Of a DNA stretch of 50,420 bases, positions 1 to 50,420 are shown one piece after another. The notes below the pieces were generated by a model that was not told where the DNA came from, ran no database searches, and saw only the letters and a program-made list of their open reading frames with translations. Numbering within the stretch: the stretch's first letter is position 1; every line of letters begins with the position of its first letter. A program made the position numbers and the translations under genes. This DNA comes from Patescibacteria group bacterium (GTDB lineage Bacteria > Patescibacteriota > Minisyncoccia > Phycocordibacterales > UBA6065), in contig JAGWHV010000001.1 in assembly GCA_028866595.1 (NCBI GenBank), forward strand, positions 1 to 50,420, read 5' to 3'.

Positions 1-2888
1 AGGAGCAGGAGATATTCCTCGCCGATTTCCCGCTCATGACCAATCACGGCACCTTCATCATAAACGGCATCGAACGCGTCATCGTACCCCAGCTGGCGCG
101 CTCGTTCGGCGTGTTCTTCACCTCTGACGAGCTCAAAGGCAAGACGGTCTTCGGCGCCAAGGTCATCCCTGCCCGCGGCGTCTGGCTCGAGATCGAGACC
201 GACACCGACGGCACGATATATGCTCGCATCGACAGGAAGCGCAAGTTCATGGTGACCGCTCTCCTCCGCGTCCTCGGCGCTGATACCGATGAAAAGATCC
301 TCGGCTACTTCAAAAACGACGAGGCCGCCAAAAAAGTCGTGGCCGCGTCTCTCGCCAAAGACACCGCCAAGACGATCTCTGACGCATATATAGAAATCCA
401 CAAACGCCTCCGCGATGGCGATCTCGCTACTGCCGATAACGCCAGGGATTTCATATCCAGCCTCTTCCATAAAGACCGGTACGACCTCTCGAACGTTGGC
501 CGTTTCCGCTTTAATAAGCGCTTTGGCAAGCCGATGACAGACAAAGAGCTCGAGAGGAAGACCATCGACGCCGACGATCTCGCCACGATCATAGGCAACA
601 TCATCCATCTCAACAATAAAGTCGACGCTGTCGAAGACGACATCGACCACCTTGGCAGCCGCCGCGTCCGGTACGTCGGCGAATTGATGCAGCAGAAGCT
701 CCGCGTCGGCCTTTCCCAGATGAAGCGCAACATCCAAGACAGGATGTCGACGATCGAGCCTGATACGACCCAGCCCTTGACGTTCGTGTCGCCGCGCCCT
801 CTCCAGGCTCGTCTCAAGGAATTCTTCACTACGAACCAGCTCTCGCAGTTCATGCAGCAGGAGAACATCCTTACCGAGCTCGAGCATCTCCGCACGCTCT
901 CGGCTCTCGGCCCGGGTGGCCTTACCCGCGAGCGCGCCGGCTTCGAAGTCCGCGACGTTCATCCGTCCCACTATGGCCGTCTCTGCCCGATCCACACCCC
1001 TGAAGGCCCGAACATCGGCCTCATTCTACGTCTGTCGACGTACGCCCGCCTCAACGATTTCGGCATGATCGAGACGCCGTATGCCAAGGTCAAGAACGGC
1101 AAGGTCACCAAGGAGATCATATATCTCAACGCTCTCGAGGAGGAAGGCTACCGCATCGCCCACGCCGCGACTTCGTATGACAAGTCGGGCGCCATCATCG
1201 AGGAATTCGCCGAGATCCGTCACAATGGCGGTCCTTCGATGGTTCGCCGCGAAGAAGTCGATTTCATAGACGTCTCGACGAATCAGGCGTTTTCGATCGC
1301 CACGAACATGATCCCATTCTTGAACCACGACGACGCCAACCGCGCGCTCATGGGTTCGAACATGCAGAAACAAGCCACACCGTGCATCATCCCTGAAGCG
1401 CCGCTCGTCGCGACCGGCATCGAGGCCAAAGCCGCCGAATACACCGGCCGTATCGTTCTCGCTCCCGAGGACGGCACGATCACAGGCGTCGACGCGAGCA
1501 AGGTCGTCTTCAAGAATCACAAAGGCAAAGAGACGACCTACAAGCTCGTCTCGTTCGAGAGGACGAACGGCTTTACCGCCTACCACCAGCGCCCTGTCGT
1601 CAATCTCGGTGACAAGGTCAAGAAAGGCCAGGTCCTTGTAGACGCTTCATCGTCCGACCAGGGCCAGATCGCTCTCGGTCAGAACATGCTCGTCGCTTTC
1701 ATGTCGTGGTCAGGCGCCAACTACGAAGACGCCATCATTCTGTCCGAGCGCGTCGTCAAGAATTCTAAATTCACCTCTATCCACATAGAGGAATTCGTGG
1801 TGAACGTCCGCGACACAAAGCTCGGCCCTGAAGTCACCACTCACGACATACCGAACGTCGGCGAAGGCAAGCTCAGGAACCTCGACGAAGACGGCATTAT
1901 CCGCATCGGCGCCGAGGTCCGTTCGGGCGACATCCTGGTCGGCAAGATTACGCCGAAGGGCGAGACCCAGCTCACGCCTGAAGAGCGCCTCCTCCGCTCG
2001 ATCTTCGGCGAGAAGGCCCGCGACGTCAAAGACACCTCTAAACGAATGGAAGGCGGCAAGCGCGGCCGCGTCATCTCCGTCAAAGTCTTCTCGCGCGAGA
2101 AAGGCGACAAGCTCGAGTCCGGCATCATCAAGCGCATCCACGTCGAAGTCGCTCAACTTCGTACCGTCTCCGTCGGCGACAAGCTCGCCGGCCGCCACGG
2201 CAACAAGGGCGTCATCTCTCGCATCCTTCCCGAGGAAGACATGCCGTACATGGCTGACGGAACGCCTATCGACGTCATCCTCACACCTCTCGGCGTGCCA
2301 TCCCGTATGAACCTCGGTCAGATTCTCGAACTCCACCTCGGCATGGCCGCGAATACTCTCAACTATCAGGCGATCGTGCCGCCATTCGCTGGTGCGACGG
2401 CGAACGAGATCAAGGCCGAGCTTAAAAAAGCGGGCTTGCCAGAGAACGGCAAGATCCCTCTCTACGACGGCCGCACCGGCGATAAATTCCAGCAGGACAT
2501 CTCTGTCGGCTACATGTACATCCTCAAACTGCATCACATGGTCGAAGACAAGATCCACATGCGCTCGATCGGTCCGTACTCTCTCATTACCCAACAGCCG
2601 CTCGGCGGCAAGGCTCAAGGCGGCGGCCAGCGCTTTGGCGAAATGGAAGTCTGGGCTCTCCTTGGTCACGGCGTCGCCCACACGCTCCGCGAGATCCTTA
2701 CCATCAAATCGGACGACATTCAGGGCCGCTCCGCCGCGTTCGATTCCATCGTCAAGGGCGAAAAGCTCCAACAGCCGAACATCCCGGCTTCGTTCCATGT
2801 GCTTCTGAATTCTCTCCGCGGCCTGGCCCTCGACGTCGAATTGCGCAAAGACGGCAAGGACATTAAAAGGACGAGCAAGACCGCTTAA
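1..2888 (+). CDS. rpoB: DNA-directed RNA polymerase subunit beta, 5' end truncated by window edge (codons in phase with position 3)
   Basis: The reading frame is open from position 3 (EQEIFLADFPLMTNHGTFIINGIERV...), so the gene starts upstream of the window. Classic beta-subunit motifs are present: GLTRERAGFEVRDVHPSHYGRLCPIHTPEGPNIGL, NMQKQA, GDKLAGRHGNKGVIS, GGQRFGEMEVWAL. Stop TAA at 2886-2888. rpoC follows 11 nt later. Confidence 0.97.
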   Translation, partial: EQEIFLADFPLMTNHGTFIINGIERVIVPQLARSFGVFFTSDELKGKTVFGAKVIPARGVWLEIETDTDGTIYARIDRKRKFMVTALLRVLGADTDEKILGYFKNDEAAKKVVAASLAKDTAKTISDAYIEIHKRLRDGDLATADNARDFISSLFHKDRYDLSNVGRFRFNKRFGKPMTDKELERKTIDADDLATIIGNIIHLNNKVDAVEDDIDHLGSRRVRYVGELMQQKLRVGLSQMKRNIQDRMSTIEPDTTQPLTFVSPRPLQARLKEFFTTNQLSQFMQQENILTELEHLRTLSALGPGGLTRERAGFEVRDVHPSHYGRLCPIHTPEGPNIGLILRLSTYARLNDFGMIETPYAKVKNGKVTKEIIYLNALEEEGYRIAHAATSYDKSGAIIEEFAEIRHNGGPSMVRREEVDFIDVSTNQAFSIATNMIPFLNHDDANRALMGSNMQKQATPCIIPEAPLVATGIEAKAAEYTGRIVLAPEDGTITGVDASKVVFKNHKGKETTYKLVSFERTNGFTAYHQRPVVNLGDKVKKGQVLVDASSSDQGQIALGQNMLVAFMSWSGANYEDAIILSERVVKNSKFTSIHIEEFVVNVRDTKLGPEVTTHDIPNVGEGKLRNLDEDGIIRIGAEVRSGDILVGKITPKGETQLTPEERLLRSIFGEKARDVKDTSKRMEGGKRGRVISVKVFSREKGDKLESGIIKRIHVEVAQLRTVSVGDKLAGRHGNKGVISRILPEEDMPYMADGTPIDVILTPLGVPSRMNLGQILELHLGMAANTLNYQAIVPPFAGATANEIKAELKKAGLPENGKIPLYDGRTGDKFQQDISVGYMYILKLHHMVEDKIHMRSIGPYSLITQQPLGGKAQGGGQRFGEMEVWALLGHGVAHTLREILTIKSDDIQGRSAAFDSIVKGEKLQQPNIPASFHVLLNSLRGLALDVELRKDGKDIKRTSKTA

Positions 2889-2899
2889 TAAAAACGACC

Positions 2900-6586
<3,687 letters not shown>

Positions 6587-6595
6587 GGGCACGAC

Positions 6596-6721
6596 GTGAG
6601 CGATTGCTTTGAGAAATGCACGGAAATTTCGGTGGACGAAATTTCCTCGTCTCAGCGCCGTTCGGGAATGTGCCCCCGGCACATTCCCGCTCCAAAGGCA
6701 TTTCTCAAAGCAATCGCTCAC
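6596..6721. repeat. 126-nt intergenic element A: perfect 24-bp outer inverted repeat enclosing two internal hairpins
   Basis: Outer arms GTGAGCGATTGCTTTGAGAAATGC (6596-6619) and GCATTTCTCAAAGCAATCGCTCAC (6698-6721) are perfect reverse complements. Inner hairpin 1: GGAAATTTCG/CGAAATTTCC (6622-6646). Inner hairpin 2: GGGAATGTGCC/GGCACATTCCC (6664-6688). The element starts 10 nt after the rpoC stop and has no U-tract. Confidence 0.8.
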
Positions 6722-6751
6722 GCTGTCTCGTATTCGTAGTATGATTCATCC

Positions 6752-8491
6752 ATGAGCACTCACGTCCAGGAAATCAAAGACAAGCTCGATATAGTCCAGG
6801 TGGTGGGCTCGTACATAAAATTGGATAAGACCGGCGCGAATTACAAAGCTCGGTGTCCTTTTCACAACGAAAAGACGCCGTCATTCTTCGTCTCGCCGGA
6901 TCGGGGCACGTTCTATTGTTTCGGCTGCCAGGCTAAAGGCGACATATTCACGTTTGTAGAGAAATTCGAGGGTCTCGATTTCATGGGCGCTTTGAAAGTG
7001 CTCGCCGATAGGGCAGGGGTCAAGCTCGACCGGACCGCCGATAGGCACGACAACCGCAAAGAGCTCCTCTACGAGATTCTTGAAAAGGCGACCGCCTACT
7101 TTGAGGAACAGCTCGCTGCCGAGCCGCATGCGAAAACATATATCCTCGGCCGCGGACTCGCCGAAAAGACCCTCGATACTTTCCGAGTCGGCTATGCGCC
7201 GAATGATTGGCGGCGCCTCCGGACGTATCTCAAGGACAAAGGCTATCACGACGAGGATGTCGCCGCTGTCGGGCTTATCAAGAAGACGGACAAGCCCAGC
7301 GGCGATCCTTATTACGACGTCTTCCGCGGCAGGATCATGTTCCCGATAGCTGATTCGTCGGGCAGGGTAGTGGCATTCTCCGGCAGGATCGTCGAGGACG
7401 ACGGCACATCGCCGAAATACCTCAACAGCCCAGAGACCGCCCTCTATGTGAAGTCGAAGATCCTCTACGGTCTCGACAAAGCGAAATCGGACATCAGAAA
7501 GCGCGGCTATTCTATCCTCGTCGAAGGCCAGATGGACCTCGTCATGTCGCACCAGGCGGGCTTCAGCAACACCGTGGCCGCTTCCGGTACGGCTTTCACA
7601 GAGGACGATGGCGCCGATTCAGCATTCGGCCTCTTGACGCGTCTCTCCGACAATATCGTCCTTGCGTTCGACTCTGACTCGGCGGGGCAGAAGGCCATAA
7701 AACGCATCGGCCCAGCCCTCGCTCTCGGCATGAACGTCAAAGTCGTCGATATCAAGGGCGGCAAAGATCCAGCTGATATCATCAAAGCCGATCCAAAAGA
7801 ATGGGCCAAAGCTCTCGAGACGAAAAAGGATTTCATCGATTATCTCGTGGACGCCATCGTCGACTCGAAAGCTCCGCCGGCGGTCATTGCCAAAGAGGTC
7901 AAGCAGAACCTTTTTCCATACGTCGCTGCTATTCCCGAGGACACGCCGCGTTTCCAGGCGATAAAGAAGATCGCCGAGAGGCTCTCGATCAGCGAAGACG
8001 CTCTTTGGAAGGATCTGCAGACATTCGTCAAAGCGAATCCGTCGAGATCGGCCGCCGCATCGGCCGCGGCCGATGCGGCGGACAAGCCAGCCCGCCTCGA
8101 CCGCCTTGAATCGATCGAGCGCAAGATCCTCGGACTCTTGCGCTCCAAGCGGTATTTCGGCGATGACGAGGCCAAAGAGAAAGAGTTGGTAGCGATCATA
8201 GGCGCCGACAGATCGAAAGCATTTGAAGCTCTGCCCCCGGACGACGTGGCCGCTCTGACGCTCGAGGCCGAGATCACCTACGGCGACATGCCCCCGCCGG
8301 CCGCTAACAAAGAATGGCGGATCCTCCTCTTGAATCTCGAGGAAGAATATGCCAAGCGCCGGCTCTCGGCGATGATGGTCGATCTCCACAAGGCGGAGAA
8401 AGCGAACGCCGATACGGCGCACCTTATACAGGATATCCACGTACTAACGAAGAGGATACAGGAAGTAAAAGATTTGGCGGAAAAAGCTTGA
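6752..8491 (+). CDS. dnaG: DNA primase
   Basis: CHC2 zinc finger CPFHNEKTPSFFVSPDRGTFYCFGCQAKGD. TOPRIM motifs ILVEGQMDLV and AFDSDSAGQKA. It sits directly upstream of rpoD, as in the macromolecular synthesis operon. Confidence 0.95.
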   Translation: MSTHVQEIKDKLDIVQVVGSYIKLDKTGANYKARCPFHNEKTPSFFVSPDRGTFYCFGCQAKGDIFTFVEKFEGLDFMGALKVLADRAGVKLDRTADRHDNRKELLYEILEKATAYFEEQLAAEPHAKTYILGRGLAEKTLDTFRVGYAPNDWRRLRTYLKDKGYHDEDVAAVGLIKKTDKPSGDPYYDVFRGRIMFPIADSSGRVVAFSGRIVEDDGTSPKYLNSPETALYVKSKILYGLDKAKSDIRKRGYSILVEGQMDLVMSHQAGFSNTVAASGTAFTEDDGADSAFGLLTRLSDNIVLAFDSDSAGQKAIKRIGPALALGMNVKVVDIKGGKDPADIIKADPKEWAKALETKKDFIDYLVDAIVDSKAPPAVIAKEVKQNLFPYVAAIPEDTPRFQAIKKIAERLSISEDALWKDLQTFVKANPSRSAAASAAADAADKPARLDRLESIERKILGLLRSKRYFGDDEAKEKELVAIIGADRSKAFEALPPDDVAALTLEAEITYGDMPPPAANKEWRILLLNLEEEYAKRRLSAMMVDLHKAEKANADTAHLIQDIHVLTKRIQEVKDLAEKA

Positions 8492-8497
8492 TATAAT
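8489..8497 (+). promoter_or_regulatory. extended -10 box TGaTATAAT for rpoD, overlapping the dnaG stop codon
   Basis: TG at 8489-8490 and TATAAT at 8492-8497. Only 8 nt separate the box from the rpoD ATG at 8506, and there is no Shine-Dalgarno sequence. Confidence 0.5.
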
Positions 8498-8505
8498 ACT
8501 CGAAC

Positions 8506-9708
<1,203 letters not shown>

Positions 9709-9745
9709 ACAGAATGAAAAAACCGCAGCTCTGGATGAGCGCGGT

Positions 9746-10204
9746 CTAAGGACCTTCGGAATCGTCGACAGCGTTGTTCGACGCGTGGGCCTGCATTGCG
9801 GCGCGAAAGACAGGATTGGCGAGTAGCGCCGCAAATCCTGCAAGCTCCAAGACCGCGGCGCTCGGTTCGTCTCCGATGCTCAGGCAGTAGAGGCCGGTGA
9901 GCATCAGCCCGCCGCCGATCGCGATGAGCAGGGCGGCGACGTGCTTCCTGAATAGGGCGTCCGCCCACTGGGGTCTCCAGGAGAGGACGCCGAGGGCGAA
10001 CCAGCCGACGATGAGGATGGCGCGCAGGGGCGTGCCGACCGGCTGGTATATCCCTGCGGCGACGAGCGTCGCGAGGATCACAGGCGTGAGTTCGACGAGA
10101 GCCGAGCGCCGCCAGTACTGGTTCCACCACGCCATCACGAAGACGGCCGCGGATGTGGACCCTAATATCCACGAACAGGTGTGGGCATTCATTCCAACGC
10201 CCAC
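9746..10204 (-). CDS. hypothetical integral membrane protein (about 4 predicted TM segments)
   Basis: Hydrophobic stretches are present (AAVFVMAWW, VILATLVAAGIY, ILIVGWFALGVL, LLIAIGGGLMLTGLY). Codon usage resembles the neighbours, and it lies downstream of the FKBP gene on the same strand. The start codon is uncertain. Confidence 0.55.
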   Translation of the reverse strand: MGVGMNAHTCSWILGSTSAAVFVMAWWNQYWRRSALVELTPVILATLVAAGIYQPVGTPLRAILIVGWFALGVLSWRPQWADALFRKHVAALLIAIGGGLMLTGLYCLSIGDEPSAAVLELAGFAALLANPVFRAAMQAHASNNAVDDSEGP

Positions 10205-10234
10205 ACTACATCTTATTTTTGGGACGTCAAGAGA

Positions 10235-10759
10235 TTACTGGCCTTGGTTGACGCCAAGGAGCTGTACGACGAACGTGAGAGTGGAATTCGCCGGGATAGG
10301 TCCAGCAGCCTGCGAGCCGTATCCAAGGGCAGGGGAGATGACGAGCTTCCTGGTGCCGCCGACTTTCATACCCGCTACGCCGAGATCCCAGCCTTTGATG
10401 ACTTGGCCGGCGCCGAGAGCGAACGTGAACGGCTGGCCGTGATCATACGAGCTATCGAATTTGGTGCCGTCGGCGAGGTAGCCAGTATAATTGACAGTGA
10501 CGCTGTCGCCTGATTGCGCCGGGGTGCCGGTTCCGACTTGTTCATCATAGATTTCGAGCCCTTGTATCGTAGACGTATTCTGCATGGTGGTCGTAGAAGA
10601 AGCCAAGCCTGTGACCGGCACCGACGGAGCGGCGCTCTGGTCAGCGACCTGCGCCGGTCCGGAGAACGCGCTCCAGATCGACTGGCCGAAGAATATATAA
10701 GCGACGGCCGCGATCGCGACGCCTACCGCCACCCACTCTCCAGTTCCGAATTTTCTCAT
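10235..10759 (-). CDS. FKBP-type peptidyl-prolyl cis-trans isomerase with N-terminal membrane anchor
   Basis: FKBP core VTVNYTGYLADGTKFDSSYDHGQPFTFALGAGQVIKGWDLGVAGMKVGGTRKLVISPALGYG. N-terminal TM segment WVAVGVAIAAVAYIFF. Confidence 0.9.
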   Translation of the reverse strand: MRKFGTGEWVAVGVAIAAVAYIFFGQSIWSAFSGPAQVADQSAAPSVPVTGLASSTTTMQNTSTIQGLEIYDEQVGTGTPAQSGDSVTVNYTGYLADGTKFDSSYDHGQPFTFALGAGQVIKGWDLGVAGMKVGGTRKLVISPALGYGSQAAGPIPANSTLTFVVQLLGVNQGQ

Positions 10760-10820
10760 AGATTATTTTATAAATTCCTGATGCTAATGCCCTGATATTG
10801 TACTATAATGGCACAGCATA

Positions 10821-12786
<1,966 letters not shown>

Positions 12787-12807
12787 AGGACGCCGCAAAA
12801 TAAAAAA

Positions 12808-12838
12808 CCATTCCCTAGGAGGGAACGGCTTCGTTTTT
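12808..12838. terminator. bidirectional hairpin terminator between tgt and the convergent 250-aa gene
   Basis: Stem CCATTCCCT/AGGGAACGG has one mismatch. It is followed by CTTCGTTTTT on the + strand and preceded by AAAAAA (a U-tract for the - strand). It overlaps the stop codon of the minus-strand gene. Confidence 0.5.
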
Positions 12839-13567
12839 GATGCCGAGGATGCGGCAGACGACCGCTAGATCGTCTTCGGCTGTGCCGAGCTCGCGGATGG
12901 TCTTCTCCTCCTGATCCGATCGGGCCTCGAGATCCCGGAGGGCTTTGCGGGCTTCTTCCAGGAGGAGCTCCATCTCGCGTATGTCCGAGCGCACCCTGTC
13001 CATATCGGCCTGAAGCTGGCCGTGGAGCATCCGGGCGATTTTTGCCCGCTCGGCCTTTGCCTTGAGATCGGACAAGCGCCCGTCGAGGCCGTCGCCCTCC
13101 CGCGGAATGGACCGCGGCTCCTCAGACGCTGCGGCCTCGATGGGCTGATCCGCCGACGTCGGCTCGGGCGGGAAGAGGATGACATTCTCCTCATGGCCCG
13201 TACTCGTAGCCTCGGCCTCTTGGCGATAGTGGCCGCCGGCGAAGCGGGAGAAGCAAAGCTCGAGGAGCTGGTTGGCGCGCAAGCCGCCGCCGCTCAAGAA
13301 GCATTCGAATCTCGTGCTATTATCGCCGTACTGGACGTTCATCTTGACGCCGTGCGCGGAGATCGCATGACGGACCTCGACGCCGAGGTGATGCCGTCCG
13401 CCGCTCTGGATCTTCTGGGTGATGACAAGGGTGAAGTCACCGGCGAGGCCAAGGGATGTGAGCATGTCTCGGACATAGCTCACGACCTCCGGCTTGTCGG
13501 TGACCGCGCCTTTGTTGGTTATGGTTAAGGGCGTTTCCGCCTTTAACGCATTTTGCATATTTTGCAT
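12815..13567 (-). CDS. hypothetical protein, N-terminal globular domain plus C-terminal coiled coil (250 aa)
   Basis: Host-like C-ending codon usage. The C-terminal heptad-like charged region reads LSDLKAKAERAKIARMLHGQLQADMDRVRSDIREMELLLEEARKALRDLEARSDQEEKTIRELG. I recognise no family. It has its own promoter (next feature). Confidence 0.65.
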   Translation of the reverse strand: MQNMQNALKAETPLTITNKGAVTDKPEVVSYVRDMLTSLGLAGDFTLVITQKIQSGGRHHLGVEVRHAISAHGVKMNVQYGDNSTRFECFLSGGGLRANQLLELCFSRFAGGHYRQEAEATSTGHEENVILFPPEPTSADQPIEAAASEEPRSIPREGDGLDGRLSDLKAKAERAKIARMLHGQLQADMDRVRSDIREMELLLEEARKALRDLEARSDQEEKTIRELGTAEDDLAVVCRILGIKNEAVPS

Positions 13568-13596
13568 TTTGGGATGTGGGGTTCGGTTTGATTTGC

Positions 13597-13625
13597 ATCC
13601 TACGGTTGATAACTATTGCTGTCAA
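13597..13625 (-). promoter_or_regulatory. sigma-70-type promoter for the 250-aa minus-strand gene
   Basis: On the minus strand there is a perfect -35 TTGACA (13625-13620), a 17-nt spacer and a -10 TAGGAT (13602-13597), about 30 nt upstream of the ATG at 13567. Confidence 0.45.
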
Positions 13626-13674
13626 TAGGATCATCTAGGCTCTTTGTTGAGCCGCGGCAACTGTTGTTCATACG

Positions 13675-13759
13675 TTATCCACGATTTATCCACCGGATAT
13701 CCACGAAAAATCATCCGGATATGGTTCGTTTTTCTTTACAAATCCACAGGTGTGGATAA
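13675..13759. promoter_or_regulatory. cluster of five DnaA-box-like 9-mers in a low-GC divergent intergenic region
   Basis: TTATCCACG (13675-13683), TTATCCACC (13686-13694), ATATCCACG (13697-13705), AAATCCACA (13740-13748), and TGTGGATAA (13751-13759, a perfect reverse-strand TTATCCACA). The last two form the palindrome ATCCACAggTGTGGAT. Confidence 0.6.
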
Positions 13760-13762
13760 AAT
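13735..13762 (+). promoter_or_regulatory. sigma-70-type promoter whose spacer is occupied by the palindromic DnaA-box pair
   Basis: -35 TTTACA (13735-13740), 16-nt spacer, -10 TAAAAT (13757-13762). The spacer contains AAATCCACAGGTGTGGA. Confidence 0.45.
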
Positions 13763-13835
13763 AGGTGCAGAAGGAGATAGCTCCTTAAACAATTTCCAGC
13801 TTCTTCCGGTAAAAACCAAACCAGAAGGAGTAAAA

Positions 13836-13925
13836 ATGCACACGAACGAAAACGGAATGGAGAGGTCGCCTCTCCTGATCGGCCCTTGGCCGCCCAGGAG
13901 TTGGTCGTCCACCGCTTTGGCCTAA
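13836..13925 (+). CDS. candidate 29-aa mini-ORF / leader peptide (MHTNENGMERSPLLIGPWPPRSWSSTALA)
   Basis: A strong Shine-Dalgarno GAAGGAG (13824-13830) lies 5 nt before the ATG. An upstream segment CTTCTTCCGG (13800-13809) can pair with CCAGAAGGAG (13821-13830) and sequester it. There is no homology evidence. Confidence 0.3.
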   Translation: MHTNENGMERSPLLIGPWPPRSWSSTALA

Positions 13926-14113
13926 AAGCCGTCGCGGAACACCTGTGATGATAGGTCCGGTTGTCCGGTTAGCCCGGATGGACTAGAGATCGCCCTTATT
14001 CCAGTCTGAAGGGCGGGGGGCTCGACCTCCACGAAATCAGACATCGTCATAACCTTTTCGTTCTTGCACAGGGACTTCGGTCCCGGGGGTCCTTGCCACG
14101 CGCGAGGACCCCT
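13859..14113 (+). other. GC-rich multi-hairpin region between the mini-ORF start and the next gene (candidate structured RNA / leader)
   Basis: Hairpins readable by eye: GGAGAGG-tcg-CCTCTCC (13859-13875); CGCCCTT...AAGGGCG (about 13991-14017); GGGAC-TTCG-GTCCC with a UUCG tetraloop (about 14071-14085); GGGGTCCT...AGGACCCC (about 14087-14113). I could not match it to any RNA family known to me. Confidence 0.3.
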
Positions 14114-14185
14114 TAATTGTTTTATGGACGTAGTACCAGTACGCCGGCACATCAGCTGGCGCTTTCAACCTTGCACAGGAGAGAC

Positions 14186-14422
14186 ATGAAGGAATGGCTG
14201 ATCCTTTACGGAGGAGGAGTATCGCATGGCGTCGTATACAAAGACAAGCTATATCGAAAGCCGTATGACATCCACGCTGCTAGAAACGGCGATGTTGGGT
14301 ACATTTTTCGGCGGCACACCGAGATACAGCTCAGGTTCGATTCCGAGCATCAGGCTTGGTACGAGACGAGAGAAGATCTCAAGAGATACATGTCCGAGCT
14401 GGTAGGCGCTCTTAGGTCTTAA
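14186..14422 (+). CDS. hypothetical protein (78 aa)
   Basis: RBS AGGAGA lies 3 nt before the ATG at 14186. An intrinsic terminator follows directly. Codon usage (AGA, AGG, CTA, GTA) differs from the surrounding housekeeping genes. Confidence 0.5.
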   Translation: MKEWLILYGGGVSHGVVYKDKLYRKPYDIHAARNGDVGYIFRRHTEIQLRFDSEHQAWYETREDLKRYMSELVGALRS

Positions 14423-14426
14423 AGCA

Positions 14427-14455
14427 GGCCCTCCTGACCAACGGAGGGCTTTTCT
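14427..14455 (+). terminator. intrinsic terminator
   Basis: Stem GCCCTCC (14428-14434) / GGAGGGC (14443-14449), followed by TTTTCT. Confidence 0.65.
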
Positions 14456-14472
14456 ATGGGGTAATGCTGTCC

Positions 14473-14652
14473 TTGCCAAATATTTTTGTTGTTGTAGTAT
14501 ATAACCATAATGCAGCGCTATTACGCACAGCTTACCCACTTTAAGCCCGTCCTTTGGAACGAAGTTCGAAGGCCGAGTTGTGGTTTTGTGCGATAGCTAT
14601 CATCTCTCACGAAACTAGAACCGGGCCCTCGAACAAGGCCCGGTGTTCTTTT
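14473..14652 (+). ncRNA. candidate small RNA or cis-regulatory leader bounded by a promoter and an intrinsic terminator
   Basis: -35 TTGCCA (14473-14478), 16-nt spacer, TAGTAT (14495-14500). About 120 nt of non-coding-looking sequence follows. The terminator is ACCGGGCC/GGCCCGGT (14620-14644) plus GTTCTTTT. The next ATG with coding character is at 14695. Confidence 0.3.
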
Positions 14653-14694
14653 GTCAGATCGTCCGAACCTCAAAACCAAAAAACGAAAGGTAGT

Positions 14695-15054
14695 ATGCAT
14701 CCGTCGATACTGGAGATCCATCGCACGCAGCAGAGCCGTCCCTGGGATATCCTGCTCTGGTCCAAGGACAAGGGATTCCTTGTCTCAAAAATGGAGAAGG
14801 TCGATGGCCGCTGGGCTGGAGGGGTCGCTCTCTCCCACGGTATGACTGCCTGGGCCGTCACCCTCGGCCGCGAAAACAAGCCGCGGCTCATGGTCAAGTT
14901 CGACGAAGTCGAGGGCGACTTCGTCTTTCCTGAAGTCTTCCGGATGCGGAAAGCGGACCGCCGCCAAGCGCGTCTCGCCCGGCGAGAGGAGCGCAAGATC
15001 GAGATCGACCGTATCTGGCGTGGACGTTGCGAGACCCAAGCCCGCTCTGTCTAG
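14695..15054 (+). CDS. hypothetical protein (119 aa)
   Basis: The in-frame ATG lies downstream of the terminator hairpin; the longer ORF from 14554 would run through that hairpin. It has coding-like codon usage and an Arg-rich C-terminus. The stop lies in the loop of a terminator. Confidence 0.5.
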   Translation: MHPSILEIHRTQQSRPWDILLWSKDKGFLVSKMEKVDGRWAGGVALSHGMTAWAVTLGRENKPRLMVKFDEVEGDFVFPEVFRMRKADRRQARLARREERKIEIDRIWRGRCETQARSV

Positions 15055-15067
15055 TGCGGGCTTTTTT
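15040..15067 (+). terminator. intrinsic terminator
   Basis: Stem GCCCGC (15040-15045) / GCGGGC (15056-15061), followed by TTTTTT. Confidence 0.7.
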
Positions 15068-15113
15068 ATACCCGGCATCCGCGATATAGTGTAGGCGCAC
15101 GCGCGGCGTGCTC

Positions 15114-15122
15114 TGCTATCGT
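15114..15122 (+). promoter_or_regulatory. extended -10-like box TGcTATCGT upstream of uvrB
   Basis: It lies 7 nt upstream of the ATG at 15130. The hexamer is weak. Confidence 0.3.
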
Positions 15123-15129
15123 GCCAGAC

Positions 15130-17205
15130 ATGTCTGAATTCAAAGTCAATAACCGGTTCGAACCGGCCGGCGATCAGCCGAAAGCGATCGACGCCCTCGT
15201 CAAAGGCGTCCGTAAAGGCATGCGCCACCAGACGCTCCTTGGCGTGACTGGCTCCGGCAAGACGTTTACGGCCGCGAATATCGTCGCCGCCATAGGCAAA
15301 CCGACGCTCGTCATCGCCCATAACAAGACGCTCGCCGCCCAGCTCGCCCAGGAATATCGCGAGTTCTTCCCGAACAACGCCGTCCACTACTTCGTCTCGT
15401 ATTACGATTTCTATCAACCCGAGGCATATATGCCGGTGACGGACACATATATAGAGAAAGAAGCGATGATAAACGAAGAGATCGAGCGCTTGCGCCATGC
15501 CTCGACCCAGGCCCTTCTCACGAGGAAAGACGTCATCATCGTCGCTTCCGTCTCCTGCATTTATGGCCTCGGCTCGCCAGTCGAATACGAAAAGGTCAAT
15601 ATGAAAGTCACGACCGGCATGAAAGCCGACAGAGCCGAGCTCATCCGCCGGATGACAAGCATCCATTTCGAGAGGACAAATGCCGACCTCGAGCCGGGCA
15701 TGCTCCGGGCGGTAGGGAATATGATCGAAGTCATGCCTGTGAATGAGAAAGTCATATATCGCATCGCTTTCGAGACGGACAAAGACGGTGCGAGCCGCGT
15801 CAGTCGCATCGATCAGATAGATGCGATCACAAGGGCGATCGTCAAACCGCTTGATGTCTTCTTTCTTTTCCCGGCGAAGCATTTCATCACGGACAAAGAG
15901 CAGGTCGAGCGTGCTTTCACGACGATCAAAGCCGAGCTCGAAGCCAGGCTCAAAGAGCTCGCGGCGCAAGGCAAGACGCTCGAGGCGGAGCGCCTCAAGC
16001 GTCGCACGAATTACGACCTCGCCCTCATCCGCGAAGTTGGCTATTGCAACGGCATAGAGAATTACTCGCGCCATTTCTCCGGCAAGGCTCCGGGCGAGCC
16101 GCCTGACACATTACTCTCGTACTTTCCGCACAAAGCCGACGGCAGCCCGGATTTTCTCACCATCATCGACGAGTCGCACGTCACCATCCCGCAATTGAAC
16201 GGCATGTACGCCGGCGACCAGAGCCGCAAAAAGACGCTCGTCGAGCACGGCTTCCGCTTGCCGAGCGCCTGCGACAATCGGCCGCTCACATTCGAGGAAT
16301 TCGAGACTCGCGTAGGTCAGGCTATATATACTTCGGCGACGCCGGGCGATTTCGAGCGAGCTCATAGCATTCCACCCGAAGGCCAGATCGCCGAGCAAGT
16401 CATCCGCCCGACAGGGCTTCTCGATCCGATCGTCGAGGTTAAGCCCGTCACTGAAAAGCGAGGCGCCGCGGGAGCGGTCTACCCAGGCCAGATCATCGAC
16501 TCGATCGCCGAAGCCGAAAAGGTCGTGGCGAAAGGCTTTCGCGCTATCCTCACCACTTTGACCAAAAAGATGGCCGAAGACCTCGTCGATTACCTCAAAG
16601 AGCGCTCGGTCAAAGCCGAATACCTCCACAGCGATATAAAGACGATCGATCGCATCACTATCCTCACCGATTTCCGCCGCGGCAAATTCGACGTCCTCGT
16701 TGGCGTCAATCTCCTGCGCGAAGGCCTCGACCTGCCGGAGGTCGCCTTTATCGGCATCCTCGACGCCGATAAAGAAGGGTTTCTTCGGTCGGAGACATCT
16801 CTTATCCAGATCATCGGCCGAGCGGCGCGCAACGTCGAAGGCCGAGTCGTCATATACGCCGATACGATGACCGGCTCGATCGAGCGAGCTATTCGCGAGA
16901 CTAACCGCCGGCGAGCTATTCAGGAAGCGTATAACAAGAAGCACGGCATCACCCCGAAGACCATCATCAAGGCGATCAAAGACATCACCGACCAGCTAGA
17001 GAGCGAGCATGACAAGACCGTCAAAGAACAAGTCCGCATAGACGAAGAACTCTTCGCCAAGGATCCGAAAGCGCTTATCAAGAAAAAAGAGGCTGATATG
17101 AGCGAGGCCGTCAAGATCCTTGATTTCGAGACGGCTGCTATCCTTCGCGACGAGATTCAGGCTCTGTATGACAAGCTCGAAGGCCTCCGCTCGAAAAAGC
17201 GATAG
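15130..17205 (+). CDS. uvrB: excinuclease ABC subunit B
   Basis: N-terminus MSEFKVNNRFEPAGDQPKAI, Walker A GVTGSGKTFT, DESH box, and a C-terminal UVR motif ILDFETAAILRDEIQAL. The ORF track's upstream GTG at 15121 is a possible alternative start. Confidence 0.95.
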   Translation: MSEFKVNNRFEPAGDQPKAIDALVKGVRKGMRHQTLLGVTGSGKTFTAANIVAAIGKPTLVIAHNKTLAAQLAQEYREFFPNNAVHYFVSYYDFYQPEAYMPVTDTYIEKEAMINEEIERLRHASTQALLTRKDVIIVASVSCIYGLGSPVEYEKVNMKVTTGMKADRAELIRRMTSIHFERTNADLEPGMLRAVGNMIEVMPVNEKVIYRIAFETDKDGASRVSRIDQIDAITRAIVKPLDVFFLFPAKHFITDKEQVERAFTTIKAELEARLKELAAQGKTLEAERLKRRTNYDLALIREVGYCNGIENYSRHFSGKAPGEPPDTLLSYFPHKADGSPDFLTIIDESHVTIPQLNGMYAGDQSRKKTLVEHGFRLPSACDNRPLTFEEFETRVGQAIYTSATPGDFERAHSIPPEGQIAEQVIRPTGLLDPIVEVKPVTEKRGAAGAVYPGQIIDSIAEAEKVVAKGFRAILTTLTKKMAEDLVDYLKERSVKAEYLHSDIKTIDRITILTDFRRGKFDVLVGVNLLREGLDLPEVAFIGILDADKEGFLRSETSLIQIIGRAARNVEGRVVIYADTMTGSIERAIRETNRRRAIQEAYNKKHGITPKTIIKAIKDITDQLESEHDKTVKEQVRIDEELFAKDPKALIKKKEADMSEAVKILDFETAAILRDEIQALYDKLEGLRSKKR

Positions 17206-17211
17206 CAGCTC

Positions 17212-17220
17212 TGGTATACT
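17212..17220 (+). promoter_or_regulatory. extended -10 box TGgTATACT for the receiver gene
   Basis: 6 nt separate the box from the ATG at 17227, and there is no SD. Confidence 0.5.
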
Positions 17221-17226
17221 ACTGAC

Positions 17227-17610
17227 ATGACAAATCTTCAGGGTAAAAAAGTAGTCTGGGTCGAGGATGACAAATACCTCGTTTCTCTCATAAGCGAGCG
17301 AATGGCTGAAACAGGAGCGAAGCTCGTCGTTGTGAGCGACAGCCTCAAGGCTCATGACACCGTCAAGACCGAAATGCCCGATATCGTCGTCCTCGACCTC
17401 CTCATGAAGTATCTCGACGGCTTCGAGGTCTTGAAACAGCTCAAAGCTGATCCATCGACGAAAGCGATCCCTGTCTTTGTCCTCTCGAATCTCGGCCAGG
17501 AGCAGGAGATCGAACGGGCCAAAGAGCTCGGCGCCGCGAAATTCGTCGTCAAGGCATCTATCGGCCTCGATGGCATCATCCCTGAAATAGGGAAGGTGAT
17601 AGCAAAGTAG
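17227..17610 (+). CDS. single-domain response regulator (CheY-like receiver only)
   Basis: Acidic pocket VEDD, phospho-acceptor context IVVLDLLM, PVFVLSN, and KFVVKA (conserved Lys). It has no output domain. Confidence 0.88.
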   Translation: MTNLQGKKVVWVEDDKYLVSLISERMAETGAKLVVVSDSLKAHDTVKTEMPDIVVLDLLMKYLDGFEVLKQLKADPSTKAIPVFVLSNLGQEQEIERAKELGAAKFVVKASIGLDGIIPEIGKVIAK

Positions 17611-17716
17611 GGCCGGGCGCTCTTCGAGAAAAGACTCTGCGCAGGCCGTCGAGGCCGAGCAAAGCGCGCGCCAGCAGGCGCGGCGCGGACTTTTCGAGAG
17701 GAGCGCCCGGCCCTAC
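17607..17716. repeat. 110-nt intergenic element B: long imperfect outer inverted repeat enclosing two short GC hairpins
   Basis: Outer arms 17607-17633 (GTAGGGCCGGGCGCTCTTCGAGAAAAG) and 17690-17716 (CTTTTCGAGAGGAGCGCCCGGCCCTAC) pair over 16 bp, then an internal loop, then 6 bp. The stem is extended by TCTGCGC/GCGCGGA. Inner hairpins are GGCC-gtcga-GGCC and CGCGCC-agca-GGCGCG. The element overlaps the receiver stop codon. Confidence 0.75.
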
Positions 17717-17737
17717 TTTCTATTTTCTCCCTATTTC

Positions 17738-17746
17738 TGCTATAGT
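17738..17746 (+). promoter_or_regulatory. extended -10 box TGcTATAGT upstream of uvrA
   Basis: TG at 17738-17739 and TATAGT at 17741-17746. A roughly 60-nt leader containing hairpin CCCCAGG/CCTGGGG (17761-17780) precedes the ATG at 17810. Confidence 0.4.
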
Positions 17747-17809
17747 TCACTCGTACCCGACCCCAGGCGCCATCCTGGGGCGCGGTTGCGTATAAGCGGC
17801 GGCAAAGAT

Positions 17810-20449
17810 ATGACCAAGAAGCATCACTCGGAGACGAAAACGGATTTTAACCCAGGGGCCGACAAGCTCGTGGTCAAAGGCGCGCGCACCCACAATCTCA
17901 AGAACATAACCGTCGAGATGCCGCGCAACAAGATGGTGGTCTTCACCGGCCTTTCCGGCTCGGGCAAGTCGTCCCTCGCGTTCGATACGATATTCGCCGA
18001 AGGCCAGCGGCGCTACGTCGAGTCGCTCTCTTCGTACGCTCGCCAATTCCTCCGTCAGATGCAAAAGCCCGATGTCGACGAGATCGCCGGCCTCTCTCCG
18101 GCCATATCGATCGACCAGAAATCACGCTCGAACAATCCGCGCTCGACCGTCGCGACTATCACCGAGATATACGACTATCTGCGCGTGCTCTTCGCCCGCG
18201 TCGGCCATCCGCACTGCCTCGTCTGCGGTCGCGAGATCAAGAGGCTCTCGAATGAAGAGATCCTCGAGACGATCATCGACAGCGTCACCGATCCGACGAG
18301 CGATAAAAAAAGCAACGAAAAGGGCGTCAAAGTCATGGGCGTCGCCGTCGACAAGAACAAGATCAAGATATTCGCGCCCGTCGTCGTCGGCAGGAAAGGC
18401 GAGTACTACCAGATGCTCTACGATTATCTCGGCAAAGGCTACGAAGTCGCCAAGATCGACGGCAAGATCGTGAGGCTCCGCGAGCGCATCGACCTCGAAA
18501 AGAACAAAAAGCACGATATCGACATCCTCGTCGACGAATTCTATGCGAGCGAGTTCAGGATGGATCCGAAAGGCATCCGCGAGAGGCTCGGCGAGGCCGT
18601 CGAGAGGGCGATCCACGAATCGGGCGGCTTGATCAAGATCGACGACCCGCGAGGCGAACGGCTGATGTCGGTCAAATTCATGTGCCCATATGACGGCTAT
18701 GCCTATCCAGAGGTCGAGCCACGGTTGTTCTCGTTCAATTCTCCGTACGGCGCTTGCCCGACATGCAATGGCCTCGGCACTAAATACATATTCGGCGACG
18801 AGCCGTGCGAGACCTGCCACGGCGCCCGTCTGCGCGATGAGGCGCTCAATGTTCTCATAAACGATGCTGATGGCAAAGGCCGCTCGATCGTCGACGTCAC
18901 TCGGATGTCCATATCGGAGGCTTTCGAGTATTTCGGCGGCATCGCTCTCTCCGAAAAAGAGAAGAATATCGCCAAAGTCGTCTTGAAAGAGATCGAATCA
19001 CGCCTTAAATTTATGCTCGATGTCGGTATCGAATATTTGACCCTCGACCGTCGCGCCCACACGCTCTCCGGCGGCGAAGCCCAGCGCATCAGGCTCGCTT
19101 CCCAGCTCGGTTCGGGCCTCGTCGGCGCTCTCTACGTCCTCGACGAGCCGACGATCGGCCTTCACCAGCGCGACAATGACCGGCTGATCAAGACCTTGCT
19201 CCATCTGCGCGATCTCGGCAACACCATACTCGTCGTCGAGCATGACGAAGATACGATATTCGCCTCCGATTACATCGTCGACATTGGGCCGGGCGCCGGC
19301 GTTCATGGCGGCAAAGTCGTCGCCACCGGCTGGCTCGAGCCTCTCCTCACGGCGAAGAAAAATGAATCTGGATCGCTCACTCTCGCGTATCTGCGCGGGG
19401 AGATGCGCGTCGATCTGCCGGACGCTCGACGCAATCAAGATAAAGGCAAGATATCCATCCGCGGCGGCAACATCTTTAATATAAAAGACCTGGACGTTGA
19501 TATTCCTCTCGGCAAGCTCGTTTGTATCACCGGCGTCTCCGGCTCGGGCAAGTCGTCGTTTCTCTACGAGATCATTCACAAGAACCTCCAAGGGCGCTTG
19601 GAGAAGAGGCACCGGACAGCCGAGACATTCAATTGCGCTTCGTTCACCGGCACCGAATACGTCTCGCGCACGATCCTCATAGATCAAAGCCCGATCGGTC
19701 GGACGCCGCGCTCCAATCCGGTCACGTACACGGGCGCCTGGTCTTTCATCCGCGACTTGTTCGCTGAGACCGCCGAGGCCCGGGCGCGCGGCTGGAAAGC
19801 CAATCGTTTTTCTTTTAACGTCAAAGGCGGCCGCTGCGAAGCCTGCCAGGGCAACGGCGAGATCGCCGTCGAGATGCATTTCTTGCCGACCGTTTATGTG
19901 CCGTGCGAAGTCTGCCAGGGCAAGCGCTTCCAGAAAGACACCCTCGAGATCGAATACAAGGGCAAGAACGTCTACGACGTCCTTCAAATGACGGTCGAGG
20001 AAGGGCTGAAGTTTTTTGAGGACATCCCAGCCATATATGATCGCCTGCGGACGCTCTCCGACGTCGGCCTCGGCTATCTCGAGCTCGGCCAATCCGCGAC
20101 GACGCTCTCCGGCGGCGAAGCCCAGCGCGTCAAGATATCCTCGGAGCTCTATCGGCCCGATACCCACCGCACCATATATCTCCTCGACGAGCCGACGGTC
20201 GGCCTCCACTATGAAGACGTCCGCAAATTGATCGAGATCCTTCAGAAGCTCGTCGACCACGGCAACACCGTCATCGTCATCGAGCACAATCTTGATCTCA
20301 TCAAGTGCGCCGATTACATCATCGATATGGGGCCGGAGGGCGGCCAAGACGGCGGTCATATCGTCGCCAAAGGAACGCCCGAGGACGTGGCGGCGAACAG
20401 CAAATCGCACACAGGCGCGTATCTTAAAAAAGTCCTGAAGAGGAAATAA
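17810..20449 (+). CDS. uvrA: excinuclease ABC subunit A
   Basis: Motifs [35 protein letters not shown], a second Walker [10 protein letters not shown], two ABC signatures LSGGEAQR, and zinc modules ([16 protein letters not shown]). The start is taken at the first ATG; the ORF extends to 17786. Confidence 0.96.
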
Positions 20450-20476
20450 ACGTCCTGAATAAAAAAGCCCGAAGCG

Positions 20477-20785
20477 CTAACGCTCCGGACCGAACGTATT
20501 GCGGATCTCCTTTTTCTTCTTCCGCGCTTTTAGGATGCGGATAGGGTAGGGAGCCAGCGTCGAGCCCGTAAATCCGCCGGCGAATGTGGCTATCATGAGC
20601 GCCACGGTATTATGTGGGAATGCCACGAAGGCGCCCAGACCGCCGCATAACGGCAGTACTAACAGGGCGGCGATCAAGAGGCGCAAAGTCCGTGAACGCT
20701 GTTTCTTGACCCATTCCTTGAAAAATTCGGAGATCGTCATGGTTGAAAGATCATGATGGCGGGATCGTGAGTCGGTAGTATCCAT
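20477..20785 (-). CDS. hypothetical small membrane protein
   Basis: Two hydrophobic segments (LLIAALLVLPLCGGLGAFVAF and ALMIATFAGGFTG) and a basic C-terminus. An alternative start is at 20740 (MTISEFF). The stop lies inside a hairpin flanked by an A-run on the + strand. Confidence 0.5.
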   Translation of the reverse strand: MDTTDSRSRHHDLSTMTISEFFKEWVKKQRSRTLRLLIAALLVLPLCGGLGAFVAFPHNTVALMIATFAGGFTGSTLAPYPIRILKARKKKKEIRNTFGPER

Positions 20786-20809
20786 TCGGTATGATTACAG
20801 CACATTTCG

Positions 20810-20818
20810 TGTTATAGT
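20810..20818 (+). promoter_or_regulatory. extended -10 box TGtTATAGT upstream of uvrC
   Basis: TG at 20810-20811 and TATAGT at 20813-20818. This argues against the GTG at 20817 as the start and for the ATG at 20856. Confidence 0.4.
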
Positions 20819-20855
20819 GCAAACCGCTCCATCGCATTTGACCGCATCCGAACGC

Positions 20856-22154
20856 ATGACCATAGAAGATTTCGAAAAACTGAATATCCCCGACGCGCCC
20901 GGCGTCTATTTCTGGAAAGAAGGCCGGACTATTCTTTATATCGGCAAAGCCACGTCGCTCTGCGATCGCGTCAGGTCGTATTTTTCGGCTGATCTCATAT
21001 CGACCCGCGGCCCGCGCATGGTCGACATGGTTTTTCGCGCTGATTCGATCGAATGGATGGAGACAGATTCTGTCCTCGAAGCGATGATCGCCGAGGCTAA
21101 CTTGATAAAAAAGCATTGGCCTGACTATAACGTCAAAGAAAAAGACGATAGGAGCTGGAACTATGTCATCATCACCCGCGGCGGGCGCCACGGTCGGCGC
21201 AGTGAACGCGGCCCAAGCGGCGAATTTCCGCGCGTCCTCACGATCCGCGGCCGGACGCTCGAAGTTGAGAAGCAAAAGAAGCTCCTCAAAGTCCGCCGGA
21301 CGTTCGGGCCGTTCACGAGTGGCTCGGCATTGCGCGAAGCTCTCAAAATAATCCGCCGGACATTCCCGTTCATCGACAGGCACTCATCGTCGAAATACAC
21401 GAGCACCTTTTACCGCCAGATTGGCCTCGCTCCCGACACCGCCACCGCCGAGGCGCGAGCCGCGTACGAGAAAAATATCGACCACATCATTCTTTTCTTT
21501 GAAGGAAAAAAGAAAAAGCTCATCCGCGAGCTCGATCGAGAGATGGACGCCTGCGCCAAAAAGCTCGAATTTGAAAAAGCCGCTCTGATCAAAGGCAAGA
21601 TCTTTGCCCTCGAGCATATCCAAGACGTCGCCCTTATCAAAGACGACGTCCAAGCATTCGATTGGCGGCCGGAGACGGCTGATCGCGAAGCGGAGGGTTT
21701 TCGCATCGAGGCGTATGACGTCGCTCACATGTCCGGCAAAGAAACGGTCGGCGTCATGACTGTCGTCATCGACGGTGAGCCGGATAAAAACGAATACCGC
21801 CGATTCAAGCTCGATTCGCGGACGGGCAATAATGACACCGCCAACCTCCGCGAGATCATCGAGAGGCGAGCGAAGCACCCCGAATGGCGCTCGCCGAACC
21901 TCATCGTTATCGACGGCGGCCAGAGCCAGCTCAATCTCGCGGAAAAAACATTCCGTGCTCTCGGCATCTCGGTGCCTCTTGTCTCTGTCATCAAAGACGA
22001 CAGGCACAAGCCTGCGGACATTCTCGGAGATCCGGCTCTCATATCGCGGCACAAGAAAGCAGTGCTCCTCGCCAATAGCGAAGCGCACAGATTCGCGATC
22101 TCCTATCACAGGAAGCTCCGCCGGATCAGGAATCCTCGCCGAGGCACATTCTAA
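20856..22154 (+). CDS. uvrC: excinuclease ABC subunit C, short form lacking the C-terminal (HhH)2 domain
   Basis: GIY-YIG motif PGVYFWKEGRTILYIGKATSLCDRVRSYF, UVR domain EMDACAKKLEFEKAALIKGKIFALEHI, and endonuclease domain RIEAYDVAHMSG...SEAHRFAISYHRKLRR. The protein ends about 10 aa after that. Confidence 0.9.
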   Translation: MTIEDFEKLNIPDAPGVYFWKEGRTILYIGKATSLCDRVRSYFSADLISTRGPRMVDMVFRADSIEWMETDSVLEAMIAEANLIKKHWPDYNVKEKDDRSWNYVIITRGGRHGRRSERGPSGEFPRVLTIRGRTLEVEKQKKLLKVRRTFGPFTSGSALREALKIIRRTFPFIDRHSSSKYTSTFYRQIGLAPDTATAEARAAYEKNIDHIILFFEGKKKKLIRELDREMDACAKKLEFEKAALIKGKIFALEHIQDVALIKDDVQAFDWRPETADREAEGFRIEAYDVAHMSGKETVGVMTVVIDGEPDKNEYRRFKLDSRTGNNDTANLREIIERRAKHPEWRSPNLIVIDGGQSQLNLAEKTFRALGISVPLVSVIKDDRHKPADILGDPALISRHKKAVLLANSEAHRFAISYHRKLRRIRNPRRGTF

Positions 22155-22187
22155 CCGCTCGGGCGCAACCTGCGTTATACTTGGTAT

Positions 22188-23180
22188 ATGTCTTTCGCTC
22201 AAAAGATACGAGTGGCGGTGCTCCGCGGTGGGCCTTCGTCGGAATACGACGTATCACTCAAATCCGGCGAGGCCGTTCTCAAAAATCTGCCTTCGAGATA
22301 CGAAGGCATAGACGTTTTCATATCGAAAGACGGCGTCTGGCACGTCCATGGCGTCGAGAAGAGCCCGGCGGAGGCGCTTAAAACGGCCGACGTCGCTTTC
22401 GTCGCCCTCCATGGCCAATACGGCGAGGACGGCAAAGTCCAAGCCATCCTCGAGCGCCTCGGTGTCCCATTCACGGGCTCGAACGCATTCGCTTCTGCGG
22501 TGGCGATGAACAAGCACCTCGCCAAAAAAGCTCTCGGTGCCCTTAAAGGCAAGATAAAGATGGCCGCTCATAAGATATTCTCCCGCGAAGAAGTCGCACA
22601 GAAAGGCCCTCACATCATATTCCGCGAGATCGTCTTGCCCTCCATCGTCAAGCCGTCTTCTGCCGGTTCGTCCATCGGCATATCGATTGTGAAATCATTC
22701 TCCGATCTCGAGCCGGCGCTCCGGCAAGCTCTCGAGCACTCCGACGCCGTCATCATCGAAGAATTCATAGAGGGCAGGGAAGCGACATGCGGCATCCTCG
22801 AACGTTTCCGAGGAGAGGATCATTACGCATTCCTGCCGATCGAAATCGTCCATCCGGAGACATCGGAGTTTTTCGACTACAAGGCGAAATATGGCGGGGC
22901 GGACGGCGGCGCTCTCGAGATATCCCCGGGTAATTTCGACGAGGAGACGAAGCGGGCGATACAGACGGCGGCCGCTCTCGTTCATCGCGAGCTCGGCTTG
23001 CGCCATTACTCCCGTTCCGATTTCATCATCCACCCGAAACGCGGTATGTATTTCCTCGAAGCAAATACGCTCCCGGGCCTCACGGCGGAATCTTTGGTGC
23101 CGAAATCGACGGCCGCCGTTGGGCTCTCGATGCCGCAATTCCTCGATCACGTCATATCGCTCGCTCGCGGGGAGGCGTAG
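22188..23180 (+). CDS. ddl: D-alanine--D-alanine ligase
   Basis: Motifs IRVAVLRGGPSSEYDVSLKSG, ALHGQYGEDGKVQAILERLGVPFTGS, and LEANTLPGLT. A TATACT box at 22176-22181 lies 6 nt before the ATG. Confidence 0.93.
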   Translation: MSFAQKIRVAVLRGGPSSEYDVSLKSGEAVLKNLPSRYEGIDVFISKDGVWHVHGVEKSPAEALKTADVAFVALHGQYGEDGKVQAILERLGVPFTGSNAFASAVAMNKHLAKKALGALKGKIKMAAHKIFSREEVAQKGPHIIFREIVLPSIVKPSSAGSSIGISIVKSFSDLEPALRQALEHSDAVIIEEFIEGREATCGILERFRGEDHYAFLPIEIVHPETSEFFDYKAKYGGADGGALEISPGNFDEETKRAIQTAAALVHRELGLRHYSRSDFIIHPKRGMYFLEANTLPGLTAESLVPKSTAAVGLSMPQFLDHVISLARGEA

Positions 23181-23193
23181 AAAATCTATTCAG

Positions 23194-23212
23194 GTGGACC
23201 GTACAGGATTCG
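23194..23212 (-). pseudogene. orphan copy of the 3' end (T-arm 3' strand plus acceptor strand) of tRNA-Ala(UGC)
   Basis: GTGGACCGTACAGGATTCG is identical over 19 nt to 23338-23356, inside and next to the intact tRNA gene. A further weak match (CGCGACCCC versus TGCGACCCC) lies about 30 nt beyond it. Confidence 0.7.
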
Positions 23213-23295
23213 GTCACGGGTTCCGGCCTGCTGGCCGGCCCCGCGACCCCGCCTCGGCGACCTTCGTCGCCTCCGGCTTTCTCATCCTGTACCCA

Positions 23296-23336
23296 GCATA
23301 CTAAAACACCCGCCAAAAGCGGATGTTTTAGTATGC
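23296..23336. other. 17-bp AT-rich hairpin immediately 3' of tRNA-Ala(UGC)
   Basis: GCATACTAAAACACCCGC (23296-23313) pairs with GCGGATGTTTTAGTATGC (23319-23336), with one mismatch. No U-tract follows on the tRNA strand. Confidence 0.6.
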
Positions 23337-23338
23337 AG

Positions 23339-23411
23339 TGGACCGTACAGGATTCGAACCTGCGACCCCCTGCTTGCAAAGCAGGTGCTCTACCAACTGA
23401 GCTAACGGCCC
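23339..23411 (-). tRNA. tRNA-Ala (anticodon UGC), CCA not encoded
   Basis: Reverse complement: GGGCCGT TA GCTC AGTTGGTA GAGC A CCTGC TTTGCAA GCAGG GGGTC GCAGG TTCGAAT CCTGT ACGGTCC A. It is 73 nt, has the G3:U70 alanine identity pair, and the anticodon loop centre is TGC. Confidence 0.93.
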
Positions 23412-23426
23412 ATACCGGGTCTTATA

Positions 23427-23451
23427 TCTACCAAGACAGCTAACGGCCCAT
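23427..23451 (-). pseudogene. decayed copy of the 5' end (acceptor strand plus D-arm) of tRNA-Ala(UGC)
   Basis: The reverse complement GGGCCGTTAGCTGTCTTGGTAGA matches tRNA positions 1-23 at 20 of 23 positions. The two preceding bases also match. Similarity is lost after the D-arm. Confidence 0.65.
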
Positions 23452-23522
23452 TTCGGGGTTCATAGCACTTTAGCTTAGAACCGACCCTTTATCAATATCC
23501 TCGTTTAGTATAAAGTGATGCA

Positions 23523-24098
23523 ATGCCCCTCGCGCTTGTCAGTCAATTGTCGTATTTCGCTCTTTTCGTCGTGATGATCATCGAAGGGCCTGTCGTGACG
23601 TCCGCCGCGGCGTTCGCGGCGCGGTTCGGCGTGTTTTCGGTATGGGTGGTGTTCTTCCTGTCGATCGCCGGCGACATCGTCGGCGATTTCATCTATTACG
23701 GCGTCGGCTGGGCATCGCGTAAAACGCTCATCGACAACCACGGCCACAAATTCGGTCTCGATCAGGAAAAGATGGCCCGAATCGACGTGGCGTTCAAGAA
23801 GCACAAATACAAGACGCTTATCATATCGAAGCTCGTGCCGGCTCTGCCCGGGCCCGTGCTCATCGCCGCCGGCGCCCTCGATATGCCGTTTTGGACGCTC
23901 CTCTGGCTCTCGGCGGCGATGGCTGCGCCGAAATACGCGCTCTTCGCCCTCATCGGCTACGAATTCGGCGATCTCTATACGAAGTTCTTTCACTACTATG
24001 ACGTCGTTGGCTGGATAGTCGCCGCCGTTGTCATCGTTGGTTCGTATATCGCCTATAAAAAATCTCTCAAAGCGATCTTCAAAGACACAGAGCTATGA
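23523..24098 (+). CDS. DedA/VTT-family membrane protein
   Basis: The N-terminal FALFVVMIIEGPVVTSAAAFAARFG and multiple TM segments are typical of DedA (SNARE-associated) proteins. The stop overlaps the next start (ATGA). Confidence 0.75.
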   Translation: MPLALVSQLSYFALFVVMIIEGPVVTSAAAFAARFGVFSVWVVFFLSIAGDIVGDFIYYGVGWASRKTLIDNHGHKFGLDQEKMARIDVAFKKHKYKTLIISKLVPALPGPVLIAAGALDMPFWTLLWLSAAMAAPKYALFALIGYEFGDLYTKFFHYYDVVGWIVAAVVIVGSYIAYKKSLKAIFKDTEL

Positions 24099-25297
24099 AG
24101 ATACTTTTTTATTCTGACAATCTCTATCCGGAGATAAGCGGCATCTCTGATTCCATCATATCTCTCGCCGAAGAGCTCAAACGCCGCGGGCATGTCGTCG
24201 CATTCGCTGGGCCGCGATACGGCGCGGCCGACTACGCGATGATAGGCAAGACGCCGACGGATCCGTCGCCTCTCGATAGATATCAAGTCTGTCGCATCCC
24301 GGGCACACCTCTCGGCGCGGGTGCGGCTTCTGGCGTAGGACGCATGATCGTACCTTTCGGCTGGTCTCTCGGTTTCGTCCGACGGTTCAAGCCGGATGTC
24401 ATCCACACGCAATCGCCTTTCGGCGCGGGCATCGAGGCGTATCTCGCATCACGGATATTCGGCGTTTCTCTCGTCGGTACGAACCACACGGCTATCGACC
24501 AGTACATCAGGATATACGGTCCGTTCCGCGGAGACTGGGCTGTTTGGCTCGCGAACAAGATGTTCGCCCTTTACTACAATCGCTGCGTCTTCATGTCCGC
24601 GCCAGCCGCCGCTCTCGTCCGGGAGATGAGATCGTATGGGCTCAAGACGCCCGCTCAAATGATATCGAATCCGACGTCTCTTGGCCTTTTCTCGCCAGCG
24701 ACAGATGATGCCAAACAGGCGATCCGCCGCGAGCTCGGTCTCGACGGCAGAGTCGTGATGTTCAGCGGCCGGCTCGGCATTGAAAAGAAGACGACAGTGC
24801 TGTTGCGCGGCTTCGCCCGCCTGCGCGCGCGGGTGCCCGATGCTAGGCTCGTCATCGCCGGCGGCGGCCCCGTCGAGACGAGCCTTCGCGCCCTCGTCGC
24901 CGAAGAGAATCTCGGCGATTCTGTCGTATTTACCGGCTTCCTTGATCATCCGACACTCGCGAAATGGTACAAGGCCGCGGATGTTTTCGCTAACATGTGT
25001 CCCATCGAGACGCAGTGCCTGTCCCTCATGCAAGCGTTCGCGAGCGCTTTGCCGGCAGTCGGCGTCGATCAAGGAGCAGTTGGGGAACACATCAAGCCGG
25101 AATTCGGGTATACTGTTCCAGACGGCGGTGTCGAAGCCCTCGCCCGGGCGCTCGAACGGCTCCTCGCGGATCCGGCCGCCGCGCGGGCGATGGGCGAGCA
25201 GGCCTTCGCGTACGTCAGGCAGTTCTCCCAATCCGCCGTCGCCGATATCTGGGAAGAAGTCTATGGAAAAAGTCTCGATCGTCATACCTGCTCATAA
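24095..25297 (+). CDS. glycosyltransferase family 4 (GT-B, group 1)
   Basis: MKILFYSDNLYPEISGISDSIISLAEELKRRGHVV at the N-terminus. The C-terminal half has VMFSGRLGIEKK...VFANMCPIETQCLSLMQAFASALPAVG (an E-x7-E-like region). Confidence 0.85.
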   Translation: MKILFYSDNLYPEISGISDSIISLAEELKRRGHVVAFAGPRYGAADYAMIGKTPTDPSPLDRYQVCRIPGTPLGAGAASGVGRMIVPFGWSLGFVRRFKPDVIHTQSPFGAGIEAYLASRIFGVSLVGTNHTAIDQYIRIYGPFRGDWAVWLANKMFALYYNRCVFMSAPAAALVREMRSYGLKTPAQMISNPTSLGLFSPATDDAKQAIRRELGLDGRVVMFSGRLGIEKKTTVLLRGFARLRARVPDARLVIAGGGPVETSLRALVAEENLGDSVVFTGFLDHPTLAKWYKAADVFANMCPIETQCLSLMQAFASALPAVGVDQGAVGEHIKPEFGYTVPDGGVEALARALERLLADPAAARAMGEQAFAYVRQFSQSAVADIWEEVYGKSLDRHTCS

Positions 25298-25976
25298 CGA
25301 AGAGGAATTTTTACCAGCCACGATCACGGCGGCTTTGGCGCAGGATTATCCTGATTTCGAGATCATCGTCGTCGACAACGCTTCGATCGACCGGACATCG
25401 GAAGTCGCTCGCTCATTCGGCGGCGTGACTGTCGTCTATGAGCCGAACAAGGGCCTCCTCCATGCCCGCGAGCGCGGCAGAAGGGAAGCCTCGGGCGAAA
25501 TCATCGTCAACATGGATGCCGACTGTCTGCCCGAGCCAGATTGGCTCTCGCGCGGCGCCGCTCATCTCCATGATCCAGCCGTCGTCGCTGCCACGGGGCC
25601 GTATTACTATTATGACGGCGGCCGGATCTTTCGGGCTTTTTCTTTCTACTCGCAGAAATACGTCTATCGGGTGATGAATCGGATTATCCAGGCATTTAAT
25701 CTTGGCGCTGTTCTCATCGGTGGCAACAGTTTTATCCGAGCCGAGGCTTTGGAAAAGGCCGGTGGCTACAATACCGCTCTCCTTTTTTATGGAGAAGACA
25801 CGGACACCGCCCGCCGCGTCTCTCGGCACGGCCGCGTCATATTCGATCCGAACCTTTTCCAGAGCACCTCGGCACGGCGCATCAAAGCCGAAGGCGCTTT
25901 CACCATACCGATCCGTTACGTCTTCCATTTTTTTAAGGTACTCTATACGGGCAATCGACAAAAGAAAGCGCAATGA
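25263..25976 (+). CDS. glycosyltransferase family 2
   Basis: VSIVIPAHNEEEFLPATITAALAQDYPDFEIIVVDNASIDRT and a DAD motif (VNMDADC). The start is the internal ATG at 25263. The longer ORF from 24780 is an Arg/Ser/Pro-rich out-of-frame overlap of the GT4 gene. Confidence 0.85.
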   Translation: MEKVSIVIPAHNEEEFLPATITAALAQDYPDFEIIVVDNASIDRTSEVARSFGGVTVVYEPNKGLLHARERGRREASGEIIVNMDADCLPEPDWLSRGAAHLHDPAVVAATGPYYYYDGGRIFRAFSFYSQKYVYRVMNRIIQAFNLGAVLIGGNSFIRAEALEKAGGYNTALLFYGEDTDTARRVSRHGRVIFDPNLFQSTSARRIKAEGAFTIPIRYVFHFFKVLYTGNRQKKAQ

Positions 25977-26611
25977 AGGATATCCCCGCACTGTTCAAAG
26001 ATCGCACATTCCTGAAGCTCTTCCTCGGAGCGGTCGTTTTGCTCGCCGCCGCTCTGATCATCAATTTTTATGCCGGCACATACGCGACCAAAAGCGAGAG
26101 CAATTATGTCACCGACATCATTCTTTCCAACATTCCGGTATTCGACGTGGATGCTGTCTTCATCTATGGCGGCTACGCGCTCGTGGCGATCGTCCTCCTC
26201 GTCTGTTTCGCCATGCCCCGGCGCATGCCTTTCACGATAAAAGCCATCGCGCTTTTCTATGTCATCCGCTCGATATTCGTAACGCTCACTCACATCGCGC
26301 CGTTTCCGACGCATATCGTCGTCGACGCGAGCAGTCTCATACATCTTTTCGATTTCGACGGAGAATTGTTCTTTTCGGGGCACACCGGATTGCCTTTCCT
26401 CATGGCGCTCCTGTATTGGGACAACAAGTACCTCCGCGTCGGATTCATCGCCCTGTCTGTCTTCCTCGGCGCAGTCGTGCTCATGGGCCATGTTCACTAT
26501 TCCATCGACGTCTTCTCGGCTTTTTTCATAACGTATGCTATATATGGTATCGCCGAGCAGGTATTCAAGAAGGATAAAGAGTTCGGCAACGCGGCGACAT
26601 TGTTGCCGTGA
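25973..26611 (+). CDS. PAP2-superfamily-like integral membrane protein (phosphatase / phosphotransferase-like)
   Basis: Six hydrophobic segments. FFSGHTGLPF and GHVHYSIDVFSAFF resemble the PAP2 C2/C3 motifs (SGH ... H-x3-D). It has an ATGA overlap with the GT2 gene. Confidence 0.6.
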   Translation: MKDIPALFKDRTFLKLFLGAVVLLAAALIINFYAGTYATKSESNYVTDIILSNIPVFDVDAVFIYGGYALVAIVLLVCFAMPRRMPFTIKAIALFYVIRSIFVTLTHIAPFPTHIVVDASSLIHLFDFDGELFFSGHTGLPFLMALLYWDNKYLRVGFIALSVFLGAVVLMGHVHYSIDVFSAFFITYAIYGIAEQVFKKDKEFGNAATLLP

Positions 26612-26631
26612 CGCGCTTCTGGCGCTATGAA

Positions 26632-26702
26632 GGGCCTATAGTATATCGGTAATACGCATCCATGGCATGGATGAGTGTCGGGTTCGACTCCCGATAGGTC
26701 CA
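26632..26702 (+). tRNA. tRNA-Ala (anticodon GGC), CCA not encoded
   Basis: GGGCCTA TA GTAT ATCGGTA ATAC G CATCC ATGGCAT GGATG AGTG TCGGG TTCGACT CCCGA TAGGTCC A. It is 71 nt with a G3:U70 pair. Confidence 0.9.
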
Positions 26703-26714
26703 CAAGGAGGACTT

Positions 26715-26788
26715 GCACCCTTAGCTCAGTCGGCTAGAGCGTTCCCTTCACACGGGAGAGGCCACACGTTCGAATCGTGTAGGGTGCA
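26715..26788 (+). tRNA. tRNA-Val (anticodon CAC), CCA not encoded
   Basis: GCACCCT TA GCTC AGTCGGCTA GAGC G TTCCC TTCACAC GGGAG AGGCC ACACG TTCGAAT CGTGT AGGGTGC A. It is 74 nt. Confidence 0.9.
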
Positions 26789-26796
26789 CACGGGAA

Positions 26797-26830
26797 GAGG
26801 CCGCGCGGCGCTCTGCGCCGCCGCGGCCTC
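26797..26830. repeat. GC-rich palindromic hairpin, copy 1 (core CGCGGCGCTCTGCGCCGC)
   Basis: GAGGCCGCGCGGCGC-tct-GCGCCGCCGCGGCCTC forms a 15-bp stem with one bulge. The 18-nt core is identical to the one at 27781-27798. Confidence 0.8.
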
Positions 26831-26841
26831 GGTCCCGAGAC

Positions 26842-26912
26842 GGGCCTATAGTCTAGTGGTACGACGCGTCATTCGCATTGACGAGGCGGGGGTTCGATTC
26901 CCCCTAGGTCCA
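26842..26912 (+). tRNA. tRNA-Ala (anticodon CGC), CCA not encoded
   Basis: GGGCCTA TA GTCT AGTGGTA CGAC G CGTCA TTCGCAT TGACG AGGC GGGGG TTCGATT CCCCC TAGGTCC A. It is 71 nt with a G3:U70 pair and one D-stem mismatch. Confidence 0.88.
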
Positions 26913-26981
26913 CATCAAGGATTGTGCACATATAGCGGTTTACAGGTATAGATCGGCGTTCTATACTCGTCTTGGCCCCTG

Positions 26982-27281
26982 ATGAAGAGATTACTACTTC
27001 TCGCCGCGATCTTCACGGCACCCCTTGCACTTTTTGTCCGAGGACGCGTTCCCGAAAAGGTTCGCACGTCCCGGCTCATACCGGACGGCGCCAAGTCGTT
27101 TATCGCTCCGGCGCCGTGTCCCATCGCGGGCATGCTCTCCCTGGGAGACGAGCGTTCGTCGGAAACGTCCGACGGATCAGCGTCTTCTTGGACGGGCCGT
27201 CCGCCCCGCCAGCCTGCAAGCCGGCCTCTCTGGTCGCGCGAGCATTTTCCACAGGACTGCGCAGATCCGCCGGTCATATAA
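26982..27281 (+). CDS. hypothetical small secreted protein (99 aa)
   Basis: Signal-peptide-like N-terminus MKRLLLLAAIFTAPLALF. A TATACT box at 26962-26967 lies 14 nt upstream. The stop is followed directly by an intrinsic terminator. The mature part is low-complexity, so coding status is uncertain. Confidence 0.45.
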   Translation: MKRLLLLAAIFTAPLALFVRGRVPEKVRTSRLIPDGAKSFIAPAPCPIAGMLSLGDERSSETSDGSASSWTGRPPRQPASRPLWSREHFPQDCADPPVI

Positions 27282-27283
27282 GC

Positions 27284-27306
27284 CCCGCGCCTTGCGCGGG
27301 TTTTTT
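27284..27306 (+). terminator. intrinsic terminator
   Basis: Stem CCCGCGC (27284-27290) / GCGCGGG (27294-27300), followed by TTTTTT. Confidence 0.7.
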
Positions 27307-27343
27307 GTTCGACTATACTGGGACAAAATCCCGTCCTTGCCCC

Positions 27344-27766
27344 ATGAAAATCAAGACATGCGTCCTCGCCGCGATGGCCATCATCGCATCCGCCGCGCCG
27401 CTCTTCGGCCAGCCGTCGAAATCGTTTCCGCAATATGGCTCGCGCCAAATCGCGGATAATGAGAAGTCTATCCTCTCGCCGCAGACTGAACGCGAGCTCG
27501 ACCAGAGGCTTGCCCTTCCGCCGCCCGAGACGGAGACGCAAGCGATCTTCGATTTCGTCCGCGTGCGCGATGCGCTCAAGTTGAAGGTCGTCGGCCCATC
27601 CGGCGTGAGTTTCGTGTCGAGCGGCGACGAGTCTGTTGGGTTCAAGCACTCGTCGCTCGTCTATCGATATCAGCCGCACGAATTTCCCGATTCGTTCAGC
27701 GGCCTGATGATCCACGCTTTCATCCTCCCTTTGCGGAGAGTTTTCGAAGGCCGATCGCGATACTGA
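27344..27766 (+). CDS. hypothetical secreted protein (140 aa)
   Basis: Signal peptide MKIKTCVLAAMAIIASAAPLFGQ. The start is an internal ATG of the 264-aa ORF, whose N-terminal part is Arg-rich and spans the terminator. A terminator hairpin follows the stop. Confidence 0.6.
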   Translation: MKIKTCVLAAMAIIASAAPLFGQPSKSFPQYGSRQIADNEKSILSPQTERELDQRLALPPPETETQAIFDFVRVRDALKLKVVGPSGVSFVSSGDESVGFKHSSLVYRYQPHEFPDSFSGLMIHAFILPLRRVFEGRSRY

Positions 27767-27776
27767 TTTGAAGACC

Positions 27777-27808
27777 GCCCCGCGGCGCTCTGCGCCGCGG
27801 GGCTTTTT
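27777..27808 (+). terminator. intrinsic terminator; also copy 2 of the palindromic hairpin core CGCGGCGCTCTGCGCCGC
   Basis: GCCCCGCGGCGC-tct-GCGCCGCGGGGC (27777-27803) forms a 12-bp stem, followed by TTTTT. Confidence 0.75.
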
Positions 27809-27827
27809 CTTGTATACTTCTCATGTT

Positions 27828-29126
27828 TTGGCCCAAAAGAAAGGACAGGATAAAAAGACGGTCATTCTTGCGCTCTTCGGCGCGACGGGCGACCTCGCCT
27901 TGAAAAAGATATTCCCCGCGTTCGAGGCGCTCTACGGCGAAGGCGCCTTCGCCGCCGATTCGAGCGTCATAGGCGTGTCTCGCCGCGATTGGGACGACGA
28001 AGCTTTTCTCTCTTTTCTCAAAGAAAACAAAAACATCGATTCCGCGAGCTTCGCTGATCGGATCTCATACGCGAAAGTCGACATCGACGCCGACGTCGGA
28101 TACGAAGATTTCGCCGCGCGCATCGCTGCTCTCCAGAAGCGATCTCCGGGGGCGGAGACGCTCATATATCTGTCTCTCGCGCCTCAACATCACCCGAAAG
28201 CGATCTCGTCTCTTGCCCGGACGGGTGTCCTCAAACGCGGCAAAGCCGAGGCGAAGCTCCTCATCGAGAAGCCTTTCGGTACCGATCTCGGTACTGCCCG
28301 CGCTCTCGACCGTCAGATCGCCGGGACGATGGACGAAGATCGCGTCTATCGCGTTGACCATTATCTCGGCAAAGACACCATTCGTGCCATCATGGACCTC
28401 CATGAGAGCACTTCGGATTTTTCGCGTCTCCTCACCGCCGACGCCGTCGCTTCGATTCGCGTGCGGATGTTCGAGGAAAAGGGAATAGAAGGCCGCGGCG
28501 CAACGTACGACGGCGTCGGCGCTTTCCGTGACGTCGGAGAGAACCACATGCTCGAGATGCTCGCGGCGGCCGTCGCCGATCCTGGAGAGTCGTGGCAGGC
28601 GTCGCGGGCGCGGGCGATCGAGAGCCTCCAGCCGCCGGCCGAGACATGTGCTCTCCATCGCCGCGGCCAATACGCTGGCTATGGATCAGAAAAAGGCGTC
28701 CGGGCCGGCTCCGACATCGAGACCGCCTTTGAAGTCGTCACGACATTCCATTCAGGCAAGCTCAAAGGCGTCGAGATCATCCTCCAAGCCGGAAAGAAGA
28801 TGCCGGTATCCGAGACTTCGATCGAGGTCGTCTTCAAGGAGGTGTCTGGCTTGCCGAAAAAAATGACATTCAAGGTTCAGCCGGCGCAGGAGATCTCGAT
28901 AGAGAATTGCGATGCGAGCATCGACTCGTTCGAGATCCCGCGCACCAGAGATGCATACGGGAACGTAATCCTCGATGCAGTCGCGGGCGCGCGTCGGACA
29001 TTCGTCGGTTCGACAGAGATAGAGGCTCTTTGGAGCTATGCCGATCGCGTCGTCGCGTGCTGGCGCACCGTGCCGCTCGAGACATATAGCTCTGATGGCC
29101 TTGGCAAACCTTTTTTGGTAGAGTGA
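27828..29126 (+). CDS. zwf: glucose-6-phosphate 1-dehydrogenase (start codon uncertain; TTG at 27828 proposed)
   Basis: NADP-binding ALFGATGDLALKKIFPA and the active-site signature RVDHYLGKDTI. The ORF-track start at 27768 lies inside the upstream terminator hairpin. TTG at 27828 is the best in-frame near-cognate start close to the conserved N-terminus. Confidence 0.85.
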   Translation: MAQKKGQDKKTVILALFGATGDLALKKIFPAFEALYGEGAFAADSSVIGVSRRDWDDEAFLSFLKENKNIDSASFADRISYAKVDIDADVGYEDFAARIAALQKRSPGAETLIYLSLAPQHHPKAISSLARTGVLKRGKAEAKLLIEKPFGTDLGTARALDRQIAGTMDEDRVYRVDHYLGKDTIRAIMDLHESTSDFSRLLTADAVASIRVRMFEEKGIEGRGATYDGVGAFRDVGENHMLEMLAAAVADPGESWQASRARAIESLQPPAETCALHRRGQYAGYGSEKGVRAGSDIETAFEVVTTFHSGKLKGVEIILQAGKKMPVSETSIEVVFKEVSGLPKKMTFKVQPAQEISIENCDASIDSFEIPRTRDAYGNVILDAVAGARRTFVGSTEIEALWSYADRVVACWRTVPLETYSSDGLGKPFLVE

Positions 29127-29132
29127 AAATCT

Positions 29133-29363
29133 ATGTTCAAACGATTCTTGATCAAGCAGGCGATGAAGTCGCAATTAAAGGATGTTCCCGCAGCAGAGCA
29201 GGAAGCACTGCTCGATCTCGTCGAGCGCAACCCGGTATTTTTCGAGACTTTAGCCAAGGAATTACAGGAAAGCTTGGCTTCAGGCAAAGACCAGCAGGCC
29301 ATCATGACGGAGCTCATGTCGAAGCATCGCGATGAATTGGTAAAGATAATGCAGAAACAATAA
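29133..29363 (+). CDS. hypothetical small helical protein (76 aa)
   Basis: Host-like codon usage. It is tightly packed between zwf and the next gene, and its stop overlaps the next ATG. I recognise no family. Confidence 0.55.
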   Translation: MFKRFLIKQAMKSQLKDVPAAEQEALLDLVERNPVFFETLAKELQESLASGKDQQAIMTELMSKHRDELVKIMQKQ

Positions 29364-29953
29364 TGGCCCGATCGAGGAAAATATTCATATTCGTCGGCAA
29401 TCCCGATCATGACTCGCTCTCGGCGGCGCTCGCCGAGGCGTATGCCAGAGGCGCCAAGGAGGCCGGCCACGAGGTGCGCTTTACCCATATCGCCGATATG
29501 AAGTTCGACCCGATACTCCACAAAGGCTATAAAATCATCCAGCCGTACGAACCCGATATAAAGAAATTCCAAGAGGACGTGAAGTGGTGCGAGCATTTTG
29601 TCTCTGTTTTTCCGATCTGGTGGTCGGACATGCCAGCTCTCATGAAAGGCCTCGTCGACCGCGCCTGGATGCCAGGCTTCGCCTTCAATATGAGGAAAGG
29701 CCTGATCCCCGGCTGGTATCGCCGCCTCAAAGGCAGGAGCGCGCGCGTCATCGTCACCTCTGACTCTCACCCGATCCTTCTTTGGATCCTATTCGGCGGC
29801 AACATAAACAATTGGGTTCGCGGCGTCTTACGTTTCTCTGGATTCGCCCCCGTGCGCAAGACATGGTTCTCGGGCATGCGCGGCGGCCTTTCCGCCGAGC
29901 GCGCCCAGGCGCTCCTCGGCAAAGTCGAGCGCTTCGGCCGTGCCGCGAGATAA
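29363..29953 (+). CDS. flavodoxin-like-fold NAD(P)H dehydrogenase (quinone) family protein
   Basis: KIFIFVGNPDHDSLSAALAEAYARGAKEAGHEV and FVSVFPIWWSDMPALMKGLVDRAW are typical of the Flavodoxin_2 / NQO-type family. Confidence 0.75.
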   Translation: MARSRKIFIFVGNPDHDSLSAALAEAYARGAKEAGHEVRFTHIADMKFDPILHKGYKIIQPYEPDIKKFQEDVKWCEHFVSVFPIWWSDMPALMKGLVDRAWMPGFAFNMRKGLIPGWYRRLKGRSARVIVTSDSHPILLWILFGGNINNWVRGVLRFSGFAPVRKTWFSGMRGGLSAERAQALLGKVERFGRAAR

Positions 29954-29973
29954 CAGCGAATAAAAACCGCTCC

Positions 29974-30258
29974 CTATGGGGAGTCGGCGGCGAGGATGCC
30001 GAGAGCCTTCTTGAGGGTCTCGTTATTATCGACGATTCTCTTGAAGAGAGGCCCGATCGAATCAGCCATCAGATGGCCGAGGACGCGGGTATCTACCTCC
30101 TCATACGTCTCGTTGTCGCGCGAAGCGACGAGCTCGACGCGAGGATTCTTTGCGAGCATGCCGCGGATGAATCCTTCGTCGGCTTCGTACACTTTCAAGC
30201 GGCAGCGGGTGAATGCGAAGACAAAATAGATCTCACGGCTGGGATGTTCGGTGTTCAT
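29974..30258 (-). CDS. hypothetical protein (94 aa)
   Basis: Host-like C-ending codon usage. It is divergent from ychF. I recognise no family. Confidence 0.55.
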   Translation of the reverse strand: MNTEHPSREIYFVFAFTRCRLKVYEADEGFIRGMLAKNPRVELVASRDNETYEEVDTRVLGHLMADSIGPLFKRIVDNNETLKKALGILAADSP

Positions 30259-30288
30259 GGGCTCCTGGTGGATATATAACCACCTTTC

Positions 30289-30297
30289 TGCTATATT
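30289..30297 (+). promoter_or_regulatory. extended -10 box TGcTATATT upstream of ychF
   Basis: TG at 30289-30290 and TATATT at 30292-30297. The ATG at 30317 follows 19 nt later. Confidence 0.4.
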
Positions 30298-30316
30298 TCA
30301 AATCCTAACAACCGCT

Positions 30317-31414
30317 ATGGCACTTTCTATAGGCATCGTCGGGCTTCCAAACGTCGGCAAATCGACGCTTTTCAATGCGCTCACGAAGAAAAGCGTTCTC
30401 GTCGCCAATTATCCTTTCGCGACGATCGACCCGTCAGTCGGCGTCGTCGCCGTGCCCGACGAGCGTCTTTGGAAGCTTTCTGAGTTCTCCCACAGCGCAA
30501 AAACCGTCCCGGCCGCAGTCGAATTCGTCGATATCGCCGGCCTTGTCAAAGGCGCGGCCCAGGGCGAAGGCCTCGGCAATAAATTCCTTGCCAATATCCG
30601 CGAGACGGACGCGATAGCCGAAGTCGTCCGCATATTCGAGGACGACGACATCATCCACGTCGCCGGCGGCGTCGACCCTCTTCGCGACATCGAGGTCATA
30701 AATCTCGAGCTCATATTCGCCGATCTCGAGACGACGACGAAACGCATGATCAATCTCGGCAAGGAAGTCAAAGCCGGCAAAAAAGAGGCGGTGATCGAGA
30801 TGAAGCTCCTCGAGCGCCTCAAGGCCACCCTCGAGGCGGGCACGCTCGCTTCATCAGTCGCGGCGGACGAGTTCGAAGCGCCTTTTCTCAAACAGCTCCA
30901 TCTCCTCACGTCGAAAAAGATCCTCTATGTGCTCAACAAAAAGACCGGCGGCAAAAATCTCGACGAGATGAATGACGGTCGATTCGCGGCGCTCGTCGAT
31001 TTCATCGAGAAGAGCGGGGCAGGGCACGTCATCGTCGACGCCGGCATCGAACAAGATCTCAAAGATATGACAGATGCCGAGAAAACCGAGATGCGCGCCG
31101 GCCTCGGCGGCGCCGACAACGGCGTCGACAATCTCATCAAGAAAAGCTACGAGCTTCTCGGCCTTATTACTTATTTCACGACGGGCGAGGACGAGACGCG
31201 CGGCTGGACGATCAGACGCGGCTCTACCGCGCCTTTGGCCGGTACCGCTATCCACGGCGATTTCAAAGACAAGTTCATCCGGGCGGAGGTCATCGAGTGG
31301 GATACATTGCTCGCCGCCGGCTCATACGTCGCCGCTCGCGAACGCGGCCTCATCCGCACCGAAGGCAAAGACTACATCGTCAAGGACGGTGACGTGATAG
31401 AGTTTAAGGTGTAA
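30317..31414 (+). CDS. ychF: ribosome-binding ATPase YchF
   Basis: G1 motif GIVGLPNVGKSTLFNAL and the C-terminal TGS-like region RGWTIRRGSTAPLAGTAIHGDFKDKFIRAEV. The start is the ATG at 30317, downstream of the -10 box. Confidence 0.93.
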   Translation: MALSIGIVGLPNVGKSTLFNALTKKSVLVANYPFATIDPSVGVVAVPDERLWKLSEFSHSAKTVPAAVEFVDIAGLVKGAAQGEGLGNKFLANIRETDAIAEVVRIFEDDDIIHVAGGVDPLRDIEVINLELIFADLETTTKRMINLGKEVKAGKKEAVIEMKLLERLKATLEAGTLASSVAADEFEAPFLKQLHLLTSKKILYVLNKKTGGKNLDEMNDGRFAALVDFIEKSGAGHVIVDAGIEQDLKDMTDAEKTEMRAGLGGADNGVDNLIKKSYELLGLITYFTTGEDETRGWTIRRGSTAPLAGTAIHGDFKDKFIRAEVIEWDTLLAAGSYVAARERGLIRTEGKDYIVKDGDVIEFKV

Positions 31415-31431
31415 TTTAAGTTTTGACGATA

Positions 31432-31890
31432 ATGTTGCTCGTAAAAACCAAGATCAAAGAGAGCGATATCCACGGCATCGGATTGTTCGCGGACGAATTC
31501 ATTCCAAGGGGGACTGAGATCTGGAGATTCACTCCGGGTTTTGATCAGAGGCTCACGAGAGAGCAGATTCTGAGCTTTCCCGATCTGCTTCAAGTCTATA
31601 TCTACAAATATTGCTGGAGAAGCAAAAAGAGCAAATTATATTGTTTCTCCGCTGACAACGGAAAATACTTTAATCATTCGAAAAACCCTAATGTTTTGTC
31701 GGAGTACCGAGACGGCGAAGAAGAAGTGGTCATGATAGCGATGAGAGACATCGAGATTGGAGAAGAGATTCTAGACAACTACAATTCTTTTGAGGACGAG
31801 AGGAGCGAGAACGACGTCTTGGATGAAATTGCCGAGAAATTTCATCTTGAAGACGAACTCGACCCTCGTTTTAAAGAGGTGGTCTCATAG
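31432..31890 (+). CDS. SET-domain protein (putative protein lysine methyltransferase)
   Basis: Motifs IHGIGLFADEFIPRGTEIW, YFNHSKNPNV, and IEIGEEILDNY. By my spot counts GC is clearly lower (about 43%) than in the flanking genes. Confidence 0.8.
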   Translation: MLLVKTKIKESDIHGIGLFADEFIPRGTEIWRFTPGFDQRLTREQILSFPDLLQVYIYKYCWRSKKSKLYCFSADNGKYFNHSKNPNVLSEYRDGEEEVVMIAMRDIEIGEEILDNYNSFEDERSENDVLDEIAEKFHLEDELDPRFKEVVS

Positions 31891-31952
31891 CCCTAATACT
31901 CATAGAGATTTAGCCCTGTGCATAACCTCCTTGCGCAAAAATCTTGCCAAGT

Positions 31953-31961
31953 TGATATAAT
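31953..31961 (+). promoter_or_regulatory. extended -10 box TGaTATAAT upstream of the DUF378-like gene
   Basis: TG at 31953-31954 and TATAAT at 31956-31961. Confidence 0.4.
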
Positions 31962-32004
31962 TGATGGGTAAAAGTCGCAGCATTATCAGCTAGAAAAATC
32001 ACCC

Positions 32005-32238
32005 ATGAAAGCAACTCATGCTATAGCATTCGTCCTCGTGATCATCGGCGCTCTTAACTGGGGCCTGACCGCGTTCGGATGGAATGTTGTGCACCTTATT
32101 CTCGGCAGCGTCAGCTGGCTTGAGAGTCTGGTCTACATCCTTGTTGGCCTTTCTGGTCTCTACCTCATCTTCACCCACAAGAGGGATTGCAAGATGTGCG
32201 AGTCCAAGGCTCCACAGGCTTCCCAGGCGACTATGTAG
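32005..32238 (+). CDS. DUF378-like small membrane protein
   Basis: AFVLVIIGALNWGLTAFGWNVVHLILG and a second TM segment are typical of DUF378. It has a short Cys-containing C-terminal tail. Confidence 0.7.
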   Translation: MKATHAIAFVLVIIGALNWGLTAFGWNVVHLILGSVSWLESLVYILVGLSGLYLIFTHKRDCKMCESKAPQASQATM

Positions 32239-32270
32239 TCGTCGGCGACTTGCCCAGCATATGGTATGAA

Positions 32271-32296
32271 AAAGCCGGCCCACAGGCCGGCTTTTT
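32271..32296 (+). terminator. intrinsic terminator
   Basis: Stem GCCGGCC (32274-32280) / GGCCGGC (32285-32291), flanked by AAA and TTTTT. Confidence 0.75.
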
Positions 32297-32298
32297 CG

Positions 32299-32307
32299 TG
32301 GTATATT
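32299..32307 (+). promoter_or_regulatory. extended -10 box TGgTATATT upstream of the 191-aa membrane protein / leuS unit
   Basis: TG at 32299-32300 and TATATT at 32302-32307. Confidence 0.4.
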
Positions 32308-32342
32308 CAATCATTATCCGATCAGCTTCTAGCTAAAACCCC

Positions 32343-32918
32343 ATGGATCAGAACGGACAAAGCGCACGCCAGCCTCGTTTTCTCAAATGGTCGCTCGTAT
32401 TCGCGATTGCTCTCGTCGCGAACCTTTTCGTTAATTACGCTCTTTCGCTCGCGTACAAAGCGCCTGTCTGGAATGATTTCTGCCACGATCAGCAGATCGT
32501 GACGCCTCCGGCGACGGAAGCCGCCTGCGTCTCCGCAGGCGGCCAATGGACTGCCGTGGTCGCGCCGGCAGGGCAGGAGCCGCCGACTGTCAAAACCGCG
32601 AGCGGTTATTGCAATCCGAATTACACATGCCAACAAGCTCTCCAGAATGCCCAGGAGTCGTACGAGCGTAATGTCTTCATCATTCTCGTCATCGTCGGCG
32701 TCATCATGATCGCCCTTGGCTCGTTCGTGGGCGGCGGGGAAGTCGTCAAAACATCCCTTTCGTTCGCTGGCTCGCTCTCGCTCGTCGTCGCTTCTTTCCG
32801 GTACTGGTCGTCGGCTCAAGACTGGCTCAAGGTCGTCATCCTCGGCGTCGCTCTCGCCGCTCTCTTGTGGCTCGCCGTCAAAAAATTCGCCCGCACAGAT
32901 GAAAAAGTACGATCATAA
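32343..32918 (+). CDS. hypothetical membrane protein with Cys-containing extracytoplasmic loop (191 aa)
   Basis: TM segments WSLVFAIALVANLFVNYAL, VFIILVIVGVIMIALGSFVGG, and VVILGVALAALLWLAV. It overlaps the leuS start by 20 nt. Confidence 0.6.
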   Translation: MDQNGQSARQPRFLKWSLVFAIALVANLFVNYALSLAYKAPVWNDFCHDQQIVTPPATEAACVSAGGQWTAVVAPAGQEPPTVKTASGYCNPNYTCQQALQNAQESYERNVFIILVIVGVIMIALGSFVGGGEVVKTSLSFAGSLSLVVASFRYWSSAQDWLKVVILGVALAALLWLAVKKFARTDEKVRS

Positions 32919-35751
32919 GAAAATAGAAAAAAAATGGCAGTCGGAGTGGGCCAAAGCCAAGATCTATAACGCCAAGGAAGGCGCGTCGGCGAAAGGCATG
33001 AAGAAATTCTATCCTCTCGTCGAATTCCCGTTTCCCTCGGGCGCTGGCCTTCATACGGGTCATGTGAGGAGCTATACAGCTATGGACGTTGTCGCCAGGA
33101 AGCACCGCATGGAAGGCGAGAACGTCATGTATCCGATCGGCTGGGACGCGTTCGGCCTGCCGACGGAGAATTATGCGATCAAGACCGGCCGCCAGCCAGC
33201 GGCTGTCACAAAAGAAAACACAGACAATTTCCGCCGCCAGCTCAAATCGCTCGGCCTTTCTTTCGACTGGTTGCGCGAGGTGGATACGACCGATCCGAAA
33301 TATTACAAATGGACGCAGTGGATCTTTCTCAAAATGTTCGAGAAAGGCCTCGCCTATAAAGCCAAGACGGAGATCAATTGGTGTCCGAAGGACAAGATCG
33401 GCCTCGCCAACGAGGAAGTGGTGAACGGCCGTTGCGATCGGTGCGGCACGCTGGTCGAGAAGCGGGTCAAAGAGCAATGGATGCTCGCCATCACCAAATA
33501 TGCCGACCGTCTCTATGACGACCTTGATACAGTCGACTACCTGGAGCGTATCAAGATCCAACAGAGGAATTGGATCGGTCGGTCCGAGGGCGCGGAGCTC
33601 GGATTCGCCGTGCGCGTCGGCGGCAAGGCTCTCGCCGACAAGGTAAAAGTATTCACAACCCGGCCTGACACGCTTTTCGGCGTGACGTACGTTGTCGTCG
33701 CGCCGGAGCACCCGCTCGTCTCCACGCTAGAATACAAAAACAAAACCGAGGTCGCCGCATACGTCGCCGCCGCGCGCAAAGAGAGCGATATAGAGCGCAC
33801 CGATGCCAAAAAAGAGAAAACAGGCGTCAAGCTCGAAGGCGTCTCGGCTGTGAATCCGGCGAATGGCGAGGAGGTGCCCGTCTTCGTCGCTGATTATGTC
33901 CTAGGAGGCTATGGCACTGGCGCCGTCATGGCAGTACCTGCGCATGACGAGCGCGATTTCGCTTTTGCGAAGAAATACGACTTGCCCATTCGCCATGTCG
34001 TCGAGCCTTCGTTCGAGAAAAATGAAGGTAAGGACGCGACGAGAAAAGGCCAACCATTCGTCGAACGAAACGCGGTCATGTGCCTTATAAAACATTGGGA
34101 CAAAGACGAATTCCTGTGCTCAAAATGGAAATCGAATGATTGGCAGGGTTTCGTCACGGGCGGCATCGACGGAGCAGAAGACGAAGGCGCCACGGCCGTG
34201 CGCGAGGCAGCCGAAGAGACCGGGTATACGGGCACGAAATATGTGAGGACCGTCGGCACTGTCCATTCAAAGTTCTATCACGACGTAAAGCGCAAGAATA
34301 GATACGCTCACTTCAAAGTCGTATATCTCGAGCTCGCATCGGGAGCGCAGAAGCCTGTCGCAGAAGACGAGAAAAACCTCCATGACGTCGTCTGGGTGCC
34401 GCGTGACAGAGTGAGAGATTTCGTGAACAGACCCGATCTCAAGGCCGCATGGGATCTATTCGCGGACGGGTGCTATGTCGGAGAAGGCGTGCTCGTCGGC
34501 TCTGGAAAATTCAGCGGAATGGATGCCGACGGAGCGATGAAGCCGATCACTGAATTCGCCGGAGGGAAGTGGGTGACGACGTACAAGCTCCGCGACTGGG
34601 TGTTCTCGCGCCAGCGCTATTGGGGCGAGCCGATCCCTCTCATCCATTGCGAAAAATGCGGCTGGGTAGCCGTTCCGGAAAAAGACTTGCCCGTCAAATT
34701 GCCTGCCGTCAAAAAATACGAGCCGACGGATACAGGCGAGTCGCCGCTCTCGGCTATGACTAAATGGGTCAACGTCAAGTGCCCGAAATGCAAAAGCCCG
34801 GCGATCCGCGAGACGGATACCATGCCGCAGTGGGCTGGTTCATCTTGGTATTACCTTCGCTATGTCGATCCAAAAAACAGCAAGAAGCTCGCTGACCCTA
34901 AAAAGCTCGACTACTGGACGCCCGTCGATTGGTACAACGGCGGCATGGAGCACACGACGCTTCACTTGCTCTATTCGCGCTTTTGGCACAAATTCCTCTA
35001 CGACATCGGCGTCGTGCCGACTGCTGAGCCGTACAAGAAGCGCACCTCCCAAGGCATGATCCTCGCCGAAGGCGGAGAGAAAATGTCCAAATCGCGCGGC
35101 AATGTTGTCAATCCTGACGAGCTCGTGGAGACCTATGGCGCCGACACTCTCCGTCTCTATGAGATGTTCATGGGTCCTTTTGACCAAGCGATCGCCTGGG
35201 ATACGAAAAGCATGATCGGTCCGCGGCGGTTCATCGAGAGAGTCTTCGCATTCGGTCAGAGACCGACGAGAAAAGGAGCCACGCTCTCGAAAGAAACGGG
35301 CGCTCTTCTTCAAAAGACCATACAAAAAGTGACAGCGGATATCGAGAACATGAATTTCAATACGGCTATATCGTCTCTGATGATTCTCCTCAATGCTTTC
35401 GAAAAAGAAGATGCCGTGCCGCGCGCCGATCTCGAGTCATTCCTCAAACTCCTCGCGCCTCTCGCCCCGCATATGACGGAGGATGTGTGGCATGAGCTTG
35501 GCAATAAAAAATCCATCCACATCGCGCCGTGGCCCGTCGCCGACGAGACCAAGCTCGAGGACGAATCGGTCACTATCGTCGTCCAAGTCAACGGTAAAGT
35601 CCGAGCGAGCTTTATCGTGGCTAAAGGCACGGATAAAAACGTCCTCGAACGTACGGCACTCGGCCTCGCCGATGTGAAAAAATGGGTAGGGGAGGCGACG
35701 CCGAAGAAGGTGATCATCGTCCCCGGCAAGCTCGTGTCGATCGTCGTCTAG
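32899..35751 (+). CDS. leuS: leucine--tRNA ligase carrying an internal Nudix-domain insertion (950 aa)
   Basis: HIGH-type HTGHVRSYT; CP1 editing motifs TTRPDTLFGVTYVVVAPEHPLV and GTGAVMAVPAHDERD; YKLRDWVFSRQRYWGEPIP; KMSKS. The start is ATG 32899 (MKKYDHKKIEKKWQSEW). The ORF-track extension from 32716 overlaps the upstream gene out of frame. Confidence 0.95.
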   Translation: MKKYDHKKIEKKWQSEWAKAKIYNAKEGASAKGMKKFYPLVEFPFPSGAGLHTGHVRSYTAMDVVARKHRMEGENVMYPIGWDAFGLPTENYAIKTGRQPAAVTKENTDNFRRQLKSLGLSFDWLREVDTTDPKYYKWTQWIFLKMFEKGLAYKAKTEINWCPKDKIGLANEEVVNGRCDRCGTLVEKRVKEQWMLAITKYADRLYDDLDTVDYLERIKIQQRNWIGRSEGAELGFAVRVGGKALADKVKVFTTRPDTLFGVTYVVVAPEHPLVSTLEYKNKTEVAAYVAAARKESDIERTDAKKEKTGVKLEGVSAVNPANGEEVPVFVADYVLGGYGTGAVMAVPAHDERDFAFAKKYDLPIRHVVEPSFEKNEGKDATRKGQPFVERNAVMCLIKHWDKDEFLCSKWKSNDWQGFVTGGIDGAEDEGATAVREAAEETGYTGTKYVRTVGTVHSKFYHDVKRKNRYAHFKVVYLELASGAQKPVAEDEKNLHDVVWVPRDRVRDFVNRPDLKAAWDLFADGCYVGEGVLVGSGKFSGMDADGAMKPITEFAGGKWVTTYKLRDWVFSRQRYWGEPIPLIHCEKCGWVAVPEKDLPVKLPAVKKYEPTDTGESPLSAMTKWVNVKCPKCKSPAIRETDTMPQWAGSSWYYLRYVDPKNSKKLADPKKLDYWTPVDWYNGGMEHTTLHLLYSRFWHKFLYDIGVVPTAEPYKKRTSQGMILAEGGEKMSKSRGNVVNPDELVETYGADTLRLYEMFMGPFDQAIAWDTKSMIGPRRFIERVFAFGQRPTRKGATLSKETGALLQKTIQKVTADIENMNFNTAISSLMILLNAFEKEDAVPRADLESFLKLLAPLAPHMTEDVWHELGNKKSIHIAPWPVADETKLEDESVTIVVQVNGKVRASFIVAKGTDKNVLERTALGLADVKKWVGEATPKKVIIVPGKLVSIVV

Positions 35752-35774
35752 CCGGTATCCCCTTGACACGAATC

Positions 35775-35803
35775 TTGACTTCGCAGTAATCTTGACTTAA
35801 TAT
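35775..35803 (+). promoter_or_regulatory. sigma-70 promoter of the sigma4/HARE-HTH gene
   Basis: -35 TTGACT (35775-35780), 17-nt spacer, -10 TAATAT (35798-35803), with the ATG 7 nt downstream. TTGAC occurs three times (35763, 35775, 35792), and AATCTTGACTT is directly repeated. Confidence 0.55.
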
Positions 35804-35810
35804 CAAACAT

Positions 35811-36845
35811 ATGACAACGACGCTTACGCTCAAGCCGAAACAGGTCGTCAAGGCGCTCCTCAAGAGCCTGCCTGACCGCGCCCAGGAAGTAGTCATCAAG
35901 CGCTACGGCCTCGGCAAAGATCCGAAGAAGATGACTCTCGAGGCGATAGGCAAGACCTACGGCATCACCCGCGAGCGCGTCCGCCAGATCGAGAACTACG
36001 CCATTCAGAACATCCAGCGCTCGAAAGAGTACGAAGCCCAGGCGGCTGCTTTCAAGGAGCTCGAGGATATGGTCAAGGAGATGGGCACCATTATCGCCGA
36101 GGAAGACCTCCTCGACGCTGTCTCGAAAGACGCCTCGACCCAGAATCATATCTATTTCTTGCTCGTCCTCGGCCGGGCTTTCAAATGGCAAAAGGAGGAC
36201 GACCATTTCAAGCACCGCTGGCATGTCGACGACGCGACCGCCAAGAAAGTCGAGGACGCTCTCAAGAAGCTCTACAAGAATCTCAAGGACGACGACATCA
36301 TCCCTGAATCGGAGATGATCGATACGTTCCTCAACCACATCGAGGGGCTTAACGATCAGTATCGAAACGACGAGATTCTCAAGCGCTGGCTCGCCATCTC
36401 GAAAAAAGTCGGCAAGAATCCTCTCGGCGAATGGGGTGTCGCCCAGTCTCCGAACATCCGCGCCAAAGGCGTCCGCGATTATGCTTATCTGGTGATCAGA
36501 AAGCACGGCTCGCCGATCCATTTCCGCGAAGTCGCCAAGCAGATCGAAAAAATGTTCGACAAAAAAGCCCACGAAGCGACCACTCACAACGAGCTCATCA
36601 AGGACCCCCGCTTCGTTCTCGTCGGCCGCGGCCTTTACGCGCTCTCCGAGTGGGGCTATATGTCCGGCGTCGTCAAAGACGTCATCAAGAAGATCCTCGA
36701 GAAGAGCGGCCCGCTCACCAGGAAGGAGATCATAGACAAAGTCCTCAAGGAGCGCTACGTCAAAGAGAACACTATCCTCGTCAATCTCCAGAATCCGAAA
36801 TATTTCAAGAAAGACAAAGAGAACAGGTACTCGCCGGCGGCATAG
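35811..36845 (+). CDS. sigma-70 region-4-like HTH plus HARE-HTH (RpoE-delta-like) domain protein
   Basis: The N-terminal VIKRYGLGKDPKKMTLEAIGKTYGITRERVRQIENYAI resembles sigma region 4.2. The C-terminal YAYLVIRKHGSPIHFREVAKQIE...RFVLVGRGLYALSEWGY resembles the HARE-HTH fold. Confidence 0.7.
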   Translation: MTTTLTLKPKQVVKALLKSLPDRAQEVVIKRYGLGKDPKKMTLEAIGKTYGITRERVRQIENYAIQNIQRSKEYEAQAAAFKELEDMVKEMGTIIAEEDLLDAVSKDASTQNHIYFLLVLGRAFKWQKEDDHFKHRWHVDDATAKKVEDALKKLYKNLKDDDIIPESEMIDTFLNHIEGLNDQYRNDEILKRWLAISKKVGKNPLGEWGVAQSPNIRAKGVRDYAYLVIRKHGSPIHFREVAKQIEKMFDKKAHEATTHNELIKDPRFVLVGRGLYALSEWGYMSGVVKDVIKKILEKSGPLTRKEIIDKVLKERYVKENTILVNLQNPKYFKKDKENRYSPAA

Positions 36846-36850
36846 TCATA

Positions 36851-36888
36851 AAAGGCCCTGAACGTCGAGGCGCGTTCCAGGGCCTTTT
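36851..36888 (+). terminator. hairpin terminator
   Basis: AAAGGCCCTGAACG / CGTTCCAGGGCCTTT forms a stem of about 14 bp with one bulge. The T-run is partly inside the stem. Confidence 0.55.
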
Positions 36889-36896
36889 GCTATAAT
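36888..36896 (+). promoter_or_regulatory. extended -10 box TGcTATAAT
   Basis: 6 nt separate the box from the GTG at 36903. Confidence 0.45.
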
Positions 36897-36902
36897 AATC
36901 CC

Positions 36903-38138
36903 GTGAATATTTTTTCCGATCTCGCGAGCTTCGCCATCAATATCGCTATCCCGCAGACTGCCCGCTGGCTCATATTCTTTGCTGTCGTCTGGATACCGAT
37001 CGTCATATTCGAGTATGCCTGGGGCGTCTGGGTCCGCTATGTGCGGACTGCGTGGATAGGGAAGCAGGAAAAGATCCTCCTCGAGATCAAATTGCCGCAA
37101 GAGACGATCAAGTCGCCGCTCGCTATGGAGCTCGTTCTCACCGGCCTCTATCAAACGGGCGGCGAAGGCACGCCTCTCGACCGTTATTGGGAAGGCAAAG
37201 TCCGCCCATGGTTCTCTCTCGAGCTCGCGTCGATCGATGGCGAGATCCATTTCTACATCTGGACGTTCAAGAGCCAGCGGGCGATCGTCGAGTCGAATAT
37301 ATACGCGCAATATCCGGGCGTCGAGATCCACGAAGTGCCCGACTATACCGAGGCGGTCTTCTTTGACCCGGAGAAATACGAGCTCGCCGGCTGCCGATTC
37401 GAAGCGACCGGCCCTGATCCTTTGCCGATAAAAACGTACGTCGACTATGGCCTCGACAAAGATCCAAAAGAAGAATACAAAGTCGATCCAATGGCGCCTC
37501 TGATCGAATTCATGGGCTCGCTCAAGAAAGGCCACCAAGCCTGGGTTCAGATCATTGTCCGCGCCCACACCCAGGAGAAGACGCCTCTCAACAATAAATA
37601 TCCCGACAAATGGAAAGAAGAGGCTAAAGAACTCATCCAGAAAGTCATCGACGAAGCCGCTGTCGAGGACGAAGAGGGCAACAAGGTGCCGAATCTAGCC
37701 AAGCTCACCAAGGGCGCCCAGGAAAAAATCGCCGCCATCGAGCGCTCCGTCTCCAAGCTCGCGTTCGACGCCGGCATCAGGATCGTCTACATCGCTCCGA
37801 AAGATATCTTCGATAAAGGCAATGGCGGCGGTCTGACAGGCTCGTTCAAGCAATTCAACGCGCCCCACATGAACGGCTTCAAGCCAGAGGAAGGCATGTC
37901 ATTCGACTATAAATGGCAGGACTGGAAAGGCCACAAGCTTCTGGGGCGCAAGATCGAGCATTTCCGGGCATATTGCGAGCGTGGCTATTTCCACTATCCG
38001 TTCATGCGCAAGTGGACGGTGCTCAATACCGAAGAGCTCGCGACTCTTTATCATTTCCCAGGCAGCGCCGTAAAGACGCCGACCCTCAAGCGTATCCCAT
38101 CGAAGAGCGCGGACGCTCCTTCGAACCTGCCTGTCTAG
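36903..38138 (+). CDS. conserved-looking hypothetical membrane-anchored protein (411 aa)
   Basis: N-terminal TM segment WLIFFAVVWIPIVIF followed by LLEIKLPQETIKSPLAMELVL...FSLELASIDGEIHFYIWT. From memory this pattern resembles N-terminal modules of proteins next to conjugation/T4SS-type ATPases in CPR genomes. That comparison is unverified. Confidence 0.55.
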   Translation: MNIFSDLASFAINIAIPQTARWLIFFAVVWIPIVIFEYAWGVWVRYVRTAWIGKQEKILLEIKLPQETIKSPLAMELVLTGLYQTGGEGTPLDRYWEGKVRPWFSLELASIDGEIHFYIWTFKSQRAIVESNIYAQYPGVEIHEVPDYTEAVFFDPEKYELAGCRFEATGPDPLPIKTYVDYGLDKDPKEEYKVDPMAPLIEFMGSLKKGHQAWVQIIVRAHTQEKTPLNNKYPDKWKEEAKELIQKVIDEAAVEDEEGNKVPNLAKLTKGAQEKIAAIERSVSKLAFDAGIRIVYIAPKDIFDKGNGGGLTGSFKQFNAPHMNGFKPEEGMSFDYKWQDWKGHKLLGRKIEHFRAYCERGYFHYPFMRKWTVLNTEELATLYHFPGSAVKTPTLKRIPSKSADAPSNLPV

Positions 38139-38150
38139 CGGACATCTTCA

Positions 38151-39152
38151 ATGGAGAGCGGATCACCGAAATACATGTCCGAGCGGCCGTTACTGTCGCC
38201 GAAAAATCGATGGCTTGCGGTGGCCGCGGCGCTTATCGTCCTTTACGCGCTCTACACCCGTTCTCTAGCCGCTCCGATCGGTCTTGCTGCCGACACGACG
38301 ATCACGGTGCCGAAAGGCGCTGGTCTCACTTCCATCGCCGATAGACTCGAAACCGAGCATGTCATCAGGTCGCCGTTCGCTTTCAAGGTGCTCGTCGTCC
38401 TGTTCGGCGGCTCGCGAGGGGTAGAAGCGGGAGATTATTATTTTCCTACCGCTGAAAACGCTGTCCGCGTCGCCTGGCGCTTGACTCACAGCCATTACGA
38501 GCTCGTCACTGTTCGCGTCACGATCCCCGAAGGCACTGATGTCAAAGGTATAGCGAGCATACTGGCCAAAGAGCCGCGTCTCGAGCTTTTCAACGAGCAG
38601 GACTTTCTCAAGATCGCTTTGCCGCGCGAGGGATATCTTTTCCCTGATACATACGATATCCCGCCGAACGCGACTGATCAGGACATCGTCGATATGATGC
38701 TTTCGAATTATGAGAGGCGCATACAGACCCTCTCGGCCGACATCACCACATTCGGCAGGCCGATAAGCCAGGTGATGATAATGGCGTCGATCGTCGAAAG
38801 AGAAGCGAATACGACGGAGATGCGCCAGACAGTCGCCGGCATCCTGTGGAAGAGGCTCGACGAGCATATGCCTCTCCAGGTCGATTCGGCTTTCTCATAC
38901 GTCGATGGCAAGACGGCGAGCAAAGACATTTCCGTCTCCGATCTCGCCATCGATTCGCCGTACAATACGTATCTCCACGTCGGATTGCCGCCGACGCCGA
39001 TATCGAACCCTGGTCTCGAGGCTATCCACGATACCGTCCATCCGATATCCACGCCGTATTATTACTATCTCTCCGATAGCCAGGGCACCATGCACTATGC
39101 GGTGACGCTTCAGGAGCATGAGGCGAACAAGGCGAAATATTTGGGGTATTGA
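38151..39152 (+). CDS. mltG: endolytic murein transglycosylase MltG (YceG family)
   Basis: Motifs EGYLFPDTY, ASIVEREA, PLQVDSAF, and YNTYLHVGLPPTPISNPG. Confidence 0.92.
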   Translation: MESGSPKYMSERPLLSPKNRWLAVAAALIVLYALYTRSLAAPIGLAADTTITVPKGAGLTSIADRLETEHVIRSPFAFKVLVVLFGGSRGVEAGDYYFPTAENAVRVAWRLTHSHYELVTVRVTIPEGTDVKGIASILAKEPRLELFNEQDFLKIALPREGYLFPDTYDIPPNATDQDIVDMMLSNYERRIQTLSADITTFGRPISQVMIMASIVEREANTTEMRQTVAGILWKRLDEHMPLQVDSAFSYVDGKTASKDISVSDLAIDSPYNTYLHVGLPPTPISNPGLEAIHDTVHPISTPYYYYLSDSQGTMHYAVTLQEHEANKAKYLGY

Positions 39153-39160
39153 ATAAAAAA

Positions 39161-39187
39161 GCCGCGCGACATGAAATGTCGCGCGGC
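39161..39187. terminator. perfect 12-bp hairpin between convergent genes
   Basis: GCCGCGCGACAT-gaa-ATGTCGCGCGGC, preceded by AAAAAA (a U-tract for the minus-strand gene). Confidence 0.65.
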
Positions 39188-39204
39188 GGTTGCCGATCAT
39201 CGCG

Positions 39205-39759
39205 CTAATCTGCGAGGATGTCCTCGGGCGGAGGTTTGAGGACGCGCCGCTTCTCATACTGATTGGCGACGCTCGCGAGCTTGAAATGGCCATTCTCGTG
39301 GATGATGGCGTCGTGCCACGTCGGATATCCATCCCGACAGACCATCAGTCTCCACGGATCGCAGGGGAACGGCGAAGTCAGGCGGGAGACCGGTGTGCGG
39401 ATGGGCATGAGGCGTAATCCGTTGAGCCCCGTCTCGATAAAGCCGAAGTCGATCCGGAGACTCGTCCGGCGAGCGGGCCAGAGCAACCGGCGCCAGAGCG
39501 GCAGTCGATAGCTGATTGTGCCGTCCCGCCGGACCCATACAGGCTCGACGAAATGGACGGCGACGAGCTTCCACGATTCGTGGTCGACGCTGCTTTTCAT
39601 GTCGGGTTCGTCATGCACGTGGGCAGGCGAGAACGTGGCTATGAAGGGCGCCCGAGCCGGCGGCGGCCCAAGTTTGACTATGACTTCTTCCGGCGGCATG
39701 TCGACGACATGGAAACGATCGGAGCGCTGGAACTCCAGCGGAGCGATTTTTGGATGCAT
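39205..39759 (-). CDS. hypothetical protein (184 aa)
   Basis: Host-like codon usage, convergent with mltG. I recognise no family. Confidence 0.55.
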   Translation of the reverse strand: MHPKIAPLEFQRSDRFHVVDMPPEEVIVKLGPPPARAPFIATFSPAHVHDEPDMKSSVDHESWKLVAVHFVEPVWVRRDGTISYRLPLWRRLLWPARRTSLRIDFGFIETGLNGLRLMPIRTPVSRLTSPFPCDPWRLMVCRDGYPTWHDAIIHENGHFKLASVANQYEKRRVLKPPPEDILAD

Positions 39760-39811
39760 ATTTGATAGGTGCAGGGTTGAAGGTTGCTGTCTTTAATGCT
39801 ACATATAGCCC

Positions 39812-40966
39812 ATGGCAAGTCAAATGGCAGTCTGTGCTCGAAAAAAAGTCTTTGTCGGCATGTCCGGCGGCGTCGACTCGTCCGTGTCGGCGGCTCTTTT
39901 CAAAGAGCGGGGCTTCGATGTGACAGGTGTTTTCATCAAAGTATGGCAGCCTGACTGGCTGGAATCCGCCGGCGGCTGTTCATGGCGCGAAGACAGGCTC
40001 GATGCCATGCGAGTCGCCGTCCATCTCGGCATCTCGTTCGTCACTCTCGATCTGGAACGAGAATATAAAAAGGAAGTCGTTGATCACATGATCGTCGAAT
40101 ATCGCGCCGGTCGGACGCCAAATCCGGACGTCATGTGCAATCGTCACGTTAAATTTGGCGCATTCTTTGATTGGGCTATGGAGCAGGGAGCTGACTATGT
40201 CGCGACGGGACATTATGCGCAGGTACGAGAGAGCGACGATGGCCACGGCAGAAGGGTCTTTGATCTCGTCGCGGGCGCCGATCCGAGCAAGGACCAATCG
40301 TATTTCCTCTGGACTCTCGGGCAGAAGGAGCTTTCGAGGACGCTTTTTCCTGTCGGCGGTATGGAAAAGTCGGAGACGCGACGGCTCGCTCGCCGATTCG
40401 GCTTGCCCGTCGCCGAGAAAAAAGACAGCCAAGGCCTCTGTTTTATGGGCAAAATAGACATCAAAGAATTCATCTCTCATTACGTGACGCCTCGACGCGG
40501 CGACGTGCTCGACCAGAGCGGCAACGTCATTGGTCATCATGACGGCGCTTTATTTTTGACCGTAGGGGAGAGGCATGGGTTCACGGTGACAACTAAGACT
40601 CCCGATGACGCGCCATACTATGTCATTGCGCGCGATCTCGACAAAAACACAGTGACCGTTTCTCATCGAGCGCCCGATGGTAGTCTTTCTGTCGAGAGGC
40701 GCGATTATATGCTCGAGTCTGTCAATTGGATACGAGGGAAGGAGGCTGTCCTTGTCGCGGGTAGGACGTATCGTGCTCGGATCAGACACCTCGGCGATCT
40801 CTTGCAGTGCACGATCGCACGGGATAAAGACAATGCACCGCGTCCGGATCGCCTGCGCGCCGAGCGCCTGACGATCACATTTGAAAAGCCGATCATCGTC
40901 GCTCCTGGACAGTCTATCGTTGTCTATGACGCCAACACCTGTCTAGGAGGAGGCGCGGTGGTATAA
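39812..40966 (+). CDS. mnmA: tRNA-specific 2-thiouridylase
   Basis: PP-loop VGMSGGVDSSVSA, RTPNPDVMCN, and DQSYFL. Confidence 0.93.
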   Translation: MASQMAVCARKKVFVGMSGGVDSSVSAALFKERGFDVTGVFIKVWQPDWLESAGGCSWREDRLDAMRVAVHLGISFVTLDLEREYKKEVVDHMIVEYRAGRTPNPDVMCNRHVKFGAFFDWAMEQGADYVATGHYAQVRESDDGHGRRVFDLVAGADPSKDQSYFLWTLGQKELSRTLFPVGGMEKSETRRLARRFGLPVAEKKDSQGLCFMGKIDIKEFISHYVTPRRGDVLDQSGNVIGHHDGALFLTVGERHGFTVTTKTPDDAPYYVIARDLDKNTVTVSHRAPDGSLSVERRDYMLESVNWIRGKEAVLVAGRTYRARIRHLGDLLQCTIARDKDNAPRPDRLRAERLTITFEKPIIVAPGQSIVVYDANTCLGGGAVV

Positions 40967-40967
40967 T
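40959..40967 (+). promoter_or_regulatory. extended -10 box TGgTATAAT overlapping the mnmA stop codon
   Basis: 6 nt separate the box from the ATG at 40974. Confidence 0.45.
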
Positions 40968-40973
40968 ACCTCC

Positions 40974-41810
40974 ATGTCCCCACTTTCGATCGTCAAATCG
41001 ACAGGCGAGCGCGAGCGGTTCGACCCAGCCAAGCTCGTCGAGTCGCTCCGCAAATCAGGCGCCACTCAAGATCAGGCCGAAAAAGTCCTCCGCCATATTG
41101 AGGGCGAGCTCGTTGAAGGCATGACGACGAATGAAATCTACCGCCACGCCTTCGAGATCCTCCGGAAAGTCGCCCATCCGGCCGCCGTCGCTCGATATTC
41201 GATGAAGCGGGCAATAACCGAGCTCGGCCCGACGGGCTTTCCTTTCGAAAAATTCATAGCCGAGATTTTCAAGTCGGAAGGATACGAGGCTCTGACTGAC
41301 CAGATCGTCCAGGGTAGCTGCGTCGAGCACGAGATAGACGTCGTCGCTTGGAAAGGCGACGAGCTCGTCATGGTCGAGGCGAAATTTCACAACGAATACG
41401 GCATCAAATCCGACCTCAAGGTCGCTCTGTATATAAAAGCCCGCTGGGACGACCTCAAAGAGAATGTGTATGCGTACGGCGGCAAAAAGCGCAAAGTCAC
41501 CTCGTTCCAGCTTTTTACGAATACGAAATTCACCGATGCCGCGATCAGGTACGCCGAATGCAAAGGGCTAACGCTCATCGGCTGGAATTATCCGCGCCGC
41601 GGCAACCTCGAGGATCTCGTCAGCGAGGCGGGCCTCCATCCCGTCACGGCGATGACGACGCTTGGTCAAGCGGAGAAGAAATCTCTCCTCGACGGCGGTA
41701 TCGTCCTTTGTAAGCAGGTGGCGGCTCAAGGCCAAAATCTGTTAAGCTACGGCATCTCCAAGAGCAAGGTCGCATCCGTGCTCGAAGAGGCCCAACACAT
41801 CTGTGGCTAA
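40974..41810 (+). CDS. ATP-cone domain fused to a PD-(D/E)xK (Mrr-like) restriction-endonuclease-fold domain
   Basis: The N-terminal IVKSTGERERFDPAKLVESLRKSGATQDQAEKVLRHIEGELVEGMTTNEIYRHAFEIL is ATP-cone-like. The core has HEIDVVAW (Asp) and VEAKF (E-x-K). Confidence 0.7.
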   Translation: MSPLSIVKSTGERERFDPAKLVESLRKSGATQDQAEKVLRHIEGELVEGMTTNEIYRHAFEILRKVAHPAAVARYSMKRAITELGPTGFPFEKFIAEIFKSEGYEALTDQIVQGSCVEHEIDVVAWKGDELVMVEAKFHNEYGIKSDLKVALYIKARWDDLKENVYAYGGKKRKVTSFQLFTNTKFTDAAIRYAECKGLTLIGWNYPRRGNLEDLVSEAGLHPVTAMTTLGQAEKKSLLDGGIVLCKQVAAQGQNLLSYGISKSKVASVLEEAQHICG

Positions 41811-42627
41811 TTTCACTCCAAAAGCAAAAAGAAGCGCCGATTGGAATTACGGCGGGCCGAAGTGGAAGCTTTCGCGTTCAAAGATAGACTTGTTCATGGA
41901 ATGCCCGCGCTGCTTCTATCTCGACAACAAGCTCGGCGTCGCTCGGCCGAAAGGTCCGTCGTTCACGCTCAATGTCGCCGTCGACGCTCTCCTTAAAAAG
42001 GAATTCGACGCTCACCGCATCGCCGGCCGGCCGCACCCTCTCATGACGAAATACGGCGTCGACGCCATTCCTTTCAAGCACGACGAGCTCGCAGAGTGGC
42101 AGGAAAATTTCGTCGGCATCCAATACAGGCATCCGGAGTCAGGCATGCTCATCACGGGCGCGATCGACGATGTCTGGATCAATAAGAAAGGCGAGCTCAT
42201 CGTCGTCGATTACAAAGCGACCGCCAAAGACGGCAAAATCGAATCTCTCGAGGACACCAAATGGCAGAATCAGTACAAGCGCCAGATGGAAGTCTATCAA
42301 TGGCTCTTGCGCCGCAAAGGCTACCGCGTCGCTGAGACAGGATATTTCGTCTATGTGAACGGCCGCAAAGATCGCCCGTCGTTCGACGGCAAGCTCGAAT
42401 TCGACGTGACCCTCATCGCCCACAAAGGCGACGATTCATGGGTCGAGAAGACGATCGTCCAGGCAAGGGCTTGCCTCGATAGCGACGCTTTGCCTGAGCC
42501 GAGCTCGACGTGCGAATTCTGCGTCTACCGCAAAGCCGCCCGTGACGTCCAGATGCCCTTCATGAGCATTAAAAAAACTAAAACCAAAACCGATGCGACA
42601 GGTAACAAAACGGATAGCCTCTTTTAA
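41803..42627 (+). CDS. Cas4/RecB-like PD-(D/E)XK nuclease with N- and C-terminal cysteines
   Basis: CPRCFY near the N-terminus; GAIDDV; VVDYKA (D-x-K); QMEVYQWLL (Q-x3-Y); C-terminal ACLD...CEFCVY. A GTG start overlaps the upstream gene by 8 nt. Confidence 0.7.
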   Translation: MANFTPKAKRSADWNYGGPKWKLSRSKIDLFMECPRCFYLDNKLGVARPKGPSFTLNVAVDALLKKEFDAHRIAGRPHPLMTKYGVDAIPFKHDELAEWQENFVGIQYRHPESGMLITGAIDDVWINKKGELIVVDYKATAKDGKIESLEDTKWQNQYKRQMEVYQWLLRRKGYRVAETGYFVYVNGRKDRPSFDGKLEFDVTLIAHKGDDSWVEKTIVQARACLDSDALPEPSSTCEFCVYRKAARDVQMPFMSIKKTKTKTDATGNKTDSLF

Positions 42628-42886
42628 AGAGCGCGTGGAGCAGATCGTGCGGGACATTCCTGCTGGCGAGACCCTTTCATATGGGGAGGTCGCTCGTCGC
42701 GCGGGCAATCCGAATGCGGCGAGAGCCGTCGGCATGATCATGTCGAGGAATACGGATGAGAGCGTGCCGTGCCATCGCGTTGTGAGATCAGATGGCCTAA
42801 TTGGTGGATACAACGGTATCCTCGGCGGCCTTCGCGGCGCCGAGGCGAAGCGAGCGCTCCTCCAGGCCGAGGGATCGTGTGCATAA
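42593..42886 (+). CDS. minimal methylated-DNA--protein-cysteine methyltransferase DNA-binding/active-site domain protein (97 aa)
   Basis: Motifs SYGEVARRAGNPNAARAVG and the active-site PCHRVV, with GGYNG. It overlaps the upstream gene by 35 nt. Confidence 0.8.
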   Translation: MRQVTKRIASFKERVEQIVRDIPAGETLSYGEVARRAGNPNAARAVGMIMSRNTDESVPCHRVVRSDGLIGGYNGILGGLRGAEAKRALLQAEGSCA

Positions 42887-42937
42887 CTTGCTGGATTTTC
42901 ATTCGATCGGAGAGCAGAATGGGGAGCAGGGAAACCC

Positions 42938-43321
42938 TTGAACATGCCCACCTCACCCGAAACCCTCGAAATGACCGAGGCGCGCGTCATTAGTTTTGAT
43001 CCATCACGAAAAATCGCGGAGCTCGAAGCGCGCATCCGCACCCTGGAAGAAGAGAACCGCGCTCTGGAACGGAAGAGAGACTCGTACGGCGTCTTCATCA
43101 GGTGCCTTGCCGAGAGGTACTTCAGTGAAAACGACGAGAGCCGATACTATGCCGGCCAGGAGAGCCAGAACGTCGATGCCGATGTCGCCTTCATTCATTG
43201 GTGGCAGCACGGCGGGCGCGAAGCGTTCTCCCGCGATTTCCCGACGCCCGAAGCAGTGATGCGTTATTTCCAACGACGCCATCGCGTCGCCCGTTTTCTC
43301 GCGGTGTTCGCCGTCTTGTAA
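42938..43321 (+). CDS. hypothetical protein with short coiled coil (127 aa)
   Basis: KIAELEARIRTLEEENRALERKR. A terminator follows. I recognise no family. Confidence 0.5.
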   Translation: MNMPTSPETLEMTEARVISFDPSRKIAELEARIRTLEEENRALERKRDSYGVFIRCLAERYFSENDESRYYAGQESQNVDADVAFIHWWQHGGREAFSRDFPTPEAVMRYFQRRHRVARFLAVFAVL

Positions 43322-43344
43322 GTCCGCCATCGGGCGGGCTTTTT
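43322..43344 (+). terminator. intrinsic terminator
   Basis: GTCCGCC-atcg-GGCGGGC (7 bp including one G:U pair), followed by TTTTT. Confidence 0.65.
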
Positions 43345-43346
43345 AT

Positions 43347-43355
43347 TGCTATACT
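43347..43355 (+). promoter_or_regulatory. extended -10 box TGcTATACT
   Basis: 6 nt separate the box from the ATG at 43362. Confidence 0.5.
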
Positions 43356-43361
43356 GTCTCT

Positions 43362-44000
43362 ATGCCGGGAACGGGAATCGATCAGAGAACTGACGAGCTT
43401 CGAAAGATCCGCGACGAGGTGGTCGCCCTTTCGATCTCGCCTCTCTATGCGTATAGGATAGAGAACAAGTATTTTCCGGTGATAGGCGAGGGAGATCACG
43501 AGGCTCGTATCATGTTCGTCGGCGAAGCGCCCGGCGAGAACGAGGCCAAGACCGCTCGGCCTTTCTGCGGAGCCGCCGGCAGGATTCTCGATGAGCTCCT
43601 TGCGTCTATCGGTCTTGATCGCAAGACGGTCTACGTCACGAACCTTATCAAAGATCGTCCGCCGGGCAATCGTGATCCCGAGCAGGCGGAGATCGATCTC
43701 TACGGGCCTTTTCTCGAGAGGCAAATCGCCGCCATGCGGCCTCGGGTGATCGCCACCCTCGGCCGCCACTCGATGAAATATATTTTCGAGAAATATGACC
43801 TCTCATCTGTTCTCCAGACGATATCAAAGATCCACGGTAAGGTATTCAAAGGCACCGCGCCTTACGGAGAGGTGACAGTTGTCGCTCTCTATCACCCGGC
43901 TGTCGCGCTTTATAACAATTCGATGAAAGGAGCGATGCTCGAAGATTTTAAGATCATAAAGAAATATGCGAACGACGTGGGACCTGGAACAACTCTATAA
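43362..44000 (+). CDS. uracil-DNA glycosylase, family 4
   Basis: Motifs MFVGEAPGENE, VYVTNLIKDRPPGNRDP, and LYHPAVALYN. Confidence 0.9.
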   Translation: MPGTGIDQRTDELRKIRDEVVALSISPLYAYRIENKYFPVIGEGDHEARIMFVGEAPGENEAKTARPFCGAAGRILDELLASIGLDRKTVYVTNLIKDRPPGNRDPEQAEIDLYGPFLERQIAAMRPRVIATLGRHSMKYIFEKYDLSSVLQTISKIHGKVFKGTAPYGEVTVVALYHPAVALYNNSMKGAMLEDFKIIKKYANDVGPGTTL

Positions 44001-45726
44001 AAGCGCCGACGATCCGCAGATGGAAAAAGATGTCAAAGCCCTCGAGAGGGTTTTTTCGGCGTTCGCCAAAAAATATCGCGGCGCGGCCAGCTATGCCCGG
44101 AGCGAAGCCGCTCTCGCTCGCGCCCTCGGCGAATATGAAGCGATGCTCTCGAAACGAGCTTGGGGCAAGCCTCTGTCGTACTTTCAATTCCGTTTGAGCC
44201 TCGACAGCGGCGATGCCGTCGCTCGAGCCAAGCTCAACCAGCTCATGGAGCGTCTGACGAAAAGCTACAATCAGATCATCTTTTTCGAGCTTTCTTTGAT
44301 GAAGATACCGCCCAAGCTCCAGAAGCGCTTTCTGAAAAGCCCGCGGCTCGAGCGGTATCGCCATTTTCTCAAGACGATATTCGCTCGGGCGGCACATACT
44401 CTCTCCGAAGCCGAAGAGAAGATCATGAGCCTCAAAGAGATCCCAGCGTATCAGCAATGGATCGACGCCACGGACAAGCTCCTCGGCCGTCAAACTGTTG
44501 AATCAAGCGGTAAGACATTGCCCGTATCCGAAGCGATGCAGAGGATCCATGAGTTGCCGACCCAAAACGAGCGCCGGGCTTTGCATGAAGCAACGATGAG
44601 ATCGCTCTCCAGTCTCGCGGACATAGCCGAGAGCGAGATAAACGCCATCGTCACTGACAAGAAAATAAACGACGGCCTCCGCGGATTCGCCCGGCCGTAT
44701 GACGAGACGATCCTCCGGTATCAAAATGAGCCAAAGAGCGTCGATGCTCTCGTCGGCGCTGTCACCCGCCGTTTCAATATCAGTCATCGCTTCTATCACC
44801 TCAAGGCCAAGCTCCTCCGGCTCGAGAAGCTCGGCTATTTCGACAGAGCTGTCGGCATAGGCAAGAACGTCCGGCCGGTGCCTTTTGCGGAAGCGGTAGA
44901 GACGCTCCGCCGGATTTTTGGTTCCGTCGACCCGCGCTATGCCGCCATTCTCGATTCTTTTTTGGAGAAAGGCCAAATCGACGCATTCCCGAAAATAGGC
45001 AAGGGCGGCGGTGCCTATTGCGCTGGTAATGCCAATATGCCGACGTTCGTCCTCCTCAATTACACAAATACGATGGACGACGTCATGACATTCGCTCACG
45101 AAATGGGGCACGCCATCCACACCGAGCTCTCGAAGAGCCAGCCGATCATATACCAGGACTATTCCTCATCGACAGCCGAGGCGGCGAGCACGCTCTTTGA
45201 ATCGCTTGTCTTTGACGCACTGTTTGAAAAGCTCTCGCCCGATGAGCAGGTCATCGCTCTTCACAAGCGTCTGAATGACGACATCCAGACGATATTCCGC
45301 CAGATCGCTGCTTTTAATTTTGAGACGGAGCTCCACGGCGCCGTACGCGCGAAAGGCTCTCTCACCAGAGACGAGATCGGCGCTCTCTTGAATAAGCACA
45401 TGGCCGCGTATCTCGGGCCAGTCGTCGCCATGGAGCCGGTCGACGGCAATCACTTCGTCGCGTGGATGCATTTGCGCCGATTCTTCTACGTCTACACATA
45501 TGCATTCGGCCAGCTTGTCTCAAAAGTCCTCGCCGCTCGATACAAGACGGACAGGAAGGCAGCTCGCAACATCGCCGCATTCCTCTCCGCCGGCGGTTCC
45601 GAATCGCCGGAGGAGATCCTCAAGTCCATCGGCATCGATATCGCCAAGCCGGACTTCTGGGACGCTGGTCTCGACTCGATCGAGTGCGATATCGATAGGC
45701 TGGAAAAATTGACGGCGGCGCGGTAA
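43966..45726 (+). CDS. pepF: oligoendopeptidase F-like M3 metallopeptidase
   Basis: Zinc motif HEMGHAIH and the typical N-terminus W-x-L-x2-LY. It is 586 aa. Confidence 0.85.
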   Translation: MRTTWDLEQLYKSADDPQMEKDVKALERVFSAFAKKYRGAASYARSEAALARALGEYEAMLSKRAWGKPLSYFQFRLSLDSGDAVARAKLNQLMERLTKSYNQIIFFELSLMKIPPKLQKRFLKSPRLERYRHFLKTIFARAAHTLSEAEEKIMSLKEIPAYQQWIDATDKLLGRQTVESSGKTLPVSEAMQRIHELPTQNERRALHEATMRSLSSLADIAESEINAIVTDKKINDGLRGFARPYDETILRYQNEPKSVDALVGAVTRRFNISHRFYHLKAKLLRLEKLGYFDRAVGIGKNVRPVPFAEAVETLRRIFGSVDPRYAAILDSFLEKGQIDAFPKIGKGGGAYCAGNANMPTFVLLNYTNTMDDVMTFAHEMGHAIHTELSKSQPIIYQDYSSSTAEAASTLFESLVFDALFEKLSPDEQVIALHKRLNDDIQTIFRQIAAFNFETELHGAVRAKGSLTRDEIGALLNKHMAAYLGPVVAMEPVDGNHFVAWMHLRRFFYVYTYAFGQLVSKVLAARYKTDRKAARNIAAFLSAGGSESPEEILKSIGIDIAKPDFWDAGLDSIECDIDRLEKLTAAR

Positions 45727-45737
45727 AGTAAGGCCCT

Positions 45738-47513
45738 ATGACATCCGCTGAAGTCCGCCGTCGGTTCCTTGCTTTTTTTGCCGCCCGCGGCCACGCTATC
45801 ATCCCGTCCGCGTCTCTCGTGCCGGAGAACGATCCCTCGGTCCTTTTCAATACCGCCGGTATGCAGCCTCTCGTGCCGTATCTTCTCGGCGAAAAGCATC
45901 CGAACGGAACGCGCCTGGCCGATTTCCAGAAATGCGTGCGGACGAACGACATCGACGAGGTCGGTGACAATACGCACCTCACTTTTTTCGAGATGATGGG
46001 CAATTGGTCTCTCGGCGACTATTTCAAGAAAGAAGCGATCGAATGGAGCTACGATCTTTTGACGAATAAAGAGTACGGCTTCGGCCTTGACCCACGGCGC
46101 CTCTACGTCTCGTGCTTCGAAGGCAATGATGACGCGCCGCGCGATGAAGAGTCGGCCGCGATCTGGCGCGACATTTTTGCTAAAAACGACGTCGCAGGTG
46201 AGCGCATATATTTCATGCCCGCGTCCGAGAACTGGTGGCAGCCGGGTCCGAATGGCCCGTGCGGCCCCGACTCCGAGATGCGCTACGACCTCACGGGCGC
46301 GCTCGCATCCGGCATGACAAAGGAAGAATACATCAAAGCCGATGCCGACCAGCACATCGTCGAGATCTGGAATGACGTTTTCATGGAATTCGTCAAAAAA
46401 GACAACAAGGTCGTCGGCCGCCTTGAAAAGAAGAACGTCGATACCGGCGCCGGTTTCGAGCGCATGTGCACGGTCATCCAGGGCAAGTCGAACGTCTTCG
46501 AGGCGGATCTTTTCGCCCCGATCATGGATCTCATACGTTCACGGTCGAGCGCCTATGATCTCCGTTCGGCTCGCATCGTCGCCGACCATATGCGGACGAC
46601 GACGTTCCTCGTCGCCGACGGTGTCTTGCCTTCGAACAAAGACCAAGGCTACGTTCTCCGCCGTCTCATGCGCCGGGCGATATTCAAACTAAGCTCGCTC
46701 GGTCTCGACAAGAGCGCCGGCGAAGAGATCATCGGCATGTATGTCGACATGTATAGTGTCGCCTACCCGGACTTGGACAAGACGGCTATCCGTGCCGTCT
46801 ATCGCGACGAGGCAGAAAAATTCGAAAAGACTCTCGTCGACGGCAAGAAAGAGCTCGAAAAAGGCACCGATCCATTCATCCTCTGGACGACGTACGGATT
46901 TCCGATAGAGCTCACATCCGAATTGCTCAAAGAGAAAGGGCGAGCCCTCGATCGCTCTGCTTTCGACAAAAAAATGAAGGAGCATCAGGATGTCTCTCGT
47001 GCCGGCGCCGAGCAGAAATTTAAAGGCGGCCTTGGCGACGCTAACGACCCGATGGTCGTCCGCTATCACACGGCGACCCACCTTTTGCATAAAGCCCTCC
47101 ACGAAGTCCTCGGCGAGCACGTCTCGCAGAAAGGCTCAAATATCACGCCAGAGAGGCTTCGGTTCGACTTTGCCCATAGCGCGAAAATGACGGATGATGA
47201 AGAAAAACGCGTAGAAGATATCGTCAATGACCATATCTCTGCGGCTCTACCGGTGAACCGCGTCGAATTGCCGAAAGATGAAGCCCTCAAGACGGGCGCC
47301 TACCATTTCTTTGGCGACAAATACGGCGACGTCGTGTCTGTCTACTACATCGGTGATTCTCTCGAGGGCGCTTATTCCAAAGAATTCTGCGGCGGGCCGC
47401 ACGTCTCTAACACTCGCGATCTCGCCGGCCCGGAAGGGAAGTGGCGATTCAAGATCCAAAAAGAGGAAGCGGTCTCTGCCGGCGTCCGCCGCATCAAGGC
47501 GGTCTTGTCCTAG
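45738..47513 (+). CDS. alaS: alanine--tRNA ligase, compact form (591 aa) lacking beta-barrel linker and C-Ala domains
   Basis: N-terminus VRRRFLAFFAARGHAIIPSASLVPENDPSVLFNTAGMQPLVPYLLG. Editing-domain motifs HTATHLLH and CGGPHV. The protein ends at VSAGVRRIKAVLS. Confidence 0.93.
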   Translation: MTSAEVRRRFLAFFAARGHAIIPSASLVPENDPSVLFNTAGMQPLVPYLLGEKHPNGTRLADFQKCVRTNDIDEVGDNTHLTFFEMMGNWSLGDYFKKEAIEWSYDLLTNKEYGFGLDPRRLYVSCFEGNDDAPRDEESAAIWRDIFAKNDVAGERIYFMPASENWWQPGPNGPCGPDSEMRYDLTGALASGMTKEEYIKADADQHIVEIWNDVFMEFVKKDNKVVGRLEKKNVDTGAGFERMCTVIQGKSNVFEADLFAPIMDLIRSRSSAYDLRSARIVADHMRTTTFLVADGVLPSNKDQGYVLRRLMRRAIFKLSSLGLDKSAGEEIIGMYVDMYSVAYPDLDKTAIRAVYRDEAEKFEKTLVDGKKELEKGTDPFILWTTYGFPIELTSELLKEKGRALDRSAFDKKMKEHQDVSRAGAEQKFKGGLGDANDPMVVRYHTATHLLHKALHEVLGEHVSQKGSNITPERLRFDFAHSAKMTDDEEKRVEDIVNDHISAALPVNRVELPKDEALKTGAYHFFGDKYGDVVSVYYIGDSLEGAYSKEFCGGPHVSNTRDLAGPEGKWRFKIQKEEAVSAGVRRIKAVLS

Positions 47514-47534
47514 CGCCTGTTGTATAATAGGAGC

Positions 47535-48641
47535 ATGTTCTCCTTTTTCCGTGAAAAGCCGGAGACGAACCTTGTGTTCCGCATCGGTTCTGCATCCGTC
47601 GGCGCCGGACTCGTCAGATTTGAACAGGATAAACCTCCTCACCTCATCGAGGCCATCCGCGAACCGATCGCCCATGACGACATCGTCGATTCGAAGCGTC
47701 TCCAAGCCGCGATGCTTTCTGCGTTCCAGGTTGTCGGCGAGCGAGCTATAAAAAAAGCTAGGCTCGATGGCCTTCCGGCGATCGGCTCTATTTTTCTCTC
47801 TTTCTCTTCGCCGTGGGTCGCGACGACGACTAAAATCATTACTATCAAAGGACCTCAGCCTTTCACCCTCACCCGCGGGCACATAGATCGCATCATTTCC
47901 GCGGATGAGGAAGCTTTTCAGAAAGGAGCCAGCCGGGGCCTCTTCGTCATAGAGCGACGAGTGCTCGGAGTGAAGCCATACGATGAAAAAACTCGAGCTG
48001 CCGAGATCTCGCTTCTCACGAGCGCGATCCCAACGGACCTTTATAGAGAGATGATCAGGATCTCTTCTAGGTTCCGCGAATCCCGCGAGATAAAGACATT
48101 CTCCCTGGCCCTTGCGGCTTTTTCGATCATAGCGAGCGAGCATCCCGAGATGCCCGATTTCATATTCATCGATGTCGGTGGGGAAGTATCCGAAGCGGCG
48201 ATCGTTCGTGGCGGCATCATAACAGAGACGGCGAGCTTTCCTGTAGGGCGCCATTCTATCATCCGAAGCATAAGGAAAGCTCTCGGCGCGACGGCAGAGG
48301 AGACAGCCTCGCTCATTCGCCTTTATGAAGAAGGCGATATGGATAGAGCCACAGCCGCCCACCTCAAACCAGCCCTCGATCGATCCGCTCACGAGTGGCG
48401 CACGGGCTTTGACGCCGCTCTCGCGCCTATTTCTTCCTGGAAAGCCCTGCCCTTGCGCCTCTATGCGGCGATAGAAAATGATCTCGCCGCTTTGTTCAGG
48501 AGACTCCTCAAGAGCGACGAGCTTCCGCTCGAGACGACGATCATCGATGCCGCTCGGCTCAGACATTTCGTCTCATCAGAGAACAGAGCGATCGATGATG
48601 TGTGCATGGCTATCGCTTCCGCTTTTGCCGGTATGATATAA
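47535..48641 (+). CDS. actin-fold ATPase-like protein (FtsA/PilM-like), putative
   Basis: FRIGSASVGAGLV (phosphate-1-like) and FIFIDVGGEVSEAAIVRGGII (phosphate-2-like). TATAAT at 47523-47528 lies 6 nt before the ATG. Confidence 0.55.
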   Translation: MFSFFREKPETNLVFRIGSASVGAGLVRFEQDKPPHLIEAIREPIAHDDIVDSKRLQAAMLSAFQVVGERAIKKARLDGLPAIGSIFLSFSSPWVATTTKIITIKGPQPFTLTRGHIDRIISADEEAFQKGASRGLFVIERRVLGVKPYDEKTRAAEISLLTSAIPTDLYREMIRISSRFRESREIKTFSLALAAFSIIASEHPEMPDFIFIDVGGEVSEAAIVRGGIITETASFPVGRHSIIRSIRKALGATAEETASLIRLYEEGDMDRATAAHLKPALDRSAHEWRTGFDAALAPISSWKALPLRLYAAIENDLAALFRRLLKSDELPLETTIIDAARLRHFVSSENRAIDDVCMAIASAFAGMI

Positions 48642-48642
48642 T
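48634..48642 (+). promoter_or_regulatory. extended -10 box TGaTATAAT overlapping the upstream stop codon
   Basis: 11 nt separate the box from the ATG at 48654. Confidence 0.4.
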
Positions 48643-48653
48643 CGCTTTACGTT

Positions 48654-50063
48654 ATGGCACGAAACCCAATGCAAGATATCGTCCCGAAGGGGAAGTCGAT
48701 CAGGAATATCCCTCTCCCGGAGGCAAGGACCAAAACGGAGATCCGAAAGCAGGAAAAAGAGATCGCCGCGCGCGAACAAACGCTCCGCAAGGACATAGAG
48801 ACAAAACAGGAGGCCGAAGCAAAGCTCGAAGAGGACATCGAAGCGGAGCAGACCGAGCTTGATCAGGAGAAAGGCCGCAAAGAGGAGCTCCGCCGCGCCC
48901 GGCTCGAATTCGAAGCCAAGCGCGCGCGCAATAGGCGCGGTTCTAGTCGCTCTAGGAAATACACCGTCGTATACGGCGTAGGCGCTCTCGTGGCCCTCGT
49001 CGCTCTCGGCTTTATCGTCACCGCAGTATTCCGCGGCGCGACCGTGACCGTAACCCCGCACACGCTCGCTTTCACCGCTAATAGCGATATGAGCGCCAAG
49101 CAGGACGATACGAGCGGCGGCTTGCCATACCAGCTCATAGTCGCGAGCACGACAGCGAGCGAGACCATCCCGGCGAGCGGCCAGAAGCAAGTCAGCACCA
49201 AGGCCTCAGGCGTCATCGTCGTGTATAACAATTACAGCTCCACACCGCAAAGGCTCGTGGCCAACACTCGCTTTCAGACGCCTGAAGGTTTGATATATCG
49301 CATCGACAAGCCTATAACGGTGCCAGGTAAATCAGGCTCGACGCCAGGAAGCGTCGAAGCGATCGTTTACGCCGATCAACCTGGAACGAACTACAATGTC
49401 GGTCTCAAAGACTTCACCATACCAGGATTCGAAGGAGATCCGCGCTATAAAGATTTCTACGCGCGATCAAAAACTCCTCTTGCCGGCGGCTTTGTCGGAA
49501 CGCAAAGCGTCATCTCGGAGAGCGATCGAGCCAAAGCAGTAGGCGATATCCAATCTCGCCTCGCTACGGCCCTCCTCGCTCAAGCCCAAGCCCAGGTGTC
49601 CTCGAGCGATATACTTTTTGATAAAGCGTATACCATCGATTATCAGGCGCTTCCTGATCAGAACAGCACAGCGAGCCAGACGACCATCGTCGAAGAAGGC
49701 GCAATATACGCGACAGCGTTCAATACCCAGCAATTGAGCGAGGCTCTCGCTTCTTCGTATGTCCCCGGTTACAAAAACGAGCCGATCGCCGTCCAAAACA
49801 TGTCCGCTCTGACATTCACGCCGACTGCATTCCATCCCGATACCAATTCCTCCATATCTTTCCATCTCTCCGGTACGAGCACATTCGAATGGCTCTTCGA
49901 CGCAGGCGCTCTCAAGAACGCTCTCGCAGGAAAGCCGCGTTCCCAGACCCAAAACATCCTTCAGAATTTTCCCATGATAGAGAAAGCCGATATATCGATA
50001 CGTCCTTTCTGGACGAGCACGTTCCCGAGCGCGGATCGAATAACTATCAAGAAGGCGATGTAA
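48654..50063 (+). CDS. hypothetical bitopic membrane protein with charged coiled-coil N-terminus and large extracytoplasmic domain (469 aa)
   Basis: Single TM segment VVYGVGALVALVALGFIVTAVF after a Glu/Lys/Arg-rich segment. The downstream domain is beta-rich-looking. I recognise no family. Confidence 0.6.
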   Translation: MARNPMQDIVPKGKSIRNIPLPEARTKTEIRKQEKEIAAREQTLRKDIETKQEAEAKLEEDIEAEQTELDQEKGRKEELRRARLEFEAKRARNRRGSSRSRKYTVVYGVGALVALVALGFIVTAVFRGATVTVTPHTLAFTANSDMSAKQDDTSGGLPYQLIVASTTASETIPASGQKQVSTKASGVIVVYNNYSSTPQRLVANTRFQTPEGLIYRIDKPITVPGKSGSTPGSVEAIVYADQPGTNYNVGLKDFTIPGFEGDPRYKDFYARSKTPLAGGFVGTQSVISESDRAKAVGDIQSRLATALLAQAQAQVSSSDILFDKAYTIDYQALPDQNSTASQTTIVEEGAIYATAFNTQQLSEALASSYVPGYKNEPIAVQNMSALTFTPTAFHPDTNSSISFHLSGTSTFEWLFDAGALKNALAGKPRSQTQNILQNFPMIEKADISIRPFWTSTFPSADRITIKKAM

Positions 50064-50119
50064 ACTATCGAGTCTTTACTTTCTCTTTTTAATGGTTTAT
50101 ACTTTTGTCCACGTTCTAA

Positions 50120-50332
50120 ATGGCAGATCCAAACAAAACAAGCGTCCTTGGCGTCGTCACCGAAGCTCTCCCGAATACCTTTTTCAGGGTAAGACTCGAG
50201 GATGAGACCGAGATACTGACCTATCTCGCGGGAAAGATGAGGATGAATCGCATCAGAGTCCTCGTCGGCGACAAGGTGCGGGTCGAACTCGAGCCATACG
50301 GCGGGAAGGGCAGGATAATCCAGAGAATGTAA
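50120..50332 (+). CDS. infA: translation initiation factor IF-1
   Basis: [49 protein letters not shown] is the S1-like IF-1 fold sequence. Confidence 0.95.
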
Positions 50333-50337
50333 TCACC

Positions 50338-50420
50338 ATGCGAGTCAAATCATCCGTAAAGAAAAAGTGCGCGAATTGCAAAGTAGTCCGTCGCAAGGGC
50401 TATGTATACATCATTTGTAA
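50338..50420 (+). CDS. rpmJ: 50S ribosomal protein L36, 3' end cut by window edge
   Basis: [27 protein letters not shown] matches the L36 zinc-ribbon pattern. It is in the usual position after infA. Confidence 0.88.

Follow-up and report, generated by a model that had tools for sequence, protein, structure and literature searches.

A phased cluster of DnaA-box-like sites on a predicted promoter between tgt and uvrB in a Paceibacterota chromosome

The intergenic DNA between tgt and uvrB in a chromosome of the Paceibacterota contains five sites resembling the DnaA box within 85 bp, at positions 13675 to 13759 of the 50,420-nucleotide stretch that was analysed as a whole (hereafter the window). 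This cluster is non-random and stands far above chance. The reading favoured on balance, with modest confidence, is that the locus is a DnaA-box cluster seated on a chromosomal promoter and outside any origin of replication, the promoter itself, referred to as P(+), probably being controlled and repressed by DnaA. Promoters with DnaA-box clusters are familiar from E. coli, Bacillus, Caulobacter and Pseudomonas; a literature search for DnaA boxes in CPR or Patescibacteria found no paper on the subject.

The five sites form two arrangements, a phased array and an opposed pair. The array is made up of box 1, TTATCCACG (13675 to 13683, one mismatch), box 2, TTATCCACC (13686 to 13694, one mismatch), and box 3, ATATCCACG (13697 to 13705, two mismatches), which are all on the plus strand and follow each other as direct, head-to-tail repeats with 2-bp gaps and a strict 11-bp period. 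Box 2 is contained within the 19-mer TATCCACCGGATATCCACG, and the lattice has a decayed fourth position, AAATCATCC (13708 to 13716, plus strand, five mismatches), which belongs to a 22-nt repeat family designated D1. Head-to-tail boxes at 11-bp spacing provide the geometry for head-to-tail oligomers of DnaA. The opposed pair is separated from the phased array by 34 bp and consists of box 4, AAATCCACA (13740 to 13748, plus strand, two mismatches), and, across a 2-bp gap, box 5, TGTGGATAA (13751 to 13759), which on the minus strand reads TTATCCACA with no mismatch and is the only perfect TTATCCACA in the 50-kb window. All five 9-mers had been claimed by an earlier, sequence-only reading of this DNA and were located; the 11-bp phasing of boxes 1 to 3 did not feature in that reading.

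The opposed pair is embedded in a predicted promoter. P(+) (13735 to 13762, plus strand) is a sigma-70 promoter by consensus prediction, in which TTTACA and TAAAAT are separated by 16 nt, 10 of 12 positions match the consensus, and the transcription start site (TSS) is placed near 13769. Boxes 4 and 5 together form the palindrome ATCCACAGGTGTGGAT, which had been said to sit in the 16-nt spacer of this promoter, and this is borne out: the palindrome lies between TTTACA at 13735 to 13740 and TAAAAT at 13757 to 13762, with box 5 covering the first 3 nt of the −10 element. Relative to the predicted TSS the box centres fall at about −90, −79 and −68 for boxes 1 to 3 and at about −25 and −14 for boxes 4 and 5, which places the array 30 to 60 bp 5′ of the predicted −35 element and the pair in the spacer and −10. 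A divergent promoter with a perfect TTGACA (13625 to 13620, minus strand) had also been claimed; the promoter scan recovered it, paired with TAGGAT over a 17-nt spacer, and this P(−) (13597 to 13625, minus strand), likewise a consensus prediction, would serve a 247-aa orphan gene. As boxes 4 and 5 occupy the spacer and the −10 element, it is reasonable to predict that DnaA represses the rightward transcript; both the activity of P(+) and the sign of its regulation are inferred.

The density of sites was weighed against chance in several ways. Boxes with at most one mismatch number 11 in the 50-kb window where 4.4 are expected, and three of the 11 lie within the 85-bp cluster, whose five members carry 0, 1, 1, 2 and 2 mismatches. 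In first-order Markov simulations, five boxes with at most two mismatches within 85 bp arose in 0 of 200 runs at the composition of the window and in 2 of 200 at AT-rich intergenic composition, a set for which the whole 50 kb was generated at that composition; at least three boxes with at most one mismatch arose in 0 of 200 runs of either set. A search of 1.96 Mb of related CPR DNA found no 85-bp span with five boxes, and the three TTATCCAC 8-mers of the window are all inside the cluster region. The objection that such a cluster might be common by chance, which the sequence-only reading had raised against itself, is not upheld by the simulations or by the DNA of relatives. Its observation of low local GC is likewise confirmed, at 41.8% for 13568 to 13835 and 38.8% for 13675 to 13759 against 56.1% for the whole window.

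The window is, judged from its sequence, part of a Paceibacterota (CPR) chromosome. Its nearest relatives are Candidatus Paceibacterota MAGs with TGT identities of 72 to 78%, and the identical locus is present in GCA_028871755.1. Nearly all genes of the window are on the plus strand, and the gene order is rpoB, rpoC, dnaG, rpoD, an FKBP gene (minus strand), a LOG-family gene, tgt, a 2.3-kb gap, uvrB, a receiver-only response regulator, uvrA, uvrC and ddl. Across the phylum the tgt-uvrB gap ranges from 0 to 3.1 kb, and the flanking gene order is kept. The cluster had been described as far from any dnaA gene, and neither dnaA nor dnaN occurs within the 50-kb window; a search for dnaA in 81 related loci (L001 to L081, including the ±10-kb flanks of the closest relatives) found none. 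Downstream of the cluster lies uvrB, and direct control of this gene from the site is unlikely, since three terminators stand between them.

Comparison of the locus with related genomes, a check that the sequence-only reading had proposed, found that two other genera keep the array at the homologous position; they are represented by L002 (SMAG_U3078) and L082 (SMAG_U7448; L359 and L082 are one sequence). In L002 the array lies directly 3′ of the tgt stop and reads TTAACCACA, CTATCCACT, TTATCCCCG and ATATCCCCG at spacings of 10, 11 and 11 bp, and it is followed by a promoter with TTTACT, 17 nt and TAGAAT. L082 has a weaker copy, in which CTTCCCACA, TTATCCACT and TTTTCCCCG have a spacing of 11 bp and stand in front of a promoter with TTTACA, 17 nt and TATCAT. 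The three arrays align base for base, with the box 2 core TATCCAC unchanged in all three; box 1 is aligned to TTAACCACA in L002 and to CTTCCCACA in L082, and the fourth lattice position has ATATCCCCG as its L002 counterpart, whereas L082 has a deletion there. The middle box ends 40, 40 and 50 nt short of the −35 element in the three genomes, distances that differ by one helical turn, so that the array stays on the same face of the helix. When 2.0 Mb of tgt-linked CPR DNA were scanned blind, phased triples with at most five mismatches in total turned up in two places and no others, the window and the homologous site of L002. Two other relatives were considered and set aside: the palindrome ATATCCCCAAGGGGATAA of L003 has a different geometry from the spacer pair and may be a terminator, and L293 (Kaiserbacteria) has two phased boxes only, before an unrelated gene, an arrangement compatible with chance. 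The closest metagenome relatives by TGT, L099 (86%) and L084 (83%), are short contigs from which the array is absent.

This comparison also bears on which promoter the array belongs to. The earlier reading had tied boxes 1 to 3 to the leftward promoter, and the relatives contradict this: they have no gene divergent from the array, and the distance from the array to the rightward promoter is kept, which makes P(+) the conserved partner. The opposed pair in the spacer, by comparison, is found in the window genome only and is missing in both L002 and L082.

The assignment of the repeats to DnaA rests largely on where such arrays occur elsewhere. In a species-representative genome collection, TATCCAC-N4-TATCCAC-N4-TATCCAC was found in at least 120 stretches, from many phyla, against about 0.3 expected. 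Among the 120 strict triples listed, 46 are within about 1 kb of dnaA, one more is at 4.2 kb and five more are beside dnaN; with about 40% of phased arrays this close to dnaA, DnaA is the likely binder. The positions left free in these triples tell the same story, because position 1 is T in 77 to 84% of units and position 9 is A in 47 to 83% (otherwise mostly C), which reproduces T1 and A9 of the box consensus. The core shared by the Paceibacterota arrays, TATCCACYGGWTWTCCMCG, matched 114 stretches, 69 of a CCAC variant and 45 of a CCCC variant, of which 30 of the former are within 1.5 kb of dnaA and three of the latter are adjacent to it. The exact 19-mer of the window, TATCCACCGGATATCCACG, accompanies dnaA in many Actinoplanes genomes, three times within the first 8 kb of a complete chromosome, and the exact 19-mer of L002 lies 38 bp from a Sulfobacillus dnaA. 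Within the CPR, the oriC in L164 (Berkelbacteria) shows these phased canonical boxes next to dnaA; behind them come a GC cluster and an AT-rich stretch of TAC/TAG repeats, and the DnaA of L164 has a conserved domain IV. The identity of the repeats as DnaA boxes, claimed from the letters of the window, is supported by this recurrence of the same phased units beside dnaA in many phyla, and we infer that DnaA binds the cluster in this organism.

The main rival to DnaA is a different factor encoded elsewhere, and it owes this position chiefly to the drift of the units in relatives. Here the array would be the operator of an OmpR/PhoB-type winged-helix protein or of a lineage-specific regulator, and the likeness to DnaA boxes would be coincidental. 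OmpR/PhoB-type winged-helix regulators use direct repeats at 10- to 11-bp spacing upstream of the −35 element, and the array, at −60 to −95 with 10- to 11-bp phasing, has that spacing. The units of L002 and L082 have drifted to TTATCCCC or TTTTCCCC with the period kept, which is easier to understand for a factor that co-evolves with its sites than for a conserved DnaA; several units in relatives now contain TCCCC and thereby depart from the strict TT[A/T]TNCACA, so that a diverging lineage-specific factor would fit equally well, and the neighbouring ORFs are fast-evolving. However, the units of the window match the DnaA consensus beyond the core (8/9, 8/9 and 9/9) and include the sole perfect 9-mer of the 50 kb, and identical 19-mers are linked to dnaA in unrelated phyla. 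The motif is also used in both direct and inverted orientation, as expected of a binder that reads single boxes, such as DnaA. No DNA-binding domain was detected in the flanking ORFs, and the only nearby response regulator (17227 to 17610) is receiver-only with no output domain, hence no cognate winged-helix regulator is at hand. A non-DnaA binder is accordingly considered unlikely, though it is an alternative of some weight, and DnaA is retained as the favoured binder in what follows.

Clusters of DnaA boxes are also a mark of replication origins, and the sequence-only reading had listed oriC among its options. The arrays of E. coli oriC have 2-bp gaps and an 11-bp period. They are composed of same-direction, low-affinity boxes (R1 to I2 and R4 to C3) along which DnaA self-associates head-to-tail (PMC6868365). 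The present array is similar in its same-direction phased boxes, of which identical examples are concentrated beside dnaA across bacteria; it differs in that it faces a promoter and not a DUE, and in that no strand or skew switch accompanies it. A dnaA-distal oriC, or the fossil of one, would explain the box cluster and the GC content below that of the flanks, and in about 42% of the genomes sampled, phased arrays of this type are linked to dnaA or dnaN. Against this, the plus strand carries 90% of the coding on the left-hand side of the site and 97% on its right-hand side; with an origin here, rpoBC, dnaG and rpoD would face a leftward fork head-on. GC3 skew is −0.30 on the left and −0.20 on the right, and the cumulative skew is monotonic with no turning point in this 50-kb view. 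The lowest GC of any 40-mer at the site, 32.5%, is ordinary when other intergenic spots of the window reach 20 to 27%, and offers no unwinding element; there is no DnaA-trio run (at least four matching trinucleotides of five consecutive), and the GC cluster and AT-rich trinucleotide-repeat stretch of the L164 oriC are missing here. Two predicted promoters occupy the site, and the window has no linkage to dnaA or dnaN, a linkage that is typical of origins and not obligatory. With coding-strand bias, GC3 skew, AT-richness and DnaA-trio all negative within the 50-kb window, an origin at this place is very improbable.

Another option raised earlier was that the region is the relic of a mobile replicon, in which case the repeats would be the iterons and inverted-repeat operator of an integrated plasmid or phage. 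Direct repeats together with an inverted repeat over a promoter constitute the classic layout of Rep autoregulation. The site resembles this layout in that direct repeats stand 5′ of a promoter-overlapping inverted repeat with the same motif: the array can be parsed into two 22-nt units of family D1, the opposed pair follows, and an orphan gene is adjacent. What distinguishes the site from a Rep system is that no Rep gene and no mobile context surround it and that its motif is the DnaA box. Searches of the flanking ORFs with Pfam, PHROG and NCBIfam found no rep, integrase, partition or phage gene, no flanking tRNA is present, and megablast of the locus against plasmids gave no match. The units in relatives are simple 11-bp repeats, and three genera carry the module in synteny, between tgt and uvrB, which argues that it is not the relic of an island. 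The mobile-replicon option is thus contradicted and can be given hardly any credence.

The synteny extends to the genes that P(+) would transcribe. Its predicted transcript, or leader (13769 to 14122, plus strand), is highly structured and ends in a terminator hairpin (14085 to 14113) followed by a T-run. Within it lies a 29-aa, Pro-rich small ORF (sORF; MHTNENGMERSPLLIGPWPPRSWSSTALA, 13836 to 13925, plus strand) preceded by a strong Shine-Dalgarno sequence, AAGGAG. The leader fold has a z-score of −5.1 on the plus strand and −5.3 on the minus strand; as the scores are alike on both strands, an RNA element is not proven by z-score alone, and the plus direction is adopted because of the promoter, the sORF and the terminator. 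An Rfam scan of 13500 to 15200 found no family, either at gathering thresholds or at E ≤ 10. The next gene, orf78 (14186 to 14422, plus strand), encodes a small protein of no assigned family and has its own terminator (14424 to 14456). It is followed in the tgt-uvrB gap by a second predicted promoter (14473 to 14500), a conserved leader and orf119 (14695 to 15054), which also has a terminator and for which 10 representatives are known among 1.8 billion proteins.

In the two other genera the promoter TTTAC(A/T) is likewise followed by a module of a Pro/Gly-rich sORF of 23 to 32 aa, a terminator and an ORF of 71 to 87 aa. L002 keeps the sORF in frame at 32 aa, and L082 has an equivalent of 23 aa rich in Pro and Gly; between the window and L002, 11 sORF codons are identical, seven differ synonymously and eight non-synonymously. 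L002 (29% identity) and L082 each have a homologue of orf78 behind the same leader. A word-index search for homologues of orf78 returned nothing, a profile scan of genomes found only L002, and the AlphaFold model of the protein has a pLDDT of 49, too low for use. Pfam, PHROG and NCBIfam gave nothing credible for any ORF of the gap or for the counterparts in relatives. The earlier description of "orphan genes of this island" does not hold, as array, promoter, sORF and small ORF are all conserved in synteny and the term orphan fits the divergent 247-aa gene alone.

That divergent gene (hyp250/247, 12815 to 13558, minus strand) is outside the conserved module. Its product is predicted to consist of an alpha/beta N-domain, a disordered linker and a long helix. 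A protein search returned only the protein itself and a metagenome scan for homologues returned none; going by these searches it is a strict orphan. An assignment as HPF/YfiA-like was tried and rejected, the fold matches being weak (best E = 5e-3, none at or below 1e-3), and it was not used for function.

The boxes could also serve DnaA itself. In this case the cluster would be a titration or nucleotide-state site of the datA or DARS type, with effects on transcription being secondary. A datA-type locus combines its boxes with an IHF site and promotes hydrolysis of DnaA-ATP, and a DARS stimulates the release of ADP by DnaA. The present site is a dense cluster away from dnaA that combines a head-to-tail array with an opposed pair and includes one perfect box, and about 40% of the phased arrays, among the matches listed, are beside neither dnaA, dnaN nor a recurrent nusA locus of the Dependentiae. 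The core of DARS likewise pairs opposed boxes with a head-to-tail neighbour: boxes I and II are opposed and 5 bp apart, box II is a perfect consensus, and box III stands head-to-tail beside box II (PMC6868365). The locus thus resembles E. coli DARS1 and DARS2 in having an opposed pair with one perfect box, same-direction boxes nearby and a chromosomal position away from an origin. Its geometry is nevertheless a different one, as the opposed gap is 2 bp and not 5 bp, no adjacent box III is present, the pair lies inside a promoter and the array is 34 bp off. In addition, the pair is unconserved; its absence from the relatives, in which the helical phase between array and promoter is constant, points to transcriptional coupling. 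A role directed mainly at DnaA is for these reasons regarded as distinctly improbable, and control of P(+) by DnaA is again the reading carried forward.

Under DnaA control of P(+), DnaA would nucleate on the strongest boxes and oligomerise head-to-tail along the 11-bp array. DnaA bound to the opposed pair, with the perfect box over the −10 element, would block RNA polymerase, and the upstream array would cooperatively raise the local occupancy of DnaA. Transcription of the sORF, leader and orf78 would then go down when active DnaA is abundant and up when DnaA is depleted or titrated. In the relatives, which have no spacer boxes, the array may activate or fine-tune and not repress. Because the spacer boxes are confined to the window genome, repression is perhaps not the conserved function; activation or modulation may be the ancestral role of the array, with hard repression a lineage-specific addition.

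Counterparts of such an arrangement have been described in B. subtilis, where intergenic DnaA-box clusters outside oriC, among them yqeG-sda, ywlC-ywlB and yydA-yycS, regulate sda, ywlC and yydA, with a positive effect of DnaA on sda and a negative one on ywlC and yydA (Ishikawa et al. 2007; PMC2533591). These clusters are kept among related genera, each has four to eight boxes with at most one mismatch to TTATNCACA, and the yqeG-sda cluster has five boxes in 85 bp (PMC2533591). The present locus is alike in its dense intergenic boxes of the TTATCCACA type beside promoters and in its conservation in other genera, and it is like yqeG-sda in having five boxes in 85 bp next to the gene of a very small protein. 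It is different in that three of its boxes have at most one mismatch, fewer than the four or more of the B. subtilis clusters, and in two features peculiar to this locus, the opposed pair within its promoter spacer and the head-to-tail order at a strict 11-bp period. The host is also an uncultivated CPR bacterium in which DnaA binding is putative, and the regulated genes are unrelated.

DnaA-regulated promoters of E. coli include those of dnaA, mioC, rpoH, uvrB and proS (PMC2533591), and in P. aeruginosa DnaA boxes 5′ of the gidA promoter (gidA/oriCII) regulate transcription (PMC13438810). In common with these promoters, the locus has a box that overlaps or adjoins core promoter elements, and it also lies upstream of uvrB; its target, by comparison, is a lineage-specific sORF operon. 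A further-reaching proposal is that in these reduced CPR genomes the conserved array and its operon of Pro/Gly-rich leader peptide, terminator and small protein act as a replication-status sensor, in which occupancy by a DnaA filament would gate a checkpoint-like small protein with an Sda-like function, or as a datA/DARS-like controller of DnaA activity; this must be seen as speculative and rather unlikely.

Members of the CPR/Patescibacteria combine tiny genomes with a small number of regulators. With its conserved array on a promoter distant from dnaA, the locus offers a concrete test case for DnaA as a transcription factor in the CPR, and the lineage-specific small operon behind the array is a candidate for connecting the cell cycle with physiology.

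The ORF of 14695-15054 (orf119) is preceded by a non-coding leader that is conserved in six genomes, lying at 14560-14660 in the window, downstream of the predicted promoter at 14473-14500, and upstream of other members of the orf119 family in the comparison loci L002 (12105-12265), L082 (2945-3110), L083 (7545-7720), L004 (11290-11425) and L084 (1020-1165). RNAalifold predicts a helix of 24 pairs in the leader, with compensatory changes at six pairs. Part of the helix's 3′ arm also belongs to the 5′ arm of a terminator hairpin that is likewise conserved, and this overlap of arms is an antiterminator/terminator layout. No match to the leader was found in Rfam, and it is a candidate for a new riboswitch-like or attenuator element.

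A second conserved element, a small ORF encoding 23-32 aa, is found at 13836-13925 in the window, at 11375-11473 in L002 and at 1523-1594 in L082, and its product carries many Gly-Pro motifs (IGPWPP, IGPRPPVIGPRPP, FGPKPNFGPKK). It is followed in order by a terminator and a small ORF, and one could speculate that the Gly-Pro-rich product acts as a stalling leader peptide that governs read-through.

Each of the tgt-uvrB gaps compared (window, L002, L003 and L082) also holds a very fast-evolving gene on the minus strand, and its place inside the gap varies from genome to genome: window 12815-13558, L002 13124-14326, L003 11293-12159 and 12289-12921, and L082 about 2170-2830. These genes share a similar build, in which the N-terminal domain is small and of alpha/beta type and is followed by a low-complexity linker and then by a long helix at the C-terminus. 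No homologue of the window's gene was detectable anywhere, and the fold matches of its product, to HPF/YfiA, are weak. The start of this orphan gene is marked by a 9-nt tandem duplication (13548-13571; ATGCAAAAT twice on the minus strand, encoding MQNMQN), which accounts for the start being called at either of two places, giving 250 or 247 aa. The tRNA genes elsewhere in the window, a cluster of Ala(GGC), Val(CAC) and Ala(CGC) at 26632-26913 and a minus-strand Ala(UGC) at 23338-23411, are ordinary and have no relation to the box array.

Just 3′ of the start predicted for the 14473-14500 promoter, two weak box-like 9-mers, TTACGCACA and TTACCCACT, lie 11 bp apart at 14521-14540 with two mismatches each; as relatives keep only the CAC core, this pair is probably not a DnaA site. 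Further clusters of three boxes, with at most one mismatch per box and remote from dnaA, are encountered in Paceibacterota-related loci: L070 733-807 and 8027-8118 (exemplified by TTATCCACTTATCCACAGGTGG...AAGTGGATAACG), L016 19766-19828, L049 7490-7613 and L133 4101-4187.

Many Actinoplanes/Micromonosporaceae genomes (L284, L286, L292, L325, L337, L339, L340, L350, L362 and others) carry an exact copy of the window's 19-mer, TATCCACCGGATATCCACG, at 0.2-1.9 kb from dnaA, and three of these matches (L286, L350, L362) fall within 8 kb of the beginning of a complete Actinoplanes chromosome. In Dependentiae/Babeliales (TM6), long arrays in which TTATCCACCAC units follow one another in phase, with up to six or more units, adjoin nusA at 17 loci (L180, L181, L186, L190, L198, L201, L210, L211, L213, L223, L237, L247, L251, L253 and others), and in 10 of the 17 a UDG-family gene flanks the opposite side of the array. 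No dnaA was found near these arrays within the fetched stretches. The nusA-side arrays may represent the origin of Dependentiae/Babeliales or a conserved DnaA-controlled locus.

Follow-up and report, generated by a model that had tools for sequence, protein, structure and literature searches.

How does a leucyl-tRNA synthetase (LeuRS) come to carry what looks like a second enzyme inside its editing domain, and what could this enzyme be doing there? The question is raised by leuS, which starts at an ATG within an open reading frame spanning 32716-35751 (+ strand) of the window, that is, the whole stretch of Patescibacteria DNA analysed here (50,420 nucleotides). Its features are collected in Table 1.

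Table 1. Features of leuS and of its insert; positions are those of the window and residues those of the leuS product.
Feature	Residues	Position (nt)	Strand	Basis
leuS, bacterial-type leucyl-tRNA synthetase	950 aa + stop	32899..35751	+	TIGR00396, T. thermophilus LeuRS alignment, AF2
HIGH-like signature HTGH	52-55	33052..33063	+	sequence reading
CP1 editing domain before the insert	223-371	33565..34011	+	Pfam tRNA-synt_1_2
TTRPDT (CP1 T-rich motif)	253-258	33655-33672	+	sequence reading
AHDERD with conserved Asp	348-353	33940-33957	+	sequence reading
Inserted Nudix hydrolase module (predicted)	372-524	34012..34470	+	PF00293, T. thermophilus alignment, AF2, Foldseek
Nudix box GGIDGAEDEGATAVREAAEETGY	421-443	34159..34227	+	regex match
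Subfamily signature after the box, F459-Y460-x3-K464-x2-N467-R468	459-468	34273..34302	+	119 homologues
CP1 return strand with remaining catalytic core, anticodon-binding and C-terminal domains	525-950	34471..35748	+	query 525-950 = T. thermophilus 376-876
CP1 return strand GEGVLVGSGKFSGM		34480-34521	+	sequence reading
Two ZN2 CxxC knuckles		34648-34659, 34780-34791	+	sequence reading
KMSKS	728-732	35080-35094	+	sequence reading

Is the host still a LeuRS? The product scores 987.5 bits against the NCBIfam equivalog HMM leuS_bact (TIGR00396, cut-off 548.4), in two stretches broken at model position 371, and aligns with Thermus thermophilus (Tt) LeuRS at E=4e-213. The full-length AF2 model (pLDDT 90.3, pTM 0.81) matches the structure of the E. 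coli enzyme (4aq7) at a target-normalised TM of 0.84, and the predicted host fold is intact despite the insert. The initial annotation had read HTGH, TTRPDT, AHDERD and KMSKS as preserved, and this holds. Across 83 aligned LeuRSs, H52, G54 and H55 are invariant, as are H349, D350, R352 and D353 of CP1, and the CP1 residues T253, T254, R255, D257 and T258 are nearly so. Pfam tRNA-synt_1_2 covers residues 223-378 (profile positions 1-150 of 185, E=3e-62) and Anticodon_1 matches residues 804-915. The leucine-specific domain is absent: at query residue 728 the alignment passes directly from Tt 584 to 637. This accessory module, located beside KMSKS, is found in most bacterial LeuRSs and is not universal; Mycoplasma mobile LeuRS is likewise devoid of it (PMC3643597).

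What has been inserted? Query residues 1-371 correspond to Tt 1-365 and residues 525-728 to Tt 376-584, leaving 153 residues that stand in for a CP1 loop of about 10 residues (Tt 366-375), flanked by the AHDERD...PIRHVVEP segment on one side and by the GEGVLVGSG return strand on the other. The block delimited in the initial annotation is thereby recovered, with its limits moved by this alignment from 34009-34461 to those in Table 1. Pfam NUDIX (PF00293, gathering cut-off 21.1) matches residues 407-505 of the whole protein (E=9e-13, 48.8 bits) and scores higher on the excised block (E=5.9e-14, 52.7 bits). The box GGIDGAEDEGATAVREAAEETGY fits GX5EX7REUXEEXGU exactly, lies at precisely the coordinates first reported and is the sole Nudix box in all six frames of the window. 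Modelled by itself (residues 361-531), the region gives a pLDDT of 92.2 and a pTM of 0.86, and in the full-length model the insert reaches a pLDDT of 92-97. A Foldseek search with this model returned 509 PDB matches at E<=1e-3; all 50 listed belong to the Nudix family, the best target-normalised TM among them being 0.79. The insert also corresponds to an entire free-standing protein of about 160 residues, being 40-41% identical, end to end, to two such proteins (P0136 and P0271). As had been proposed, CP1 contains what is by profile, box and predicted fold a complete Nudix domain, which should fold independently and keeps the metal-binding glutamates. The embedded hydrolase is apparently active. 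Its composition broadly resembles that of the gene, again as first noted: GC is 0.534 against 0.554 for the remainder, synonymous-codon usage correlates with r=0.79, and GC3 (0.621 against 0.694 +/- 0.037) falls at the lower end of the spread within leuS.

Is the insert kept by relatives? Among the 120 LeuRS clusters nearest to this protein, 119 have it at the identical site; these clusters are from Paceibacterota and derive from independent assemblies. Within the box, G421, E436, E440 and G442 are present in all 119 homologues and E439 in 116, position 427 is Glu in 95 and Gln in 20, and position 435 is Arg in 100. About 17% of the homologues (20/119) have a variant box that combines E427Q with loss of R435, and their activity is putative; the same variant, with GQT replacing GE, recurs where a second copy sits at site A or B. 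The module has a signature of its own, KHW..KYL..WK...W ahead of the box and FYxxxKxxNR behind it. In the latter, F459 is found in 98 of the 119, K464 in 118, N467 in all and R468 in 114, and position 460 is Tyr in 76 (64%) or Phe in 37 (31%). R390 is kept in at least 114. The sequence of the insert diverges faster than that of the host (mean pairwise identity 0.39 vs 0.63-0.74), yet E436 and E440 never change, which argues for selection on the insert. Identities of insert and host are hardly correlated (Pearson 0.12, ARI 0.004), over host identities that span only 0.665 +/- 0.044. The hosts that retain the module share only 58-72% identity. These comparisons support the earlier view of a long-resident fusion, which has been kept by selection.

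How far does the association extend? Searching 1.84 billion representatives yielded only 287 clusters of this small subfamily at E<=1e-3. The best 150 of these comprise 97 LeuRSs, 8 proteins with a mini-CP1 plus Nudix, 2 of ProRS type and 37 free-standing proteins; with few exceptions, the fused members among these 150 are LeuRS, CP1-like fragments or ProRS, and the subfamily is mostly synthetase-associated. There are stand-alone proteins of about 280 residues in which a CP1-like scaffold, reduced in size, holds the Nudix domain in the corresponding loop. Five ProRS clusters carry the module as well; their closest relatives with a name are DPANN archaea (Nanoarchaeota and Woesearchaeota), and this graft appears to be a second, independent fusion to a synthetase. 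Within LeuRS the CP1 site is the commonest place (77/99 mapped copies), and the module has been found at four or five distinct loops, with one to three Nudix copies per protein; related modules are also placed elsewhere than in CP1, namely at the ZN2 knuckles and within a class II ProRS. Moreover, further grafts are found at four other surface loops in 33 of the 120 LeuRS clusters introduced above, namely Ham1/ITPase, HAD phosphatase, alpha/beta serine hydrolase or additional Nudix copies, and in the sequences examined the catalytic motifs of these extra grafts look intact (DFDGV, GHSLG, TRNxAK). The taxonomic breadth given here is based on the source names of cluster records, and a single-protein scan of genome contigs recovered just two close loci, both from Candidatus Paceibacterota. 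Is this architecture new? A full-text literature search (LeuRS or aminoacyl-tRNA synthetases with Nudix, CPR/Patescibacteria LeuRS, Nudix with editing domain) found no publication describing Nudix within LeuRS, in line with the initial annotation, and no synthetase that has a Nudix hydrolase of its own is known from earlier work. Its novelty is reduced by the public protein databases, which are rich in such proteins with Pfam domains already assigned; the grafted architecture leads automatic pipelines to label many of them just 'class I tRNA ligase family protein'.

Can a LeuRS do without the insert? The closest LeuRS (P0059), whose host parts are 74% identical and whose gene lies in a syntenic locus, precisely lacks it, so the insert is dispensable for leucylation. 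In a sister lineage, the genes for the free-standing proteins P0271 and P0136 (89% identical to each other) stop 2-4 nt short of a leuS that has no insert, and their loci share with the window the flanking order YchF ... leuS-sigma70_r4/HARE-HTH-DUF8128-YceG-MnmA. This link to leuS is restricted to that one lineage, as three other free-standing members (P0272, P0275 and P0276) have different neighbours. In the window, the interval from ychF to leuS, where locus L002 has the free-standing gene, shows no Nudix remnant.

What might the Nudix domain hydrolyse? Substrates of Nudix enzymes are not reliably readable from fold or motifs. Top Foldseek matches include the Ap4A hydrolase of Aquifex aeolicus (3i7u; target TM 0.79, rmsd 2.5), together with Mycobacterium smegmatis MutT1, the Nudix diadenosine polyphosphatase Rv2985 (9cxx), CT771, RppH and DIPP; identity to the solved structures among the matches listed is only 12-23%. 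The sequence profile of the insert matches lupin Ap4A hydrolase (1f3y) at 3.8e-8. Synthetases are the chief cellular source of Ap4A-type dinucleotides. LeuRS is not known as a strong producer among them. Synthetases make ApnN from aminoacyl-AMP and an NTP (PMC7705103). A Tyr in the X-loop about 17 residues past the Nudix box marks ApnA hydrolases (PMC5389931), and the insert has it: Y460 lies 17 residues beyond the last box residue, Y443. All function-specific NCBIfam Nudix models stay far under their cut-offs, including the best RppH models of the RppH/NudH type (13-20 bits, cut-offs 116-259) and the MutT1 equivalog NF052459 (20-24 bits, cut-off 475), so no substrate is assignable by curated homology and the likeness to MutT1 is structural only. 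The CoA subfamily of Nudix enzymes is marked by an upstream motif. Residues 385-470 contain neither this motif nor the downstream Pro of ADPRases or the NADH motif SQPWPFPxS, the last two as defined in PMC5389931. Taken with the synthetase fusions and the gene order, the Ap4A-hydrolase fold neighbours and Tyr460 make the suggested clearance of Ap4A-type compounds plausible. The data presented here establish the identity, fold, site, conservation, distribution and gene-order link of the module and show that the host can dispense with it; its catalytic activity and, still more, its substrate are what we infer.

Which other explanations have to be considered? That the insert is an artefact or a recent mobile insertion has a practically negligible chance. 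An assembly chimera is excluded by the in-frame insert of 119 related clusters assembled independently, and an intein by the lack of any Hint/intein Pfam match and by boundaries (...VVEPS|FEK...CYV|GEG...; S371|F372, V527|G528) without splice residues; the low GC3 is all that speaks for an artefact of any kind, and the codon-usage correlation with the rest of leuS speaks against one. More serious is generic house-cleaning, in which the Nudix domain would sanitise the nucleotide pool (oxidised or aberrant (d)NTPs, as MutT1 does) and LeuRS would be a mere carrier. Such a carrier would be a constitutively expressed, insertion-tolerant protein of a streamlined genome, with no chemical tie to the products of the synthetase. 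Nudix and Ham1 are classic families of house-cleaning NTP pyrophosphatases. ITPase has been described as such an enzyme (PMC7865087), and the Ham1, HAD, alpha/beta hydrolase and extra Nudix grafts of the 33 clusters, with their seemingly intact motifs, are what a carrier would hold. MutT1 structures are within the best fold matches, and the diverse insertion sites speak against a fixed geometry towards the LeuRS active sites. Why, then, would the fused members among the best 150 clusters be confined almost entirely to LeuRS, CP1-like proteins and ProRS, why would a second independent fusion again involve a synthetase, and why would a free-standing member be translationally adjacent to leuS? 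These points and the very low score of the MutT1 model make house-cleaning a rather doubtful, if possible, account. A general role of LeuRS as a hydrolase carrier accounts for the Ham1, HAD and alpha/beta hydrolase grafts no less well than an Ap4A-specific role does.

Could the module instead be part of proofreading, helping CP1 to hydrolyse mis-activated aminoacyl-adenylates or tRNA-linked species? CP1 is the preferred insertion site, and the small stand-alone proteins retain a CP1-like scaffold around the Nudix domain. Nudix enzymes cleave a diphosphate bond, whereas aminoacyl-AMP is an acyl-phosphate without one; CP1 has kept all its editing residues, indicating that the normal editing route is present; related modules sit beyond CP1 at varied loops and in class II ProRS, and the closest LeuRS does without. 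A contribution to editing is therefore very improbable, and the pre-transfer route once suggested for the insert is not upheld. There is similarly little to be expected of a non-catalytic sensor that binds nucleotides and couples LeuRS to a nucleotide signal. Nudix domains that are not enzymes are known (PMC5389931), and such a role would suit the variant boxes, in which GQT stands for GE and the Arg of 'RE' is gone (a subclade of 20 among the 119 homologues, plus the extra copies at A and B); the box of the LeuRS in the window is canonical, and the glutamates at 436, 439 and 440 hardly vary even where the box is of the variant type, as metal-dependent catalysis would select. A built-in antidote, a purely analogical idea modelled on detoxifying domains of other synthetases, would have the grafts destroy adenylate-mimic or nucleotide toxins (agrocin-84-like or microcin-C-like) aimed at the synthetase. 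Close relatives differ in whether they carry grafts, the kinds of module are shuffled and change faster than the host does, NCBIfam has a model (NF040702) for an IleRS onto which a GNAT acetyltransferase domain is grafted, and LeuRS is the known target of the toxic moiety of agrocin-84 (PDB 3zgz). Against this, the neighbourhoods of leuS, in the window and in related loci, showed neither toxin nor immunity genes, and a Nudix domain at the canonical site in 119 of 120 clusters suggests housekeeping and not an arms race; we regard the antidote as improbable.

The reading that we prefer (probability of roughly 0.55) is an autonomous pyrophosphohydrolase tethered to LeuRS, with ApnN-type nucleotides as its likeliest substrates. 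A whole small Nudix pyrophosphohydrolase would have been spliced in frame into a CP1 surface loop of an otherwise complete LeuRS, in an ultra-small Paceibacterota (CPR) bacterium. It would most likely work as an enzyme in its own right, physically tethered to the synthetase and co-expressed with it, and probably outside the leucylation and proofreading steps; the occurrence of the module at four or five loops and the insert-less P0059 argue for such autonomy. Its substrates would be nucleoside-polyphosphates that arise near adenylate-forming synthetases (Ap4A, Ap3A, ApnN and related nucleotides) and not Leu-AMP. If so, the fused pair offers a testable handle on the need to destroy Ap4A-type compounds at their source. 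Does this extend to the other grafts? One may tentatively picture the LeuRS of Paceibacterota as a modular platform on which Nudix, Ham1, HAD and alpha/beta hydrolases form a hub acting on adenylate-derived compounds, a possibility to which we would give some weight without favouring it. Such a platform would include a synthetase-associated Nudix family with two conserved paralogous types and up to three copies per protein. The targets of the hub would be ApnN alarmones and caps made by the synthetase, or adenylate-mimic toxins. If true, the hub would be an undescribed coupling of tRNA charging to the control of nucleotide by-products. In minimal genomes, one essential enzyme that bears as many as three or four small-molecule hydrolases is an unusual case of domain accretion in core translation, and the grafts serve as natural experiments that reveal which loops of LeuRS accept a whole domain.

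How does this protein compare with known systems? It shares with the LeuRSs of T. thermophilus (1h3n/2bte) and E. coli (4aq7) the class Ia layout with HIGH, KMSKS, ZN1, CP1, ZN2, anticodon-binding and C-terminal domains, and differs from the T. thermophilus enzyme in having 153 residues of Nudix for the short CP1 loop and in lacking the leucine-specific domain (roughly Tt 585-636). With Nudix hydrolases of the Ap4A type (3i7u, 1f3y, Rv2985, MutT1, CT771, RppH, DIPP) the insert has in common the predicted fold, the canonical box, the aromatic residue at +17 and a surround rich in basic residues; unlike them, it lies within synthetases or is tied to them genetically and, besides its low identity to those hydrolases, has its own signature. 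Synthetases bearing an additional catalytic domain are known, such as the IleRS with GNAT and the ProRS with a YbaK-like INS domain, but here the graft is a Nudix pyrophosphohydrolase, by prediction, inside CP1, and one of several interchangeable grafts (one to three Nudix, Ham1, HAD, alpha/beta hydrolase) over five loops. M. mobile LeuRS is not known to have a CP1. In that enzyme a GKDG tetrapeptide replaces the leucine-specific domain, and it and the split Aquifex LeuRS are cases in which peripheral modules are lost, split or exchanged while leucylation is retained (PMC3643597; PDB 3ziu). The LeuRS of Paceibacterota resembles them in this plasticity, and unlike them it has gained what appears to be an unrelated enzyme.

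The host gene encodes a leucyl-tRNA synthetase (LeuRS) which scores 987.5 bits on the NCBIfam bacterial LeuRS equivalog (cut-off 548.4), with the match split into two stretches at model position 371. By Pfam, the protein has the class I core, the editing domain of LeuRS and the anticodon-binding domain, with NUDIX in between. In an alignment with Thermus thermophilus LeuRS (Tt), residues 1–371 correspond to Tt 1–365 and residues 525–728 to Tt 376–584, so that the insert stands in for a short loop of CP1, the editing domain; the flanks read ...AHDERD...LPIRHVVEPS before it and ...GEGVLVGSGKFSGM after it. The initial annotation, which had described a Nudix domain inside LeuRS, was right to within a few residues and exact for the Nudix box. 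It also read the editing and synthetic motifs correctly: HTGH (HIGH-like), TTRPDT, AHDERD and KMSKS are all intact, and in 83 aligned relatives the editing residues vary little or not at all. Its view that the composition of the insert matches the gene holds for GC content (0.534 versus 0.554 for the remaining gene) and codon usage (r = 0.79), but GC3 is at the low edge (0.621 versus 0.694 ± 0.037). The leucine-specific domain is absent from this LeuRS, the alignment skipping from Tt 584 to 637 at KMSKS (~35080, residue ~728).

Positions of the LeuRS features, of other genes in the window and of Nudix-bearing genes at other loci (L numbers)
Feature	Nucleotides	Residues	Strand	Remarks
leuS	32899-35751		+	950 aa; ATG start inside ORF 32716-35751
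LeuRS editing domain (Pfam)		223-378		profile positions 1-150 of 185
Nudix insert	34012-34470	372-524	+	153 residues versus Tt loop of ~10
Nudix box	34159-34227	421-443	+	GGIDGAEDEGATAVREAAEETGY
UvrC-like ORF	20817-22154			445 aa
tRNA-Ala(TGC)	23338-23411		-
tRNA-Ala(GGC), tRNA-Val(CAC), tRNA-Ala(CGC)	26632-26913		+	tight cluster
Sigma-70 region 4 + HARE-HTH	35811-36845			344 aa
Protein at DUF8128 position	36903-38138			411 aa
ATP-cone + Mrr-type endonuclease	40974-41810			278 aa
Alanyl-tRNA synthetase	45738-47513			591 aa
ProRS + Nudix, L012	2906-4837
ProRS + Nudix, L013	5593-7524
Mini-CP1 + Nudix, L017	6001-6864

Profiles and predicted structure both bear out the Nudix assignment. Pfam NUDIX (PF00293) matches residues 407–505 with 48.8 bits (E=9e-13; gathering score 21.1) and the excised block alone at E=5.9e-14; the 50-kb window has no second such box in any of its six frames. 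An AlphaFold2 model of residues 361–531, with 48 homologous inserts as input, has a mean pLDDT of 92.2, a pTM of 0.86 and the strand-helix-strand order of the Nudix fold. The secondary structure of the insert is unchanged, at pLDDT 92–97, within a full-length model built with 83 sequences (pLDDT 90.3, pTM 0.81), which overlays the LeuRS structures of E. coli and T. thermophilus at target-normalised TM scores of 0.79–0.84. All of the 50 Foldseek matches listed for the insert model are Nudix-family proteins, the best including E. faecalis MutT/nudix 2azw, M. smegmatis MutT1, A. aeolicus Ap4A hydrolase 3i7u (target TM 0.79, rmsd 2.5 Å), M. tuberculosis Nudix diadenosine polyphosphatase Rv2985, AvrM14, CT771, RppH and DIPPs. 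Identities to solved structures are 12–23%, and a sequence profile built from the inserts matches AvrM14 (3e-8) and lupin Ap4A hydrolase (3.8e-8).

Is the insert an artefact? This reading was rejected because the module is widespread, occupying the same site in 119 of the 120 closest LeuRS clusters (58–72% identical). Those clusters whose sources carry names come from Candidatus Paceibacterota, Taylorbacteria, Nomurabacteria and the Parcubacteria/Patescibacteria group, and among species-representative genomes it is again Candidatus Paceibacterota that supplies the two closest loci. The insert evolves at about twice the rate of its host (mean pairwise identity 0.39 versus 0.63–0.74). Across the 119 inserts G421, E436, E440, G442 and N467 are nevertheless invariant, and E439 (116), K464 (118), R390 (117) and R468 (114) nearly so. 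To judge from the alignment, catalytic residues kept despite such fast evolution are the pattern that selection on a working catalytic site would produce. Twenty of the 119 (~17% of canonical-site modules; P0028, P0038, P0040, P0048, P0063 and other clusters) carry a variant 'Q-type' box, GGxExGQTxExAAx[A/M/T/H]ExxEETG, which has Q for E427 and no R435 but keeps the three metal-binding Glu; it has the look of a separate paralogous type, not of decay.

How far does this kind of Nudix domain extend beyond LeuRS? A phmmer search with residues 375–520 against 1.84 billion cluster representatives returned only 287 clusters at E<=1e-3, and the subfamily is thus narrow. The best 150 of them comprise 97 LeuRSs or LeuRS fragments, 37 free-standing proteins (none longer than 210 aa, in part short fragments), 8 proteins, mostly of ~280 aa, in which a reduced scaffold resembling CP1 has the Nudix domain in the same loop, 2 of prolyl-tRNA synthetase (ProRS) type and 6 with other N-termini. 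Two of the free-standing proteins, P0271 and P0136, share 40–41% identity with the full insert, N-terminal linker included, and an insert-less leuS (811 aa in L002) starts 2–4 nt after their end. The order in L002 is that of the window: YchF, [Nudix], leuS, sigma70_r4/HARE-HTH, DUF8128, YceG, MnmA. The other free-standing members examined are not adjacent to leuS. Five archaeal-type ProRS clusters (P0215, P0277–P0280), for which the closest relatives with a name come from Nanoarchaeota and Woesearchaeota, carry the module between the anticodon-binding and C-terminal domains; these modules group with free-standing-like proteins, one of them annotated Nanoarchaeota, and the box has a one-residue deletion in P0215 and is canonical in P0279 and P0280. 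Repeated fusion, to LeuRS and to ProRS, and in one lineage the operon-like placement of a free-standing gene beside leuS thus tie the subfamily to aminoacyl-tRNA synthetases. In the mini-CP1 proteins (P0191, P0209, P0218, P0226, P0234, P0245, P0262, P0236) RPELIYGA replaces TTRPDTLFG, followed by PAHxxxD and a return strand GEGxxxNS; the P0218 gene is complete and lies on a 300-kb contig from a bacterium with 31% GC, flanked by a CYTH gene and an IlvE-like aminotransferase. They may be free-standing relatives of class Ia editing domains.

The genes of the window are of a housekeeping kind (rpoB, rpoC, dnaG, rpoD, tgt, uvrABC, ddl, ychF, mnmA, pepF, alaS). The sigma-70 region 4/HARE-HTH gene directly follows leuS in every related locus examined (L002, L016), and is itself directly followed, in the window and L002, by the gene in the position that DUF8128 genes occupy in L002 and L016; the window protein in this position gave no Pfam match. 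The ATP-cone/Mrr-type restriction endonuclease fusion recurs in the syntenic locus L016. The UvrC-like ORF has UVR and RNase H-like endonuclease domains and no N-terminal GIY-YIG domain at the threshold used; its true start codon may lie further upstream. Alanyl-tRNA synthetase ends at the tRNA_SAD editing-domain motif, and its usual C-terminal (C-Ala) part therefore appears to be missing.

The evidence also points to a module that is autonomous of its host. P0059, the LeuRS closest to that of the window in host regions (74% identical), cleanly lacks it, ...LPVRIVIE running directly into GESLVESGAFSGM..., and its locus is syntenic with no Nudix gene alongside. Related LeuRSs carry copies elsewhere, after ~210–213 (directly before CP1), after ~248 (directly before the TTRPDT strand) and after the zinc knuckles C584xxC587 and C628xxC631, with two or three copies within some single proteins. 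Altogether 33 of the 120 closest clusters (P0007, P0018, P0020, P0052, P0104, P0105 and others) have one to three extra in-frame modules in four other surface loops. Besides extra Nudix domains at two of these loops, sites A (10 clusters) and B (11), four clusters have an alpha/beta serine hydrolase (PF06821, GHSLG) at site B and two have one after C587, nine have a HAD phosphatase (PF13419, DFDGV) after C631 and three have Ham1/ITPase (PF01725); the catalytic motifs of these modules, Nudix included, look intact. The inserts of P0057 (116 aa, after residue 587) and P0061 (121 aa, after residue 537) gave no Pfam match. At sites A and B the second Nudix copies fall into conserved clades of their own, 65–90% identical among themselves versus only 32–51% to the canonical-site copy of the same protein; by this measure there are two old types of paralogous module, not recent duplicates. 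The second copies inspected (P0014, P0022) have the Q-type box.

What would such a module do? The best-supported reading is a predicted Nudix pyrophosphohydrolase, catalytically competent and tethered to LeuRS, whose substrates would be dinucleoside polyphosphates or related polyphosphate nucleotides. For these candidate substrates there are leads, not proof: the structural neighbours, the synthetase link and an aromatic residue at +17 from the box, Tyr in the window protein and Tyr (64%) or Phe (31%) across 119 homologues. Tyr at this 'X-loop' position correlates with ApnA hydrolases (PMC5389931), and synthetases produce ApnN out of aminoacyl-AMP and NTP (PMC7705103). Every function-specific NCBIfam model scored far below its cut-off. 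The strongest competing reading is a generic house-cleaning fusion in which LeuRS is the carrier, as the co-occurring Ham1, HAD and hydrolase grafts would suggest, but this Nudix subfamily has few kinds of host, which speaks against it.

A mechanistic part in leucylation or editing is unlikely, because the module is found in many places, two unrelated synthetases carry it, it also exists as a protein of its own, and a host can do without it, as in P0059. The same autonomy weakens the added pre-transfer editing route offered by the initial annotation, which is unlikely also on chemical grounds, as aminoacyl-AMP contains no diphosphate bond. A sensor or an anti-toxin role of the domain is possible, each with low probability.

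The initial annotation knew of no described LeuRS with this architecture; a literature search likewise found no description, but the architecture is already visible in public databases with its Pfam domains precomputed. A Nudix family dedicated to synthetases that occurs both in CPR bacteria and, within ProRS genes, in DPANN-like archaea would surprise specialists, as would LeuRS as a putative scaffold for multiple hydrolases. The IleRS-GNAT family, recognised by NCBIfam, is likewise a synthetase with a grafted accessory enzyme.
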